Assembly (NCBI GenBank): GCA_017561935.1
Contig: JAFZBE010000067.1
Span: 2,752-66,751, forward strand
DNA length: 64,000 nucleotides
Source of the DNA: Bacteroidales bacterium
GTDB taxonomy: Bacteria > Bacteroidota > Bacteroidia > Bacteroidales > UBA3663
Direction of reading: 5' to 3'
The notes beneath the pieces are model-generated. The model made no database searches and had not been told where the DNA came from. It saw only the letters and a program-made list of their open reading frames with translations. Positions 1 to 64,000 of this stretch are shown here, in pieces. The translations under genes and the position numbers were made by a program. How positions within the stretch are numbered: the stretch's first letter is position 1; each line of letters begins with the position of its first letter.

Positions 1-1199
1 TTACTGCCCAGGAACAACTGCTGGCCGATGCGGGTGATGTGCCAGTTCTGTCCTTCAGTGCCTGCCACAAGGCGTGCCGGTGAGTTACCGTCGAGCTCAC
101 AGTGATAAAAACCTTCGTTGGTGGCCATAAGGAGTTCGTCGTGGAGAGGCAGGATGCCGAAGACGGTGCCGATGGACTGTTCGGCGGGCGAGGGTTTGAA
201 GCAGGTGATGGGTATGCCGCAATGGATGAGAGCGATGCCGCTGTCGAGACAGGCCCAGACATTGTTGTCGCGGTCGCAGAAGAGATTGAGTACGGAGTTG
301 TTGATGAGTCCGTCGGACAAATCGTAGTGCCAAAGCAGTTTCCCGCCGAGGTCAAGTCCAAAAATGCCATCGCGGATGGTGCCAATGACGAGAATGCTGT
401 CGCGTGTGATTACGGCACGGTTGATCATGGCTCGCTGCAGTTGTCCGTCGATGGTGGTATGATAGGGAGCCGTAAGGCCCGAAGCCGCACGATGGACGAA
501 GAGCCCCGCATCTTCGGTACAGAGAAGCATGTCGCCCCCTGCCCTCAGTTCGAAGCTTGCCACGATGCGGCTGTTGCCATAGTTGGACGGAGGAATGGCG
601 AGTTCGTAATCTTGTCCTATCATGCGATAATAACCTCCTTCGATAAGCTGTGCCCACAGCTGTCCATTGACCTGATGCAAATAGAGCGGATGCTTATCGT
701 TGATGCTGATGGGTGTGACGCTTCCTTGCCCTTCGTTGGCTTGCGGATTGTAACGGAAGATGGATGCAAACGACTGGAAATAGATCTCGTCGCCATGCTG
801 CAGGATGAACCACGGCTCTTCGTTCTTCATCGGGAAGTCACCGACCAGGGGGCGCAAAGATGTGTACTCGAGATGTCCGAACGCATCGTAATGGAAATAA
901 CCGAAGTCCTCGTAGGTGCCCACATAGATGCGATCGCCGATGACCTTGACCGAACGGATGATGGTGTTGTCGGCCAGGGAGACGTTGGTCCATTGGTAAC
1001 TGTCGAAGACAAGAAGACCCTTGTTGGAGGCGAAATAGACAATGCCGTTGTCATCCTGCGAGCAGCTCCAGATCTGGGTGCCTGCCGAAAAACCATAGAC
1101 TTCGGAGGTATAGTTGGTGATGATGGGGCGAAAGCCAGCGGCCTGCACTGCGATGCAGATTGAAAAGATATATATAATAAAAAGAAGACAACGCTTCAT
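1..1199 (-). CDS. Periplasmic sensor protein with two-component-regulator propeller repeats, N-terminal ~399 aa only (probable hybrid two-component regulator of the adjacent PUL); runs off the left edge
   Basis: Absent from the ORF track because it has no stop inside the window. Reverse complement from ATG at 1199 reads MKRCLLFIIYIFSICIAVQAAGFRPIITNYTSEVYGFSAGTQIWSCSQDDNGIVYFASNKGLLVFDSYQW... and, as far as I translated it by eye, stays open to position 1. The N-terminus is signal-peptide-like. The body has repeated propeller-type motifs as in Bacteroidota HTCS sensor domains. It is divergent from susC. Confidence 0.7.
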   Translation of the reverse strand, partial: MKRCLLFIIYIFSICIAVQAAGFRPIITNYTSEVYGFSAGTQIWSCSQDDNGIVYFASNKGLLVFDSYQWTNVSLADNTIIRSVKVIGDRIYVGTYEDFGYFHYDAFGHLEYTSLRPLVGDFPMKNEEPWFILQHGDEIYFQSFASIFRYNPQANEGQGSVTPISINDKHPLYLHQVNGQLWAQLIEGGYYRMIGQDYELAIPPSNYGNSRIVASFELRAGGDMLLCTEDAGLFVHRAASGLTAPYHTTIDGQLQRAMINRAVITRDSILVIGTIRDGIFGLDLGGKLLWHYDLSDGLINNSVLNLFCDRDNNVWACLDSGIALIHCGIPITCFKPSPAEQSIGTVFGILPLHDELLMATNEGFYHCELDGNSPARLVAGTEGQNWHITRIGQQLFLGS

Positions 1200-1238
1200 A
1201 GTATAGTATTATAAGGAAAGTTGGTTGTATTTCGGAGG

Positions 1239-1246
1239 CAAAGATA
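1239..1246 (-). promoter_or_regulatory. Bacteroidota -7 promoter box (TAnnTTTG) for the sensor gene
   Basis: Plus-strand CAAAGATA equals TATCTTTG on the minus strand, about 40 nt upstream of ATG 1199. Confidence 0.55.
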
Positions 1247-1327
1247 AGAATTATTCCTGGATAATAAAAATTTTCGGCAGTTTTTTTTTGATGTGCAAGT
1301 CAATAAACTGCAATAGGTTGCATTTTT

Positions 1328-1378
1328 TAGCGTACTAATAGCGTAGTTGTAGAAAAACGAAACGTAGCAGAATCGTAG
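1328..1378 (+). promoter_or_regulatory. Helically phased CGTA(G) direct repeats upstream of the susC promoter; candidate operator for the PUL regulator
   Basis: TAGCGTA at 1328-1334 and 1339-1345; ACGTAG at 1362-1367; TCGTAG at 1373-1378. The CGTA cores start at 1331, 1342, 1363 and 1374, giving spacings of 11, 21 and 11 bp. Confidence 0.3.
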
Positions 1379-1409
1379 TATTATATTTGGAGGTTATTTC
1401 AAAAGCCCT

Positions 1410-1417
1410 TACCTTTG
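1410..1417 (+). promoter_or_regulatory. -7 promoter box TACCTTTG for the susC operon
   Basis: TAnnTTTG match 57 nt upstream of ATG 1474. Confidence 0.6.
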
Positions 1418-1473
1418 CGGCATCATTCTTACACATTTCTACTACACATTTCATTTAACAATTCCTATTAATT

Positions 1474-4400
1474 ATGAGAAAGCAAACGCTTGCATTATTG
1501 CTTGTCCTTGTTGCGTTCCCTGTGTCGATGTTGGCACAGAGCGTGGGCAAGGTGAAAGGTCGCGTTCTCGATGAGTTCGGCGAGCCTTTGCTGGGTGCTG
1601 TAGTCCGTGTGGCGGGTACTGACATCGTCACGACGACCGACTACGACGGCAACTACGAACTTGACGGTGTGGCCACGGGTGCCACATTGACCTGTTCCTA
1701 TCTGGGCATGACGACCGAGAACGTCCAGGTAAAGGGAGGGACGATGAACATCAGCATGTCGCCCGATGTGCAGAACCTCGAAGAGACCATCGTGATCGGT
1801 TACGGTGCCGCCAAGTCGAAGGACCTGACTTCGCCGATCGAGACCGTGAAGGCCGCTGACATCGCCAGCGTGCCGAGTTCGTCACCCATGGGAGCCTTGC
1901 AGGGCAAGGTGGCCGGTGTGAACATCGTGAACAGCGGTGTGCCTGGCGGCGGACCGACGGTGACCATCCGTGGTCTGGGATCGTTCAGCAACACTACGCC
2001 ACTCTATGTGGTGGATGGCATGTTCTACGACAACATCAACTTCCTCAACAACAATGACATCGAGGAGATGAGCATCATGAAGGATGCGAGTGCGAGCGCC
2101 ATCTACGGCGTACGTGCCGCCAATGGTGTGGTGATCATCACTACGAAGAAAGGTAAGAACAATGAACGCGCGAAGGTGACCTACGACGGCTATGTGGGCG
2201 TACAGAAGGCCACGAACGTGCTGGAGATGTGTAACTCGAGCCAGTATGCACAGATGCTTCGCGAGAGCGGTGTAGATGATTACCTGCCGATGCTGCAGGC
2301 CAGTGTGGCCAAGTACGGCGGCAACTTCGAGCAGAACCAGTACACTTCGGACACCGACTGGTATGACGAGCTGCTTCGCACGGCCGTGATCACCAACCAC
2401 AGCCTGAACATCAGCGGTGGTACGGACAAGTCGAACTACGGTGTGGGCATGAGCTACCTCTACCAGAACGGTATCATGGATGCCGAGAACGACTACCAGC
2501 GTCTCAACTTCCGTGCCAACCTCGAATACAAGGCCTTCAACTGGCTCACCGTTGGCATGAACGGCGTATTCAGCCAATCGACACAGCGTCTGCCGAACAA
2601 TGCTGCCTGGCAGCAGGCATTCAACATGCCGGGCATCTTCCCCGTCTATGACAAGACGACGGCTGACATCTATACCGATGGCTATGCCAGCCCGAACACC
2701 ATCGGCGTGAGCAACAACTTCTACAACCCGGTAGCTACGGCCGAGCTCTTCGATTCGCAGAACAAGAACTATCAGGTGATGAGCAACTTCTACGCACAGT
2801 TCAACATCCTCCCCGAGAAGCTGAACTTCCGTACCAGCTACAGCTACGACTATTCGACCACACGTGCCACGGCGTTTACTCCGCAGTATTACCTCGGCAC
2901 CGTGCAGCAGACTTCGACCACAAGCCTGACGAAGAGCGACAGCAACTTCAACAACTACGTCTGGGACAACACGCTGACCTATACCGACGAGTGGGGCAAC
3001 CATCGCCTGACGGCCATGCTCGGCACCTCGTTGCGCCAGGAGCGCTATGACGGCCTGTGGGGCACGGCACAGAACGTCCCCGAGGGACAGGACAGCTGGA
3101 AGTACCTCTCGCTGGGCGACAAGGAGGGCATCACCCTGGGTGACGGCGGTTTCCGCTATCGCGCCCTCTCCTACTTTGCACGTTTCAACTACAACTATGC
3201 CGACAAGTACCTGCTGATGATCACCCTTCGTGAGGACGGTAGCTCGAAGTACAACGAGCCTTGGGGCTTCTTCCCCTCGGTAGGTGCCGCCTGGGTAATT
3301 ACCAACGAGGACTTCATGAAGGACCAGGACCTCTTCCAGTACCTGAAGCTGCGTGCCAGCTGGGGCAAGCTCGGTAATGACAAGATTGCTGCCAGTGCAG
3401 GTTATGCATCGAGCGCTACGGCACGTGCCGTCTTCGGCACCAACAATGCCCTTGACGGTTATATCAACGGTTCGACCTTCAGCTGGCTGAGCTGGGAGAC
3501 CGTCAACGAGACCAACATCGGCTTGAACTTCACCACCGCCAACAACCACCTCACGGGTGACATCGACTGGTACTATCGTCTGACCAGCGACGCCGTGATC
3601 AGTCCCGCTCGCCCGATGCAGAACACCACCGTGGCCGGCAACTGGGCAGAGATCCTCAACATGGGTGTCGATCTGACCCTGAACTGGAACCAGCGTCTCA
3701 CCAAGGACTTCAGCTACCAGATAGGCGCCAACCTCGGCTGGCTGCACAATGAGGTGAAGAGCCTGAAGGACGGCATCAAGCAGGTGCAGACCAACGGCAA
3801 GGTCTATCAGATCGTGGGCGAGAAGATGAACAGCTACTACGGCTACAAGGTGGTGGGTATCTACCAGAACGACGCCGAGGTGGCTGCCGACCCCGTGGCT
3901 GTGGCCAACGGCCTCCAGCCGGGCGACTTCCGCTATGAGGACGTGAACGGCGACAAGGTGATCGACGGCAGCGACAAGCAAGCCCTGGGCAGCTACGTGC
4001 CCGACATCACCTACGGCTTCAACGTGGGCGTGCAGTGGAAGGCCTTCGACTTCGCAGTGAGCTTCTACGGCCAGGCCGGCGGCGAACTGTGGAACCGCAA
4101 ACGCGCATTGCGTTATGCTGCACAGAACTACAACTTCGACCTTGCACAGTTTGAGAACCGTTGGCATGGCGAAGGCACGAGCAACAGCGATCCTTCGGCC
4201 AAGGCCCTGATGAAGAGCTGGAACGTAGGCGACAGCCAGAATGCGAGCTACTTCGTCGAGAGCGCCAACTACTTCCGTCTGCAGAATGCTTCGCTCGGCT
4301 ACACGGTGAAGAACATCCAGCTGGGCGGCTACACCCTGCCCAGTGCACGCGTGAGCCTCTCGGCCGACCGTCCATTCACATGGTTCTCGGCCCACAGCTT

Positions 4401-4491
4401 CTCGCCTGAGGTGAGCGATGCCGACGGCTGGGATTCGCAGGTTTATCCACTCTCCGCAACCTATACCCTGGGTGTGCAGATCAATTTCTAA
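1474..4491 (+). CDS. susC: SusC/RagA-family TonB-dependent outer-membrane transporter
   Basis: 1005 aa. Signal peptide MRKQTLALLLVLVAFPVSMLAQ. Carboxypeptidase-regulatory-like N-domain (GKVKGRVLDEFGEPLLGAVVRVAGTD). Plug/TonB-box region (EETIVIGYGAAKSKDLTSPI). C-terminal aromatic residue (...GVQINF). A SusD-like gene follows directly. Confidence 0.95.
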   Translation: MRKQTLALLLVLVAFPVSMLAQSVGKVKGRVLDEFGEPLLGAVVRVAGTDIVTTTDYDGNYELDGVATGATLTCSYLGMTTENVQVKGGTMNISMSPDVQNLEETIVIGYGAAKSKDLTSPIETVKAADIASVPSSSPMGALQGKVAGVNIVNSGVPGGGPTVTIRGLGSFSNTTPLYVVDGMFYDNINFLNNNDIEEMSIMKDASASAIYGVRAANGVVIITTKKGKNNERAKVTYDGYVGVQKATNVLEMCNSSQYAQMLRESGVDDYLPMLQASVAKYGGNFEQNQYTSDTDWYDELLRTAVITNHSLNISGGTDKSNYGVGMSYLYQNGIMDAENDYQRLNFRANLEYKAFNWLTVGMNGVFSQSTQRLPNNAAWQQAFNMPGIFPVYDKTTADIYTDGYASPNTIGVSNNFYNPVATAELFDSQNKNYQVMSNFYAQFNILPEKLNFRTSYSYDYSTTRATAFTPQYYLGTVQQTSTTSLTKSDSNFNNYVWDNTLTYTDEWGNHRLTAMLGTSLRQERYDGLWGTAQNVPEGQDSWKYLSLGDKEGITLGDGGFRYRALSYFARFNYNYADKYLLMITLREDGSSKYNEPWGFFPSVGAAWVITNEDFMKDQDLFQYLKLRASWGKLGNDKIAASAGYASSATARAVFGTNNALDGYINGSTFSWLSWETVNETNIGLNFTTANNHLTGDIDWYYRLTSDAVISPARPMQNTTVAGNWAEILNMGVDLTLNWNQRLTKDFSYQIGANLGWLHNEVKSLKDGIKQVQTNGKVYQIVGEKMNSYYGYKVVGIYQNDAEVAADPVAVANGLQPGDFRYEDVNGDKVIDGSDKQALGSYVPDITYGFNVGVQWKAFDFAVSFYGQAGGELWNRKRALRYAAQNYNFDLAQFENRWHGEGTSNSDPSAKALMKSWNVGDSQNASYFVESANYFRLQNASLGYTVKNIQLGGYTLPSARVSLSADRPFTWFSAHSFSPEVSDADGWDSQVYPLSATYTLGVQINF

Positions 4492-4493
4492 CC

Positions 4494-4520
4494 AACTCAT
4501 TACCCATAACTCATTACCCA
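4494..4520 (+). repeat. Tandem duplication AACTCATTACCCA x2 (14-bp period) in the susC-susD spacer
   Basis: AACTCATTACCCA at 4494-4506 and again at 4508-4520. Confidence 0.8.
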
Positions 4521-4533
4521 CAACCATAAAGTT

Positions 4534-6039
4534 ATGAAAACTATAAAGACTTTATTATATGTCCTCCCCGCTGCATTGCTGGGACTTGCCAGCTGCACCG
4601 ACTACATCGACATTGATGCGGAGAACACACGCGACGTGGATGCCATCGACTACACCGACGCCAGCACCATGCATGAGGCTGCCACGGGTGCCTATGCCAC
4701 GCTTCGTTCCCAGGGTATCCATTGGGCCAATGCTATGCTTTGGATGGGACGCGACGATGACATGTCATCGGGCCGTGCCGACGACCAGGGCGATGCACTC
4801 AAGTTCGGTTATCCCGGTGGTTACACCAATCCCAATGCCTTCTGGGCCGTGGGCAACATGTGGAGCACGATGTACAACATCATCATCGACTGCAACTCGA
4901 ACATCGATGCCCTCGACCAGTATGCCGAGAACCTTTCGACAGGCAGCAGCGATTATCAAAGCTACCTGCAGTACAAGGGCGAAGTGCGCGTAGTGCGTGC
5001 CTGGGCCTATTACCAGCTCGTCACCAGCTTCGGACCCTGCGTCATCTATCGTGACAACAACCAGAGTTCGTTCCGTCGCAGCACGGTGGAGAAGGTCTAT
5101 GACTACATCATCACTGAGATGAAGGATGCAGCTGCAGGCATGGAGGCCAAGCGCCCCAACCAGATGTCGCGTCCCGGTGCCTTCACCAAGTTTACTGCCG
5201 AGGCACTGGCTGCCCGTACCGCCCTGTTGGCCGGCGACTATGCCACCGTGGAGACGTTGACCGACGACATCATCAACAACGGCGGCTTCGAGCTCTATGC
5301 CGACTACTACAACCTCTTCAAGATCCCCGGCAAGCTCTGCAACGAGAGCCTTATGGAGGTACAGTGCTCGGACTTCGGCACCGCCAGCGGCGACTATGTG
5401 GGCGTGGACCAGTGGTTCAACTTCCGTGGTGCAGGCCTCACCCTCTTTGACGAGGCCGGCAACTGGAGCAATGGCATCGGCGGCTGGACGTTCATGCGCT
5501 ACAGCCCCAAGTTCCTCCAGCTGATGGAGAACCGTGGCGAAACCGTCCGTCTTGAGACTTCGCTACTCGTGGCTGGTACGAAGACGCGTGAGGGTTGGAC
5601 CGTGAACGGCGACCTCGATCGCACGGCAACCATCGCACAGATCTATGACGGAAAGGGTTATATCCCCTTCGAGCAGATGACGGCCGGCAACAGCGAGTGG
5701 GGCCGCAACAACAACGTGCGCCTCATCCGTTATGCCGAAGTGCTGCTGATGAATGCCGAGGCCAAAGTACGTCAGGGTAAGAACGGCGATGCTCCGTTCA
5801 ACCTGGTGCGCACACGTGCACAGATGCCAACCGTCAACGGCGTCAACGTTGATCAGATCCTCGAGGAGCGTCGCGTAGAGCTCTGCGCTGAGTGGGGCCT
5901 GCGTTACACCGACCTCTGCCGCACAGGCCAGGCTACCAGCGTGCTGGGTGCCTACGGATGGTCGGAGAGCAGCCGCTATATTCCTGTGCCTTCGAACCAG
6001 ATCACGAATACGCCGGAATTGGGCGAGGATCCCGAATAA
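4534..6039 (+). CDS. susD: SusD/RagB-family nutrient-binding outer-membrane lipoprotein
   Basis: 501 aa. Lipoprotein signal (...LLGLASC). SusD-like segments RVVRAWAYYQLVTSFG, IRYAEVLLMNAEA and EERRVELCAEWGLRYTDLCR. Sits immediately downstream of susC. Confidence 0.93.
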   Translation: MKTIKTLLYVLPAALLGLASCTDYIDIDAENTRDVDAIDYTDASTMHEAATGAYATLRSQGIHWANAMLWMGRDDDMSSGRADDQGDALKFGYPGGYTNPNAFWAVGNMWSTMYNIIIDCNSNIDALDQYAENLSTGSSDYQSYLQYKGEVRVVRAWAYYQLVTSFGPCVIYRDNNQSSFRRSTVEKVYDYIITEMKDAAAGMEAKRPNQMSRPGAFTKFTAEALAARTALLAGDYATVETLTDDIINNGGFELYADYYNLFKIPGKLCNESLMEVQCSDFGTASGDYVGVDQWFNFRGAGLTLFDEAGNWSNGIGGWTFMRYSPKFLQLMENRGETVRLETSLLVAGTKTREGWTVNGDLDRTATIAQIYDGKGYIPFEQMTAGNSEWGRNNNVRLIRYAEVLLMNAEAKVRQGKNGDAPFNLVRTRAQMPTVNGVNVDQILEERRVELCAEWGLRYTDLCRTGQATSVLGAYGWSESSRYIPVPSNQITNTPELGEDPE

Positions 6040-6041
6040 CT

Positions 6042-7388
6042 ATGAAATCCCTCAAGTTATTCATCGGTTTGGCACTGCTTGTATGCTCTTGTGGCGGTTC
6101 CGACAATCAGGCTTCGAACGGAACACCAGATGAGACCACTCAGCTGAGTGACAACGAACTGCTCGACCTTGTGCAGAAGCAGTGCCTGAACTACATGTGG
6201 GAGGGCGCTGATCCGACATCGGGACTGGCCTACGAGCGTATCCACCTGGATGGCATCTATCCGTCGAACGACAAGATGACGATCACCACAGGTGGCTCGG
6301 GCTTTGGCGTGGCCGGACTCGTCGTCGGCATGGAGCGCGGCTGGATCAGTCGTGCCGAGGGCGTAGCCAGACTGGCACGTATCGTCGATTATCTGGCGAA
6401 GGCCGACCGCTACCATGGCGTGTGGTCACACTGGATGGACGGCCCTTCAGGCAAGACCATTCCTTTCGGCACGAAGGACAATGGCGGCGATCTTGTCGAG
6501 TCGTGTTTTCTGATGCAAAGCTTGCTTTGTGCTCGCCAATACCTCAAGTCTGACGTCGAGATCGAGGCCGTCGTCATCAACAAGATCAACGAACTGTGGC
6601 GTGCGATGGAGTTCGACTGGTACACCCGTGGTGGCCAGCACGTCCTCTATTGGCATTGGAGTCCCGACTATGCCTGGGAGATGAACTTCCCCCTCGAAGG
6701 CTACAACGAGTGCCTCATCACCTATATCCTCGCAGCATCCAGCCCCACCCATACCGTGCCGGCTGAATGCTATCACGAGGGATGGGCACGCAGCGGAGGT
6801 ATCAAGAGCGATGCTGCTCCCTACGGTTATCCGCTCGACGTGAAGCACAACGGTGCCGAGGCCAATGGTGGACCGCTCTTCTGGGCACATTACAGCTGGA
6901 TCGGCCTTTGTCCGAAGGGTCTCAAGGACAAGTATGCCGACTATTGGCACGTCACGGCTAACCATGCCCTTGCCAACTATGCCTACTGCGTCGATAATCC
7001 CAAGCATTACAAGGGCTACAGCAAGGATTGCTGGGGTCTCACCGCCAGCTATTCTCCCGATGGCTATGCCGCCCATGCACCCAATCAGGATCTCGGTGTT
7101 ATTACTCCCACGGCTGCTCTGTCGAGCTTCCCCTATACTCCCGAACAGAGTATGGCAGCTCTGCGTTATTTCCATTCGAAGGAGAGCTTCCTCTGGGGCA
7201 AATATGGCCCGTATGATGCCTTCTCACTCGACCCGACGTGGACACTGCCACGTTACCTCGCCATCGACCAGCTCACCATCGCACCCATGATCGAAAATTA
7301 TCGTTCAGGCCTGCTCTGGCGTCTCTTCATGAGTTGTCCCGAGGTGCAGGAGGGATTGACGAAGCTGGGGTTCTCAATTAACAATTAA
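6042..7388 (+). CDS. Secreted lipoprotein glycoside hydrolase, GH144-like (glucoamylase-family / putative endo-beta-1,2-glucanase)
   Basis: Start moved to ATG 6042 (MKSLKLFIGLALLVCSCGG lipoprotein signal); the track start at 5892 would overlap susD by 148 nt. The body (LNYMWEGADPTSGLAYERI, TTGGSGFGVAGLVVGMERGWISR, YHGVWSHWMDG) resembles Bacteroidota proteins annotated as glucoamylase family, now classed GH144. This assignment is from memory and was not searched. Confidence 0.6.
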   Translation: MKSLKLFIGLALLVCSCGGSDNQASNGTPDETTQLSDNELLDLVQKQCLNYMWEGADPTSGLAYERIHLDGIYPSNDKMTITTGGSGFGVAGLVVGMERGWISRAEGVARLARIVDYLAKADRYHGVWSHWMDGPSGKTIPFGTKDNGGDLVESCFLMQSLLCARQYLKSDVEIEAVVINKINELWRAMEFDWYTRGGQHVLYWHWSPDYAWEMNFPLEGYNECLITYILAASSPTHTVPAECYHEGWARSGGIKSDAAPYGYPLDVKHNGAEANGGPLFWAHYSWIGLCPKGLKDKYADYWHVTANHALANYAYCVDNPKHYKGYSKDCWGLTASYSPDGYAAHAPNQDLGVITPTAALSSFPYTPEQSMAALRYFHSKESFLWGKYGPYDAFSLDPTWTLPRYLAIDQLTIAPMIENYRSGLLWRLFMSCPEVQEGLTKLGFSINN

Positions 7389-7411
7389 CAAAAAACAATA
7401 TATAATTGGCT

Positions 7412-9682
7412 ATGAAAAAAACAATATGGGGTTTGGCCCTGTTGCTAGGTCTTGCCAGTTGCTCGGGCAACAAGTCAGGCAACGAGATGGATCGCTTCAT
7501 CAACGACCTGATGGGCAAGATGACCCTCGAAGAGAAGCTCGGTCAGCTCAATCTGCCTGTTACCGGCGACATCGTGACGGGTGCAGCCCAGTCGAGCAAC
7601 GTGGCCGAGAACATTCGTGCAGGTCGCGTAGGCGGACTCTTCAACTTGAAGGGTGCAGGCAACGTGGCCGAACTGCAGCGCATTGCCGTCGAAGAGAGCC
7701 GTCTTGGCATCCCTTTGATCTTCGGCATGGACGTGATACACGGTTATGAGACCGTTTTCCCCATTCCGTTGGGACTCTCCTGCACGTGGGACATGGAGGC
7801 CATCGAGCGTTCAGCACGTATCGCCGCCGAGGAAGCTACGGCCGACGGCATCTGCTGGACCTTCAGCCCGATGGTCGATATCTGCCACGATGCCCGTTGG
7901 GGCCGTATCTCGGAGGGCAGTGGCGAGGATCCGTTCCTTGGCAGTCGCATCGCCGAAGCCATGGTGCGCGGCTATCAGCAGGATGACCTCACCAGCAGCA
8001 ATACCATGATGGCGTGTGTCAAGCATTTCGCCCTCTATGGCGCACCCGAGGCAGGACGCGACTACAACACCGTCGATATGAGTCTCTGGCGTATGTACAA
8101 CGAATATTTCCCGCCCTACAAGGCAGCTGCCGAGGCTGGCGCAGGCAGTTACATGGCCAGCTTCAACATCGTCAATGGTGTACCCGCCACCGGCAACCGC
8201 TGGCTCCTCACCGACGTGCTTCGCAAGGAGTGGGGCTTCGATGGCTTCGTGGTGAGCGACTACACCGGCATTGCCGAGATGGTGAACCACGGCATGGGCG
8301 ACCTCAAGGAAGTGAGTGCCCTGGCCCTTCACGCAGGTCTTGACATGGACATGGTGAGCGACGGCCTGGTAGGCACGCTTGCCGAAAGTCTGAAGGAAGG
8401 CAGGACCAAACAGGCCGACATCGATCAGGCTTGTCGCCGCATCCTTGAAGCGAAGTACAAGCTCGGCCTCTTCGCCGATCCCTACCGTTATTGCGACACC
8501 ACGCGTTATGCGAAGGAGGTATTCACCGATGCCAACCGCCAGGAAGCCCGCAGGATTGCAACCGAGAGCTTCGTGCTTCTCAAGAACGAGGGCAACATCC
8601 TGCCGTTGAAGCGTCAGGGAAAAATCGCTCTCATCGGTCCATTGGCCAACACCCGCGCCAACATGCCAGGCACATGGAGCGTGGCAGCCACCAGCGACAG
8701 GTACAGCACAGTTGTCGAAGGGCTGAAGCGTGCCGCAGGCGACAAGGCGCAGGTGCTCTATGCCAAGGGCTGCAACCTCATGTATGATGCCAAGGCTGAG
8801 GCCGATGCCACCATGTTCGGACGTGAGATGCGCGACAATCGCAGCGACGCAGCCATGCGTGCCGAGGCTCTGGCCATTGCACGTCAGGCCAACGTCATCG
8901 TCTTCGCTGGCGGTGAGGCTTCCGAGATGGCAGGCGAATGCTCGAGCCGTGTCGGCATCGAGATGCCCGATGCCCAGCATGACCTCCTGGTCGAACTGGT
9001 GAAGCTCGGCAAGCCCATCGTCCTGCTCAACTTCTCGGGCCGTCCGATGATCCTGAACTGGGAAACCGAACATATCCCCGCCATCCTTGAGGTATGGTTT
9101 GGCGGCAGCGAGGCAGCCGATGCCATCGCCGATGTCGTCTTCGGCGACGTAGCACCATCGGGCAAGCTCACCACCAGCTTCCCGCGTCATATCGGGCAGT
9201 TGCCGATGAGCTACAACTACTACAACACCGGTCGCCCCTTGCAGGGCGAGGGCTTCGTGAAGTTCCAGAGCTGCTACATGGACGTGAGCAACAAACCCCT
9301 TTACCCCTTCGGCTACGGTTTGAGCTACACCACCTTCAGCTATTCGCCTGTGACCCTCAGCAGCACGGAGATGACACAGGATGGCGAGATCAAGGCAACA
9401 GTTACGCTCACGAACACCGGCAACTGCGAAGGCACCGAGGTCGTGCAGCTCTATATCCGTGACCTCGTGGGCAGCGTCACACGTCCCGTGAAAGAGCTCA
9501 AGGGCTTCGAACGTGTAACACTCAAGGCCGGCGAGAGCCGCGAAGTTGCATTCACCATCAGTCAGGATCTGCTGAAGTTCTACAATGGCGAAATCAAGTA
9601 TGTCTGTGAGCCAGGCGAATTCGAGGTGATGATCGGTACCAACAGTGCCGATGTACAGAGCGCCAAGTTCACCCTCAAGTAA
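7412..9682 (+). CDS. GH3 beta-glucosidase (BglX-like), lipoprotein
   Basis: MKKTIWGLALLLGLASC lipoprotein signal. GH3 motifs KLGQLNL, the GIPLIFGMDVIHG region and GFDGFVVSDY (nucleophile Asp). A C-terminal fibronectin-like region is present. The track start at 7406 is TTG; ATG 7412 is preferred. Confidence 0.92.
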   Translation: MKKTIWGLALLLGLASCSGNKSGNEMDRFINDLMGKMTLEEKLGQLNLPVTGDIVTGAAQSSNVAENIRAGRVGGLFNLKGAGNVAELQRIAVEESRLGIPLIFGMDVIHGYETVFPIPLGLSCTWDMEAIERSARIAAEEATADGICWTFSPMVDICHDARWGRISEGSGEDPFLGSRIAEAMVRGYQQDDLTSSNTMMACVKHFALYGAPEAGRDYNTVDMSLWRMYNEYFPPYKAAAEAGAGSYMASFNIVNGVPATGNRWLLTDVLRKEWGFDGFVVSDYTGIAEMVNHGMGDLKEVSALALHAGLDMDMVSDGLVGTLAESLKEGRTKQADIDQACRRILEAKYKLGLFADPYRYCDTTRYAKEVFTDANRQEARRIATESFVLLKNEGNILPLKRQGKIALIGPLANTRANMPGTWSVAATSDRYSTVVEGLKRAAGDKAQVLYAKGCNLMYDAKAEADATMFGREMRDNRSDAAMRAEALAIARQANVIVFAGGEASEMAGECSSRVGIEMPDAQHDLLVELVKLGKPIVLLNFSGRPMILNWETEHIPAILEVWFGGSEAADAIADVVFGDVAPSGKLTTSFPRHIGQLPMSYNYYNTGRPLQGEGFVKFQSCYMDVSNKPLYPFGYGLSYTTFSYSPVTLSSTEMTQDGEIKATVTLTNTGNCEGTEVVQLYIRDLVGSVTRPVKELKGFERVTLKAGESREVAFTISQDLLKFYNGEIKYVCEPGEFEVMIGTNSADVQSAKFTLK

Positions 9683-9695
9683 CCATTGGTTATCT

Positions 9696-9737
9696 AAAAA
9701 CAAAGTCCGAGCTTTCAGAGGCTCGGACTTTGTTTTT
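9696..9737. terminator. Bidirectional intrinsic terminator between GH3 and the convergent membrane-protein gene
   Basis: AAAGTCCGAGC (9702-9712) pairs with GCTCGGACTTT (9721-9731). An A-run lies upstream and GTTTTT downstream. Confidence 0.8.
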
Positions 9738-9752
9738 ATGCTATCCATTCAT

Positions 9753-10397
9753 TCAGGAACGGACCTTCGGACAATGCGAACGGATGTAGTCATAGACGAA
9801 GTCGAAATCCTCGTCCACATAGACCTGATTGAAGAAGAGCGGCTCGTTGACCTTGATAAGATGGCGACGGCGATAGGGCTTGACGGCTCGTACCGATGCA
9901 AAGGTCGAATAGGAAGAAGTTTTCGTGGCGGCAAGGAGTCCTGCCCCTATTGTCGAAGGCTTGCCCGTTGCCAGACCCACCATCGCCGTGATGAATCCTA
10001 TCGCCGTTGTTTTCTTCACCTGTTTCTTGAGCTGCCGACATTCGATGCCTTCTTCGTCCATCTCGAACAGCACTACATATTTCCAATTGAAAAGGGCAGC
10101 AAGGATCAGATACGACACAATCGAGAGAACGAAGAAGACGCCTCCTATGATGAGCACTATCTTTCCAGCGAATTGGAGGGTTTCAAGAAAATCGGTGCCA
10201 TCGAAGAGCCCCAAGATAAAGATGAAGACTCCGATACCCATGATGATGTAGGCGAAGACCTTTAGAACCAATATAATCATGCTGGGATTGCGCAACATGT
10301 CGAACTCATAGACCCAACGGTATTTGCCGTCGTCGCATAGTTCAACCTGCTTAAGCTGGGGAGCACTTCTTTTTTCAAGCGTTGTTTCGTTTTCCAT
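9753..10397 (-). CDS. Hypothetical integral membrane protein
   Basis: ORF with several hydrophobic helices (IILVLKVFAYIIMGIGVFIFILGLF, IVLIIGGVFFVLSIVSYLILAAL). Start set at ATG 10397 (MENETTLEK). I recognise no family. Confidence 0.6.
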   Translation of the reverse strand: MENETTLEKRSAPQLKQVELCDDGKYRWVYEFDMLRNPSMIILVLKVFAYIIMGIGVFIFILGLFDGTDFLETLQFAGKIVLIIGGVFFVLSIVSYLILAALFNWKYVVLFEMDEEGIECRQLKKQVKKTTAIGFITAMVGLATGKPSTIGAGLLAATKTSSYSTFASVRAVKPYRRRHLIKVNEPLFFNQVYVDEDFDFVYDYIRSHCPKVRS

Positions 10398-10596
10398 AAA
10401 TAATAATAATGTGGCGTAAATTGATGCATGCAAAGAAACGAAAAATCTGCCAGATTACCAAAACCGATGAGGTGAAAAATCGTCTTCTTGTTCGAATGGC
10501 ATCAATCTATGCGTTTGCTGATATTTCCGCTTGCTATTTTATCTTCATGGAATGAACATTAAACCTAAGGGCTAAAGCATAGTCAAAAGAGCAAAT

Positions 10597-13572
10597 ATGA
10601 ACATTTCTAAATTGCACCAGCTGGCGCGCAGTCTGCTCCTCATTTGCTTCATCCTGCTGGGATGGAGCGGATGTGTTGTGTCGTATGCCATTACCATCAC
10701 CGGACGCGTAGCTTCGGCAACCGACGACACACCACTGGCCGGCACCACCATCCGTCTTATGACTCTCCCCGACTCGACCTTCGTTGTCGGCACATTTACT
10801 GACCGCAACGGCAACTTCACTCTTCATTCTTCACGACTGGATGGTTTGCTCAAGGAACGCAAGGCGCATCAAAAGGTGCTCGTGCATTTCACGTACATAG
10901 GTTTCCAAGAAACCCTAAAGGTATTTACGCTACATCACCGGCAGAAGTCGTTCGCGCTCGGCGACGTGTTTATGCAGGAAGAACATCGCCTGTTGGGTGA
11001 GACCGTCGTCTCGGCCACCCCTCCCCCAATGGTGATTCGCGAGGACACTATCGAATACTACGCCAGCAGCTACCAACTTGAGCCCGATGCTACGGCCGAA
11101 GACCTCTTGAAACGACTGGCAGGCATCGAAGTGGATGCCAACGGAAGCATTACAGCCCAGGGCGAGACGGTGACGAAAGTATATGTGGATGGGAAGGAAT
11201 TCTTCAGTTCGAATATCCAGGCCACGACCAAGAACCTCACCGCCGACATGTTCGAGTCGGTGCAGGTGGTGGACATGAAGACCGAGGAGAGCCGTCTCAC
11301 AGGTATCGACAACGGCGAACGCGAGAAGGTGATCAACTTCAAGCTGAAGCCGAGGATGAGGCGCGGATATTTCGGCAACGCTGCCGGTGCATGGGGTGAC
11401 GGCTCGGGCATTGACGACCGTTTCGAAACGAAAGGCATGGCGGGCTACTTCAGAGGCAACAACCAGAATGCACTGGTGGCAAATGCGAACAATACGAACA
11501 ACACGGGCTTCGGCGACTTGGGCGAAAAGGTCATGCGCAACTCGACCATGCGCGGCAACCGAAACAGCGGACGACGCGGTGAAGGTCTGAACACCTCGTG
11601 GAGCATGGGCCTGAACCTTAATTACGACAAGGGTAACCGACTGCGCGACGAGAACACTCCCTTCGCCATCGGCGGCGATGTGCTCTATGGCGGGGAGAAA
11701 CAGAGCGAGAAGACATCGACGCACCGCATCAACTATCTGAAGTCGGGCAACACCGGCACCGACACGGAGCAGACAGGCGACAACAAGGGACAGAACGTCC
11801 AACTCGACTTCAAGTACGAAAAGACCTGGGGCAAGGTAGCCGATGGAGAACATCGCCTGCAAATTAGCCCGGAACTGGCTTTCAACAGATCGGAAACCGA
11901 TGAACATTCGACCAGCAGGAACTACCACCTGGATCCGAATGCGGAGGATGAGATCACGGCACTGCCTTCGACCTACATCAGCCAGACCCAACGCTCGAGC
12001 AACATAAAGCAGCAGGGCTTGAGCTATGAACTCGGTCTCACCTACTCTTACGCCAAGAAGATCTCACGAGGGCGACGACGCAGCAGCATCCGTGTCAGCC
12101 TGAATGGACGACACAATGACGGAGACCACTACACCCAATCGTTCACTAGTTACGACAATCTGCTCGTCAACGACCTGAGTCTCCTGAACGACACCACCAT
12201 CAACCAATGGCAGGAAGAACGTTCGAACTCCCTCACCTATCGCATTCGACTTACCCATGTGGAACCCATCAACGAACATCAGTTCATCGAAGTGGGTGCA
12301 ACGGGCAGTTTCACACGCAACACCCAACGCCAGCTCTACCACTTCTGGGACGAAGGTCTCGGACAATATGCCGACTCGATAAACGGCAGGTCGAACATCG
12401 ACTACAGCACCGATTCGCGTACACAGCAAAACAGCTACACCCTGTCGGCCAGCTATCGCCACGTCACAGAGCGTGTCAATAGCTCGATAGGCATTGACCT
12501 GCTGCCCAACACACAGAACTATACCGACTACTACGACCACTCTCGCGATTACAAACGTTCTTACATGAACTTTGCGCCACGGGTGGAGTACCGCTACAAC
12601 TGGAACCGTAGGAAGAACCTGCGCATCACACTGAACGGCAGGACGACACAACCTTCAATCAACCAACTGCAGGCACGCAAGAACCAGACGTCGGCCACCC
12701 ATGTCACATTGGGCAACCAAGACCTTGGGCCGGCTTTCCAAACCAACTTCCAGGCACGCTTCCGTGCCAACAGCCAAGAGACGGGACGTACGCTGGAGGC
12801 TTCGATCAACGCTACTGCACAGTTCAATACCCTGGCCACCAAACGCTGGTACAGCGCCGACCTCCGGACTGACACGACGATGACAGTTAACATCGACGGA
12901 CTGGGTTCGTGGAACGTGCAAAGCGAATTCAGGGGGTCGTTCCCCTTTGCCGACAACCAATGGTATGTAACCACACAGACGACACTGGGCTACCGCGAGA
13001 ACATCGGTTATGCAAACCTGAAGAGCACCGATACACAGGTGAACCATATACACAACGTTACGGCAGACGAACGAACGGGTATCGCCTACCGTAACGACTG
13101 GCTCAACGTGGAGCTACATGGACATTACAGTCTCTCATATAGCGAGGCGACAATCGTCACCTCGGGAAGTTTGGGTACTACACACCAGTTCGGCGTGCGA
13201 AGCAACTTATCAGCCCGTCTGCCGTGGAACCTGAGTTGTTCGACAAGCATCGACTACACGGGACGACGCGGCTATTCGGCTGGCTTGACGCGCAACCAAA
13301 CCATCTGGAACGCACAACTCTCACGTTCGTTCCTGAAACGCAAGAACCTTTCGGCCTTCGTGAAGGTGTTCGACATCCTGCATCAGAAGACAAGCATCAG
13401 GCGCAGCATCAGTGCCACGTCAATCACCGACCGCGAGAGCACAACACTCAGACAATATTTCCTGCTGGGATGCAGTATGAAGTTTAATCAGGGTGCGAGG
13501 GGTTTGAGGGGTTCGAGGGGTTTGAAGGGTTCGAGAGGTCCGAAGGGTTCAAGGGAACACGAACAACATTGA
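10597..13572 (+). CDS. Outer-membrane beta-barrel protein with carboxypeptidase-regulatory-like N-domain (TonB-dependent-receptor-like, OMP_b-brl_3 type) carrying a repeat-derived C-terminal tail
   Basis: 991 aa. N-terminal ITITGRVASATDDTPLAGTTIRL Cna/CarboxypepD_reg-like domain. Plug-like ETVVSATPPP...VYVDGKEFF. Long Asn/Tyr/Thr-rich barrel. A barrel-type end ...LLGCSMKF is followed by 28 extra residues, NQGARGLRGSRGLKGSRGPKGSREHEQH. Confidence 0.85.
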   Translation: MNISKLHQLARSLLLICFILLGWSGCVVSYAITITGRVASATDDTPLAGTTIRLMTLPDSTFVVGTFTDRNGNFTLHSSRLDGLLKERKAHQKVLVHFTYIGFQETLKVFTLHHRQKSFALGDVFMQEEHRLLGETVVSATPPPMVIREDTIEYYASSYQLEPDATAEDLLKRLAGIEVDANGSITAQGETVTKVYVDGKEFFSSNIQATTKNLTADMFESVQVVDMKTEESRLTGIDNGEREKVINFKLKPRMRRGYFGNAAGAWGDGSGIDDRFETKGMAGYFRGNNQNALVANANNTNNTGFGDLGEKVMRNSTMRGNRNSGRRGEGLNTSWSMGLNLNYDKGNRLRDENTPFAIGGDVLYGGEKQSEKTSTHRINYLKSGNTGTDTEQTGDNKGQNVQLDFKYEKTWGKVADGEHRLQISPELAFNRSETDEHSTSRNYHLDPNAEDEITALPSTYISQTQRSSNIKQQGLSYELGLTYSYAKKISRGRRRSSIRVSLNGRHNDGDHYTQSFTSYDNLLVNDLSLLNDTTINQWQEERSNSLTYRIRLTHVEPINEHQFIEVGATGSFTRNTQRQLYHFWDEGLGQYADSINGRSNIDYSTDSRTQQNSYTLSASYRHVTERVNSSIGIDLLPNTQNYTDYYDHSRDYKRSYMNFAPRVEYRYNWNRRKNLRITLNGRTTQPSINQLQARKNQTSATHVTLGNQDLGPAFQTNFQARFRANSQETGRTLEASINATAQFNTLATKRWYSADLRTDTTMTVNIDGLGSWNVQSEFRGSFPFADNQWYVTTQTTLGYRENIGYANLKSTDTQVNHIHNVTADERTGIAYRNDWLNVELHGHYSLSYSEATIVTSGSLGTTHQFGVRSNLSARLPWNLSCSTSIDYTGRRGYSAGLTRNQTIWNAQLSRSFLKRKNLSAFVKVFDILHQKTSIRRSISATSITDRESTTLRQYFLLGCSMKFNQGARGLRGSRGLKGSRGPKGSREHEQH
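13492..13554 (+). repeat. 9-bp-period mini-array, locus A (7 units, GGTTYGARG family)
   Basis: Units: GGTGCGAGG GGTTTGAGG GGTTCGAGG GGTTTGAAG GGTTCGAGA GGTCCGAAG GGTTCAAGG. Translated as seven Gly-X-Y triplets at the 3' end of the OMP gene. Confidence 0.9.
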
Positions 13573-14316
13573 TTATTCCTCAAGAATCGAGACTTGCATG
13601 GTGATGTCCTCGACGGGACGATCACCAGGCTGTGTCTTGACAAGCTGAATTTTATCGACCACATCGAGACCTTCTTCGACTTCACCGAACACAGTGTAGT
13701 TCTGGTCGAGGAAGGGCGTACCACCCACCGTCGTATAGACCTCGCGCTGTGCAGGGCTGTACTTTGGCTCGCCTTGCTCCTTGGCCATGGCGTACGTCTT
13801 CTGCTGCAGTTCCTCCTGCAAAGCCATAAGACCTGCATTGTCGCGATTCTTGCGAAGCTCGATGATCCGGTTGCGATTCTCGACCACTAGGCCGTTGAAG
13901 ATATTCTGCAACTGCTGCTGAGCCATCTGTCGTTCGAGCTGGGTGAGTTTGCCTGCACTATAAACTTCGCCGGTGACGATATAGAACTGACTGCCACTGG
14001 AACGCTTTTCGGGATTGACTTCGTCGCCCTGACGGGCAGCGGCCAGAGCGCCCTTCTTGTGAATCAGATCCTTATTGAACTCAGCGGGGATGGTATAGTC
14101 GGGGCCACCCGCACCGAGATGGGCAGTTGGCGAGGCTCCACGAGAGTCTGGATCACCGCCCTGTACCATGAAATTCTTGATGACACGATGGAAAAGCGTG
14201 CCATCGTAATAGCCTTCCTTGGCCAACTTGAGAAAATTGTCACGATGAAGTGGCGTCTCGTCGTAGAGTCGTACGGTAATGACACCGAGACTGGTCTTGA
14301 TTAATACTTTTGCCAT
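13573..14316 (-). CDS. Cyclophilin-type peptidyl-prolyl cis-trans isomerase (with Bacteroidota-type helical insert)
   Basis: MAKVLIKTSLGVITVRLYDETPLHRDNFLKLAKEGYYDGTLFHRVIKNFMVQGGDP ... YTVFGEVEEGLDVVDKI. These are canonical cyclophilin motifs. Confidence 0.93.
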   Translation of the reverse strand: MAKVLIKTSLGVITVRLYDETPLHRDNFLKLAKEGYYDGTLFHRVIKNFMVQGGDPDSRGASPTAHLGAGGPDYTIPAEFNKDLIHKKGALAAARQGDEVNPEKRSSGSQFYIVTGEVYSAGKLTQLERQMAQQQLQNIFNGLVVENRNRIIELRKNRDNAGLMALQEELQQKTYAMAKEQGEPKYSPAQREVYTTVGGTPFLDQNYTVFGEVEEGLDVVDKIQLVKTQPGDRPVEDITMQVSILEE

Positions 14317-14493
14317 ATCAATTATAATTCATCAGTAAAGAAAAAAAGACGCGGAAAAACGGCTGCGCAAACCATTGCATTTGCTATAGTGAGATTACAA
14401 AATATGTTTTTTAGCATATTTTTTCAGCCAAAATAGGATGATTTACCCAAAATAATTTGGAGGATTGGCAGAAATCCCCTATCTTTGCATCGT

Positions 14494-14563
14494 GTTTTTC
14501 ATGGTATTAGATTTTAAGGTTAATGCAAAAGGGTCGTTGTGAAACGCCCCTTTCGCATTTTAA
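14494..14563 (+). ncRNA. Candidate small RNA (orphan promoter plus hairpin)
   Basis: TATCTTTG -7 box at 14480-14487 with TTTG about 21 nt upstream. There is no plus-strand ORF downstream. A 17-bp imperfect hairpin at 14522-14559 has a GTGA loop (AATGCAAAAGGGTCGTT / AACGCCCCTTTCGCATT), followed by TT. The hairpin could equally be only the purM terminator. Confidence 0.25.
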
Positions 14564-14569
14564 ATACTT

Positions 14570-15817
14570 TCACTCATATTCGAAGATTCCATTCTCGGTA
14601 TGGAGCGTGACCTTTGCACCCTCCTTTCGTTCCTCGACATGACCAATGATTTGCGCTTCGATGTTGAAGCTGTGTGCGATGTCAATCACCGTCTGGGCAT
14701 GCTCGGCGGGGAGATAAATCTCGAGACGATGTCCCATATTAAATACCTTATACATCTCGGACCAGTCGGTACCCGACTGCTCGTGAATGGTGCGGAACAA
14801 TGGAGGAATGGGGAAAAGATTGTCCTTGATGACATGCAAATCCTTTATGAAGTGGAGCACCTTGGTCTGTGCGCCGCCGGAACAATGAACCATGCCGTGG
14901 AGGGAGGAGGAGAGGTTTGAGGAGTTTGAAAGGTTCGAGGGGTTTGAGGGGTTTGAGGGGTTTGAAAGGTTCGAGAGGTTTGAGCGGAATACGTCAAGGA
15001 TCTTTTTGACAACAGGAGCATAGGTGCGAGTAGGGCTCAGAACAAGCCTGCCGGCATCAAGGGGGCTGCCTTCGACGGCATCGGTGAGTTTCAGCTGTCC
15101 ACTATAGACGAGTTCCTCGGGCACCGCATGATCGTATGACTCGGGATATTTCTGGGCCAAATACTTGCCAAAGACATCATGACGTGCTGAAGTCAAGCCA
15201 TTAGAACCCATCCCTCCGTTGTATTCTTTCTCGTAGGTGGCCTGTCCGTAGCTGGCAAGACCGACAATGACGTCGCCTGCTGCGATGTTGGCATTGTCGA
15301 TCACATCGCTGCGCTTCATACGACATGTAACCGTAGAATCGACGATGATGGTGCGTGCCAAATCACCGATATCGGCCGTCTCGCCACCTGTACCATACAC
15401 ACCTATGCCCATCTCACGCAGTTCGGCCATCAGTTCGTCGTTGCCATTGATGATGGCACTGATCACCTCACCCGGGATGAGCATCTTGTTGCGACCAATG
15501 GTTGACGAGACGAGGATGTTATCGACAGCACCTACGCAGATAAGGTCGTCGATATTCATGATGAGAGAATCCTGGGCGATGCCTTTCCAAACCGAGAGGT
15601 CGCCGGTTTCCTTCCAATACATATAGGCCAATGATGTCTTGGTACCTGCTCCATCAGCATGCATGATGTTGCAATACTCGGGATCTCCACCCAGAATATC
15701 GGGAATGATTTTGCAGAATGCCTGTGGATAGAGGCCCTTGTCGATGTTCTTGATGGCGTTGTGCACATCTTCCTTGCTGGCACTCACGCCGCGCATCATA
15801 TATCTTTGATCTGCCAT
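14570..15817 (-). CDS. purM: Phosphoribosylformylglycinamidine cyclo-ligase (AIR synthase, Bacteroidota long form) with an in-frame repeat insertion
   Basis: MADQRYMMRGVSASKEDVHNAIKNIDKGLYPQAFCKIIPDILGGDPEYCNIMHADGAGTK ... HGMVHCSGGAQTKVLHF. The conserved flanks are interrupted by a 27-aa tract, SNLSNLSNPSNPSNPSNLSNSSNLSSS. Confidence 0.92.
   Translation of the reverse strand: MADQRYMMRGVSASKEDVHNAIKNIDKGLYPQAFCKIIPDILGGDPEYCNIMHADGAGTKTSLAYMYWKETGDLSVWKGIAQDSLIMNIDDLICVGAVDNILVSSTIGRNKMLIPGEVISAIINGNDELMAELREMGIGVYGTGGETADIGDLARTIIVDSTVTCRMKRSDVIDNANIAAGDVIVGLASYGQATYEKEYNGGMGSNGLTSARHDVFGKYLAQKYPESYDHAVPEELVYSGQLKLTDAVEGSPLDAGRLVLSPTRTYAPVVKKILDVFRSNLSNLSNPSNPSNPSNLSNSSNLSSSLHGMVHCSGGAQTKVLHFIKDLHVIKDNLFPIPPLFRTIHEQSGTDWSEMYKVFNMGHRLEIYLPAEHAQTVIDIAHSFNIEAQIIGHVEERKEGAKVTLHTENGIFEYE
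14905..14985 (+). repeat. 9-bp-period mini-array, locus B (about 9 units) inside purM
   Basis: Units: GGTTTGAGG AGTTTGAAA GGTTCGAGG GGTTTGAGG GGTTTGAGG GGTTTGAAA GGTTCGAGA GGTTTGAGC, preceded by a degenerate GGAGGAGAG. The gene reads the C-rich strand, giving (S-N-L/P) repeats. Confidence 0.9.
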
Positions 15818-15839
15818 AAGAATTACATTTAAGCGGGTG

Positions 15840-15847
15840 CAAAGATA
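15840..15847 (-). promoter_or_regulatory. -7 promoter box TATCTTTG for purM
   Basis: Plus-strand CAAAGATA 23 nt upstream of ATG 15817. Confidence 0.6.
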
Positions 15848-15900
15848 GCAATAAAAATCGATGCTACCAAATTTTGTTGTCTATTTCTTACTATTTCCGT

Positions 15901-17484
15901 CTAAAAGCACTGGGCGACGAGGGCATCAGCGCAGCGCCTGCCATCCATGGCCGACGAAACGATGCCGCCGGCATAGCCTGCACCCTCGCCGCAAGGATAG
16001 AGACACTGGACGATGGTGTGACATAGCGACACGCTGTCGCGAGGGATGCGTACAGGGGAAGAGGTGCGTGTTTCGGTGCCGACAAGCAACGCCTCGTCGG
16101 TGAGGAACCCATGGGCACGTCGTCCGAAGAAACGGAGCCCCTCCTGCAATCGTGCACCAATGAACTTGGGCAACCAGAAATGCAGAGGACTGGCCACGAT
16201 ACCTGGGGTATAGGACGAGGCAGGAAGATTGGCCGACAATCGGCCATTAACGAAGTCGGTCATACGCTGGGCGGGGGCCACCTGCGTACGTCCACCATTG
16301 AGCCAACATTGATGTTCGATAGCCTCCTGGATGGCCATCATGGTCAAGGGACTTGCAGGGTCGATATCGAGATGAAGTTGGCTGGCCAAGAGTGGGATAT
16401 CATCGACACGAATTTCAGTTACCATGGCAGCGTTGGCCCAACGACCTCCGCGAGAACTGGTGCTCATGCCATTGACTACAACCTGGTCGGACATCGTGGC
16501 CGAGGGTACGATGACGCCACCCGGACACATGCAGAAACTATAGACGCCACGATTATCGACCTGCGTGACGAAACTGTATTCGGCAGGAGGCAGGTACTCG
16601 CCACGACCTTCACGGGAATGATATTGGATACGGTCGATGAGAGGCTGCGGGTGCTCTAAACGGCAACCGATGGCCAACCCCTTGGCTTCGATAAGGATGC
16701 CTTCGTCGTGAAGCATACGGTAAATGTCGCGTGCCGAATGGCCTGTAGCCAGAATGACGGGACCCAAAAACTCACGACCATCGAGGGTGCATACGCCGAC
16801 TACCTTATTGGCGGAAAGAATCAGGCGGGAAACAACTGTCTCAAAATGAATCTGACCACCACAAGAAATGATTTTCTCACGAATGCTGGCTATGATGGCA
16901 GGTAACTTCTCGGTGCCAATGTGGGGATGGGACGCATCGAGGATGCCCGTGTCGGCGCCGAACTGACACAAACCTTCGAGCACGCCCTGCACATTGCCGC
17001 GTTTCTTTGAGCGTGTGAAGAGCTTGCCATCGGAAAAGGCCCCTGCCCCACCCTCGCCGAAACAATAGTTGGAGTTGGGATCGACGCGCTGTTCGCGGGT
17101 GATAAGAGCTACATCGCGACGACGGTCACGAACATTACGTCCGCGCTCGATGACGATGGGACGCACTCCCAACTCGATGAGCCGTAGTGCGGCAAAAAGA
17201 CCGCCAGGACCCGCACCGACAACAATGGCCTGAGGCGCATTGGCAGGTACTTCGCGATATTCCACAACCCGATATGTCTCCTGTGGCGGTTCCTCATTGA
17301 TATATAGGTCCACATCAAGCTGCACCATCACCTGACGCTGGCGTGCATCGATACTGGTGTGCTTCATGCGCAGTCCACACAGCGCTTTACGAGGGATGTC
17401 ATACTCGCGGCATAGTTGTGCCTCAAGCTTCTCTGCATCGCGCCATACCTGCGGCAGAACGCGTATCTTGACGTTCTTAATCAT
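15901..17484 (-). CDS. NAD(P)/FAD-dependent oxidoreductase (COG2509-like uncharacterised FAD-dependent dehydrogenase)
   Basis: 527 aa. Dinucleotide-binding motif VVGAGPGGLFAALRLIELGVRPIVIERG. C-terminal LYPCGEGAGYAGGIVSSAMDG. The start overlaps the radA stop by 1 nt. Confidence 0.8.
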   Translation of the reverse strand: MIKNVKIRVLPQVWRDAEKLEAQLCREYDIPRKALCGLRMKHTSIDARQRQVMVQLDVDLYINEEPPQETYRVVEYREVPANAPQAIVVGAGPGGLFAALRLIELGVRPIVIERGRNVRDRRRDVALITREQRVDPNSNYCFGEGGAGAFSDGKLFTRSKKRGNVQGVLEGLCQFGADTGILDASHPHIGTEKLPAIIASIREKIISCGGQIHFETVVSRLILSANKVVGVCTLDGREFLGPVILATGHSARDIYRMLHDEGILIEAKGLAIGCRLEHPQPLIDRIQYHSREGRGEYLPPAEYSFVTQVDNRGVYSFCMCPGGVIVPSATMSDQVVVNGMSTSSRGGRWANAAMVTEIRVDDIPLLASQLHLDIDPASPLTMMAIQEAIEHQCWLNGGRTQVAPAQRMTDFVNGRLSANLPASSYTPGIVASPLHFWLPKFIGARLQEGLRFFGRRAHGFLTDEALLVGTETRTSSPVRIPRDSVSLCHTIVQCLYPCGEGAGYAGGIVSSAMDGRRCADALVAQCF

Positions 17485-18896
17485 TATTTAAAAAGAAGAC
17501 GGAAGGCCTCATCGACACGGGAGACGGGCGACAGCTGGATGCGGAGGCTCTTTGTCTCGATGCTCTTGAGGGCGATATTGGGAATGAGGATACGTTCGAA
17601 GCCCAGCTTTTCGGCCTCGCGGATGCGTTGTTCGAGACGTGCCACGGGACGTATCTCGCCCGAGAGACCCACCTCACCTGTCATGCAGGTAAGCGCAGGG
17701 AGCGGCATATCAAGGTTGGACGAAAGAATAGCTGCCATCACAGCCAAATCCATGGCGGGGTCGGACACACGGAGACCGCCCGCGATGTTGAGAAAGACAT
17801 CCTTCTGCGCCAGCTTGAAGCCGACACGCTTCTCGAGGACGGCAAGCAACATGTTGAGACGTCGTTGGTCAAAACCCGTCGTGGAACGCATAGCCGTAGC
17901 ATAGACGCTGGTGCTGACAAGTGCCTGTGTCTCGATGAGGAAAGGACGCATACCTTCAATGGCTGCAGCAATAGCGACACCAGAGAGATCCTTGTGGTCG
18001 GTGTTGAGCAACAATTCGGAGGGGTTGGTGACCTGCCGCAACCCTGTGCCCAACATCTCGTAGATGCCCAACTCGGACGTCGAGCCGAAGCGGTTCTTGA
18101 TAGCACGCAGAATGCGGTACATGTAATGTTGGTCGCCCTCGAACTGCAGGACAGTATCGACGATATGCTCAAGAACTTTCGGCCCAGCCAATGACCCTTC
18201 CTTGGTGATATGACCAATGAGGATGACGGGCGTGCCCGACTCCTTGGCGAACTTGAGGATGCGAGCTGCACATTCACGCACCTGTCCAACACTGCCTGCA
18301 CTTGATTCAAGATCGTCGGTGGCAATCGTTTGGATGGAATCGATGACAAGGATATCTGGTTCCACGTTGGCCACATGGGTGAAGATCTCGTCAAGGTTGG
18401 TCTCGCAGGCGATGAAGACTTGGTCAATGTCGCCCGTGGCCAGGCGCGTGGCACGCAGCTTGAGCTGATAGGCCGACTCCTCGCCCGAACAATAGAGCAC
18501 CTTCTTGTCAGGGATGTTCATGACGGTCTGAAGGACGAGCGTCGATTTGCCGATGCCAGGATCGCCGCCCAACAGTACCATCGAACCAGGTACGAGACCA
18601 CCTCCTAACACACGGTTGAGTTCGTCATCATGCATGTCGATACGCTGTTCCTCGCGTGCCTCGATTTCGGAGAGCCGACGGGGACGTTCCTTCTGTCCAG
18701 GTAGTCCCAATGTGCCGCCATGACTCCATTGGACGCCACCGCCCTTGCGCGAAGCCTTGCCGATAGCACCCGTCTGCGCATCGACAATCTCCTCGACACA
18801 GGTACCCCACTCGCCGCACGACGGACACTTACCGAACCACTTGGGCTCGTCGTTGCCGCAGGCGCTGCAGAAATATGCTGTCTTTTTCTTTGCCAT
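17484..18896 (-). CDS. radA: DNA repair protein RadA/Sms
   Basis: N-terminal zinc ribbon YFCSACGNDEPKWFGKCPSCGEWGT. Walker A GGDPGIGKST. KNRFG motif. Lon-like C-terminal domain. Confidence 0.95.
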   Translation of the reverse strand: MAKKKTAYFCSACGNDEPKWFGKCPSCGEWGTCVEEIVDAQTGAIGKASRKGGGVQWSHGGTLGLPGQKERPRRLSEIEAREEQRIDMHDDELNRVLGGGLVPGSMVLLGGDPGIGKSTLVLQTVMNIPDKKVLYCSGEESAYQLKLRATRLATGDIDQVFIACETNLDEIFTHVANVEPDILVIDSIQTIATDDLESSAGSVGQVRECAARILKFAKESGTPVILIGHITKEGSLAGPKVLEHIVDTVLQFEGDQHYMYRILRAIKNRFGSTSELGIYEMLGTGLRQVTNPSELLLNTDHKDLSGVAIAAAIEGMRPFLIETQALVSTSVYATAMRSTTGFDQRRLNMLLAVLEKRVGFKLAQKDVFLNIAGGLRVSDPAMDLAVMAAILSSNLDMPLPALTCMTGEVGLSGEIRPVARLEQRIREAEKLGFERILIPNIALKSIETKSLRIQLSPVSRVDEAFRLLFK

Positions 18897-18909
18897 ATTC
18901 TAAAGTTCA

Positions 18910-19956
18910 TTAACCACGCAGGGCAGGTTCATTCTTATATAAATAACAAGCCACAGCACAAGCCAAAATGATAAACACAACTAACATCATGATGCCGGCC
19001 AAAGTCATATAGCCTAACACACGTCGCTTGGAATAGCCGGAAAACTGCTTGAACGTCACGAGAATCATTATGAGCGAAAAGAGCTTGAGGAGTTCGGAAT
19101 CCAGCAGTTTTGCGAGAATCGAGTAGATACTGTAGGTGTTGGAGGTGCAGATGATCGCCAACAAGAACTCGGAATATCTGAGATTGGGAACGGAGGGTGT
19201 GGAACGGAAGAAGATGAACAAAGGCAGCGAGAACAATGCAAGTATCAGCAGGGAGAAGATGGCGGGATTCTGCTCGTTGAAGGAATCGAAAGCCATCAGG
19301 ACCTTCAAGCCTATCTTGGCGAGCCTCGATTGCAGATGGACATCCTCGTATGTCATGTCTTCGTGCTTCTCGCCAGCTTCGGCCGCGTCCTCATTCTCCT
19401 CGGTATCGGCCTCGGTGGGTTGTGTATCGTCGAGGTTTACGGTCGATTCCGTGGCCTTGTTGGGCTCATACGATGTATCGACACTGCTGCCATTATTGTT
19501 CCTTTTGTCCTTATCGAAATCGAACGTGAAACCCTGTTCGACAATCAGCGAGAAGGTAGCCAGCAGGAAGAACATTTTGAAGGGCGAGAGATAGGCGGCC
19601 TGCATGCCGTTCAGATAGTCGCGTATCATATAACCCGGGCGCAACATCAGGTCGAAGATGCTGCGGAAAACACTGCGGTTGTTGACATCCCACACGTCAA
19701 GGAAGAGCGCGATAGCCTTACGGAATGAGAATCGCCCCACTTCGGACATCTGGCCGCAACGGGGACAGTAGTTGCCAGTGTATTCCGTGCCGCAACATGC
19801 GCACTTGCAGGTCTTCTCGGACAGGGGCGCCACCTGATGGGGCGCTTGTTGCCAGATGCGGAAGGCACGCCACCAGACGGCCAGACGCCGTTTGGTGGGA
19901 ATATAATTGACGATTTTCTGTGACTTATTCATTTCACACTTTGCCATAATAAACAA
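18910..19956 (-). CDS. DUF3667-like zinc-ribbon membrane protein
   Basis: CKCACCGTEYTGNYCPRCGQ zinc ribbon followed by several transmembrane helices. An acidic low-complexity insert is present (TEADTEENEDAAEAGEKHED). The start is ambiguous (19956, 19947 or 19932). Confidence 0.7.
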   Translation of the reverse strand: MFIMAKCEMNKSQKIVNYIPTKRRLAVWWRAFRIWQQAPHQVAPLSEKTCKCACCGTEYTGNYCPRCGQMSEVGRFSFRKAIALFLDVWDVNNRSVFRSIFDLMLRPGYMIRDYLNGMQAAYLSPFKMFFLLATFSLIVEQGFTFDFDKDKRNNNGSSVDTSYEPNKATESTVNLDDTQPTEADTEENEDAAEAGEKHEDMTYEDVHLQSRLAKIGLKVLMAFDSFNEQNPAIFSLLILALFSLPLFIFFRSTPSVPNLRYSEFLLAIICTSNTYSIYSILAKLLDSELLKLFSLIMILVTFKQFSGYSKRRVLGYMTLAGIMMLVVFIILACAVACYLYKNEPALRG

Positions 19957-20014
19957 AAGACCTTTGCAGCGCCTCGGCTGACAAGAATGTCGTCAGGATT
20001 GCCGTTTGGCGCTG

Positions 20015-20022
20015 CAAAGGTA
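20015..20022 (-). promoter_or_regulatory. -7 promoter box TACCTTTG for the DUF3667-like gene
   Basis: Plus-strand CAAAGGTA about 59 nt upstream of ATG 19956. Confidence 0.5.
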
Positions 20023-20073
20023 AGAATAAAAAAGGAATTTTCAAAACTTTTGGGATAAAAAACTCACGAAATA

Positions 20074-20625
20074 CTATTCCTTGATACTTACTCCACCGAA
20101 GAAGTTGCTTGCGACAATGTGGAGACACGGAGCACCCTTTTTAGACGTACGCACCGCCTCGTTACCGACACCGCCGACGAAGCTTCGACTTTTGACCTCA
20201 ACGTTGACGGTCTTGGGGACAAACAACTCGACACCACCCAAGAAAGTGCGGATGTCGATCTCCTCGTCCTCGGTGATGACAGCCTCGCGCAAATCCATGC
20301 GGATGCCGCCGCAGAAGGCATCGAGACGAGCGCCTTTGAAAGGCTCGCCGTGGAAGATGTATTCGTCACCTCCATAGCGTGCAGTGCAGCAAATGCGCTT
20401 GCCTTCCTCGTTGACCGGAATAGGACGTTGCAGCCACTGGTCATGGCTGTTCGAGTAGCTGCTGATGATGAGTTCCACACCGATGAACAGGAAGAACAAT
20501 GGGGCAAGATAGGATGTCCACGGCTGCCGCCAAATCCAATCCAGGTCGATGAGCCCACTCAGGTCGACAATCTTCAGAAGTGCCGCCACCACGAAAACAA
20601 TACCGATGATTTTCCTTCGTTTCAT
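20074..20625 (-). CDS. LiaF-like (cell-wall-active-antibiotic response, DUF2154-type) membrane protein
   Basis: Two N-terminal TM helices, then FCGGIRMDLREAVITEDEEIDIRTFLGGVELFVPKTVNVEVKSRSFVGGVGNE, which is typical of the LiaF C-terminal domain. Divergent from a LytTR gene. Confidence 0.65.
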   Translation of the reverse strand: MKRRKIIGIVFVVAALLKIVDLSGLIDLDWIWRQPWTSYLAPLFFLFIGVELIISSYSNSHDQWLQRPIPVNEEGKRICCTARYGGDEYIFHGEPFKGARLDAFCGGIRMDLREAVITEDEEIDIRTFLGGVELFVPKTVNVEVKSRSFVGGVGNEAVRTSKKGAPCLHIVASNFFGGVSIKE

Positions 20626-20680
20626 ATTGATGATGTATTTGTGATATTATTATGAAATACAATACTTGAAATTTCGAGTG

Positions 20681-20688
20681 CAAAGATA
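20681..20688 (-). promoter_or_regulatory. -7 promoter box TATCTTTG for the LiaF-like gene
   Basis: Plus-strand CAAAGATA 56 nt upstream of ATG 20625. Confidence 0.55.
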
Positions 20689-20736
20689 CAGCGACGGTTT
20701 CGCACCTGCAAATTTCAGGGATAAACTGCTCATTTT

Positions 20737-20784
20737 TGTGACGAATTGCAGGAAGAGGCGGGATAAATTGCAGAAATGTGACGA
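20737..20784 (+). promoter_or_regulatory. Direct repeats TGTGACGA and ATTGCAG in the divergent liaF-like/lytTR control region; candidate LytTR sites
   Basis: TGTGACGA-ATTGCAG at 20737-20751 and ATTGCAG-aaa-TGTGACGA at 20767-20784. A near-copy in inverted orientation, CTGCAAAT, lies at 20706-20713. Confidence 0.3.
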
Positions 20785-20812
20785 TTTGTTTGGTTTTATG
20801 CCAAAAAGAGTG

Positions 20813-20820
20813 TATCTTTG
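20813..20820 (+). promoter_or_regulatory. -7 promoter box TATCTTTG for the LytTR gene (implies a near-leaderless mRNA)
   Basis: The box ends 8 nt before ATG 20829. Confidence 0.45.
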
Positions 20821-20828
20821 CGGACTGT

Positions 20829-21743
20829 ATGGATAAAGGACAAATAGAAACATTCCGCATACGTGTCATCAGCGTCGGATTTACGGTGCTGGCCTTGTTC
20901 GTGTTCAAGCCCTTTGGGCTCGAAGCATGGCAATGGGAGGCCTATGCCCATCTGTTGGCCATCGGCGCACTGGGTTTCGGGACATGTTTAATTGTCGAAA
21001 TTATCTTGAAGTATCTCGTCAGAATGCCGCGATCGACGGGACGTGGCATCGATTACATCATACGCCGCAACCTCTGGTTCCAACTCATCAACACACCGCT
21101 CATTTCGCTGATCATTTGCCTCTATCGACATTATGTGTTAAGCGACCGCGAGCCAGGCAATCATCTCTCGTGGAGCAATTACTTCGAGACATTGATCATC
21201 ATCGCTTTCTGTTCCTTTGCCATCGGCCTATACTGGCGTTTCAAGTTCCGCAACAGGTATTTGAAGGCCGAGCTAGAGGAGACGCAGTTACTGAACATGC
21301 AGTTGCAAAGAATGCAGCAACCTCTAGCTTCGGTGGACGAAGGTAAACAGACCGCAGAATCGGGCGAAAACGTCACGACACCACCCGACACCACCCAACC
21401 ACCGACAACGATTGTTCTCACAGGAACGACAAGCGAGACAGTGACACTGCGAACATACGACCTCTTTTATATCGAAGCCGTGGGAAACTATGTGAAAATA
21501 TGCCAGCTATGTGACGGCAAAGTGCATACCGATATGTTGCGAGCCACATCGAAACAGATGGAAGACGATCTGAAAGACTATCCGATGATTGTGCGCTGTC
21601 ACCGCGCCTTCCTGGTGAATCTCGGACAAGTGGAGAAGATTGTCTCAAAGGCAGGTTCCATGCAACTCGTCATGAAGCACAACCACGAGGCAATACCCGT
21701 CTCGCGCAGCAACATGTCACAAGTCAAGAATGCCATTAGTTGA
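20829..21743 (+). CDS. Membrane-anchored LytTR-family DNA-binding protein
   Basis: Start moved to ATG 20829 because the promoter box lies inside the track ORF extension. Four hydrophobic helices are followed by a LytTR domain (LFYIEAVGNYVKICQLCDGKVHTDMLRATSKQMEDDL...IVRCHRAFLVNLGQVEKI). Confidence 0.8.
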   Translation: MDKGQIETFRIRVISVGFTVLALFVFKPFGLEAWQWEAYAHLLAIGALGFGTCLIVEIILKYLVRMPRSTGRGIDYIIRRNLWFQLINTPLISLIICLYRHYVLSDREPGNHLSWSNYFETLIIIAFCSFAIGLYWRFKFRNRYLKAELEETQLLNMQLQRMQQPLASVDEGKQTAESGENVTTPPDTTQPPTTIVLTGTTSETVTLRTYDLFYIEAVGNYVKICQLCDGKVHTDMLRATSKQMEDDLKDYPMIVRCHRAFLVNLGQVEKIVSKAGSMQLVMKHNHEAIPVSRSNMSQVKNAIS

Positions 21744-21751
21744 ACATCCAC

Positions 21752-21759
21752 TATCTTTG
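21752..21759 (+). promoter_or_regulatory. -7 promoter box TATCTTTG for the SDR gene
   Basis: 41 nt upstream of ATG 21800. Confidence 0.55.
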
Positions 21760-21799
21760 CATCCAATCTTTATTAACTTCAAACGACACAGAAAACAAT

Positions 21800-22549
21800 A
21801 TGGAACAGAAACGTGCCATCGTAATGGGAGCCACTTCGGGCATAGGACAGGCCGTCGCCAAACGACTGACGCAGGAAGGGTGGCAAGTGGGCATCGCAGG
21901 ACGCCGACTTGACCGTCTCTTCGAAATGCAACGCAAAAACCTCGATATCGTCGCCGTTCAACAGATTGACGTCACACGCGATGATGCACCCGAACAGTTG
22001 CAGACGCTTATCGGCAAGATGGGGGGCGAGATTGACCTCTACTTCCACAGCTCGGGCATCGGGTACCAGAACCCCGACCTCGACGCCGAAAAAGAGCTCG
22101 CCACCGTCGAGACCAATGCCCTGGGTATGACACGCATGGTGCTGACAGCTTTCAAATACTTCGAGAGTCGGCCCGACCACGAGGGACAGATTGCTGTAAT
22201 CAGCAGTATCGCAGGCACCAAGGGGCTGGGCGCAGCGCCCGCCTACTCTGCTACAAAGCGATACGTGAACCATTACCTGGAATGTCTCAACCAGCTAAAG
22301 CACATCAAGGGGCTCAAGAAACTGACCATTTCCGACATCCGTCCCGGTTTCGTCAGGACACCTTTGTTGAACGATGGAGGGAAATACCCATTGCAGCTCG
22401 ATGTCGAGAAAGTTGCCGAAGAGATTGTGCGGAAAGTTGAAAAGAAAAAACAGATCATCACCGTCGATTGGCGCTACCGTATCCTCGTCTTCTTCTGGCG
22501 CCTCATCCCCCGATGGATATGGGTAAGATTAAGGATTATTTCGAAATAA
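21800..22549 (+). CDS. Short-chain dehydrogenase/reductase (SDR) family oxidoreductase
   Basis: MEQKRAIVMGATSGIGQAVAKRL (TGxxxGxG) and YSATKRYV (YxxxK). Start set at 21800, downstream of the promoter box. Confidence 0.88.
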   Translation: MEQKRAIVMGATSGIGQAVAKRLTQEGWQVGIAGRRLDRLFEMQRKNLDIVAVQQIDVTRDDAPEQLQTLIGKMGGEIDLYFHSSGIGYQNPDLDAEKELATVETNALGMTRMVLTAFKYFESRPDHEGQIAVISSIAGTKGLGAAPAYSATKRYVNHYLECLNQLKHIKGLKKLTISDIRPGFVRTPLLNDGGKYPLQLDVEKVAEEIVRKVEKKKQIITVDWRYRILVFFWRLIPRWIWVRLRIISK

Positions 22550-22594
22550 CAGTATTTATGAACGAAATAGCTACAAATCTCAAACAAACACACT

Positions 22595-24346
22595 ATGAAT
22601 AACATAATTACTACCTTGGCAGCCACAGTTCTGGTTATTGCAGGCTGCACACTCACGACATTGGCACAGGCACCTTCGAAGACCTGGAATCCCAATGCAA
22701 AGAACGGAATGTATCGAAATCCGATCATCGATGCCGACTATTCCGACCCCGATGTTTGTCGAGTAGGCAACGACTACTACATGACTTCTTCGTCGTTTGC
22801 ATGTTTCCCTGGACTGCAGATCCTGCACAGCACAGACCTGGTGAACTGGGAGATCATCGGACATGCCTTAACCGACGATTATCCCGTACTGGAGGAGTTT
22901 GAGGGCACCGACCTGGATTGGCACAAGAAAATCCAGCATGGCAACTATGTCTGGGCTCCTGCCATTCGCTATCACGACGGATGGTTCTATATCTATTGCG
23001 GCGACCCCGACCAAGGCCTCTTTATGACAAAGACCCAGGATCCAGCGGGGACATGGGAGCCTATCGTTTGGGTAAAGAAGGGCAAGGGACTTATCGACTG
23101 CTGTCCACTATGGGACGAGGACGGCAAAGCATACCTTTCACATGGTTGTGCAGGTTCACGTGCTGGCGTGAAGTCCATCCTCTTTGTTGCACCGATGTCG
23201 CCCGACGGAACCAAGGTCATCGGTCCTTCACGTGTAGTTTATGACGGACACGAGGACCAACCCACCATCGAGGGAACCAAGTTCTACAAACGTAATGGTT
23301 ACTACTATATCTTCAGCCCAGCAGGTGGCGTTAAATATGGCTGGCAGGTGGAACTCCGTAGCCGTAATCCCTTCGGCCCCTACGAGGAGTATGTCGGACT
23401 GGCACAAGGCAAGTCGAAAGTCAACGGTCCACACCAGGGCGCATGGGTTGACACGCAGAATGGCGAAGACTGGTTTATACATTTCCAGGACAAACATGCC
23501 TATGGTCGTGTCGTACACCTGCAGCCTGCCAAGTGGGTCAACGACTGGCTCGTCATCGGCGAAGACAAGGACGGTGACGGTTGCGGTGATGCCGTAGCAC
23601 AGTGGAAGAAACCCAACCTCCCCTCTTCGGGGGAGTTCCAACCTGCCGAAGATGACGAATTCGATTCCACAGAACTTGGCCTGCAATGGCAGTTTGAAGG
23701 CCCATACAGTCATTACTGGTACTTCTGCGATGCTAACAAGAGCAAGCTGCGCCTATATGGCGTGCAGCGTCCCGATGACTTCAAGAACCTCTCCGACCTG
23801 CAGAACGTCCTGCTACAGAAGTTCCCCACCGAAAACTTTACGGCTACGGCCAAGATGCAGTTCATTCCCAATCCGGAATACAAGGACAAGGGCGAGGAGG
23901 GCGGATTCATCGTCAAAGGACAGGACTATGCCGCCCTCAAGATTGTCAGCATCAAGGAGGGTTGCGAACTGCGCTATGTCACTTGTAAGGATGCCATGCG
24001 GGGCAAAACCGAGGAGATTGAGAAGCGCGTGGATCTGAAGGTCAATAAGATGAAGGCACCCTATACGCAGAAGTATGCTGTCGATGACATTCCACAACCA
24101 CGATATGCCACGCAAGACGTCTATGTGCGTGTAACCGTGAAGAGCGAAGGCACTGGCAATGCTATCAAGTCGAAGGCTCAGTTCTACTATAGCCTCGACG
24201 GCAAGAAATATAAGAAGATCGGCGACGAATTTACAGTCAAGGAAGGCAAATGGATTGGAGCGAAACTCGGCTTCTACAACTCACGTCCAAATGTCAAGAA
24301 TGACGGCGCCTTCCTCGATGTCGATTGGATCCGATTCGAAAAGTAA
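22595..24346 (+). CDS. GH43 glycoside hydrolase (beta-xylosidase/alpha-L-arabinofuranosidase type) with C-terminal ConA-like domain
   Basis: Signal peptide. NPIIDADYSDPDVCRVGNDYYMTSSSFACFPGLQILHSTDLVNWEIIGHAL. VWAPAIRYHDGWFYIY. 583 aa. Confidence 0.9.
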   Translation: MNNIITTLAATVLVIAGCTLTTLAQAPSKTWNPNAKNGMYRNPIIDADYSDPDVCRVGNDYYMTSSSFACFPGLQILHSTDLVNWEIIGHALTDDYPVLEEFEGTDLDWHKKIQHGNYVWAPAIRYHDGWFYIYCGDPDQGLFMTKTQDPAGTWEPIVWVKKGKGLIDCCPLWDEDGKAYLSHGCAGSRAGVKSILFVAPMSPDGTKVIGPSRVVYDGHEDQPTIEGTKFYKRNGYYYIFSPAGGVKYGWQVELRSRNPFGPYEEYVGLAQGKSKVNGPHQGAWVDTQNGEDWFIHFQDKHAYGRVVHLQPAKWVNDWLVIGEDKDGDGCGDAVAQWKKPNLPSSGEFQPAEDDEFDSTELGLQWQFEGPYSHYWYFCDANKSKLRLYGVQRPDDFKNLSDLQNVLLQKFPTENFTATAKMQFIPNPEYKDKGEEGGFIVKGQDYAALKIVSIKEGCELRYVTCKDAMRGKTEEIEKRVDLKVNKMKAPYTQKYAVDDIPQPRYATQDVYVRVTVKSEGTGNAIKSKAQFYYSLDGKKYKKIGDEFTVKEGKWIGAKLGFYNSRPNVKNDGAFLDVDWIRFEK

Positions 24347-24358
24347 GAACAAAAAAGA

Positions 24359-25885
24359 ATGAACGCAACATTGGTATTGGGCGTCATCGTCCTTTACTTC
24401 CTTATGGTTTTCGGTGTAAGTTGGTGGACCACGCGTCGGCGTGACCGCGACACCGAAACCTTCTATCGCGGCGACCGCAAGAGCCCCTGGTGGGTGGTAG
24501 CCATCGCTATGATTGGCACATCCATCTCGGGTGTGACCTACGTGAGTGTGCCCGGCATGGTTGAAGCAAAGCAGATGAGCTACATACAAATGGTCATCGG
24601 CTTTGTTTGTGGTTACTTTGCCGTGGCCTACATCCTGCTCCCCCTTTACTATCGCCTCGGACTCTCGAGCATATACGTGTATCTCGAGCAACGATACGGA
24701 CGGTTCGCCCACAAGACGGGAGCCTCGTTCTTCCTCTTGAGCAAGTATCTGGGTTGCGCCGTCAGGATGTATCTCACTGCTGTGGTTCTGCAACTCGTTC
24801 TCTTCGATCAATTAGGTGTTCCCTTTGGCCTCTCGGTAGCATGCATCATGCTCATCGTCTGGATCTACTCGTTCCGTGGTGGCGTAAAGACACTGGTATG
24901 GACCGACCTTCTGCAGACACTCTGCCTACTATCCGCCATGATAGGATTTGTGATTTGCATCAGTTCAGCGATGGGCCTTGACTTTTCAGGGCTGTATAGC
25001 ACCATCACCGAAAGTCCGATGTCAAGGGTATGGTTCTTCGATGATGCGAATGACACGCGCTACTTCTGGAAACAGTTCCTCGGCGGCATGTTCACCACCA
25101 TCGCCATGACAGGTCTTGACCAGGACATGATGCAGAAGAACCTTTCCTGTAAATCGTTGAAAGAAGCGCAGAAGAACATGGTCTCCTACGGCTTCGGTTT
25201 CCTTCCCGTCAACATCATCTTCCTCTCTCTAGGAATATTATTATATATGTACGCGCGAGAAGTGGGTGTCGATCGAACAGGTGACGAGCTCTTCCCCTAC
25301 CTTGCCACAGGCATCAATCCGACGACGGGCCAACCCTTCCTTCCGCTCATCGTGAGCGTGCTTTTCGTGTTAGGTCTAGTAGCAGCCGCTTTCTCGTCGG
25401 CGGGATCGGCGGTTACCGCTTTGACGACAGCCATCATGGTCGATTTTCTGCGTAAGACGCCCAGCGAGGAAGGTTTGAGGGGTTCGAAGGGTTCGAGAGG
25501 TTCGAAGGGTTTGAGGAGTTCGATAGAGGGCCAACGTTTCTGGGTTCACATCATCAATTCCATCATGATGGGATTCATGATCTACCTGTTCCATCTGCTG
25601 GCTTCCGGCTCAGTCATTAACGCAGTCTATGTGGTAGCATCCTATACATACGGCCCACTCATCGGCCTTTTCTTCTTCGGCATGTTCACGAAGTGCAAGG
25701 TGAAGGATGGATGGTGGATACCGGCCATCTGCATCGCCTCGCCGCTTCTCTGCTTTTTCCTCGATCAGCATTCAGAAGCATGGTTCAATGGATATAAGAT
25801 CGGCTATGAGATGCTGCTAATCAATGGTGCACTGACAGCCCTCGGACTCTTTCTCGCTTCTCTCCACTTCCGCAAGTGTAGTTAA
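24359..25885 (+). CDS. Sodium:solute symporter (SSF) family transporter with an in-frame repeat insertion
   Basis: About 13 hydrophobic helices. SSF-like N-terminus (FYRGDRKSPWWVVAIAMIGTSISGVTYVSVPG). The loop insertion EEGLRGSKGSRGSKGLRSSIEG is encoded by repeat locus C. Confidence 0.88.
   Translation: MNATLVLGVIVLYFLMVFGVSWWTTRRRDRDTETFYRGDRKSPWWVVAIAMIGTSISGVTYVSVPGMVEAKQMSYIQMVIGFVCGYFAVAYILLPLYYRLGLSSIYVYLEQRYGRFAHKTGASFFLLSKYLGCAVRMYLTAVVLQLVLFDQLGVPFGLSVACIMLIVWIYSFRGGVKTLVWTDLLQTLCLLSAMIGFVICISSAMGLDFSGLYSTITESPMSRVWFFDDANDTRYFWKQFLGGMFTTIAMTGLDQDMMQKNLSCKSLKEAQKNMVSYGFGFLPVNIIFLSLGILLYMYAREVGVDRTGDELFPYLATGINPTTGQPFLPLIVSVLFVLGLVAAAFSSAGSAVTALTTAIMVDFLRKTPSEEGLRGSKGSRGSKGLRSSIEGQRFWVHIINSIMMGFMIYLFHLLASGSVINAVYVVASYTYGPLIGLFFFGMFTKCKVKDGWWIPAICIASPLLCFFLDQHSEAWFNGYKIGYEMLLINGALTALGLFLASLHFRKCS
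25472..25525 (+). repeat. 9-bp-period mini-array, locus C (6 units) inside the symporter gene
   Basis: Units: GGTTTGAGG GGTTCGAAG GGTTCGAGA GGTTCGAAG GGTTTGAGG AGTTCGATA. Confidence 0.9.
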
Positions 25886-25902
25886 TTGTTATTTGTCCAT
25901 GG

Positions 25903-25947
25903 TAAAATAAAAAAAGCAACGACCTTACTTTCTCAAGCGAGGTCGTT
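25903..25947 (-). terminator. Intrinsic terminator downstream of tRNA-Thr (also closes the symporter gene)
   Basis: AACGACCT (25918-25925) pairs with AGGTCGTT (25940-25947). On the minus strand the hairpin is followed by GCTTTTTTTATTTT. Confidence 0.8.
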
Positions 25948-25988
25948 TGTCGTTGTGATTTACCATTAAATCCCTTTTATATTATGGG

Positions 25989-26061
<73 letters not shown>

Positions 26062-26083
26062 AATATTTGCTCAAAAGCGGGTG

Positions 26084-26091
26084 CAAAGATA
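26084..26091 (-). promoter_or_regulatory. -7 promoter box TATCTTTG for tRNA-Thr
   Basis: Plus-strand CAAAGATA 23 nt upstream of the tRNA 5' end. Confidence 0.6.
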
Positions 26092-26163
26092 GCGTATTTT
26101 CATTATATCTCCAAATTTTTTTGAAAGAATTTGTTATTACAGAAGCAAATTCCACAAATTAAC

Positions 26164-27228
26164 CTAGAAATAGACATCGAAATCGAGCAAAATAGGCAGG
26201 TGATCACTATATCCTCCCTCATACTGATAGCCATAATAGCTTCGCGCTGGGCGATGTCCCAGATGACTGGTATCCTCGGTGAGCATAAACGGGAGATAGA
26301 AGACGCGTGGGTTGGAGAAGGTGACAAAGGGCGAAGTCTTCACGTTGACAACAAACTGATCCAAAAACCCCCATTCGCCCTGATACTTGTGACTACCGAA
26401 AGCCGAGGGATGATGTTTCAATGACTTCTGCAACGGTATCATAAGGTTCAAGTAATCCTTGCCCCACCATGTGTTGGACTTGCGAGCATTGTCGTTCATA
26501 TCACCCATGATGACAATGTTGGGATGCTGGCGGCATAGGCGAACGCTATCGGCCACATGCATCACCGTGCGATGTGCCACATCGCGTGCCGATTGCGACT
26601 GCTTGGTGCCACCCAATCGGCTGGGTAAATGGCAGACGATGACATCGAGCGTGTCACCACTCACCACACGGCCTGCTGCATGAAGCACATCGCGTGTCGG
26701 ACGATTACCTTCAGGCAATGTGATGCGATGGAAGTCGGCATGGAGCAACTTGAAATCGGTTGGCTGATAGAGCAAGGCCGTCTGGATACCTCGCACATCG
26801 GGTCCGTCACTTATGATATAGTTGTAATGCAAATTCCAAAGAGGAGTACTATGTGTCCAATAGTGCATCACACTGTCACCCTCAACCTCGGCCAAGCCTA
26901 CTAGCATTGGAGCCATGCCGTCGCCGGCAGCAACGATGACACGCGACAACTGCAGTAACTTTTGACGCAGACGCGAGTGCGTCCAATGACGGATACCTTC
27001 AGGAGTGAACTCGTCATCCTGATGAAGCGAATCGTCGGAAGGCCAAAAGGCATTCTCAACGTTCCAGAACATGATACGCTGTTGCTGGACACGCACACTT
27101 TCGGGGAGCTTCTCCCCCGCCCTCTCCAATAGGGAGGGCGTAACCCCTTCACCAATTCTTCCTTGTAGGGAGGGGAAGGTAAAGAGTAAAAAAAATGTAG
27201 AGAGGATGAAGATTCTTATTATCCACAT
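26164..27228 (-). CDS. Endonuclease/exonuclease/phosphatase (EEP) family protein, secreted
   Basis: Signal peptide. FWNVENAF near the N-terminus. IVIMGDMNDN and a terminal SDHLPILLDF motif, typical of the EEP fold. Confidence 0.8.
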   Translation of the reverse strand: MWIIRIFILSTFFLLFTFPSLQGRIGEGVTPSLLERAGEKLPESVRVQQQRIMFWNVENAFWPSDDSLHQDDEFTPEGIRHWTHSRLRQKLLQLSRVIVAAGDGMAPMLVGLAEVEGDSVMHYWTHSTPLWNLHYNYIISDGPDVRGIQTALLYQPTDFKLLHADFHRITLPEGNRPTRDVLHAAGRVVSGDTLDVIVCHLPSRLGGTKQSQSARDVAHRTVMHVADSVRLCRQHPNIVIMGDMNDNARKSNTWWGKDYLNLMIPLQKSLKHHPSAFGSHKYQGEWGFLDQFVVNVKTSPFVTFSNPRVFYLPFMLTEDTSHLGHRPARSYYGYQYEGGYSDHLPILLDFDVYF

Positions 27229-27282
27229 AGGGGGACCTCAATATTTTTTCTATTCGAAGAATAGGAATCGACCAAAAGATTG

Positions 27283-27316
27283 AAAAAAACCGGACCATCC
27301 CAAAAGATGATCCGGT
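27283..27316 (-). terminator. Intrinsic terminator of rpsP
   Basis: On the minus strand, ACCGGATCATC-ttttgg-GATGGTCCGGT is followed by TTTTTTT. Confidence 0.85.
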
Positions 27317-27336
27317 GTGCCTTTATCGAAACTCAA

Positions 27337-27882
27337 TTAAGCCTCGGTAGGGGCATCAGTGGCAGCGGCAGCCTCAACAGCAGCGGCAGCCTCAGCAGCA
27401 GCGGCAGCTGCCTTAGCAGCAGCCTCAGCCTTCTTGGCTGCCAATGCTTCAGCCTTGGCATTCTTCACTGCAACCTCAGCGTTGGCAATCTCCTTCTCCT
27501 TCTTGGCAGCTTCGGCTGCGAGACCAGAGATCTTAGTGGTGATCTTAGCCTCCTTGGCCTTCATCCAAGCGTCAAACTTGGCTTTTGCCTGCTCTTCGGT
27601 GAGAGCGCCCTTCTTCACACCACCATTGAGGTGCTTCATCAGAAGGACTCCCTTGTAGGAAAGAATACGACTAGCGGTGAGCGTGGGCTGTGCACCAGTC
27701 TCTACCCAATAAAGGGCGCGTTCGAAATTGAGTTGAATAGTAGCAGGGTTGGTGTTGGGATTGTAAGTACCGATCTTCTCAATATACTTACCATCACGTG
27801 GCGCTCTGCTATCTGCGACTACGATGCTATATACAGCGTAGTCCTTGTGACCATGTCGTGCAAGACGGATCTTTGTAGCCAT
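27337..27882 (-). CDS. rpsP: 30S ribosomal protein S16 with long Ala/Lys/Glu-rich C-terminal extension
   Basis: [67 protein letters not shown], followed by a low-complexity tail of about 95 aa. Confidence 0.95.
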
Positions 27883-27966
27883 TTCGCAAATTGAATTAAA
27901 GATGTTAATACTAATGCAATCCTTGTCGGGAGTGGTGACACGTCATGTTCCCCGGTTTTGCGGGCA

Positions 27967-27974
27967 CAAAGATA
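27967..27974 (-). promoter_or_regulatory. -7 promoter box TATCTTTG for rpsP
   Basis: Plus-strand CAAAGATA about 85 nt upstream of ATG 27882. Confidence 0.55.
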
Positions 27975-28158
27975 ACGCAAATCTTTGAAATAAAAAAATA
28001 TTCGTGATGAAAAATTCTTGTTTCGTTGATTTTTCCTATAATGTCGAATAAACTTCTCGGTTTTTGCCACGTCAAAAAAACAAACTCATTCAGTTTTCAA
28101 TTTAGAAATAGTACTTTTCAAACACTAATATACAAATCAATCTTAACAAATTTCAAGT

Positions 28159-28662
28159 ATGAAAAGAATTCTTTTGGCAGCAATCTGCTGCATGGCAATC
28201 GGTATGGGAAGTGTTATGGCACAGGATCAGTCCCACGGCAGGGGAATGCGTGGGCAAGGACGTCAGCAAATGTTTCAACTGGCCGACACCGCCATCACCA
28301 ATCACATGAACCTCACTGCTGACCAACAAGTTCAGATTGCCCAACTCAACGAGAGTTTCCAGGAACAAATGAAAGCTGGTGGCGAAAGAGGGAAACGACT
28401 CGACAAGGAGACTCGCCAAGCGCAACGTACACAGATTGAAGCAAAGCGTACCGAGGCACGCAAGCAGCTCCGCGCCATCCTCGGCACCGAACTCTACATC
28501 GAGTATCTGGAGAAAGCACTTGATCGTCGTCCAATGATGATGGGCGGAATGCGCCCTGACGGACAAAATATGCCACGCTCACGTGGTATGCGTCCTGACG
28601 GCGTGGGCAATGCCTTCGGAGGTGGCGGCTTCGGCGGCGGTTTTGGTGAAGGGGATTTCTAA
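28159..28662 (+). CDS. Secreted LTXXQ-motif (Spy/CpxP-like, DUF4890-like) protein with Gly/Met/Arg-rich tail
   Basis: Signal peptide MKRILLAAICCMAIGMGSVMAQ. LTADQ motif. Helical, charged core. Tail GGGGFGGGFGEGDF. Confidence 0.6.
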   Translation: MKRILLAAICCMAIGMGSVMAQDQSHGRGMRGQGRQQMFQLADTAITNHMNLTADQQVQIAQLNESFQEQMKAGGERGKRLDKETRQAQRTQIEAKRTEARKQLRAILGTELYIEYLEKALDRRPMMMGGMRPDGQNMPRSRGMRPDGVGNAFGGGGFGGGFGEGDF

Positions 28663-28679
28663 ACCACAATATTTGAAAT

Positions 28680-28709
28680 AACGGGAACCACATCGATGTG
28701 GTTCCCGTT
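28680..28709. terminator. Bidirectional hairpin between convergent genes
   Basis: Perfect palindrome AACGGGAACCACAT-CG-ATGTGGTTCCCGTT. Confidence 0.7.
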
Positions 28710-28720
28710 TCATGTTATCC

Positions 28721-30979
28721 TCAAAGGTTCTTCTTGAAGTAACTGCAGACCTTCTTGTAGATATGCACGTTGCTATTACCTCCTGTGATGAAATGGTTAC
28801 GGTTGGTATAGACCATCATGTCGAAGTCGAGATCGTTCTGTACGAAGGCCTCGGCCACCTCGTAGGTATTTTGAGGATGCACGTTGTCGTCAGCCGTACC
28901 CGTGACGATGAGAAGCTGGCCCTTGAGGTTTTGGGCACGACTCAGTACAGAGCTTTTCCGATAACCCTCGGCATTTTGCTGGGGCGTGCGCATGAAACGC
29001 TCGGTGTAGATGGTGTCGTAGAACTTGAAGTCGGCAACGGGAGCCACTGCGACCCCAGCCTTGAAGACGTCGTTACCTCCGCACATCGTCATGAGTGTAT
29101 TGTAACCACCGAAACTCCAACCCCAGATGCCGATGCGTTGGGCATCAACGTAGGGTAATGAAGCGGCATAATGACCAGCTGAAAGCTGATCCTCGGCCTC
29201 ACGCACACCCAGCTCACAATAGACTTGTCGCTCCCATTGTGCTCCTCGGCAAGCTGTGCCACGCCCATCAACGGTCAATGCCACAAAACCCTCCTGCACC
29301 AGATACATCGGGAAGCCAAACTCCCAACGGTCGAGAACCTCCTGCGAACCAGGACCGCCATATTGCTCAAGCACACAGGGGGCCTTTGCGCCACCATTGT
29401 TCGGACGGATTACATAGCCATTGAGCTTGTCGCCTCGCTCGGTAGTCATCTGGAAAAACTCACGTTTGGGTTGACCAGCCACCTCCTGGCAAAGCGCGCT
29501 ATTGTCCTCGAGGGTCTTGATGACCTTCAGATTCTGCACTGTCTCGAGCGTGACGCGAATGGGTGTCTCGGCATCGCTGTAGTAATGCTGCATGTAGATG
29601 AAGCCTCGACTGAAGGCAGCGCTGTGCGTGCCACGACAGCCAGCGCCATCACGCCCACCATTGAAGAGAGGTGTCATCACGCCCTTGGCATCAATCTTAT
29701 AAATACCACGAGTCAGTTCGGAGGGCACCGCCGAACCCTTTCCGACGTAAGCCAACTGCACGTATGCACAGCGTGATGCAGGATCGTAACCATAGACACT
29801 GGTCAGATCAAAATTGCCTTTAGTAAGCTGGCGCTGCTGCTGACCTAACATATTATAATAATATAGGTGTCGCCAGCCCGAACGCTCACTAGCAAAGGTA
29901 AAACCGTTCTCGTCGAAATGGATGGCATCGAGGTCGGCTTCGGCAATATACTGGTCGTTGGTGTCCTCAAGAATGAGCTTGGCCACACCACTACGAGGAT
30001 TGACGAAGTAGAGCGACAGCTTGTTCTGAAGACGATTCATCGTCACCACGGCGAGTTTGTCCTCGGCTTTGGTGAACTGAATACGCGGTATGTAGCCATC
30101 AGCCTCGACAGGGACATTGAGCTCGGTGAGCTTCTTCGTATAGACATCGTACGACCATGCAGAAACCTTGGAATTCACCTCACCTGCCACGGGATACTTA
30201 TAAACATATTGGCCTGGATAAAGCTCATATTCTGGGTATTCGGGGAACTGTCCTTTGTAAGTAGGCAGCCAATACTCCTTGACATCCGACTCATCCCACT
30301 TCAAGAAGCAGAAGGACTTGGAATCGGGACTCCATGCAATGGCTCTGTCCATCGAGAACTCCTCTTCATAGACCCAGTCAGGCACTCCGTTGATGATTCT
30401 GTTACGCAGGCCATCGTCGGTCACCTGACGCTCGGCAAGGTCGATGCCTGCCGACATCACTCGAACATAGAACAAGTTATTATCGCGCATGAAGACAAGC
30501 TGACGACCATCTGGAGCCATTGTCACAGCCTGCACCTTTCCTTCGGTCAACCGCTTGAAGGCCTGACGACGTACTCCACCTGCCTCGATGACAAAATAGA
30601 AATAGTCGGCCTTGTAGCTTCGACGATAGATTGACTCACGGTTGCTCCAGACAAGAAGACGTTCCTCGTCCTGGGAAAGCTCGTAACCGGAGAGCTTGAG
30701 GTTGCTCACATCGAGTCCCTCTTCAGGTTTTACCTTGTTGAGATTGAGTAATGTATCGACCGCCTGACCATTACTATATTGGTATTTGACGATAGCACGA
30801 CCATCGGCTGTGATAGCTGTGTAATGCTTGCCGTCGGCTGTGCTGCGGAAAGCAGGCACGCTATTTCCACGATAATGACCGCCACGGATGGCCTCTACCG
30901 TGATGGGTTCAGCAGCATAGGCAACGGTCGAAATGACCATCGCAACCATGCAGAAAAGTGATAAATAAAATTTGTTCAT
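28721..30979 (-). CDS. S9B-family serine peptidase, dipeptidyl-peptidase IV-like
   Basis: 752 aa. Signal peptide. DPP-IV N-terminal propeller-like region. Catalytic motif GIWGWSFGGYNTLM, then a later ...GTADDNVH... segment. Confidence 0.9.
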   Translation of the reverse strand: MNKFYLSLFCMVAMVISTVAYAAEPITVEAIRGGHYRGNSVPAFRSTADGKHYTAITADGRAIVKYQYSNGQAVDTLLNLNKVKPEEGLDVSNLKLSGYELSQDEERLLVWSNRESIYRRSYKADYFYFVIEAGGVRRQAFKRLTEGKVQAVTMAPDGRQLVFMRDNNLFYVRVMSAGIDLAERQVTDDGLRNRIINGVPDWVYEEEFSMDRAIAWSPDSKSFCFLKWDESDVKEYWLPTYKGQFPEYPEYELYPGQYVYKYPVAGEVNSKVSAWSYDVYTKKLTELNVPVEADGYIPRIQFTKAEDKLAVVTMNRLQNKLSLYFVNPRSGVAKLILEDTNDQYIAEADLDAIHFDENGFTFASERSGWRHLYYYNMLGQQQRQLTKGNFDLTSVYGYDPASRCAYVQLAYVGKGSAVPSELTRGIYKIDAKGVMTPLFNGGRDGAGCRGTHSAAFSRGFIYMQHYYSDAETPIRVTLETVQNLKVIKTLEDNSALCQEVAGQPKREFFQMTTERGDKLNGYVIRPNNGGAKAPCVLEQYGGPGSQEVLDRWEFGFPMYLVQEGFVALTVDGRGTACRGAQWERQVYCELGVREAEDQLSAGHYAASLPYVDAQRIGIWGWSFGGYNTLMTMCGGNDVFKAGVAVAPVADFKFYDTIYTERFMRTPQQNAEGYRKSSVLSRAQNLKGQLLIVTGTADDNVHPQNTYEVAEAFVQNDLDFDMMVYTNRNHFITGGNSNVHIYKKVCSYFKKNL

Positions 30980-30980
30980 A

Positions 30981-32198
30981 TTAATCCATTCTGTATTTAT
31001 AGTCTTCGTAGGTGTATTCGCGGAGAAGATCTATCGAAGCGTCCTCACGGAAGAGAGCGATGGCAGGATGAGCGACGCCATTGAACGTGTGCGTCTTGAC
31101 TGTTGTGTAATGAAGCATATCCTCAAAGAGGATGTATTCGCCCAACAGCAACTCATGGTCAAAACGCCAAGAGCCCAGGAAATCACCACTCAGGCAACTG
31201 TTGCCGCCTAAACGATAGATATATCCGTGTCCATCGGCATCGTCAACAACACCATGCTTGCCTGCCATATCGTCGGCAGCCGACAATGGAAGAGATTGCG
31301 CCCCACGCACAGCCGGCTGATAAGGCATCTCCAGACAGTCGGGTGTATGACATGCAAAGGAGATATTGAGGATAGCTGTTCGTATGCCATGGTTCTCGAC
31401 AACATCGACCACTTGGCTCAACAACGGTCCGGTTTGCCATGCGAAAGCACTACCAGGCTCGAGAATGACCTTGAGCCAAGGATAACGCTGACGCAATCCG
31501 CGGAGCAGACCGACAAGATGACGGGTGTCGTAATCTTTACGCGTCATCAAATGCCCTCCTCCCAAATTGAGCCACTTGATCTGTGGGAACCACTTCGAGA
31601 ACTTGTCCTCAAGATGCGCCAATGTCCTTTCCAAAGTATAGGAATCGTCCTCACAATGGCAATGACAATGGAAGCCCTCTATACCTTCGGGTAACTTTGA
31701 AGGAAGATCTTCGGCCAAGACTCCGAACCTCGATCCCGGTGCACAAGGATTGTAGAGAGCAGTTTCAATCTCACTGTATTCAGGATTCACCCTTATCCCA
31801 CACGATACCTTTCCCTTGGCCCGAGGATAGAAATGTACATATTGGCCTAATGAGTTGAAGGTAATGTACCCCGAACAACGTAATATCTCAGGGAAGTTCT
31901 CATCGGTATAAGCGGGACTATAAGTGTGGGCTGGCAATCCGAACTCTTCGTAGGCTAAACGCGCCTCCCATACTGACGAGGCCGTCGTATGAGTGATGTA
32001 TTCGCGAAATATAGGAAAGGTCTTCCACAAAGCATAGGCCTTGAAGGCGAGGATGATCTCAACTCCCGCCTCGGTGGCGACGTCACGGATCAACGAAAGG
32101 TTGCGACGCAGGAGCCTCTCTTCAAGGATATAGCAGGGCGAAGGAAATCGACTGTAGTCCGACTCCTGAATATACGATTCGATGGAATTATGCTTCAT
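30981..32198 (-). CDS. nspC: Carboxynorspermidine/carboxyspermidine decarboxylase
   Basis: Start set at ATG 32198 (MKHNSIESYIQESDYSRFPSPCYILEERLLRRNL...) because a -7 box lies within the longer track ORF. This resembles the NspC N-terminus as I recall it. The stop is 1 nt from the start of the DPP-IV-like gene. Confidence 0.88.
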   Translation of the reverse strand: MKHNSIESYIQESDYSRFPSPCYILEERLLRRNLSLIRDVATEAGVEIILAFKAYALWKTFPIFREYITHTTASSVWEARLAYEEFGLPAHTYSPAYTDENFPEILRCSGYITFNSLGQYVHFYPRAKGKVSCGIRVNPEYSEIETALYNPCAPGSRFGVLAEDLPSKLPEGIEGFHCHCHCEDDSYTLERTLAHLEDKFSKWFPQIKWLNLGGGHLMTRKDYDTRHLVGLLRGLRQRYPWLKVILEPGSAFAWQTGPLLSQVVDVVENHGIRTAILNISFACHTPDCLEMPYQPAVRGAQSLPLSAADDMAGKHGVVDDADGHGYIYRLGGNSCLSGDFLGSWRFDHELLLGEYILFEDMLHYTTVKTHTFNGVAHPAIALFREDASIDLLREYTYEDYKYRMD

Positions 32199-32227
32199 CT
32201 TGGGACGAAAAAAAAGTATTTCGGCGG

Positions 32228-32235
32228 CAAAGTTA
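32228..32235 (-). promoter_or_regulatory. -7 promoter box TAACTTTG for nspC
   Basis: Plus-strand CAAAGTTA 30 nt upstream of ATG 32198. Confidence 0.5.
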
Positions 32236-32297
32236 AGAAAATAATCCCACATTTTAAAATATTTGTCTTAAAATTTCGTCATCTTCCAAAAAAAACA

Positions 32298-32305
32298 TAT
32301 CTTTG
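32298..32305 (+). promoter_or_regulatory. -7 promoter box TATCTTTG for speA
   Basis: 89 nt upstream of ATG 32394; divergent from the nspC promoter. Confidence 0.55.
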
Positions 32306-32393
32306 CACCCACAAAATTCTTTGATATTTGCATCTCCCTGCTAAAGGTTGCGGGGTTTATGTTGAACGGTAATTTGTAAAATTGTAAAATCAG

Positions 32394-34292
32394 ATGAAAA
32401 AGTGGCACATTGAAGACTCTGCCGAGCTCTACAATATCCATGGATGGGGTGTCAGCTATTTTGACATCAACGAGAAGGGTCACGTAGTGGTAACCCCCAA
32501 GAAGGATGGTGTGCAGGTTGACCTGCGCGAAGTGATGGACGAATTGGCGTTACGCGATATTCAGGCACCCGTGCTACTGCGTTTCCCCGATATCCTTGAC
32601 AATCGTATCGAACGCATGTCGCAATGTTTCGAAAAAGCGGCCAACGAATATGGATACAAGGGAGAATGTTATACCGTCTATCCCATCAAGGTAAACCAGA
32701 TGCAACCCGTTGTCACCGAGATGGTGAGCCACGGAAAGAAGTTTAACCTGGGATTGGAGGCAGGCTCGAAGCCCGAGCTGCATGCGGTTATCGCTGCATG
32801 CACCGATTATGATTCCATTATCATCTGCAATGGCTACAAAGACGATTCTTTTGTCGAGCTGGCCCTGCTTGCCCAGAAAATGGGCAAACGTATCTTCATT
32901 GTTGCCGAGAAACTCAACGAGCTCGAGATCATCGACCATATTGCCAAACGGCTTAATGTGCGTCCGAACATCGGCATACGCATCAAACTTGCCTCTTCTG
33001 GCTCCGGTAAATGGGAGGAGTCTGGTGGTGATGCCTCGAAGTTCGGGCTTACCAGTTCCGAACTGCTCGAAGCCGTCGAATACCTTGAATCACACGGCCT
33101 GAAGGACTGCCTCAAGCTCATCCATTTCCACATCGGTTCACAAGTCACCAATATTCGTTATGTCAAAACAGCCATCCGCGAAGCCTCGCAGTTCTATGTG
33201 CAGCTCTGCAAAATAGGATTTGACGTGAAGTTTGTCGATGCCGGTGGTGGCCTGGGTGTAGATTACGACGGGACACGCAGTGCCTCAAACTGTTCATCGG
33301 TTAATTACTCCATCCAAGAATACATCAACGACATCATGTACCAGATCATGGAGGCTGCCGATAAGAATGATCTCCCTCACCCAAATATCATCACCGAATC
33401 GGGGCGTTCGCTGTCAGCCCATCACTCCCTACTCGTTATGGAAGTGCTTGAGACCGCCTCGCTGCCCGAAATGCCCGAAGATTGGGAGGTTGGTCCCGAC
33501 GACCATGACCTGGTGAAGGAACTCTACGAAATCTGGGATACCTTGACTCAGCGTTCTGCTCTCGAATCATGGCACGATGCGCAACAGATTCGTGACGAAG
33601 TTCTCCAGCTCTTCAGCCATGGCATCATCGACTTGAAGACACGTGCACAGATCGAGAAACTGTTCTGGAGTGTCACCCGTGAGATTAACAATCTTATTTC
33701 GGGCATGAAGCGCGTACCCGAAGAATTGCATTCCATTCCCAAACTGCTTGCAGACAAGTATTATTGCAATTTCTCGCTTTTCCAATCACTTCCCGACATG
33801 TGGTCTATAGACCAGATCTTCCCCATCATGCCTCTCCAGCGTCTCAACGAGCGACCCGATCGCAAGGCCACGCTGCAAGACATGACATGCGACTCGGATG
33901 GCAAGGTACAAAGTTACATCGCCGAAAACCAGATCGTCAATGCCATGCCGATACACTCGCTGAAGAAAAACGAAAAATACTACCTCGGAGTCTTCCTTGT
34001 GGGAGCATATCAAGAGATTCTGGGAGACCTCCACAACCTCTTCGGTGACACCAACGCAGTACATATCTCGGTCAACAAGAGCGGTTACGAGATTGACCAA
34101 ACCATCGATGGAGAAACCGTTCAGGATGTGTTGCGATGGGTGGAATACGACACCAAGAAAATGGTTCGCACGCTAGAGACATGGGTAACCAAATCGGTCA
34201 AGACGGGACGAATCTCGCTCGAAGAAGGTAAGGAGTTCCTCAATAACTATCGCAACGGCCTCTACGGCTATACCTATCTCGAAAAAGATTGA
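32394..34292 (+). CDS. speA: Biosynthetic arginine decarboxylase
   Basis: 632 aa. MKKWHIEDSAELYNIHGWGVSYFDINEKGHVVV and YPIKVNQ (PLP lysine region); SpeA-type length and C-terminus. Confidence 0.93.
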   Translation: MKKWHIEDSAELYNIHGWGVSYFDINEKGHVVVTPKKDGVQVDLREVMDELALRDIQAPVLLRFPDILDNRIERMSQCFEKAANEYGYKGECYTVYPIKVNQMQPVVTEMVSHGKKFNLGLEAGSKPELHAVIAACTDYDSIIICNGYKDDSFVELALLAQKMGKRIFIVAEKLNELEIIDHIAKRLNVRPNIGIRIKLASSGSGKWEESGGDASKFGLTSSELLEAVEYLESHGLKDCLKLIHFHIGSQVTNIRYVKTAIREASQFYVQLCKIGFDVKFVDAGGGLGVDYDGTRSASNCSSVNYSIQEYINDIMYQIMEAADKNDLPHPNIITESGRSLSAHHSLLVMEVLETASLPEMPEDWEVGPDDHDLVKELYEIWDTLTQRSALESWHDAQQIRDEVLQLFSHGIIDLKTRAQIEKLFWSVTREINNLISGMKRVPEELHSIPKLLADKYYCNFSLFQSLPDMWSIDQIFPIMPLQRLNERPDRKATLQDMTCDSDGKVQSYIAENQIVNAMPIHSLKKNEKYYLGVFLVGAYQEILGDLHNLFGDTNAVHISVNKSGYEIDQTIDGETVQDVLRWVEYDTKKMVRTLETWVTKSVKTGRISLEEGKEFLNNYRNGLYGYTYLEKD

Positions 34293-34320
34293 TGCAAATA
34301 TCATTCTGATTTAATAATTT

Positions 34321-34353
34321 GAAAGGCAACCGTCATCTCGACGACTGCCTTTC
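34321..34353. terminator. speA terminator hairpin
   Basis: GAAAGGCAACCGTC-atctc-GACGACTGCCTTTC (12 of 14 positions pair), followed by CTTTTGCC. Confidence 0.7.
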
Positions 34354-34603
34354 CTTTTGCCTTAATAATTAATTACACATACAATTTGCTATTCACTAAT
34401 TAAGAGTAATAACCTTTATATTGATTTATAAAAATCTATATGTTTCTAAATCTCGCTGCAAAGATAAGGGTATTTTCGTAAGTGACCAAACGTTTTTGTA
34501 ACAACAATCTTTTATATTGTTCCATCACTTCCAAAGACCATATTTCTAGCAATATTTTGCGATTTTAGCCCCTGTTTTGAGCAAAAAAAACTCGAGACAA
34601 CAT

Positions 34604-34678
34604 AAAAAAATCGCGGGCTGTCTCCCGACAGCCCACAATCACAAAATCATTCACTTATTGTTACCATTTATTGCCTTA
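34604..34678 (-). ncRNA. Candidate ~75-nt small RNA defined by an orphan promoter and a strong intrinsic terminator
   Basis: Minus-strand TATCTTTG box at 34684-34691. About 45 nt further on lies the hairpin GGGCTGTC-GGGA-GACAGCCC (34615-34634), followed on the minus strand by GCGATTTTTTT. No credible ORF is present. Confidence 0.4.
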
Positions 34679-34995
34679 TGGTGCAAAGATATATCATTTC
34701 CCAATACACTCCAAATATTATTGGCTCATTTTTCCTATTTCATAACGAATCGCCCATTTTTCCCTATTAAAATTTTTGATTGTGTACCAATAAGTATAAA
34801 AAACAGGCATTATAGAGTCTTATCTTGCTCTATTCAGAGTATAGGACTATCAAACTGCGGAAACTGCAATACGAGAACCTCTCTCATGCCTTCCTTTATG
34901 CATAGATTGGATACTATGCATGACAATCTCGGCAGTTAAGTCATCAGAATAATAGAAAAACTGACAAAGAAGACCATAATTTCAAAAAAACTCTC

Positions 34996-35003
34996 TATAT
35001 TTG
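34996..35003 (+). promoter_or_regulatory. -7 promoter box TATATTTG for the aminotransferase-licC-licD operon
   Basis: 57 nt upstream of ATG 35060. Confidence 0.5.
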
Positions 35004-35059
35004 TAAACTTTTATTACATAAATACTTCATCCGAAAACAATTATCCTATTGCATACGCT

Positions 35060-36097
35060 ATGATTTTTTTAGATCGCAATGAATTCAATTTCAAGCCTTC
35101 GCAGAAGGTGATTGATGCTGTAAAGAACTTTTCACCCGAGGATCTATGCTTCTACACCCGCATCTACGACCAAGGCAAGAAGAGTGTCGTTTCGGTTCGC
35201 CTTAGCGAGATCTATGGTGTTCCCGAGTCGCAGGTACTGTTGGGTTATGGCGGCGAGGACATCCTCAAGAACGTCGTCCACTATTATCTCACCAAGGATG
35301 ACAACCGCTCCATTCTCATACCCGAGTTCTCGTGGTGGTACTACAACCGCATCGCCAGCGAATGTGGAGGCGAAACCCATATGTATCCCCTCCACGAAAT
35401 GGATGACACCTTCGCCTACGATGTGGACGAAGTGATTGACTATACGTGCCGTGTTCATCCACGCATGCTCCTCATCGCTTCGCCCAACAATCCCACCGGC
35501 AACAGTCTGACCCCCGATGAAATCACGCGCATCATGGAGAACATCCCCTCCGACACCATGGTGCTCATCGACGAAGCATACGCATCGTTTATCTCTGCCG
35601 ACACCCATTATATAGCCCCATTGGTCGAGAAACATAGCAACCTTATCATCTCGCGTACTCTCTCGAAATTCTATGGGCTTCCCGGTTTGCGCATGGGCTT
35701 CGGCTTCATGGGCAAGGGACACGATGGATTCCTCAACTATGCCAACAAATATCTCGGTTATAACCGTTTCTCGGAGGCTGTGGCACTTGCTGCACTCGAA
35801 AGCGACGAGCATTATCGCGACGTAGCCAATCAGATGCAGTGGGACCGCGATCTCTTCAAGAAGGAACTAGGCGACCTTCCCGGCTTCAAGGTATATAAGT
35901 CTGTAGCCAACTTCATTCTCATCAAATATCCTATTGAAATCAAAGAGGCACTCCAAGAAGCTCTTCGCGTGCAGGAATACAAGATCAAGTTCATGTCCGA
36001 CAAGGGTCTTGAATCCTGCCTCCGCATCACATTGGGCCGTCCTGAGCAAATACAAGTGGTTGTCGATACAATCAAAAAAGTATATCTATCTAGATGA
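35060..36097 (+). CDS. PLP-dependent class I/II aminotransferase, HisC/CobD-like
   Basis: 345 aa. PLP-lysine motif IISRTLSKFYGLPGLRMGFG. SPNNPTGN motif. The stop overlaps the next start (ATGA). Confidence 0.85.
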   Translation: MIFLDRNEFNFKPSQKVIDAVKNFSPEDLCFYTRIYDQGKKSVVSVRLSEIYGVPESQVLLGYGGEDILKNVVHYYLTKDDNRSILIPEFSWWYYNRIASECGGETHMYPLHEMDDTFAYDVDEVIDYTCRVHPRMLLIASPNNPTGNSLTPDEITRIMENIPSDTMVLIDEAYASFISADTHYIAPLVEKHSNLIISRTLSKFYGLPGLRMGFGFMGKGHDGFLNYANKYLGYNRFSEAVALAALESDEHYRDVANQMQWDRDLFKKELGDLPGFKVYKSVANFILIKYPIEIKEALQEALRVQEYKIKFMSDKGLESCLRITLGRPEQIQVVVDTIKKVYLSR

Positions 36098-36855
36098 AAG
36101 CCCTTATCCTTGCTGCCGGCACAGCTTCACGCCTGCGCCCATTGACCAACGATACACCCAAGTGCCTCCTTCAAGTGGGTCAACGCTCCTTGCTCCAACG
36201 TTCAATGGATGCGCTGATTCAAAACGGTATTCGCCAGTTTGTCATCGTCACGGGTTACCTACACGAGAAGATTGAGCAATTTGTGAGTCAACAGTATGGC
36301 GACAGCATCCATGTCTCCTTTATCCAAAACAACATCTTTGCTTCGACCAATAACATTTACTCTCTCTGGTTGGCACGCCCTTCTGTCGAAGGTGAAGATG
36401 TGCTGTTACTCGACAGCGACCTGCTCTACGACCCGCAAATCATCACGCGCATCCTTGCCGAAGATGCTCCCAACGTCCTCACGCTCATTCGTCATCCGTT
36501 AGGCGAAGAGGAGATGAAGGTGGTTACCGCCTCCAGCCGCAACCATGCCAAGGGAGTAACTACCGACACCATCCTTGAGATCAGCAAGACCTGTAATCCC
36601 GATGAGGCTGCAGGCGAGAGTCTCGGCATAGAAAAGATGTGTCCTGCCTACAGTCGTAGCCTCTACTCCGAACTCGACAAGATGATGAACCAGGAACATC
36701 TCGAGAACAAGTTCTATGAACTCGCCTTCGAGCGTCTCATTCCTCAAGGACATACATTCAGCGTGCTCGACGTTACTGATCTCTTCAGTTGCGAACTCGA
36801 CACTGTCGAGGACTTCGAGAATGCCAAACAAAAGATCCCCGCATCGCTCTATTGA
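36094..36855 (+). CDS. LicC-like sugar/alcohol-phosphate nucleotidyl(cytidylyl)transferase
   Basis: MKALILAAGTASRLRPLTNDTPKCLL (GxGxRL nucleotide-binding signature), 253 aa. Confidence 0.8.
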   Translation: MKALILAAGTASRLRPLTNDTPKCLLQVGQRSLLQRSMDALIQNGIRQFVIVTGYLHEKIEQFVSQQYGDSIHVSFIQNNIFASTNNIYSLWLARPSVEGEDVLLLDSDLLYDPQIITRILAEDAPNVLTLIRHPLGEEEMKVVTASSRNHAKGVTTDTILEISKTCNPDEAAGESLGIEKMCPAYSRSLYSELDKMMNQEHLENKFYELAFERLIPQGHTFSVLDVTDLFSCELDTVEDFENAKQKIPASLY

Positions 36856-36856
36856 T

Positions 36857-37681
36857 ATGGCCACTTACGACATTCGTCCCCTGCAGTTACGTATCCTGCG
36901 CATACTCCTCGCTGTCCAACAGGTCTGCGAGGAGCATCACCTGCGCTATTTCATTATCGCTGGTACGCTCCTTGGGGCAGTGCGTCACAAAGGGTTCATC
37001 CCCTGGGACGACGACCTCGACATAGCCATGCCGCGTCGCGACTATGATCTGTTGTGCAAGCATGCCAACGAGTGGCTCCCCGCTCCCTACGAGATGGTGA
37101 GCTTCGAGACCGATCCCGAAAACTATCCCCTCCCCTTCGCCAAGATACAGGATGCCAGCACCACGCTCATCGAACGTATGCACCTCAAATACCTTGGTGG
37201 CATCTATATTGACCTCTTCCCCCTCGACGGCATGCCCAAGAGCGGATGGCTCCGTCGTCTCCATTTTATGCGCTACGAATGGTATAAGCGTGCCCTCTAC
37301 CTTGTGCATCGCGACCCCTACAAGCATGGCCACGGGCCGTCAAGCTGGGTTCCACTACTCTGTCGTAAGCTATACACAATGCAGGAGATACAACATAAAT
37401 TGAGCCAATTGCAGCACCAATGGGACTATGATACCAGCGATTACGTGGTCGATCATGACGACGGACTGAAAGGAGTAATGGCGAAGTCCATCTTGGGCAA
37501 ACCAACTCCAATCCCCTTCGAGGATGCAATAGTCTGGGGCGTCGAGCATCCTCACGAATATCTTTCGCAAAAATATGGCGAATATATGGTGATTCCCGAT
37601 GGTGACCATCAGCGCCAGCACAACTTTCACCTCCTTGACCTCGACGTGCCCTATCGGGAGTATTCTCAAGGAAAACAATAA
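36857..37681 (+). CDS. licD: LicD-family phosphotransferase (phosphocholine/phospho-alcohol transferase to glycans)
   Basis: Start set at ATG 36857. MATYDIRPLQLRILRILLAVQQVCEEHHLRYFIIAGTLLGAVRHKGFIPWDDDLDIAMPRRDYD is the canonical LicD N-terminal region. Confidence 0.85.
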   Translation: MATYDIRPLQLRILRILLAVQQVCEEHHLRYFIIAGTLLGAVRHKGFIPWDDDLDIAMPRRDYDLLCKHANEWLPAPYEMVSFETDPENYPLPFAKIQDASTTLIERMHLKYLGGIYIDLFPLDGMPKSGWLRRLHFMRYEWYKRALYLVHRDPYKHGHGPSSWVPLLCRKLYTMQEIQHKLSQLQHQWDYDTSDYVVDHDDGLKGVMAKSILGKPTPIPFEDAIVWGVEHPHEYLSQKYGEYMVIPDGDHQRQHNFHLLDLDVPYREYSQGKQ

Positions 37682-37739
37682 TCCCTATCGGCATTTTCAA
37701 ACATATCCCGATTTTTTAAACATTTAATACCAAAATTTT

Positions 37740-38114
37740 ATGAGCAACGTAAACGAAATTTTCAAATGCAAGGAATGCGGCCTGATGGTAGAAGTTGTTA
37801 TCGCAGGTGATTGCGCTCCCGAATGCTGTGGCAAACCCATGCAGCTACTCAAAGAGAACACTACCGACGGTGCCAAGGAAAAACATGTCCCCGTGGTAGA
37901 GAAGACCAGCGAAGGTTTTCGTGTCAGAGTAGGTTCCGTGGATCATCCGATGACCGAGGCTCACTATATTCAGTGGATCGAACTCGTCACCGAGAACGGA
38001 GTACTTCGCCAACACCTTACTCCACAAGACCAACCTGTTGCTGAATTCAAGACCGATGCCAAGGTAGTTTATGCACGCGAATTCTGTAATCTTCACGGAC
38101 TTTGGAAATCCTGA
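37740..38114 (+). CDS. dfx: Desulfoferrodoxin (class I superoxide reductase)
   Basis: N-terminal desulforedoxin-like CKECG...CC. The neelaredoxin domain has EKHVPV, ...HPMTEAHYIQWIEL and CNLHGLW. Confidence 0.93.
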   Translation: MSNVNEIFKCKECGLMVEVVIAGDCAPECCGKPMQLLKENTTDGAKEKHVPVVEKTSEGFRVRVGSVDHPMTEAHYIQWIELVTENGVLRQHLTPQDQPVAEFKTDAKVVYAREFCNLHGLWKS

Positions 38115-38192
38115 TTCTTCACTCGAATCATCTCTCCTGTCATCAATCCTGAACAATACGGATTATGGTTTGAACCATAACTGAACACCAAA

Positions 38193-38225
38193 ATGAAGCC
38201 TGGACAAACAATGCCCAGGCTTCAT
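38193..38225. terminator. Bidirectional terminator between dfx and the GH9-like gene
   Basis: ATGAAGCCTGG-acaaacaatgc-CCAGGCTTCAT, followed by ATTTAT. Confidence 0.75.
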
Positions 38226-38246
38226 ATTTATCTATGACTTCTCTTA

Positions 38247-40598
38247 TTAACGAATACTGTAGAGATATGCGAGGAGCATCATCTTACCACGCATGGTCTC
38301 ACGCGGTGTGAATTCGCCATTCACCCACATATATCGCTGATTGAAATAGGACTCCTGGCGAGGCCAGTTTTCTGCCCACGAAGGATAACAGCGATTGAGC
38401 AGAATACGAGCATCACCACCATTATCGGGCGACCACACTTCAGTTCCGTTGAACGGTGTTTGACCAGGATGGCTCTCTGGCGTACCATCGTTTCGTCCGG
38501 TAGTATAGACATCGGTGAGGTGACGCTGACCTAAGCCTGTCATTTCGACGATGTTTCCAGGATTGCGGCCCAATGCCCATCCAGCCTCTAGATAGAGTGC
38601 ACGTTCGAGTTGCTGACGACGGGTCTTGGTATTGGCAATATAGTGTGCAAGGACAACAAGGTGCAGGTTCTGCGAAGTCTGCCAGCGGGCATCGTTGGCG
38701 GCACGACGTGAGGGACGCTGATCGACGAAACCGACGTTATAGGCATCGGCATGATGATCGACACTGGACTTCATGTTGGCATAAAGTTCGGGATAATGAC
38801 GCTCTCGCGGACAACAGAGATAAGCAGCTGTGGCATAGTATTGGAAATAGCCCACTTCACCTGCCCCGAAGACGTTTGTGACATTCGCCTCAAAGAATCC
38901 CTGACGCCCCTTGTTGAAGAGTGGAGTATTGTCGGTCTTGATCATGCTTTCGGCGGCCATGATGTCCTCCCATTCGCGCTCCCCCGTGACGTTATAGAGG
39001 AAAGCAGCTGCCATCTGACGGAAGTCACGCCCACGCATACTGATACTGCCGATGTCTTGCTTGTCATCGAGCTGCGAATTCTCCTGTCGCGATGCATAGC
39101 GGAACGCCTTGATAGCTTCTTGGGTGTAATAGCTGCAAAGAGAATCGTTGCCCTGAATACGAAATGCCTCAGCGGTTATTGCACAGTTGGCTGCATTGGC
39201 CCAAGCTGCCATCGTAGTACAACCGGCCTGGAACATGATGGTCCATTCAGAGGAAGGGTTAGTGACACCTTGGGAGTAAGCTTCGCCGTCGCGAATGCTC
39301 AAGAAGAAATCCACCTCGTTGCGAGCCTCATCGATGAGATCAGGCAAACCGTTGCCACTTTCACGAATACCGAGGTTGTCTTCCGAAAGCCGTCCATTTG
39401 TAAGGATATAGGGCAACAGCATGTCGTAGATGTTGGAAACATGGGCAAGGTGACGATCCCAGTCAAACGCATCGGAATGACCACCCTTGACATCTACGTT
39501 CACAGGATTGCCTGGCAGACGATGCTTCCAGAAGATAGAGGTAAGTGCAGGCTTAAAGTGCGGTTCGTCCCATACATCGGTGCGCAATGCCCTCCAGTCA
39601 GGGTCCCAAGGCTGGAAATCAGTCTTGTAAATGGTGAAGCCCTTGGGATCAACCTCGGGGATGAACTGCGGCTGACGAGGCACAGGAGTCACGTGTTCGG
39701 GGTCAATGGGTTCACCCAAACGCATGTAATAGTAACCACGTACAGAATAACGATAAGGTTGGTAATAGATATCCTGACTGATATCAAAGTCCATGCTACA
39801 TCCCACGTCCTCGACAACGAGTCGATAGCGTCCTGGTGCTGCTGTATTGAAATCAACATTCCAGACATCAGTGCCAACGAGATTCTTTCGACCGGCCTCG
39901 TTGGCCGAAGCTGTGGCAGGTAGCCAATAGCGAACGGTTCCCACCTTTTGCTTCTTCCCCGTGCAAACATTGTAAAGATACACCTTTTTGCCCTCGAACG
40001 ACTTGTAGTCACGCTGACCACCGTCGCCAAGCCACATATAGAGGTCGGCTGCTTTAACAGCTTCTGAAGGACTATAGCCCATGATATTGACATGAACAGC
40101 CTCGGACTGAGCAGTCCAGATGTCGAACTTCACTGTAGCAGTAGTTTGATCGGCACCCAAGTCTGCAGGAAAATTGACCTGATAAGAACAACCCTGACGC
40201 ATGGACTGAGGCAACTGGAGGAAGATCCAATGGTCGAGTTCTGAGGTCAGTGTGTGATCGGTGTTCATGGGTTTGCTCTTGCGATAGACTACGCGCAGCT
40301 GATGGGTTGGAAAAGTCTTGTCGTCGAGCGAAGAGACCTGCCACGAAGCAGCATGTGTCGCAATCGCCGGATCAAGACGTGGTCCAAAGACGAGCAAGGT
40401 GTCGTCGCCCTCGGCAAAGCTATGGCCAAGGTAGGCACTAGGCCCTGTGGCGTCATCACGGTAATGCACTTCTCCATCGCGGAAATGGAGCATCAGATAA
40501 TCCTTGTCAATCACCTGTATGCCGATGAACCGATTGGCCAAAGCAAAGGATGGCAACAGGAATGAAAGAAGCGAAATAAGAAATAACGTTTTTTTCAT
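38247..40598 (-). CDS. Secreted (alpha/alpha)6-type glycoside hydrolase, GH9-like
   Basis: Start set at ATG 40598 (MKKTLFLISLLSFLLPSFALA). N-terminal Ig-like region. DAFDWD resembles the GH9 DAGD motif. The C-terminal part (ALGRNPGNIVEMTGLG...GEFTPRE) resembles GH9 end motifs. The family call is tentative. Confidence 0.5.
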   Translation of the reverse strand: MKKTLFLISLLSFLLPSFALANRFIGIQVIDKDYLMLHFRDGEVHYRDDATGPSAYLGHSFAEGDDTLLVFGPRLDPAIATHAASWQVSSLDDKTFPTHQLRVVYRKSKPMNTDHTLTSELDHWIFLQLPQSMRQGCSYQVNFPADLGADQTTATVKFDIWTAQSEAVHVNIMGYSPSEAVKAADLYMWLGDGGQRDYKSFEGKKVYLYNVCTGKKQKVGTVRYWLPATASANEAGRKNLVGTDVWNVDFNTAAPGRYRLVVEDVGCSMDFDISQDIYYQPYRYSVRGYYYMRLGEPIDPEHVTPVPRQPQFIPEVDPKGFTIYKTDFQPWDPDWRALRTDVWDEPHFKPALTSIFWKHRLPGNPVNVDVKGGHSDAFDWDRHLAHVSNIYDMLLPYILTNGRLSEDNLGIRESGNGLPDLIDEARNEVDFFLSIRDGEAYSQGVTNPSSEWTIMFQAGCTTMAAWANAANCAITAEAFRIQGNDSLCSYYTQEAIKAFRYASRQENSQLDDKQDIGSISMRGRDFRQMAAAFLYNVTGEREWEDIMAAESMIKTDNTPLFNKGRQGFFEANVTNVFGAGEVGYFQYYATAAYLCCPRERHYPELYANMKSSVDHHADAYNVGFVDQRPSRRAANDARWQTSQNLHLVVLAHYIANTKTRRQQLERALYLEAGWALGRNPGNIVEMTGLGQRHLTDVYTTGRNDGTPESHPGQTPFNGTEVWSPDNGGDARILLNRCYPSWAENWPRQESYFNQRYMWVNGEFTPRETMRGKMMLLAYLYSIR

Positions 40599-40633
40599 GA
40601 AATTTGTGGTGTTACTCAGATAATGTTGATTAA

Positions 40634-41623
40634 TCAAAATGGCTCAGAGGTGACGACAAGTTTATCGCCGCTCAGATCAATTTCAAAAAGATGGGGTACG
40701 CGGATGTAGCGTCCATTCGCGTTATTGTGGCTGTGACAGCTCAGAAGAAGACGACCTTCGAAGTCACGGAATATCATGCCATGTCCAAAATTGGGAGGGG
40801 TAATAGGCTTCTCCTCCTGTACCCAAGGTCCTGCCAGAGTGCCGGATTCGGAATACGCGACACCCTGCGTATATACGTCATAGACCCACGATGTCCAAAT
40901 CATACCAAGACGTCCCGTTCCTGTACGGAATAGATAAGGGCCATCGGTAACCTTGTTGGGATGCTCACCATCCATGTCCTTCTCCTTGCTCCATGGAGAG
41001 TCCTTGGCACGGAAGAGGATGCGTGGCTCGCCCACTGTCCCGCTGAGGTCATCCTTCAATCGGATAGCCTCTATCGTTCCATTCCAGTTCTGCAGCCACT
41101 CACCACAGTAGATCATATAGGGATGGCCATCAGTATCGACCCAAAATGTTCCGTCAAGTGTAGGCTGATCGGCACGCAAGTAGGCAGGATCACCGAAAAG
41201 CCGATAGGGACCATCGGGATAATCGCTAACGAGCACTTGAGATGCGCGACGCGGAATGACATTACCACGCACCGAGTCGATACGCACTGCATTATTGGTG
41301 AATGTAGCGAAGTAATAATACTTACCCTGGTAAGGATGGAGCTCTGCGGCCCAGATCATTGGACGTGGACCCATCCACGATGTCGAATCAATATCGACCA
41401 CATTGTATGGGCCAGTCCACATCTCAAGGTCACGGCTTTTCCACAACATGCCTCCCGTGCCCGTCATATAATAAATGTGTGAGGCGGCATCAGGCAGGAT
41501 GCATGGGTCGCTGAGAATGATTGAGTCTCGAGGCACTGTGCGCACCTTCATGGGACGACGCTGACGCTGCGCTGAGGCTGTAAGCGTCAGGAACGTAAGA
41601 AATAGGATAATGAAGTGTTTCAT
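40634..41623 (-). CDS. GH43 glycoside hydrolase (arabinanase/arabinofuranosidase-like), secreted
   Basis: Signal peptide. ILSDPCILPDAASHIYYMTGTGG. IWAAELHPYQGKYYYFATF. Five-bladed-propeller-type length of 329 aa. Confidence 0.85.
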   Translation of the reverse strand: MKHFIILFLTFLTLTASAQRQRRPMKVRTVPRDSIILSDPCILPDAASHIYYMTGTGGMLWKSRDLEMWTGPYNVVDIDSTSWMGPRPMIWAAELHPYQGKYYYFATFTNNAVRIDSVRGNVIPRRASQVLVSDYPDGPYRLFGDPAYLRADQPTLDGTFWVDTDGHPYMIYCGEWLQNWNGTIEAIRLKDDLSGTVGEPRILFRAKDSPWSKEKDMDGEHPNKVTDGPYLFRTGTGRLGMIWTSWVYDVYTQGVAYSESGTLAGPWVQEEKPITPPNFGHGMIFRDFEGRLLLSCHSHNNANGRYIRVPHLFEIDLSGDKLVVTSEPF

Positions 41624-41641
41624 GTAGGTAAGTGTATATTA

Positions 41642-42541
41642 TTATTGATAAAGCGAAGCCATCTGGCTAGTGATGTCACGAAACTGTTCACGCAGCGACT
41701 TAGGGGAAAGGACCTCAATGCTGGCACCATACTCCAGAAACTTGTTGATCAGGTCGGGAGTGACCACGAGTTTATACTCAAAGATACTATAGTCGTTGTG
41801 TGTCTCAACCTCTTGCTGAGAAGCATGAAGGGGAAGAGTCCGGAAATAACTGCGCCAAAAGAGATTAACCTTAAGCCGAATGGTCTCGATAGCAGGACTA
41901 ATGACAACATATACACCAAAGTAATGGGCGAAATAGTCCTTTGATGAGAAATAGTCGGGAATCTGGAAATCCACATCCTCAAGGATGCGCAATTGAAGCA
42001 TTCGATCGAGGGCAAACAACTGCAAATGCGAACTACGATTCTTGCGTGCCAACAGATACCAACGTTGCTGGGACAGTTTTACGCAATAGGGTTCGATAAA
42101 ACATGTGTAAGGCTCGCTATCGCTGAACTTCTTGTAATCGAGTTCCATCGCCTTGCCCTTCGACATCGCTTCGATAATTGTGGGCAAGAAGAACTGACCC
42201 GAAGGTATCTCTTCCAACAAAATCCTTTCGCGTACGTTACTGCCCTCGGTTATCAGTTGGTTGACAGAATATGACGACAACATCCACTCGGTGGCCTTCA
42301 GACTGTCGTCACCTGCAATATAGTAACGATAACGATCCTTAACATCGCATTCTATTGCTACACCTAAAACATCGAGAGCCGAACTGATAGCGCGGTTCAG
42401 CTGATTGCGGGTCAGTTCTTCTCCCTTGCTCAAATCCACATTATGCATCCAGAGCTTATTCAACTCCTCTCTGCTGAGCTTTTTATAGTTCAGTAAGGTG
42501 TTCACAAGCCACATTCCATGCCGAAAACGCAGATTTTCCAT
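41642..42541 (-). CDS. WYL-domain transcriptional regulator
   Basis: N-terminal HTH-like region, then ...PYCVKLSQQRWYLLARKNRSSHLQLFALDRM, containing the WYL signature. 299 aa. Confidence 0.8.
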   Translation of the reverse strand: MENLRFRHGMWLVNTLLNYKKLSREELNKLWMHNVDLSKGEELTRNQLNRAISSALDVLGVAIECDVKDRYRYYIAGDDSLKATEWMLSSYSVNQLITEGSNVRERILLEEIPSGQFFLPTIIEAMSKGKAMELDYKKFSDSEPYTCFIEPYCVKLSQQRWYLLARKNRSSHLQLFALDRMLQLRILEDVDFQIPDYFSSKDYFAHYFGVYVVISPAIETIRLKVNLFWRSYFRTLPLHASQQEVETHNDYSIFEYKLVVTPDLINKFLEYGASIEVLSPKSLREQFRDITSQMASLYQ

Positions 42542-42604
42542 AAGAAATTTGGTGTATTAACTTTAATTAACAAAGGTGTATCAATGCTGGTAACACCCTG
42601 CTCA

Positions 42605-42612
42605 TATCTTTG
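42605..42612 (+). promoter_or_regulatory. -7 promoter box TATCTTTG for the small membrane protein gene
   Basis: 41 nt upstream of ATG 42653. Confidence 0.5.
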
Positions 42613-42652
42613 CACCGTGAAAACAAGAATATCCACACAAAACGATACAACA

Positions 42653-42889
42653 ATGAAAAAGTTTGCCATCATTTTCATCATCGCCGCCATCGTAGTTCTC
42701 GACCTCATCCTCTCGGGTATGAATGTCATTGCCGGTCTATTGCTCATCGTCGGTGTCGGTCTTTTCTCATATCTGATGGACTTGTCAAGCCGTCAGCCAC
42801 GACGCACCACAAGCATCACACGTGCTGCACGCCAGAGTCGTGAGTTGCAAAAGACCACAACAAAAGCTGAGCTCAGCGTGGCCGTCTAA
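42653..42889 (+). CDS. Small (78 aa) two-helix membrane protein with basic tail, hypothetical
   Basis: MKKFAIIFIIAAIVVLDLILSGMNVIAGLLLIVGVGLFSYLM..., positioned correctly behind a promoter box. The track start at 42518 lies upstream of that promoter. Confidence 0.5.
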   Translation: MKKFAIIFIIAAIVVLDLILSGMNVIAGLLLIVGVGLFSYLMDLSSRQPRRTTSITRAARQSRELQKTTTKAELSVAV

Positions 42890-43702
42890 TCATTTGATTA
42901 TGCGTATCTTCATGCGCACGTCAGTGTTTGGTCGATTGACCGCATTGCTCTCAAGGGCAGCAATCTTCGAGATGACATCCAGTCCCTCAACGACCTCGCC
43001 ATAGCATGTGTATTCACCATAGATGTGATAAGCGCCGCCCACCGTACTGTAGGCTTCACGCTCAGCGGGTGTGAAGAAACGTGTGCCTGGCATCGTGCGA
43101 GCTATGCTGTCGATATCGTGGTTAATGCGACGGGCCAACTGATTGTATTCGGCCACACTGGTGGTCTTGAGCAAGGCCAGCGAGTCCTTTATGGCCTGTG
43201 TCATTACCTTGCGTTGAGCTGCTTTTCGTGCCGTAGCGTTGTGGGTTTTCTCCCAGTTGTTAAGCGTAGCTTCACTCATCACATAACCATCGACGATGAA
43301 GAACATCGACATGTCAGAGTTGACCACACCCTCACGATGCGGTGCACAAAGGGCACCCTTCTTCGGAACGTGGTTCTTGCGTATCTCGGCTGGTATCTCT
43401 TCGCTGAGGTCACCCCATCCGATACTTTGACCTGGCAACGCCGTCTTCGAATCGGGAGCACCACCCTGGATCATGAACGTTGGCATCACGCGGCCAAAGA
43501 GTGAGTCGTCGTAATAGCCCGCACGCACCTTCTTCAGGAAATTTGCCACCGTGCGGGGACAGTCGTCATAGAGCATCACTCGCATATTGCCCATATTGGT
43601 TGTAATGAGCACCTCGTGCGTCTGGGCATTCACAATATTTCCGCTAATGTTTGGAACGAAAAGAAGGGCGAAAAACGACAGTAGAACTGAAAGATGTTTC
43701 AT
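42890..43702 (-). CDS. Cyclophilin-type peptidyl-prolyl isomerase, secreted paralogue
   Basis: Start at ATG 43702 (MKHLSVLLSFFALLFVPNISG). FGRVMPTFMIQGGAPDS and YTCYGEVVEGLDVISKI. Confidence 0.9.
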   Translation of the reverse strand: MKHLSVLLSFFALLFVPNISGNIVNAQTHEVLITTNMGNMRVMLYDDCPRTVANFLKKVRAGYYDDSLFGRVMPTFMIQGGAPDSKTALPGQSIGWGDLSEEIPAEIRKNHVPKKGALCAPHREGVVNSDMSMFFIVDGYVMSEATLNNWEKTHNATARKAAQRKVMTQAIKDSLALLKTTSVAEYNQLARRINHDIDSIARTMPGTRFFTPAEREAYSTVGGAYHIYGEYTCYGEVVEGLDVISKIAALESNAVNRPNTDVRMKIRIIK

Positions 43703-43799
43703 GATCTTAATTTGAAAGGTAAAAGCCCTTCCCTCCATAAAGAGAGAAGGGCTAGTTGTTTGTAAAAATGGCCATAAGGACCGAAAACCTTATCGACGA

Positions 43800-45455
<1,656 letters not shown>

Positions 45456-46232
45456 TTATGTGGTCGCAGGACGAGGGTTCTTGACCTGTGGCAGGAACTC
45501 CTTTTCGAGCTTGGCATAATTCTGCACAAACCATTTGTGCCAATAGCGTGTCATCTCGCCATGTGTCTGTCCCATGATGCCATCGTCAAACGATACACGT
45601 TTGCCTATTTCGATGCACTCGGGGCCCGGTGTCAGACAGAAGTCATTCTTGGGAAGAAGATAACCTGTGCCGAAGATAGTGACGGGAATGATGTCACACT
45701 TCAGCTGTTCGGCAAGGAGAAACGCGCCACGACGGAACTTGTGGACCTGACAATCCTCCGAGCGGGTACCTTCAGGGAAGATAAGCACCGAATACCCGCG
45801 CTTCATACACTTGCTGATATGTGTCTGCATCTCGTCCATAGGCATTGTGGCAGGGAAGAAATCGGCAAAACGCACCACATGGCCGTAGATCTTGCTATCC
45901 CATACCCACTGTCCGGTCATCACGATAAGCCTGTTGGTGAGCATCAAGGTGGCAAGCAGGTCGAGCAGAGATTGGTGATTGGCGATGATAAGGGCTGGTT
46001 TCTTGAATGTCTCTTCATACGGGTTGCGCACGATCGGGTGAACCTGTGGCACACAGAATAAAGCGAAGAATCGGCAGAACCTGCGTATGTGGCGATGCAG
46101 ACGATAACGAACACGTTCATTATCGCCGAACCAAGCATAGATCCTTGCCATGGGGGCAATGATGAAGAAGATGTATCCAAGAAGGATGCCAAATCCAAGG
46201 TAGGAAATTATCAGTCTGAACCACCGTGGCAT
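45456..46232 (-). CDS. 1-acyl-sn-glycerol-3-phosphate (lysophospholipid) acyltransferase family protein
   Basis: HXXXXD motif in ANHQSLLD. FPEGTRSED. N-terminal TM helix. Confidence 0.85.
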   Translation of the reverse strand: MPRWFRLIISYLGFGILLGYIFFIIAPMARIYAWFGDNERVRYRLHRHIRRFCRFFALFCVPQVHPIVRNPYEETFKKPALIIANHQSLLDLLATLMLTNRLIVMTGQWVWDSKIYGHVVRFADFFPATMPMDEMQTHISKCMKRGYSVLIFPEGTRSEDCQVHKFRRGAFLLAEQLKCDIIPVTIFGTGYLLPKNDFCLTPGPECIEIGKRVSFDDGIMGQTHGEMTRYWHKWFVQNYAKLEKEFLPQVKNPRPATT

Positions 46233-46268
46233 AAAATGGTAGAGGTTTAGAGTTTCCGAAGAGTTTAC

Positions 46269-47351
46269 TTAAAAACGTACGCCAAAGAAGAATCGCGACG
46301 ACCAGTCGAACGTATAAATCGAGAATCTTTCCTTTTCCGGGAAAGAATCGATATTTGCAAATACCATCACTCCTGTCACATATCGACTGAAATTATAGAC
46401 GAAACTGGAATGTATCGTCCCGTTGATTGCCAACTTCTGACTAATTGCTACGACATGCCTCTCGTCCTGATAGCGCTGGGCTGTACTATCCCATGTGCGC
46501 TCGTCGAAATACCTGCGGTTCCTGTGCCATATCGACAGCATCGGCATGGCAGAGAAGTGAAGAAGGCAGTGCGCATCGTTGAAGATGAAATTATAGGCAT
46601 ATCCTCCACCCAGGCTGACCTGCGTCTGAGAAAGCCTGTAGCTCGCCATGCCCTCATCACCCACATCGAGTATGTCATCGCCGATGAAGTAGTGCTGATG
46701 CTCACCGGCCAATGTGGTTGCCGAATGCCTGTAGTTCAGGATGGCCAGCCATGATCCGCTGCTCCTCTTCTGGATAATGGTGTGCGACATGGCTGCGGGA
46801 AGCGAGAAACGCTTGCGTCCGAAGACGTAGTATAAATTGCCTAAGAGAAGACGCTGATGGCAATTCTTCATCTCAATGTCGTATTTGTCCATGATGCTGG
46901 CTCCCTCCACGTCGAGTACACCGCTGAGTGAATAGGAGTTGTGGATACGCGTCTCCAATCCGTAACCCTGCCCATAAGAACAGAACGACCACTCCGTGTC
47001 GCCATTTTTCGAGAAATCCTTCGAATAGCTCAGGCCCCAGCCTCGATACGATACGCCTACCGAAAGCAACGAAGCAACACGTGTGCTCAAGGTACCCGAT
47101 ACGTCGACCGTACCATATTGGGCGAAGATATGACTATAGTCGAGATATGCTTTCGAACCAGTCAGATAGACGTTGCCATATCCCACAAAGCCCTCCTTAG
47201 GCAAACGCAGATAGGTCGTATCACATCCCTTGATGTCGGCGCTGTCAACCCAGTTCTTGAGTGCTCGCCAAAAACCCTCGGCCTTCACCTGACCGACCAT
47301 GGCGGTCAGGAGGAAAAGCACGACAAGACGGGTAGATGTGGAACTTGACAT
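46269..47351 (-). CDS. Predicted outer-membrane beta-barrel protein (DUF4421-like)
   Basis: Signal peptide. Alternating beta-strand pattern. C-terminal ...FFFGVRF. The family name is from memory only. Confidence 0.6.
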   Translation of the reverse strand: MSSSTSTRLVVLFLLTAMVGQVKAEGFWRALKNWVDSADIKGCDTTYLRLPKEGFVGYGNVYLTGSKAYLDYSHIFAQYGTVDVSGTLSTRVASLLSVGVSYRGWGLSYSKDFSKNGDTEWSFCSYGQGYGLETRIHNSYSLSGVLDVEGASIMDKYDIEMKNCHQRLLLGNLYYVFGRKRFSLPAAMSHTIIQKRSSGSWLAILNYRHSATTLAGEHQHYFIGDDILDVGDEGMASYRLSQTQVSLGGGYAYNFIFNDAHCLLHFSAMPMLSIWHRNRRYFDERTWDSTAQRYQDERHVVAISQKLAINGTIHSSFVYNFSRYVTGVMVFANIDSFPEKERFSIYTFDWSSRFFFGVRF

Positions 47352-47392
47352 AGTCTATTTCGGTCTAAATGAATAAGTAATTTACTATGGGA

Positions 47393-49990
47393 CTAACGCG
47401 AACCGAGATCTTCGATGATTGAGCGAAGCTCCGAATCACTCGTGACGAGCACGGCACGAGCCTTCGAACCACTGTATGGTCCGACAATACCAGCTGCTTC
47501 CAGCTGATCCATGATACGGCCTGCCCTGTTGTATCCGATCTGGAACTTACGCTGAATCATCGACGTTGAACCCTGGGCATTGGCCACGACGAGCTCAGCA
47601 CATTCATTGAACAACGGGTCGAGTTGGTGCAGATCCACCACCTCACCATTGCCATCAGGGGTATCGCCCTCCTGTATCCTGGGCTCGGGCAGGATGAGCG
47701 CCGTAGGATAACCCTGTTGTCCGGCGATGAACCTGCAGATGCGATCCACCTCGGGAGTATCAACATAAGCACATTGCACGCGTTCGGGAGCACGGCCTGT
47801 CGAGAACAGCAGGTCGCCACGTCCAATCAGGTTCTGTGCCCCCGGCTGGTCAAGAATTATACCCGAATCGATACCCGACGACACACGGAAGGCCATACGG
47901 GCGGGGAAGTTTGCCTTGATGATACCCGTGACAATCTTCGCCGAAGGACGTTGCGTAGCAATGATCATGTGAATTCCTACAGCACGAGCCTTTTGGGCAA
48001 TGCGGGCAATGGGCAACTCCACTTCCTTGCCGGCTGTCATGATGAGGTCGCCATACTCGTCGATGATGGCAACGATATAGGGCAAGTAGCGGTGATTCGT
48101 GCCCTCACGGCTACCAATAGGTGCCGAGATGTGCTTACGAGGATTCAGTTGACGATGGATGAACTTCTCGTTGTACTCCTTGATGTTACGCACACCAGCA
48201 TCCTCCACCAATGCATAACGGTCCTCCATCTCAGCACAAAGCGACTTAAGTATATCCACCGTCTTGGTGACATCGGTGATGATGGGGTTCTCCTGATCGG
48301 GCAACTTAGCCAAATAGTGCTTCTCGATGCGCTTGTAGATACTAAACTCCACCATCTTCGGATCGACGAGCACAATCTTGAGTTGAGAGGGATGCTTCTT
48401 GTAAAGCAGCGAAGTGATGATGGCATTCAGGCCTACCGACTTGCCCTGACCAGTAGCACCAGCCACGAGGAGGTGAGGCGCCTTGGTAAGGTCAAAGGTG
48501 AACACCTCATTCATAATCGTCTTGCCAAGGGCGATAGGCAGTTCGTACTTCGATTCCTGGAAGGCGCGTGAAGAGATACAGTCGCGCATCGATACGGTCT
48601 GGGGATCATTATTGGGCACCTCGATGCCGATGGCCGACTTTCCGGGAATCGGGGCAATGATACGGATACCCGACTTTGAGGCTATCGACATGGCGATTTC
48701 ATCACTCAGGTTCTTCACGCGGCTGATCTTGGTACCGCTCTCCAATACGATCTCGAAGAGCGTGATCGTAGGACCTACGGTAGCCGAGATCGACTGTATC
48801 TCGATGCCGTAGTCCGACAATGTCTGGCGAATCTTTTCCTTGTTTGCCGTCTGCTCATCCATGTCGATGGGTGAATGGCTCGGATAGGTTTTCAGCAGGT
48901 CGAAAGTCGGGAACTTATAGTGACTGAGGTCTGCCGTGGGGTCATAGTCGGTTTGGGGAAGGTCTTCGGTGGTTTCTGCAACAGGAGCCTTCACTGTGTC
49001 AGTCTTGCCCGTCTTAACCACAAAAACCGGATCATTTCCAGCCTTTTCATCCGCTTTGTCTTTGGTGTCGTCGCCTTTCTTCATCGGTTTGGTAACCTCG
49101 TCCTGTAAAGTATCAACGTCAGGAATGACTGTAGTTGGGTCCTTCACATCGTCAGCCTCCTTACGCTCATCCTCCGACTCGACAATCTGCTGTCCCACTG
49201 GCTCCACCTCCTCGGCGGATATACGCTCGGCCTCCAACTGCGCCTGTCGCTCGGCCTCTCGTGCAGCTTTCTCCTCCTTGTGCTTATCGATGCGGCCCTG
49301 CAGCCAAGGGATTAGGCCGAAGAGGGTACGTGTTTTCTCGATCGTGCTGTCGAACATGAACGTGGCGATGATCAGTCCCGACGCGATAAGGAACAGTACC
49401 AAGCCGGGCACATGCAGGTTGGTCACAAGCAGCTGTGTCAGCTCGTAACCATGCTTGCCGCCCAAATAGAGGAAGTTCGACTGCAGTTCTGTGCCGAACA
49501 GGGTGTCGAGGATATAGCTCATGGCACTGAGCAAGAGCGAAAGCCAGATCACCATGAAAGCTGTTCGTACAAACGCCCCCAGAAGACGGGGCATAGGTCC
49601 CGACGAAATCAGTCCACGTCCGAAGCGGAACAGCAGCCCGACGAAGAGTAGTACAGGCAGGCCGAGCCAGCGGTTCACACACCATTCCGAAGTAAAGGCA
49701 CCAAACGTGCCCACCCAGTTGTGGACATCATTGTTCGGAAGGAAAATCTCGTACCAACTCAGATTTTCCAGTATCGCTTGATCATCTTTGCCAGTTACGA
49801 TGAACGACAAGAATCCGATGCCCAACAGCGCTGATAGCAACATAACTAGTAATCCAGCGGCGAACTGAGTCTGTTCGCCGCGCAAGAAGGCCAAGAAACG
49901 CGAGGGCTTCTTCGGGCCTTTCCCCTTTGCATTTTTCTCCTTTGCAGCAGTAGTGTTCTTTTCTTTGCCCATTCTATTTATTTTTTCCAA
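47393..49990 (-). CDS. ftsK: DNA translocase FtsK
   Basis: 865 aa. N-terminal TM helices. Acidic linker. Walker A GATGQGKS. C-terminal gamma domain (MIQRKFQIGYNRAGRIMDQLE). Confidence 0.95.
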   Translation of the reverse strand: MEKINRMGKEKNTTAAKEKNAKGKGPKKPSRFLAFLRGEQTQFAAGLLVMLLSALLGIGFLSFIVTGKDDQAILENLSWYEIFLPNNDVHNWVGTFGAFTSEWCVNRWLGLPVLLFVGLLFRFGRGLISSGPMPRLLGAFVRTAFMVIWLSLLLSAMSYILDTLFGTELQSNFLYLGGKHGYELTQLLVTNLHVPGLVLFLIASGLIIATFMFDSTIEKTRTLFGLIPWLQGRIDKHKEEKAAREAERQAQLEAERISAEEVEPVGQQIVESEDERKEADDVKDPTTVIPDVDTLQDEVTKPMKKGDDTKDKADEKAGNDPVFVVKTGKTDTVKAPVAETTEDLPQTDYDPTADLSHYKFPTFDLLKTYPSHSPIDMDEQTANKEKIRQTLSDYGIEIQSISATVGPTITLFEIVLESGTKISRVKNLSDEIAMSIASKSGIRIIAPIPGKSAIGIEVPNNDPQTVSMRDCISSRAFQESKYELPIALGKTIMNEVFTFDLTKAPHLLVAGATGQGKSVGLNAIITSLLYKKHPSQLKIVLVDPKMVEFSIYKRIEKHYLAKLPDQENPIITDVTKTVDILKSLCAEMEDRYALVEDAGVRNIKEYNEKFIHRQLNPRKHISAPIGSREGTNHRYLPYIVAIIDEYGDLIMTAGKEVELPIARIAQKARAVGIHMIIATQRPSAKIVTGIIKANFPARMAFRVSSGIDSGIILDQPGAQNLIGRGDLLFSTGRAPERVQCAYVDTPEVDRICRFIAGQQGYPTALILPEPRIQEGDTPDGNGEVVDLHQLDPLFNECAELVVANAQGSTSMIQRKFQIGYNRAGRIMDQLEAAGIVGPYSGSKARAVLVTSDSELRSIIEDLGSR

Positions 49991-49995
49991 AACAA

Positions 49996-51507
49996 TTAAT
50001 TTTTCCAGAACATTGGCGTAAATATCACAATGACCGTAAATATCTCAAGACGGCCCACCAGCATCATGAAACCGAGGTACCATTTGGCAGCAGCTGGCAG
50101 CCATGCCCAGTTGAAGGCAGGTCCCGTGTCACCTAGGGCAGGTCCCGTGTTGCCCAATGCCGAAATGGCAGTGCCAATAGCCGTTTCGAAATTGAGGCCG
50201 AAACATTGCAGGATGAAAATCGATATGACCAGCAGCATCAGGTAGATCGACAGCATGGCCAATATCTTGAAGACGGCGTCGTTCGAAAGCGCCTGCCCAT
50301 TGAGGCGCACGTTGCTATAGGAACGCGGCAGCAGGGCATGCAATATCTGGTTGCGTCCATTCTTGATCAACACCACAAAACGGACCACCTTCAGACCGCC
50401 GGCTGTGCTCGACGAGCATCCACCCATCACCATCATCAGCAGCGTGGGGAGCCAGAAGATCGAGCCCCACAGGTTGTAGTCGAAGTACTCTGCCTGATAA
50501 CCCGCACTCGAGATGATGGTCAGCGTATGGAACAGCGAACTGCGCAATGTGCACTCCAGCGAGCCGTCACCCAGCGTCGCCATGTTGTCGGCAGGTATCA
50601 GTCCATGAAGACGTGTCAGGTAATTGAGCGACATGAATAGTCCGGTGAATCCAACCACTGCACCTGCAAACCATCGCAGTTCCTCGTTCTTCCACATCAG
50701 GCCCACATGTCCTTTCGACAACATATAGAACAGGTTGAAATTGACTGACGTCAGGAAGAGGAACACGATGCAGACATATTCAATATAGGCCGAATGGAAA
50801 TGGCCGATAGAGTCGGAATACGTTGAGAACCCACCCGATGCCATGGTCGAAAACGAATGGCATACTGCATCAAACCAATCCATGTCCCCTATCGCATAGA
50901 GCGCGGCACAGGCCATAGTCAGAACCAAGTAGATTCCCCACAGGCGACGTGCAGTCTCGTCAATCTTTGGTCGTAGCTTATCCACCGACAGTCCATTTGT
51001 CTCGGCGCCGAACACCTGTGTGGCTCCCGCACCGATGAGTGGCAGCAAGGCCAGGCTGAAGACCACAATACCGAGGCCTCCCATCCACTGCATCAGATGA
51101 CGCCAAAACATGATCCCATGCGGTTGTGCCTCCAGATCGGTGATGGTCGTGCAACCCGTCGTCGTGAATCCCGACATCGTTTCTAGAAATGCGCTCGAGA
51201 TATCGTCACATGCGCCTGACAGCCGCATCGGTATCATGCTGAGAAGACAAAAGACGAACCACGCCAGCGAAACGACGAGGAACCCTTCGCGAGTCGTGAT
51301 CTTTGACGAATGTTCGCGGCTGCCATACCAAGCTCCGAAACCGACAACAGCAGTAATCACAGTGCCCATAAGCAGGGTCCACCAGTCACTTTCGCCCGCC
51401 GTATAGTGATAGTAGAGTGCAACCACGGTGCTCAAGCCCATGAAGCCAGCCTCCATGAGCAACAACACACCGAAGATGTAACGGATCAACAGCCAGTTGA
51501 TTTTCAT
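49996..51507 (-). CDS. trkH: TrkH-family potassium uptake protein
   Basis: 503 aa polytopic protein. Selectivity-filter-like segments GFTTTG, SGGFS, SAGYQ and GNTGP. Confidence 0.9.
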   Translation of the reverse strand: MKINWLLIRYIFGVLLLMEAGFMGLSTVVALYYHYTAGESDWWTLLMGTVITAVVGFGAWYGSREHSSKITTREGFLVVSLAWFVFCLLSMIPMRLSGACDDISSAFLETMSGFTTTGCTTITDLEAQPHGIMFWRHLMQWMGGLGIVVFSLALLPLIGAGATQVFGAETNGLSVDKLRPKIDETARRLWGIYLVLTMACAALYAIGDMDWFDAVCHSFSTMASGGFSTYSDSIGHFHSAYIEYVCIVFLFLTSVNFNLFYMLSKGHVGLMWKNEELRWFAGAVVGFTGLFMSLNYLTRLHGLIPADNMATLGDGSLECTLRSSLFHTLTIISSAGYQAEYFDYNLWGSIFWLPTLLMMVMGGCSSSTAGGLKVVRFVVLIKNGRNQILHALLPRSYSNVRLNGQALSNDAVFKILAMLSIYLMLLVISIFILQCFGLNFETAIGTAISALGNTGPALGDTGPAFNWAWLPAAAKWYLGFMMLVGRLEIFTVIVIFTPMFWKN

Positions 51508-51511
51508 TATT

Positions 51512-52849
51512 CTACTTCACAAACAGTTCCTGCACAGCCTCGATTTTCTCATTACGACATATCACTACCACTTGGTCGCCAGGCTGGATATGTGTCTGGC
51601 CTGTGACTGTCTGTCCCTGTCCGTTGCGTACCATGCCACCTATGGTGATACCCTTGGGCAGACGCAACTCCATCACCGGTTTCAGTGTGATCGACGAGTT
51701 GTTCTGGGCCGTGAGGTCCACCACCTCGGCATCAATCAGGCTGAAACACTTCGCATTCGTCTTGTCCGACTCCAGCAGAATCTGATAGATGGATGCTGCC
51801 GTGAGCGATTTCTTGTTGACAGTCGAACCGATATTGAGGTTTTGGGCCATGGTGACCTGCTCCACATCGCTCACTTCGACGATGCTCTTCCCCACGCCCA
51901 TCTTCTTGGCAGTCAGACAAGCCAGGATATTTGAATCTGAATCCGGACCGACAGCCACAAACGCATCGTGAACGTTAATATTCAGGTCGTTCAGTGTCTC
52001 GATGTAGTTCTTCATCCCTCTCACCACCTTCACGTTGGGCAGCTTGTCCATCACATGATTGGCATTGTCAGCATCATCTTCAATGAAGACCACGTCATAA
52101 TGCTTCTTCAAATAATAACAGAGCTGTATGCCCAGGCGATTACCACCCAAAATGATGATGCGGTGCAGGTCGCGCTCCTTCTTTCCGCAGGTAAAGCGCA
52201 CCACGTCGGCCTTTTGTGGCAAGGTGACGAAATACACCAGATCCTCGGCCTTGACGATGTCATTGCCGTTGGGAATGATCAGATCGACATCGCGCCTGAT
52301 GGCCGCCACATGGAACGAGTCGTGATGCATGCGTCCGATGTCCATGAGCTTCCTTCCCACAATGGGGGCACCTTCGCGCACCTTCACAGCCAGCAGAAGC
52401 AGGCAGCCATCGCAGAGCGAGATGCTCTGTCGCGCCCACGGACGGGCTATGGCATCGGCAATGAACTGACCTCCCAGCATCTCGGGATAGACAAGGTCGC
52501 TGATGCCGATGCGCTTGTAGAAGTCCGCCGAGTCGGTCTTCTGTGTCTCGTAATTGTCCACACGGGCCATCGTACGACGAGCACCCAGGTTCGCTGCGAG
52601 GATGCAAGAATGGATGTTCGTGCTCTCATCGGGCGTCACGGCAATGAACAGGTTACACTCGGGCACACCAGCTTCTTTCAGTGCATGGATGCTGGTGGGC
52701 TTGCCGACCATGGTCATCAGGTTCATGAACGTCAGCTGAGCGATGCGGTTCATATCCGAATCCATCAGCACGACGTCATGATTCTCCTTCGCCAATAGCT
52801 TGGCCAGATGTGTGCCCACTTCCTGGGCACCGGCGATAACTATCTTCAT
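51512..52849 (-). CDS. trkA: Trk system potassium uptake protein TrkA (two RCK domains)
   Basis: MKIVIAGAQEVGTHLAKLL and a second Rossmann segment IIILGGNRLGIQL. 445 aa. Confidence 0.92.
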   Translation of the reverse strand: MKIVIAGAQEVGTHLAKLLAKENHDVVLMDSDMNRIAQLTFMNLMTMVGKPTSIHALKEAGVPECNLFIAVTPDESTNIHSCILAANLGARRTMARVDNYETQKTDSADFYKRIGISDLVYPEMLGGQFIADAIARPWARQSISLCDGCLLLLAVKVREGAPIVGRKLMDIGRMHHDSFHVAAIRRDVDLIIPNGNDIVKAEDLVYFVTLPQKADVVRFTCGKKERDLHRIIILGGNRLGIQLCYYLKKHYDVVFIEDDADNANHVMDKLPNVKVVRGMKNYIETLNDLNINVHDAFVAVGPDSDSNILACLTAKKMGVGKSIVEVSDVEQVTMAQNLNIGSTVNKKSLTAASIYQILLESDKTNAKCFSLIDAEVVDLTAQNNSSITLKPVMELRLPKGITIGGMVRNGQGQTVTGQTHIQPGDQVVVICRNEKIEAVQELFVK

Positions 52850-52857
52850 TGCCCTAA

Positions 52858-52911
52858 TCTCTGATTTCTCTGAATTCTCCGATTACTTGGAGTTCTCCGA
52901 TTATTCCGAAT
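52858..52911 (+). repeat. 9-bp-period mini-array, locus F (diverged TCTCYGATT type, 6 units) in the dxs-trkA spacer
   Basis: Units: TCTCTGATT TCTCTGAAT TCTCCGATT ACTTGGAGT TCTCCGATT ATTCCGAAT. The array overlaps the dxs stop codon (52901-52903). Confidence 0.7.
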
Positions 52912-54814
52912 CTTCCTCCAAAACCTTCGCAATGCTCGAGGCATCAATGCCGCAGAGTCGATAGAGTTCGCTCACTGAGCCTTGTGAGATGAACTCGTCG
53001 GGAATGCCCAGGCAGCGGATCTTGCCTTCGTACCCCTGACGGTTGGCTTCCTCCAAAATGGCACTGCCGAAACCGCCAGCCAAAGCACCATCCTCGACGG
53101 TGACAACGCGCGTGTACCTATTAAATATTTGCGCGAGGAGTTCGGTGTCGAGTGGCTTGCAGAACACCATATCATAATGGGCCACGTCACGCTCTACTCT
53201 ATCAATGGCCTTGGCTACCTCGATGCCTATCGGGCCGAAGGAAAGCACAGCCGTGTTTCCGCTGCCTTCACGCAAGCAATAACCACGACCTATCTCCACA
53301 GCCTCAAGGACGTTCTTCCAGTTCGGGTTGCCATCGGCATCATTGCCGCAGATGCTGCCGCGCCCGCGAGGATATCGGATCATGAACGGACCATCAGCCA
53401 CATCCACAGCCGTCACCATCAGTCTGCGCAGCCAATGTTCATCAATGGGCGAGCACACCGTCATGCCAGGTATGGCGCGGAAATAGGGAATATCCAGTAC
53501 ACCGTGGTGCGTCGGTCCGTCGGCACCCACCAGTCCCGCCCTATCCAGGCAGAACACCACATGCAGATGCTGGAGCGACACATCGTTCACCACCTGGTCG
53601 ATGGCACGTTGCATGAAGGTCGAGTAGATGTTGCAGAACGGCAGCATGCCCTCCTTGGCCAGTCCGCCGCTGAAAGTCACGGCGTGTTCCTCGGCAATAC
53701 CCACGTCGAACGTGCGGTCGGGGAATCGATTCATCATATACGTCATCGAACAGCCTGTTGGCATGGCAGGTGTCACACCCACGATTCGCTCGTTCTTCTC
53801 GGCCAGTTCCACCAATGTCATGCCGAAGACGTCCTGGAACTTCGACGGCAGTCCCTCCGTATTCTCCTTGATGCGTTCACCCGTGGCAGGGTCAAACTTG
53901 CCTGGAGCGTGCCAGATGGTGGCTTGCTCTTCGGCCTGCTTGAAACCCTTGCCCTTGATGGTGCACACGTGCAGCATCTTCGGTCCACCCAGATCCTTGA
54001 TCTTGCGCAAAGTCTTTACGAGCGACACCACATTGTGGCCATCCACGGGTCCGAAGTATCGGATGTCGAGGCCCTCGAAGATGTTCTGTCGGCGAGAAAA
54101 GAGCGACTTTACGCTGTTGGCGAAGCGAATCAAGGCGCGACGCAGCCTATCGCTGATCAGGCCATGGCGTTTCAGCGCGTTATATGCCTTGTAGCGCAGC
54201 AGGTTATAGCGTTGGCTGGTAGTAATACGCGTCAAATAGTGGTAGAGGGCTCCCACATTCTGATCGATGGCCATCTGGTTGTCGTTGAGCAGGATGAGCA
54301 GATCGTTCGGATGCGAGGAGGCATTGTTCAAGCCCTCAAAAGCCATGCCTCCGCTGATCGAAGCGTCACCGATTACGGCCACCACCTTGCGCTTGCTGCC
54401 TTCCAGCTTATTGGCCACAGCCATACCCAAGGCTGCCGAGATGCTGTTCGAGGCATGACCCGTTGAGAACGTGTCGTACTCGCTCTCCTTTGGAGTGGGG
54501 AAGCCGCTCAATCCACCCAGCTGGCGCAGAGTATTGAACTTCTCGCGACGACCTGTTAGTATCTTGTGCGCGTAAGCCTGGTGACCCACATCCCACACTA
54601 ACCGGTCGTCGGGTGTGTCAAACACATAATGCAGCGCCACGATGATCTCGATGGCACCCAAGCTCGAAGCGAAGTGTCCCGGATGGACGCTCACCTGTTC
54701 GATGATGAACTGACGTAAAGCCTGACATACATCCGGCAACTGCTCAATCGGCAATTGGCGCAAGTCGGCTGGACTATCAATCCCATCCAGTATGTTCTTA
54801 TATTTCTCTTCCAA
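52901..54814 (-). CDS. dxs: 1-deoxy-D-xylulose-5-phosphate synthase
   Basis: [26 protein letters not shown] and [16 protein letters not shown]. The only start-like codon after the upstream in-frame stop is TTG at 54814. Confidence 0.93.
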
Positions 54815-54828
54815 AGTATATCAATTTT

Positions 54829-54891
54829 CTTAACCCCTCTTAACCTTTCGAACCCTTCGAACCTATCGAACTCTTCGAACCCCTCATCCTT
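54829..54891 (-). repeat. 9-bp-period mini-array, locus D (7 units; G-rich strand is the minus strand)
   Basis: Plus strand reads CTTAACCCC TCTTAACCT TTCGAACCC TTCGAACCT ATCGAACTC TTCGAACCC CTCATCCTT. It covers the last 16 codons and the stop of the wbqC-like gene and ends 15 nt before the dxs start. Confidence 0.9.
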
Positions 54892-55511
54892 TCAAGGATG
54901 AGTATGGCCTCGGGACCCATGTTGAATAGCAAATCTAAAATACTCACATCAGCCATAAACGTCTGACGTCCACCCACACAGGCAACCTGATAATATGGGG
55001 GCACTTGCATGTGACCGAAATGCAGCGAGGGGGCATCGCTTAGGAAGACACCGTTTGGCGCAACGCAATCGAGTGGTCCCATCCATTGTTCCGAATAGCG
55101 GACTTTCGGCGAAAAGCCTATTTCGTGGCAGATGTGCTGGCGCAACGCCTCATTCATTCCGAAGAGTGTACCATCATGACCGTGAAGAAATGTCTCGCGC
55201 AGATCGTCGATGTAGTATTCGTAGAAAGGCGAATTGCCATAGTACGTTGCCCATGAGTAGAGGTGTTGTCGCTGCCAGTCCCCGTGTTTGCTCAAACGCA
55301 CCTCACGGATAGGCATCTTCAGTTTGTTGCCTTTCTCGACGTTCACCGAGAGCGTCTGTGGACCCTGGTCGGTGGCTATCGTGCAGCGGGTACGGAGGGT
55401 CTGTTTCGTGTAGTGCTCGTTCGCCTCCAACACCACCTCGTCGGCCGCATAGAGTATGACGTAGTACGAGATGGGGGCCAGATAGGCAGTAGGTAGAACA
55501 ATCGGCGGCAT
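54840..55511 (-). CDS. WbqC-family protein with repeat-derived C-terminal tail
   Basis: Start set at ATG 55511 (MPPIVLPTAYLAPISYYVILYAADEVVLEANEHYTKQTLRTRCTIATDQGPQTLSVNVEKG), overlapping the lepB stop by 1 nt. The track's 352-aa ORF extends through lepB in another frame. The tail is MRGSKSSIGSKGSKG. Confidence 0.85.
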   Translation of the reverse strand: MPPIVLPTAYLAPISYYVILYAADEVVLEANEHYTKQTLRTRCTIATDQGPQTLSVNVEKGNKLKMPIREVRLSKHGDWQRQHLYSWATYYGNSPFYEYYIDDLRETFLHGHDGTLFGMNEALRQHICHEIGFSPKVRYSEQWMGPLDCVAPNGVFLSDAPSLHFGHMQVPPYYQVACVGGRQTFMADVSILDLLFNMGPEAILILERMRGSKSSIGSKGSKG

Positions 55512-56992
55512 CAGAGTCCCTTCACTTTCTTGAACCAGCGGTCCTTGCGCCATTCGCCCGTCTCCTGGTTGATCGAGAACCATACAAAGAGCGGAGTGCC
55601 CACGATATGGTCTTCGGGCACGAAGCCCCAGTAGCGCGAGTCGAGCGAGTTGTCGCGGTTGTCGCCCATCATCCAGTAGTAGTCGTAGCCAAAAGTGAAC
55701 TCCGAAGCCTCCTGTCCGTTGAGCTCGTACTTGTCCTTGCCGAGGCGTGTAAGCACGTTGCCCTGGCCGTCGCCTGTGGCCTGATTGGGCTCGTAGGCAG
55801 TGATGCAGCGACCATAGAGCTTCACGTTCTCGTCGGTGAGCTTGATGGTCTTGCCCTTCTGCGGAATCCAAAGCGGGCCAAAGTTCGAACCCGTCCAATC
55901 CGATAGTTCATCCTGCGGATACACCGAACCGGGAGTCTCCTGATATGGGCTGTCCTTGATCCACTCCACTTTGCCCGACTTCTCCAGTCGCTCCTTCGCC
56001 TCACTCGTCAGGTTAACAAAGTAGAGGGGAGCATAGCGTCCCGTGATGCTATCGGGACTGATCTCGTAATAATGATAGAACGAAACATCCTGAATCGGCT
56101 GTACATCAGGGCCTACCGAACCGTTGCTGCTGCCCTTGGTATAAATGCCCATCCGTTTCCACTCGCGTTCGGTAATGATGCCGCCCTTCGTCAACACCAC
56201 ATATCGATGCTGCAGGTACTGTGGATCCTTCAGCTCCTTGCCGTCGATCAGCACCTTGCGGTCGATGATCTGCAGCGTCTCGCCCGGCATTCCGATCAGA
56301 CGCTTCACATAGTTCTCGCGGCGATCGACAGGGCGGGTGACGATTTCTCCAAAGGTTTTTTTGTCGTTCCACACCTTGTCACGCCCGTACATGTTGCAGA
56401 GCGTGTAGTAATCAGGGTTCTCGCAATTCACACACACGGTGTCGCCATTCGGATAGTTGAACACCACGATGTCGTAGCGCTCCATCTTTGTCAGTCCTGG
56501 CATGCGCCTATAGTTCACCTGAGGATGGGTAATGTAGCTCTTGCCCAAACGTGTCGAGCCAATCGATACCGTATGCTGGAACAAGGGCAACGACAAGGGA
56601 GTCATCGGCACACGAGGTCCGTAGTGGTATTTCGAGACGAGCAGGTAATCGCCCGCCATCATTGTCTTCTCCAGCGAAGTGGTAGGAATCTGGAAGTTCT
56701 GGAAGAAGAAGTTCTGCAGCACCCACACAGCGGCTAGGGCGAAGACGATGGCATCGACCCATGACATCGTGCTGCGCAGGAATCCATTCTTAATGCTCTT
56801 GTACCAGTCCCATTTGATGAATCGAGTCCAATACACATCCACCACAAATGGGAGGACGAGGAAGGGCACGAACGAGTTCATCCACAGGGCAAAGAGCACA
56901 ATTGCAATAATGCCGACCACCAGCCACACCTTGTCGCTCCTGGTCATCTTGCGGCCGAAACCGCGTATTTCCTTTTCTGTATTTTCAGCCAT
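55511..56992 (-). CDS. lepB: Signal peptidase I (large Bacteroidota type)
   Basis: SLEKTMMAGDYLLVSKYHYG (Ser box), VKRLIGMPGE (Lys box) and GDNRDNSLDSRYWGFVPEDHIVG. Confidence 0.93.
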   Translation of the reverse strand: MAENTEKEIRGFGRKMTRSDKVWLVVGIIAIVLFALWMNSFVPFLVLPFVVDVYWTRFIKWDWYKSIKNGFLRSTMSWVDAIVFALAAVWVLQNFFFQNFQIPTTSLEKTMMAGDYLLVSKYHYGPRVPMTPLSLPLFQHTVSIGSTRLGKSYITHPQVNYRRMPGLTKMERYDIVVFNYPNGDTVCVNCENPDYYTLCNMYGRDKVWNDKKTFGEIVTRPVDRRENYVKRLIGMPGETLQIIDRKVLIDGKELKDPQYLQHRYVVLTKGGIITEREWKRMGIYTKGSSNGSVGPDVQPIQDVSFYHYYEISPDSITGRYAPLYFVNLTSEAKERLEKSGKVEWIKDSPYQETPGSVYPQDELSDWTGSNFGPLWIPQKGKTIKLTDENVKLYGRCITAYEPNQATGDGQGNVLTRLGKDKYELNGQEASEFTFGYDYYWMMGDNRDNSLDSRYWGFVPEDHIVGTPLFVWFSINQETGEWRKDRWFKKVKGL

Positions 56993-56995
56993 AAA

Positions 56996-57784
56996 TTAAA
57001 ATCTCATCAAATCGGTCATCGTGAACACACCCTTCTTGCCATCGCTCATCCATTCGGCGGCAACCACCGCACCGAGGGCGAAACCGCGACGTGACTTGGC
57101 CGAATGTGTCATCGTGATGGTATCCACGTCGCTGTCGTAGGTCACTGTATGGATGCCCGGCACTTCTCCGCGACGGAAGGCAATCACCTCCAGCTCGTCG
57201 TCGCGATGCGTCTTGAAGGTCGTGCCCACCTCGGCATTGCGGGCCACATCCACGCTCTGATCCTCATGCTGCCAGATGGCCGCCGTCTCTTTCCAAGTAC
57301 TCTTGCGATCGAGATTATCAGTGATGGCGTCGGCAATGGTGATGGCCGTGCCGCTTGGTGAATCGAGTTTATGGATATGGTGAGTCTCGCTCAGGGTGAC
57401 ATCATACTGGGGATAACTGTTCATGATGCGAGCCACAAACTTCTGCATGGCCACGAAGACATTCACACCAATCGAGAAATTCGAAGCCCAGAAGAGCGAA
57501 CCGTTCGCTTTCATAACCTCCTCCTTCACCTTTGGCAGTTCGTCATACCAACCCGTCGAGCCCACCACCACAGTGACACCCGCGTTGAGGCACTTGCGCA
57601 CGTTGGCAAGGCAGGTCTTCGGTGTAGTAAATTCAATAGCCACATCGGCCGAGCGGAAGGCTTCGCTTTCGAAGTCCTCCTGATTATTGATATCAATGGC
57701 ACAGACCACCTCGTGTCCACGTCCCTTCGCTATCTCTTCGATGATATGGCCCATCTTGCCATATCCTATCAATGCAATCTTCAT
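56996..57784 (-). CDS. dapB: 4-hydroxy-tetrahydrodipicolinate reductase
   Basis: MKIALIGYGKMGHIIEEIA; ...ETHHIHKLDSPSGTA... Confidence 0.92.
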   Translation of the reverse strand: MKIALIGYGKMGHIIEEIAKGRGHEVVCAIDINNQEDFESEAFRSADVAIEFTTPKTCLANVRKCLNAGVTVVVGSTGWYDELPKVKEEVMKANGSLFWASNFSIGVNVFVAMQKFVARIMNSYPQYDVTLSETHHIHKLDSPSGTAITIADAITDNLDRKSTWKETAAIWQHEDQSVDVARNAEVGTTFKTHRDDELEVIAFRRGEVPGIHTVTYDSDVDTITMTHSAKSRRGFALGAVVAAEWMSDGKKGVFTMTDLMRF

Positions 57785-57848
57785 ATTGTATCTTCCTACA
57801 CTAACAATTGTTTTAAATTAATTGTTAATTGACATCGTTATATCGGGG

Positions 57849-57856
57849 CAAATATA
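57849..57856 (-). promoter_or_regulatory. -7 promoter box TATATTTG for the dapB-lepB-wbqC run
   Basis: Plus-strand CAAATATA 65 nt upstream of ATG 57784. Confidence 0.5.
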
Positions 57857-57951
57857 CGCATTTTTTCTGACATTGAGCCTATAATTACCAAAAATTATTC
57901 TTATTTTGGTATTTTTTACCCATTTTGCTGTCCTATATCAGAGAAAATATT

Positions 57952-57959
57952 TATATTTG
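57952..57959 (+). promoter_or_regulatory. -7 promoter box TATATTTG for the DUF2851 gene
   Basis: About 104 nt upstream of ATG 58063. The predicted leader contains repeat locus E. Confidence 0.5.
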
Positions 57960-58020
57960 CACGCTATAATTGACATCTTTTTATCATATATAGTCCTAAG
58001 GTCTTGAGTTTTCTTACCCC

Positions 58021-58060
58021 CTCATAACCTCATAATCCAATAACCTCATAACCTCTTTCG
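58021..58060 (+). repeat. 8-bp-period mini-array, locus E (CTCATAAC type, about 5 units) in the DUF2851 leader
   Basis: Units: CTCATAAC CTCATAAT CCAATAAC CTCATAAC CTCTTTCG. The preceding edge TTTTCTTACCCCCTCATAACC matches the edge of locus D (TTTTCTTAACCCCTCTTAACC) at 19 of 21 positions. Confidence 0.75.
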
Positions 58061-58062
58061 TC

Positions 58063-59376
58063 ATGGAGGAACTCATGTATTTCGTTTGGCAGCAGCGTCT
58101 CTTCCTCACTATAGAGACGCCCGACCATCAGCCCCTCGACATTCTCCACCCCGGACTACGCAACTACGATGCCGGACCCGACTTTTTCAACGCAAAGGTC
58201 AAGGAGGATGGCATCGTGTGGGCTGGGAATGTGGAGATGCACGTCAAGGCATCCGACTGGTATCGCCATCATCATCAAGACGATCCCAACTACGATTCGG
58301 TGATACTGCACGTCGTCATGGACCCCGACACCGAAGTTAGGCTACGAAATGGCACATTGGTCAAGACCGTCGTGATGCATATTCCCGATGATCTGATGGA
58401 ACGCTACCGGCAGCTCTGCAGCTGTACGTCTGCCCCTCTCCTACCAGGTCAAGTCCCCAGCTATTCCTGCATCTCCTGCTCAAATCGGCTCGATCAGATA
58501 CCCTCTGTCGTACTTCACGATTGGATTACAGCTCTCTGCACCCAGCGGATGATCGAGAAACTGCAGCGTGTGCGTGACCTCGTTGAAGGACAACTCAAGG
58601 CATGGCCCGAAGCGTTCTATGTGGTGCTAACACGTAGCCTCGGCACGGGTGTCAACAGCGACCAGATGGAACGATTGGCTCGCAGTCTGCCCTACAGTTG
58701 TCTGTTGCATCATAAGGATAACTTTCTGCAGATTCAAGCCCTTCTGTTTGGACAGGCAGGCCTTCTGCAGATGCAGGATGCGGAATCAAAAGAAGCAAAA
58801 GACCAACAGGAATGGCGACTGATGCAACGCGAATACGCTTTTTTGAGGCAGAAATTCAGCCTTTCTCCCCTCAACGGAACTTATTGGAAGATGGGACGTG
58901 TGCGTCCTCCCGCACAGCCTGAAGCCCGTTTACGTGCCTTGGCCAAACTCATTTGGACACATCAGGACCTCTTCGATGAAGTTCTCGAAGCCAACAGCTT
59001 GGAGCAGATGGAAAAGATTTTCAGTGGAAAGGGTATCGGACGGCAAACGGTGCGCAGCCTCATTATCAATGCGGTTGTTCCCCTCCTACTCGCCTATGCC
59101 CAATGGCAAGGCGATGACGAGCGCTGCGAAAAGGCACTCAATCTGCTCGAAGAACTTCCTCCTGAAAGGAATCGATACATCAACCAATGGATTGAGGCAG
59201 GCATCACCGTGAAGTCCGCCATGGACACACAGGCTTTGCTCCATCTCTTCAAGAACTACTGCCAGCCCCACAAATGCTTGCGCTGCCGTATCGGTTGCTG
59301 GCTGCTAAAAAAGGCCGACATATCCCCTTCGAGCGGCGAAAACCCGCTTCAAGTCTCAGATGAGATTCCCTTTTGA
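58063..59376 (+). CDS. DUF2851 family protein
   Basis: MEELMYFVWQQRLFLTIETPDHQPLDILHPGLRNYDAGPDFFNAKVKEDGIVWAGNVEMHVKASDWYRHHH, as in the conserved DUF2851 N-terminus. A C-terminal CxxC (CLRCRIGC) is present. Confidence 0.85.
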   Translation: MEELMYFVWQQRLFLTIETPDHQPLDILHPGLRNYDAGPDFFNAKVKEDGIVWAGNVEMHVKASDWYRHHHQDDPNYDSVILHVVMDPDTEVRLRNGTLVKTVVMHIPDDLMERYRQLCSCTSAPLLPGQVPSYSCISCSNRLDQIPSVVLHDWITALCTQRMIEKLQRVRDLVEGQLKAWPEAFYVVLTRSLGTGVNSDQMERLARSLPYSCLLHHKDNFLQIQALLFGQAGLLQMQDAESKEAKDQQEWRLMQREYAFLRQKFSLSPLNGTYWKMGRVRPPAQPEARLRALAKLIWTHQDLFDEVLEANSLEQMEKIFSGKGIGRQTVRSLIINAVVPLLLAYAQWQGDDERCEKALNLLEELPPERNRYINQWIEAGITVKSAMDTQALLHLFKNYCQPHKCLRCRIGCWLLKKADISPSSGENPLQVSDEIPF

Positions 59377-59806
59377 GGGAAACGTCCAATTTACGATTGA
59401 GAATTGGACACACGCGATTGGAAACGTCCAATTTACGATTGAGAATTGGACACACACGATCGGAAACGTCCAATTTACGATTGAGAATTGGACACACACG
59501 ATCAGAAACGTCCAATTTACGATCGAGAATTGGACGCACGCGATCGGAAACGTCCAATTTACGATTGAGAATTGGACGCATGCGATCGGAAACGTCCAAT
59601 TTACGATTGGGAATTGGACACACGCGATTGGAAACGTCCAATTTACGATTGAGAATTGGACGCATGCGATTGGAAACGCCCAATTTACGATCAGGAATTG
59701 GACGCGCGCAATCGGAAACGTCCATTTTACGATTGAGAATTGGACGCATGCGATTTACGATAGAACATTCCCCTTTCTAAGTGAGCCCTTCGTCCTCGGA
59801 AATTGA
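59360..59806 (+). CDS. Candidate 148-aa protein made of nine 14-residue repeats (GNVQFTIENWTHAI); coding status uncertain
   Basis: ORF MRFPFE(GNVQFTIENWTHAI)x9...YDRTFPFLSEPFVLGN. In this frame, 4 of the 6 unit polymorphisms shared by two or more units are synonymous third-position changes. However, three frames are open across the array, and most variable sites are CpG-context transitions, which confounds the signal. Confidence 0.25.
   Translation: MRFPFEGNVQFTIENWTHAIGNVQFTIENWTHTIGNVQFTIENWTHTIRNVQFTIENWTHAIGNVQFTIENWTHAIGNVQFTIGNWTHAIGNVQFTIENWTHAIGNAQFTIRNWTRAIGNVHFTIENWTHAIYDRTFPFLSEPFVLGN
59379..59756 (+). repeat. Tandem array, 9 x 42 bp; each unit has a 9-bp inverted repeat and an alternating purine-pyrimidine tract
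   Basis: Unit: GAAACGTCCAATTTACGATTGAGAATTGGACRCRYGCGATYG. Unit starts are at 59379, 59421, 59463, 59505, 59547, 59589, 59631, 59673 and 59715. CGTCCAATT and AATTGGACG are reverse complements separated by 10 nt. There are no unique spacers. Confidence 0.95.
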
Positions 59807-59911
59807 TTATGAGTGAGAAAACTTCAGCTTTCTTGCCGATTTGACAGAAGTCGATCCAAAGCGGGCATCAGACTATTTAATGAACCTCTCGATTCGTAAA
59901 ACGTAATCATT

Positions 59912-60442
59912 ATGACCAAAAAAATTGTTTCTATTCAACTTGTCAGACTCTCTGAGGAGCGTACCGTTGCCTTCAAGGAGGAAATGCAAGAAGCTTTTCA
60001 ACATGGTTTCGAGGCATATAACAAAGAACCTGAAGAAACGAATCAGTGGCAAGTCCTGCCTGATGAGGATTTCTATCAGTCGTTGAATGCAGAAGGTGCC
60101 GAAGCCTACGAAGCCGTCAGCGAGGATGGCCAACGAGTAGGCGGTGCCATCATTACCACTAACGACAATATGGGTGAACTTGCATTCCTCTATGTGAAGG
60201 TGGGCGTTCAGAGCAAGGGTATTGGCCAGTCTATCTGGAGATCTATAGAAGCCATGCATCCAGAAATAGAGGTGTGGGAAACCTGCACTCCGTATTTCGA
60301 CCGTCGCAATATCCATTTCTACATCAACCGCTGCGGTTTCCATGCCGTTGAGTTCTTCAACGAGCATCACCCAGACCCCAATATGCCTGAGCAGTTCGAC
60401 CAGGAGGACGGACTATTTAAGTTTGAGAAAAGAATGAAATGA
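59912..60442 (+). CDS. GNAT-family N-acetyltransferase
   Basis: GGAIITTNDNMGELAFLYVKVGVQSKGIGQSIWRSIE (acetyl-CoA-binding Q/RxxGxG/A-type motif). 176 aa. Confidence 0.85.
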   Translation: MTKKIVSIQLVRLSEERTVAFKEEMQEAFQHGFEAYNKEPEETNQWQVLPDEDFYQSLNAEGAEAYEAVSEDGQRVGGAIITTNDNMGELAFLYVKVGVQSKGIGQSIWRSIEAMHPEIEVWETCTPYFDRRNIHFYINRCGFHAVEFFNEHHPDPNMPEQFDQEDGLFKFEKRMK

Positions 60443-60443
60443 T

Positions 60444-60998
60444 ATGGAAGAGCAAGAAGTAAAAGGCCGTAAGGTGGCCATAGATATTGTAAAGGCGAAT
60501 ATATTTGCCGTAGTAATTATGGTGGTGGCAGCCATCGTGTTCCTCGTGCCGTTCTTCTGGATTTGGGTTGGTAAGAAGCCAACAAGTGAACTCCTTGGTG
60601 GCTTCGGCGACTGGAGCATCACCTTTATCCTTGTCATTGTGGGTATCGTGGTTCATGAACTGATCCACGGCCTAACGTGGGCCTGCTATGCTAAGAGCGG
60701 TTGGAAAAGCATCAGCTTCGGCGTAATATGGAAACTGCTGACTCCCTACTGCCATTGTGACGAGCCGATGCACATCCCCGGCTACATGATGGGAGCCATG
60801 ATGCCTTGCATCATCTTGGGTGTCCTTCCTGCCATTGCAGCCCTCTTTATCGGCAGTCTGCCTATGCTGGCATGGGGAATTTTCTTTATAGCTGCAGCTG
60901 CTGGCGACATCTGGATGACTTGGCTTTTGACCAAGGAGAATCCCAAGAGCATGGTTCTCGACCATCCTTCGGAAGCAGGATTCTATATTATTGATTGA
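60444..60998 (+). CDS. DUF3267-like membrane protein with HExxH motif (putative zincin peptidase)
   Basis: TM helices flank VVHELIHGLTW. The start is 1 nt after the stop of the upstream GNAT gene. Confidence 0.7.
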   Translation: MEEQEVKGRKVAIDIVKANIFAVVIMVVAAIVFLVPFFWIWVGKKPTSELLGGFGDWSITFILVIVGIVVHELIHGLTWACYAKSGWKSISFGVIWKLLTPYCHCDEPMHIPGYMMGAMMPCIILGVLPAIAALFIGSLPMLAWGIFFIAAAAGDIWMTWLLTKENPKSMVLDHPSEAGFYIID

Positions 60999-61081
60999 AT
61001 GTTTAGATGCAATCGCTGATGGTTGCCCCATTGCTGAAATATCTGTCAAAGGAACTCTAAGTATGAACTTTAGAAACCGAA

Positions 61082-61900
61082 ATGATTATTCCCACTCATA
61101 GAATATCCGACCATGCAGAAGGCGGTATCGGCATCCGTCAGCTGTCACCAGATGTTGCGTTGTTTTTCGATGCGCAACTGCATCGTGATGATTATTTTGT
61201 GTTCTGCCTGCTCACTAAAGGCGAAGTGAGTATCAATGTGGACTTCAAGGAGCATACGCTGCTGGGAGGACATATCGGTTGTATGCTGCCAGGGCAGGTG
61301 CATCAGTATGCCAAAGTGCGCGAGCCGGAGGGCTGGATGATGTTTGTAGATGGCATTCATCTTGGCGAGGAGAACTTGCGGGTGATGCAGCGGTTTGCAC
61401 TTTTGCGCCATCCGCTGCCGATAGACGAACGCAGGACGGAGGAACTGAACCATCTATTCCCGATGTTGCAACAACGGCTGGATAGTCCGCAAGCCCGAGA
61501 CTTTACCCGTGCCATCATCGACATCTTTACCGAAGTGATGAGTCAGAACGACGATATCAACAACCTGAACCCGCGGCATCGTGAGGTGCTGTTGCGCTTT
61601 GCCGAACTGGTTGATAGTCACATCACCAGCCATCGCCAACCATCGTTCTATGCCGAGAAGCTGAACATCACCACGGGTTACCTAAACGAGATTCTTACCG
61701 CCACTATCGGCCACAGCACCAGCGAGTATATCCAGCAGGAGATAATACTTAGGATGAAGCGCGAACTGACATATTCCACGCAGAACATTCAGGAAATTTC
61801 CCTTCGTCTTGGTTTCGAAGACTACACCTATTTCTCACGTCTATTCTCTAAGGCAACAGGTGTTAGTCCGTCGTTGTTCAGAAGTAAATACCACGTTTAG
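61082..61900 (+). CDS. AraC-family transcriptional regulator
   Basis: Cupin-like N-terminal half. C-terminal HTH pair (...PSFYAEKLNITTGYLNEILTATIG... and ...ISLRLGFEDYTYFSRLFSKATGVSPSLFR). Confidence 0.88.
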   Translation: MIIPTHRISDHAEGGIGIRQLSPDVALFFDAQLHRDDYFVFCLLTKGEVSINVDFKEHTLLGGHIGCMLPGQVHQYAKVREPEGWMMFVDGIHLGEENLRVMQRFALLRHPLPIDERRTEELNHLFPMLQQRLDSPQARDFTRAIIDIFTEVMSQNDDINNLNPRHREVLLRFAELVDSHITSHRQPSFYAEKLNITTGYLNEILTATIGHSTSEYIQQEIILRMKRELTYSTQNIQEISLRLGFEDYTYFSRLFSKATGVSPSLFRSKYHV

Positions 61901-61948
61901 TCCATATCTTGCCATTGTCTGTTCATACGGAGTCTCAAAATTCCGTCG

Positions 61949-61956
61949 TACCTTTG
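61949..61956 (+). promoter_or_regulatory. -7 promoter box TACCTTTG for the ferredoxin-domain gene
   Basis: 27 nt upstream of ATG 61983. Confidence 0.5.
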
Positions 61957-61982
61957 CAGCGTGAAATCAAACGTATGAACAA

Positions 61983-62381
61983 ATGAAGACAAAGACAAAA
62001 GAAATGGCGGCTGCATTGGCTGCAACAATAGCAAGTGGATTCGTGCTGCACTTCCGTGGAGGCAACGGATTGACAGCATTACATCTTATCTCCATGGGAA
62101 CATTCACCGTGATGGCGACACTCCATGCCCTATCGCACAGCAGTAGTCGGCGCAAAAGGTTCGGACAGCCACAGGCGACCAAACATATACAGCTCGACCC
62201 GCGTAAATGCCATGCTTGCTGGAAATGCGTCGAGACTTGTCCCAAACAGGTGCTTGGAAAAATAGACCTGCCCTTCCACAAGCACACAAACATTGTCAAT
62301 CCCGATGCCTGCATAGGCTGCAAGAAGTGCGTCAAAGCATGTCAGCACGGAGCGATAACAGTGCTGTTAACAAATATCTGA
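61983..62381 (+). CDS. Membrane-anchored 2x[4Fe-4S] ferredoxin-domain protein
   Basis: Hydrophobic N-terminal segments, then CHACWKCVETCP and CIGCKKCVKACQ cluster motifs. Confidence 0.8.
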   Translation: MKTKTKEMAAALAATIASGFVLHFRGGNGLTALHLISMGTFTVMATLHALSHSSSRRKRFGQPQATKHIQLDPRKCHACWKCVETCPKQVLGKIDLPFHKHTNIVNPDACIGCKKCVKACQHGAITVLLTNI

Positions 62382-62407
62382 CATATTCAAAGTATGAATT
62401 GAGGATC

Positions 62408-62938
62408 CTATAAATCTTTTGGCCACCAGAACTGCTTCAGCTCAGCAGTAATCTCATCCCAATCCTCTAATGTAAAAGAGCCGTTGCCCATCATCATGAT
62501 GGTCATTTCAATATCGTCATATCGACGATAGACATGAGTATCACGGAAGCCGTTACGTAGATAGAACGCACGGCGGCGTAAACGCTGTTCTGGATTAGGG
62601 CATGGATTCTGTTCAGGCGATTCCATGTCAAGTACACAGCTTTGACCCTTGTATTTCTCTATCAGCTGAGTCAGAATCTTCTGTCCTAAGCCTTTGCCCC
62701 TTAACTCTTCCTTCACGGCAAAGTACCAGTACCAGTTAAACGATGGCCGAGGATATACGATGGTAAAGCCGATAAGGGCATCCCCATCATAGTATGCCGT
62801 GAAGTCAAGATGCATCTCCTCCACCAGTCGCATCAAGTCATCCCAGGGAATCTGTTCGTTCTCTGGGAATGCCGTCTGATAGAGTTGTCTCAGTTCCTCA
62901 TCACCGACACTTGCCGATGTAATCTTTGTCTCTTTCAT
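62408..62938 (-). CDS. GNAT-family N-acetyltransferase
   Basis: FAVKEELRGKGLGQKILTQLIEKY acetyl-CoA-binding motif. 176 aa. Confidence 0.85.
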   Translation of the reverse strand: MKETKITSASVGDEELRQLYQTAFPENEQIPWDDLMRLVEEMHLDFTAYYDGDALIGFTIVYPRPSFNWYWYFAVKEELRGKGLGQKILTQLIEKYKGQSCVLDMESPEQNPCPNPEQRLRRRAFYLRNGFRDTHVYRRYDDIEMTIMMMGNGSFTLEDWDEITAELKQFWWPKDL

Positions 62939-63028
62939 TCGTAAACCTCTTTGTTATTTCAGCAGATTATAAACATCGCCCGTTACTGCATCCATGAGTG
63001 TTAGGAGAATCGGATGTCTCACATGCAG

Positions 63029-63068
63029 GAAAAAATCCCCGCCATCGAATTAGAACGATAGCGGGGGA
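63029..63068 (-). terminator. Intrinsic terminator of ppdK
   Basis: On the minus strand, TCCCCCGCTATCG-ttctaatt-CGATGGCGGGGA is followed by TTTTTT. Confidence 0.85.
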
Positions 63069-63090
63069 TAATTATGAATTCACTAAGGAA

Positions 63091-64000
63091 TTACTTGAGG
63101 TCCTCAACAGCGGCCTGCGCGGCAGCCAGACGTGCGATAGGCACGCGGAATGGTGAGCAGGAGACGTAGTTGAGACCTACGCGATGGCAGAACTTGACTG
63201 ACGATGGCTCGCCGCCATGCTCGCCGCAGATACCGCACTTGAGATCGGGACGTACCGAACGGCCCTTCTGTACAGCCATCTGGATGAGCTGACCAACACC
63301 CTTCTGGTCGAGTACCTGGAATGGATCGACCTTGAGGATCTTCTTATCCAGATAAACTGGGAGGAAGCTGGCAATATCGTCGCGAGAATAACCGAAGGTC
63401 ATCTGAGTAAGGTCGTTGGTACCGAACGAGAAGTACTCGGCACGGGCAGCTACTGCATCGGCAGTTAGGGCAGCACGTGGAACCTCGATCATCGTACCCA
63501 CCTTGAACTCGAATGGCTCAACACCTTCAGCCTTGAAGAGCTCGGCTGCAGTCTTGCGGATGACAGCTTCCTGCTGGTCGAACTCGTGGTGCTTGCCGAC
63601 GAGTGGAACCATGATTTCGGGATGCGGGTCGTGACCTTCGCGACGGAGCTGGATAGCGGCGCCGAGGATGGCCTTGGTCTGCATCTCGGTGATTTCGGGA
63701 TAGGTATTGCCCAGACGGCAGCCACGGTGACCAAGCATCGGGTTGTTCTCAGAGAGTGATGCTACACGACCCTGGATATACTCGAGGCTTACACCCATGG
63801 CTTCGGCCATCTCTTCCTGACCCTTGAGGTCATGAGGTACGAACTCGTGAAGCGGTGGGTCGAGCAGACGGATGTTGACCGGAAGTCCGTCCATAGCGAG
63901 GAGGATGCCGTAGAAGTCCTTGGTCTGATAGGGCAGCAGCTTGTTGAGTGCCTTCTCACGACCAGCCTTGTCCTCAGCAAGAATCATCTCGCGCATGGCC
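63091..64000 (-). CDS. ppdK: Pyruvate, phosphate dikinase, C-terminal PEP-utilising domain (5' part outside the window)
   Basis: ...[17 protein letters not shown]..., [20 protein letters not shown] and [42 protein letters not shown]. The ORF stays open to the right edge. Confidence 0.93.

Follow-up and report, generated by a model that had tools for sequence, protein, structure and literature searches.

What is the tandem array that begins directly behind a DUF2851 gene in an uncultured Bacteroidales genome, and is it read as DNA, as RNA or as protein? The array consists of nine 42-bp units, each with an inverted repeat, and lies near one end of the window, by which we mean the whole stretch of 64,000 nucleotides that was analysed (assembly GCA_017561935.1, contig JAFZBE010000067.1). 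The initial annotation of the window did not recognise it as any described repeat class, and listed a protein-binding iteron array, a transcription insulator or terminator stack, a recombination hotspot and a repeat-protein gene as possible roles. From comparison of the sequences, the array is one copy of an undescribed hairpin-bearing 42-bp family in an uncultured rumen Bacteroidales group. We put at about 0.5 the probability that it is a locus of lineage-restricted, low-copy, non-coding minisatellites made of palindromic units, comparable to REP/BIME elements, whose arms are read by a putative lineage-specific protein. Among the roles listed, the protein-binding array and the recombination hotspot are both partly favoured. 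The other readings are weighed below.

Anatomy of the Array

All nine 42-bp units keep exact register from 59379 with zero indels, and TRF places the repeat at 59378-59754 (period 42, 9.0 copies, 90% matches, 0% indels, score 600; Table 1). The stop codon of DUF2851 (TGA, 59374-59376) is followed by GG and then by unit 1 at 59379, as first described. A search of the window with the core 31-mer, allowing up to 3 mismatches, matched eight of the nine units and nothing besides, against a chance expectation of 0. The array ends within a CGAT motif (…GCGATTT). In an independent metagenome assembly (L003) the same nine-unit array lies inside 5 kb of 100% identity, and the array is therefore not an assembly artefact.

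Table 1. Features of the array and its surroundings, in window coordinates.
Feature	Position	Strand	Basis or remark
DUF2851 gene, 437 aa	58063..59376	+	Pfam PF11013, E = 3.5e-108; stop 2 nt before array
Nine-unit array	59379..59756	+	Head-to-tail 42-bp units; identical array in independent assembly L003
Palindromic core of unit 1 (example; recurs each 42 bp)	59384..59409	+	Arms and loop
Unit 1 left arm GTCCAATT	59384-59391	+	
Unit 1 loop, 10 nt	59392-59401	+	
Unit 1 right arm AATTGGAC	59402-59409	+	
Inter-palindrome spacer, 16 nt	59410..59425	+	Unit 1 positions 32-42 and unit 2 positions 1-5
Units 8 and 9, most degenerate of the array	59673..59756	+	Unit comparison
Three overlapping open frames, judged spurious	59249..59806	.	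ORF list
166-aa frame	59249-59749	-	Gene call in the public contig
148-aa frame	59360-59806	+	
135-aa frame	59373-59780	+	
Post-array segment	59757..59820	+	Conserved only with L009 and L017, which carry an array at this site
GNAT acetyltransferase gene	59912..60442	+	156 nt past the array; downstream neighbour differs in L009 and L017

The unit consensus is GAAACGTCCAATTTACGATTGAGAATTGGACGCACGCGATCG, its orientation being set by the loop TACGATTGAG. The left arm occupies positions 6-13 and the right arm positions 24-31, with the 10-nt loop between them. A single unit is predicted to fold into a 9-bp hairpin (-8.7 kcal/mol, z = -2.97); with its 8-9-bp stem and 10-nt loop, it is a short extragenic stem-loop palindrome of the REP/BIME kind. 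The inverted repeat had been given as 9 bp with a 10-nt loop. The hairpin and eight of its pairs stand, but the ninth pair, C5-G32, is formed in five of the nine window units and is C/A in units 1, 2, 3 and 6. The anatomy that would permit alternative pairing with the next unit is also as proposed. The 16-nt spacer between palindromes holds a semi-conserved CGATYG, which recurs in the loop 21 bp off, and a lineage-specific GAAAC. Two stem substitutions had been pointed out as uncompensated, and both are real: a T-to-C change in the left arm of unit 8, which reads CGCCCAATT, and the arm GTCCATTT of unit 9, an A11-to-T variant that is frequent family-wide.

Homology (blastn) with the array-less relatives L069, L070 and L072 ends at the DUF2851 stop codon. 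The stop thus marks a synteny breakpoint, and an insertion boundary is not definable at this site. The segment that follows the array is 78-80% identical to its counterparts in L009 and L017 over 61-68 nt and diverges beyond.

As a separate observation, three unrelated 42/84-bp satellites lie downstream of DUF2851 in three lineages. The motif CACGAT is common to unrelated 42-bp satellites; one shared 6-mer has, by our estimate, about even odds of arising by chance and was given no weight.

Distribution of the Family

The family is present in at least five ruminant-gut Bacteroidales MAGs (14 genome loci in five MAGs), and a metagenome search added 51 contigs with family loci. Clustering of the flanks resolves about 11 intergenic sites, mostly orthologous, which include dnaE/typA, a site upstream of era and one next to polA. 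Each genome has about 6-11 loci (at least 6 in one MAG, 11 sites overall). All arrays are intergenic and their sites are kept between species; the DUF2851 site carries an array in related species as well (L009, L017). Absence from all close relatives, with no other copies, had been named as the sign of a recent local amplification of no function; what is found is a site conserved in related species and some 11 sites in all. The distribution is nonetheless patchy: the site is empty in relatives whose DUF2851 is 84% and 74% identical, and the array is absent from one outgroup with a TypA 89% identical.

Every locus is a phased array of 5-11 units; the counts come from short-read assemblies, in which repeats may be collapsed. 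Units run strictly head-to-tail in all 66 arrays, and a search for solitary units in 551 kb found 0. Palindromes of a second type border only some of the arrays or are interspersed in them, and the organisation of these is mosaic. The neighbouring genes (among them DUF2851, GNAT, DnaE, TypA, PolA, Era and glycoside hydrolases) are arranged in tandem, divergently or convergently, and the arrays occur in both orientations. In co-directional contexts four are sense and two antisense. Several arrays are located at synteny breakpoints.

No RAYT/Y1 transposase, ParB or other trans-acting candidate was found among the genes flanking the arrays. Viral contigs, phage records and plasmid records were searched for the repeat and gave no match, and a phage or plasmid origin was rejected. 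The initial failure to place the array in a described class is upheld by these records together with the searchable literature and Rfam. At the gathering threshold Rfam 15 returns nothing, and under permissive settings it returns only a plant miRNA model, which scores 24.5 bits where the gathering score is 245 bits. A known structured RNA is rejected on this ground.

Copy Number and Concerted Evolution

Unit number changes rapidly. Between near-identical strains it is 6 vs 9 in one case (flanks 99.8% identical) and 10 vs 7 in another (98.8%), by the same short-read counts. The spacers evolve in concert: they cluster by lineage and not by site, with 12.4 of 16 positions identical between different sites of the same lineage vs 9.1 between lineages at the same site. 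The GAAAC spacer type is common to four arrays of one MAG.

Conservation of the Arms

Loci were found by a pattern demanding that at least one or two units have intact arms, and among the 377 distinct units of the 66 arrays so collected the arms, GTCCAATT-N10-AATTGGAC, are 97-100% conserved at all positions except 11. Position 11 is 82% conserved; its common A-to-T change is uncompensated and affects one arm only. Conservation is 41-59% at spacer positions 32-36. The loop length is constant at 10, giving a spacing of 8-10-8 and then 16. Among the eight core pairs there is either no variation or only loss of pairing. Flanking pair 5-32 does covary, with a score above all 500 of 500 shuffles. 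At pair 14-23, which closes the loop, 84 of 91 units have U-G and 5 have U-A or C-G.

The constancy of the arms extends across lineages. In a comparison of lineages A and B the arms do not differ, against identities of 83% for dnaE DNA, 79% for the left intergenic flank and 62% for the right flank, the last being equal to the shuffled control. Species that retain arrays at the same site have DnaE proteins 91.5% identical (8.5% divergence). A sister family of the same architecture, with a period of 43 bp, lies upstream of typA in the outgroup L076. Its arms, TCCAACGC/GCGTTGGA, are changed symmetrically with respect to the main family.

The uncompensated substitutions in units 8 and 9 had been taken to argue weakly against selection for the hairpin. 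Taken family-wide, this argument needs restating: the arms are near-invariant, pair 5-32 covaries and the sister arms are symmetric. In part, the invariance of the arms could be due to homogenisation rather than selection. The retention of arrays at conserved sites despite fast change in copy number hints at a real cellular function.

Z-DNA and Terminator Readings

Two of the features first proposed do not extend to the family. The alternating purine-pyrimidine tract, described as Z-DNA-prone, occurs in the window units, yet it is lineage-specific; the spacers of other lineages read CGACACGATTG, GCCGACGATCG, CCGTCCGATTG and GTTTCCGATTG. A Z-DNA tract was rejected as a functional module since lineages other than A do not conserve it. 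Nor are the arrays likely to be a terminator stack. An intrinsic terminator would have a GC-rich hairpin with a T-run behind it at a gene's 3' end; the stems here are AT-rich and have no T-run, no terminator-like site was found in the array on the + strand, and some arrays are placed between divergent gene starts. A scan for sigma-70 promoters and terminators stayed at background level; the sigma-70 consensus is unsuited to Bacteroidota promoters.

Proposed Mechanism

Arrays of this kind would lengthen and shorten through slipped-strand mispairing or unequal exchange, and sequence would be swapped among them by ectopic recombination or gene conversion. Such exchange between arrays would place several of them at synteny breakpoints. 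Reciprocal exchange of flanks between sites, a direct sign of inter-array recombination, was looked for and gave no cross-matches. The arms may be held constant by base-by-base reading by a candidate lineage-specific protein, which could recognise the palindromes in duplex form or as hairpins after extrusion. Recognition of this sort has precedents in REP-RAYT/IHF/gyrase and sopC-SopB, and the wider comparison rests on REP/BIME (PMC2817692; PMC3733652), BOX (PMC3049150) and MIRU (PMC5056196).

At the DUF2851 locus the array may have an additional effect. Since no terminator intervenes between the stop codon and the array, the array is predicted to be transcribed as the DUF2851 3' UTR, where its nine stem-loops would act as a barrier to 3'-to-5' exonucleases. 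The first stem starts 7 nt past the stop, and the array might therefore disturb termination. Such effects would be local side effects at DUF2851, not the reason for the existence of the family.

Alternative Explanations

An unlikely alternative is that the arrays are a binding platform on duplex DNA, like the centromere sopC or a set of iterons. Each palindrome would be the operator of a dimeric protein; since 42 bp make four helical turns, successive operators would lie on one face. About ten arrays per chromosome would then nucleate nucleoprotein complexes for chromosome organisation, ParB-like clamp loading, insulation or regional regulation. Invariant half-sites at fixed 10-bp and 16-bp spacings around a variable centre are the classic signature of dimeric sites, and the symmetric change of the half-sites in the sister family is in keeping with it. 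So are the confinement of units to arrays of at least five, the indifference of array placement to transcription context and orientation, and persistence at orthologous sites despite VNTR instability. In sopC of the F plasmid, SopB binds a 16-bp inverted repeat that recurs in each of 12 direct 43-bp repeats (PMC3177203). At one site of the family (site 2), a small HTH_18 gene (144 aa), whose product is a candidate for the binding protein, begins constantly 101-103 nt downstream of the array, while the opposite flank varies. However, no partition or DNA-binding gene consistently adjoins the arrays, and plasmid records contain no match. The geometry is also imperfect: half-sites are 18 bp apart from centre to centre, a distance that does not make up full helical turns, and the 43-bp period of the sister family does not keep exact helical phasing. 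The frequent A11-to-T change alters one arm only, and a constant period is what tandem duplication alone predicts.

In a bolder form of this reading, the arrays are cis-sites of an unrecognised chromosomal system, in which a dedicated protein binds cooperatively to some ten sopC-like arrays at fixed positions and co-evolves with them, serving organisation, clamp loading or insulation. We regard this form as decidedly improbable. A dedicated, co-evolving protein would cause all arrays of a lineage to change together, and would account for sister arms that are altered symmetrically. A wider version of the idea, to which the three unrelated satellites downstream of DUF2851 point, would have 41-43-bp intergenic satellites as a recurrent feature of Bacteroidales, in which sequence turns over but position is retained.

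Quite unlikely, too, is an element that acts as RNA, be it a stabiliser or attenuator in the 3' UTR or a CsrB-like small RNA that sponges a protein through about 18 copies of ACGAUUG in its loops and linkers. The array lies 2 nt past a stop codon with no intervening terminator, and arrays at several other sites lie 0-43 nt past one. Folding of the whole array gives z = -14 and -12 on the two strands relative to shuffles, but any array of inverted repeats trivially gives z-scores of this strength. The prevalence of U-G at pair 14-23 is suggestive of RNA, and by sequence reasoning CGAUUG is self-complementary only through G-U pairs, on the + strand. REP, BOX and ERIC elements alter the fate of co-transcribed mRNAs (PMC3049150). 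Against these points, the arrays share neither a transcript context nor a strand: some lie at divergent promoters, and both orientations occur. The stems are invariant rather than covarying, the loops, in which a sponge motif would be expected, are variable (at site 2 the loop is ACTAAATGG), and Rfam holds no match.

A functionless minisatellite would be amplified by slippage, spread by ectopic recombination and kept uniform through gene conversion, with no protein reading it and no gain to the cell. Non-coding satellite families without assigned function are described in other prokaryotes (PMC6749651), and copy-number instability, concerted evolution, location at synteny breakpoints and patchy presence are all as this reading would have it. 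We nevertheless hold it to be improbable. Without selection on the arms it is hard to explain how conversion would leave 16 arm positions near-invariant across lineages and subfamilies next to spacers conserved at 41-59%. Unstable arrays have persisted at the same sites across species at the DnaE divergence noted above, and the arms of the sister family changed symmetrically.

Very little probability attaches to a MITE with an internal minisatellite (BrickBuilt/PgRS type) or to a degenerate CRISPR array. The MITE form has precedents in the same order: BrickBuilt (23-nt) and MITE464/PgRS (41-nt) repeats are intergenic and present in 10-20 copies per genome (PMC4596501). Comparison of the flanks of the 11 sites gave only chance-level matches of 10-16 nt, with no conserved leader or tail, terminal inverted repeats or target-site duplications, and a MITE was rejected for want of termini or duplications common to the sites. 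There are, besides, merely about 11 sites, mostly orthologous and with no trace of recent insertion. A regularly spaced palindromic repeat bears a superficial likeness to CRISPR. A CRISPR array needs unique spacers of about 26-72 bp and cas genes or a leader; here the 16-nt segments are near-identical within an array, no cas genes were found among the array neighbours, and viral contigs give no match to the repeat.

The least tenable reading, effectively refuted, is a repeat-protein gene, or an extension of DUF2851, built of 14 residues per unit: 42 is a multiple of 3, the three overlapping frames of 135-166 aa are indeed open in the window and the longest has been called as a gene, but no frame is open in all arrays, stops hit every frame in some of them (7 in the +2 frame of L005 and L007; all three + frames in L009, at the same site as the window array), and conservation is mirror-symmetric, following the palindrome, and not codon-periodic. 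Pfam gives only sub-threshold, repeat-driven noise for these frames, and the translated repeat has one weak match in a protein database, probably since a repetitive query is down-weighted. The arrays also lie on either strand relative to their neighbours.

Implications

If the conservative reading is true, that of REP/BIME-like minisatellites with protein-read arms, a well-defined family of palindromic repeats is added to the Bacteroidota, a phylum in which such elements are barely described. The arrays have practical consequences. They break short-read assemblies, with contig ends often falling within them, and they yield spurious genes such as the 166-aa ORF and TypA models with N-terminal extensions. 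As VNTRs they are suited to tracking strains in rumen metagenomes, and their positions flag rearrangement junctions. Should there be a dedicated binding protein, the family would be a tractable model for the co-evolution of a DNA-binding protein with dispersed sites, since its half-sites are invariant and fixed in phase, its conserved sites number about ten, and change is concerted throughout a lineage; a chromosome-organising system in a major order of gut bacteria might also emerge.

Comparison With Known Systems

The likeness is closest in kind to elements that are short, palindromic and intergenic. As in REP/BIME, regularly spaced clusters can be mosaics of more than one palindrome type (PMC2817692; PMC3733652), the sequence is lineage-specific at conserved intergenic positions, and effects are expected on mRNA ends and through DNA-binding proteins. 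REPs, however, alternate or form head-to-head dimers, and their head-to-tail dimers are "negligible" (PMC3733652), whereas the 42-bp arrays are only head-to-tail. The 42-bp units are also never solitary, occupy about 6-11 loci per genome compared with tens to thousands for REPs, and have no RAYT gene among the genes flanking them. The stem in lineage A starts with CGTC, which recalls the CGTC REPs. In those, the tag is unpaired at one end, the loop is 4-5 nt and the tail 3 nt (PMC3733652). Here CGTC is base-paired and confined to lineage A, other lineages having GGTC, AGTC or TGTC, and the loop is 10 nt; membership in the CGTC class was rejected on these features.

Two further systems resemble the family in geometry or in host. 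Arrays of 5-11 direct repeats of 42 bp (43 bp in L076), each with one inverted repeat, are like sopC of the F plasmid in geometry only. Unlike sopC, they are chromosomal and multi-locus, lack adjacent parA/parB-type or Rep genes and any plasmid match, and have 8-bp arms 10 bp apart where sopC has a compact 16-bp inverted repeat. The BrickBuilt and MITE464/PgRS repeats of Porphyromonas gingivalis are, like the 42-bp arrays, intergenic, spacer-less, species-restricted tandem repeats of Bacteroidales, but they are parts of MITEs that have leader and tail segments and IS5-like terminal inverted repeats, in some cases also target-site duplications (PMC4596501). The 42-bp arrays have none of these MITE features and no sequence similarity to either.

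In pneumococcal BOX elements the boxB module is about 45 bp. Like the 42-bp arrays, BOX elements contain tandem modules in variable number, are intergenic, fold strongly and vary in copy number between strains, and open frames on both of their strands are called as genes (PMC3049150). BOX elements also have conserved terminal boxA and boxC, more than 100 copies and an enrichment between convergent genes; the 42-bp arrays have no conserved terminal modules, few conserved sites and no context bias. Mycobacterial MIRUs are 40-100-bp direct tandem repeats at a few tens of intergenic loci, 41 in M. tuberculosis H37Rv, which keep their position and have strain-polymorphic copy number (PMC5056196). 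The 42-bp arrays are VNTRs of this type, being direct repeats within that size range at dispersed, positionally conserved intergenic loci with copy number that varies between strains. MIRUs have "no obvious palindromic sequences" and one orientation to transcription (PMC5056196), unlike the strong palindrome and both orientations found here. On the favoured reading the family is kin in kind to REP/PU clusters (BIMEs), pneumococcal BOX and mycobacterial MIRU, with an architecture of its own.

The window array and its family

The nine 42-bp units in the window belong to an undescribed repeat family of a known general kind. They run head-to-tail in perfect register (Tandem Repeats Finder: 59378-59754, period 42, 9.0 copies, 90% matches, no indels), with unit 1 beginning two bases after the DUF2851 TGA at 59374-59376, and have the layout GAAAC-GTCCAATT-TACGATTGAG-AATTGGAC-RCRYGCGATYG. 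The descriptive points of the initial annotation all hold, with its 9-bp stem refined to a robust stem of 8 bp; in the window, only five of the nine units form the ninth pair. The 64-kb window has no other copy of the unit (0 expected by chance). An identical nine-unit array occurs in a second, independent metagenome assembly, within 5 kb of 100% identity, and the array is thus not an assembly artefact.

When 185,579 species-representative genomes were scanned with the palindrome core, 14 loci came up in five MAGs, each from a ruminant foregut sample and labelled Bacteroidales or Prevotellaceae; one MAG has at least six array loci. A pattern blind to loop and spacer added 51 loci in metagenome contigs. 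No match came from viral contigs, phage records or plasmid records. The host can be placed only loosely by sequence, its TypA sharing ~77% identity with the Muribaculaceae and Candidatus Limisoma proteins. Two different dnaE-typA loci from two lineages (L010 and L013) are found in one MAG, RGIG8089 (JAFZTS01), indicating that related organisms are mixed in this bin.

Each locus has one phased array, never more. Complete arrays have 5-11 units, mostly 9-10. A 42-bp period applies throughout, lengthening to 84/85 bp in arrays that interleave a second palindrome with the first. This second type, GCATACCaATCTG...CAGATtGGTATGC, either alternates with GTCCAATT units, producing the composite periods, or borders them, and has a CCAAT...ATTGG core in common with them. 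It too is never found alone: 551 kb of clade DNA holds no solitary unit of either type.

The flanks of 66 arrays fall into about 11 genomic sites (Table). Their intergenic contexts include tandem, divergent and convergent gene pairs; of the co-directional contexts, four carry a sense array and two an antisense one. No functional theme is common to the neighbours across the sites. Two related loci carry the array at the DUF2851 site (L009 and L017, 10 units each), and their 5-kb regions are 87-91% identical to the window. The array is missing from relatives whose DUF2851 proteins are 84% and 74% identical. Two empty sites (L070 and L071) have a 14-bp GC-rich hairpin, ACAATCATCCCCCG...CGGGGGATGATTGT, 3' of the stop codon, followed by about four copies of the octamer GAGAAAAT.

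Table. Positions of the arrays, their genomic sites and neighbouring features (window coordinates unless a locus handle, L, is given)
Feature	Position	Remarks
Window array	59379-59756	nine 42-bp units
DUF2851 ORF	58063-59376	PF11013, E = 3.5e-108
166-aa ORF	59249-59749 (-)	annotated as a gene on the public source contig
CCTCATAA x4.5	58020-58055	directly upstream of DUF2851 start, dapB/DUF2851 divergent region
TCTCCGATT-type 9/18-bp tandem repeat	52858-52911	intergenic, between two minus-strand genes
GGGTTYGAR repeats	13490-13555, 14910-14984, 25471-25523 (+); 54842-54882 (reverse complement)	9/18-bp units
Second palindrome type	L011, L012, L037, L040 (e.g. L040:4110-4238)	also left flanks of site-3 and site-11 arrays
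Outgroup array	L076:1-153	43-bp units, ~210 nt upstream of typA
Hairpin and octamers at empty site	L070:3815-3930	also in L071
Unrelated satellites	L069:4090-4305; L074:3172-3419	42/84-bp tandem units
dnaE/typA site	between the two gene starts	18 loci
HTH_18 site	101-103 nt upstream of small HTH_18 gene	15 loci
polA site	beside YgjP-like gene adjoining polA	11 loci
era site	between era and S8 peptidase gene, abutting S8 peptidase stop codon	10 loci
DUF2851 site	3' of gene	window and four others
Rarer sites		six sites

Conservation of the arms

Conservation was computed over 539 units (377 distinct), numbered 1-42 with the left arm at 6-13 and the right arm at 24-31. Both arms are 97-100% conserved, and spacer positions 32-36 are at 41-59%; the loop length of 10 and the spacer length of 16 are constant across the family. 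The sole common arm variant, A11-to-T (66 distinct units), is confined to the left arm and has no compensating change in any unit; its mirror in the right arm was seen once. By pair counts, the eight core stem pairs are either invariant or lose pairing, and nothing else. Pair 5-32, just outside the core, covaries (GC 19, CG 15, AU/UA 4, wobble 22, unpaired 31), and 84 of 91 units close the loop with U-G. Comparison of the two main lineages shows identical arms, against 83% identity for dnaE coding DNA, 79% for the left intergenic flank and 62% for the right flank, the level of shuffled sequence. An outgroup contig (L076, TypA 89% identical), which ends inside its array, carries units of TCCAACGC-N11-GCGTTGGA-N16, with the architecture and TCCAA...TTGGA core of the window family and an inner stem changed on both arms.

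These comparisons indicate that the constraint acts on arm sequence, the two arms being symmetric and fixed in spacing, with changes symmetric when they occur. The pattern fits base-specific recognition by a protein, of the duplex palindrome or of the hairpin alike. Interest in the family is moderate, and would rise sharply with the finding of a dedicated binding protein.

The F-plasmid centromere sopC, whose geometry is closest to that of the family, comprises 12 direct repeats of 43 bp, each containing an inverted repeat to which SopB binds (PMC3177203). This likeness lends some weight to arrays that would act as a platform for a duplex-DNA binding protein, a reading we consider unlikely. 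A primary function at the RNA level is less likely still, as the arrays have no common transcript context or strand, and it is the stems that are invariant, not the loops. At the DUF2851 locus of the window, the terminator scan found none between stop codon and array, and the array should therefore belong to the DUF2851 mRNA, where its nine stem-loops, by analogy, would be expected to hinder 3' exonucleases.

The sequence CGATYG, present family-wide in loop and spacer (positions 16-21 and 37-42), resembles a decaying CGATCG palindrome, which contains GATC. Its T:C:A counts are 67:38:14 at position 20 and 76:35:8 at position 41, and top-strand C-to-T is ~7 times commoner than the equivalent bottom-strand change.

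Array turnover

Near-identical strains differ in unit number, 6 versus 9 (flanks 99.8% identical) and 10 versus 7 (98.8%), and other strain pairs have exactly equal counts; the counts come from short-read assemblies and their absolute values are uncertain. Spacers evolve in concert within a lineage, matching at 12.4 of 16 positions between different sites of one lineage and at 9.1 at one site across lineages, close to the 9.4 of unrelated pairs. One MAG, RGIG7573, has the GAAAC spacer type in four arrays, and a fifth array of another subtype. At three of five well-sampled sites one flank is kept and the other is variable, and homology of the window with array-less relatives ends exactly at the DUF2851 stop codon. 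From copy number, concerted spacers and breakpoints, we infer slippage or unequal exchange inside arrays, as well as ectopic exchange between them; reciprocal flank swaps, the proof of inter-array exchange, were not found among the compared flanks. That the family is a purely neutral minisatellite is also unlikely, because the arms are invariant beside freely diverging spacers and these unstable arrays persist long at the same sites.

DUF2851 and other satellites

AlphaFold models of DUF2851 are confident (pLDDT 86.6 and 92.1) and predict an alpha/beta domain at the N-terminus with a long helical domain after it. G38-P39-D40, E58-x-H60 and C400/C405/C408/C412 are invariant residues. Neither a significant structural neighbour in the PDB nor a significant sequence match to solved structures was found, and a nuclease-like identity is thus unsupported.

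Satellites unrelated to the window family lie 290-440 nt downstream of two DUF2851 orthologues (L069 and L074, proteins 86% and 63% identical), and their units form no significant hairpin (z = +1.06 and +0.68). Three different satellites of 42-bp period, the window's included, are thus found 3' of DUF2851 in three lineages, which may reflect positional conservation with sequence turnover, or coincidence. The window has a second dispersed tandem-repeat family, GGGTTYGAR, whose copies, on both strands, sit inside long ORFs or at their ends and would therefore be read in different frames; the obg start in another locus (L015) adjoins a similar AACCTTTCGAACC tract. These may be another intergenic or gene-end satellite, or short peptide repeats.

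Rejected identities

A coding repeat was rejected, as no frame is open across all arrays: the L009 array, which shares its site with the window array, has stops in all three plus frames, and conservation is mirror-symmetric about the palindrome, not codon-periodic. The three overlapping ORFs raised in the initial annotation are by-products, since the unit lacks stops by chance and no frame is kept across arrays. Other public gene models also run through arrays: two TypA protein clusters (P0122 and P0131) exceed the normal length by 100-155 residues, probably from upstream extension through the dnaE-typA array. Rfam gave no match at gathering thresholds, and at permissive thresholds a plant miRNA model alone (24.5 bits versus a gathering score of 245). 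The flanks of the 11 sites have no leader, tail, terminal inverted repeat or target-site duplication in common. A MITE was rejected for want of conserved termini or target-site duplications; the family differs in lacking such termini from BrickBuilt and MITE464/PgRS, MITEs of Bacteroidales (PMC4596501). CRISPR was rejected because each array has near-identical 16-nt inter-palindrome segments and lacks cas genes in its vicinity.

Comparison with known repeat systems

Enterobacterial palindromic units, studied by Gilson and colleagues in the 1980s, are reportedly species-specific in sequence. The 42-bp family resembles REP and BIME elements in its regularly spaced palindrome clusters, lineage-specific sequence and conserved position (PMC2817692, PMC3733652). 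Membership of REP itself was rejected on abundance, solitary units, alternating orientation and the unpaired tag. BOX elements have terminal modules (PMC3049150), which the family lacks, and MIRU elements (PMC5056196) lack a palindrome and both orientations, which the family has. A REP/BIME-like element fits the evidence best, with palindromic units in regularly spaced mosaic clusters that would be read by some host protein.
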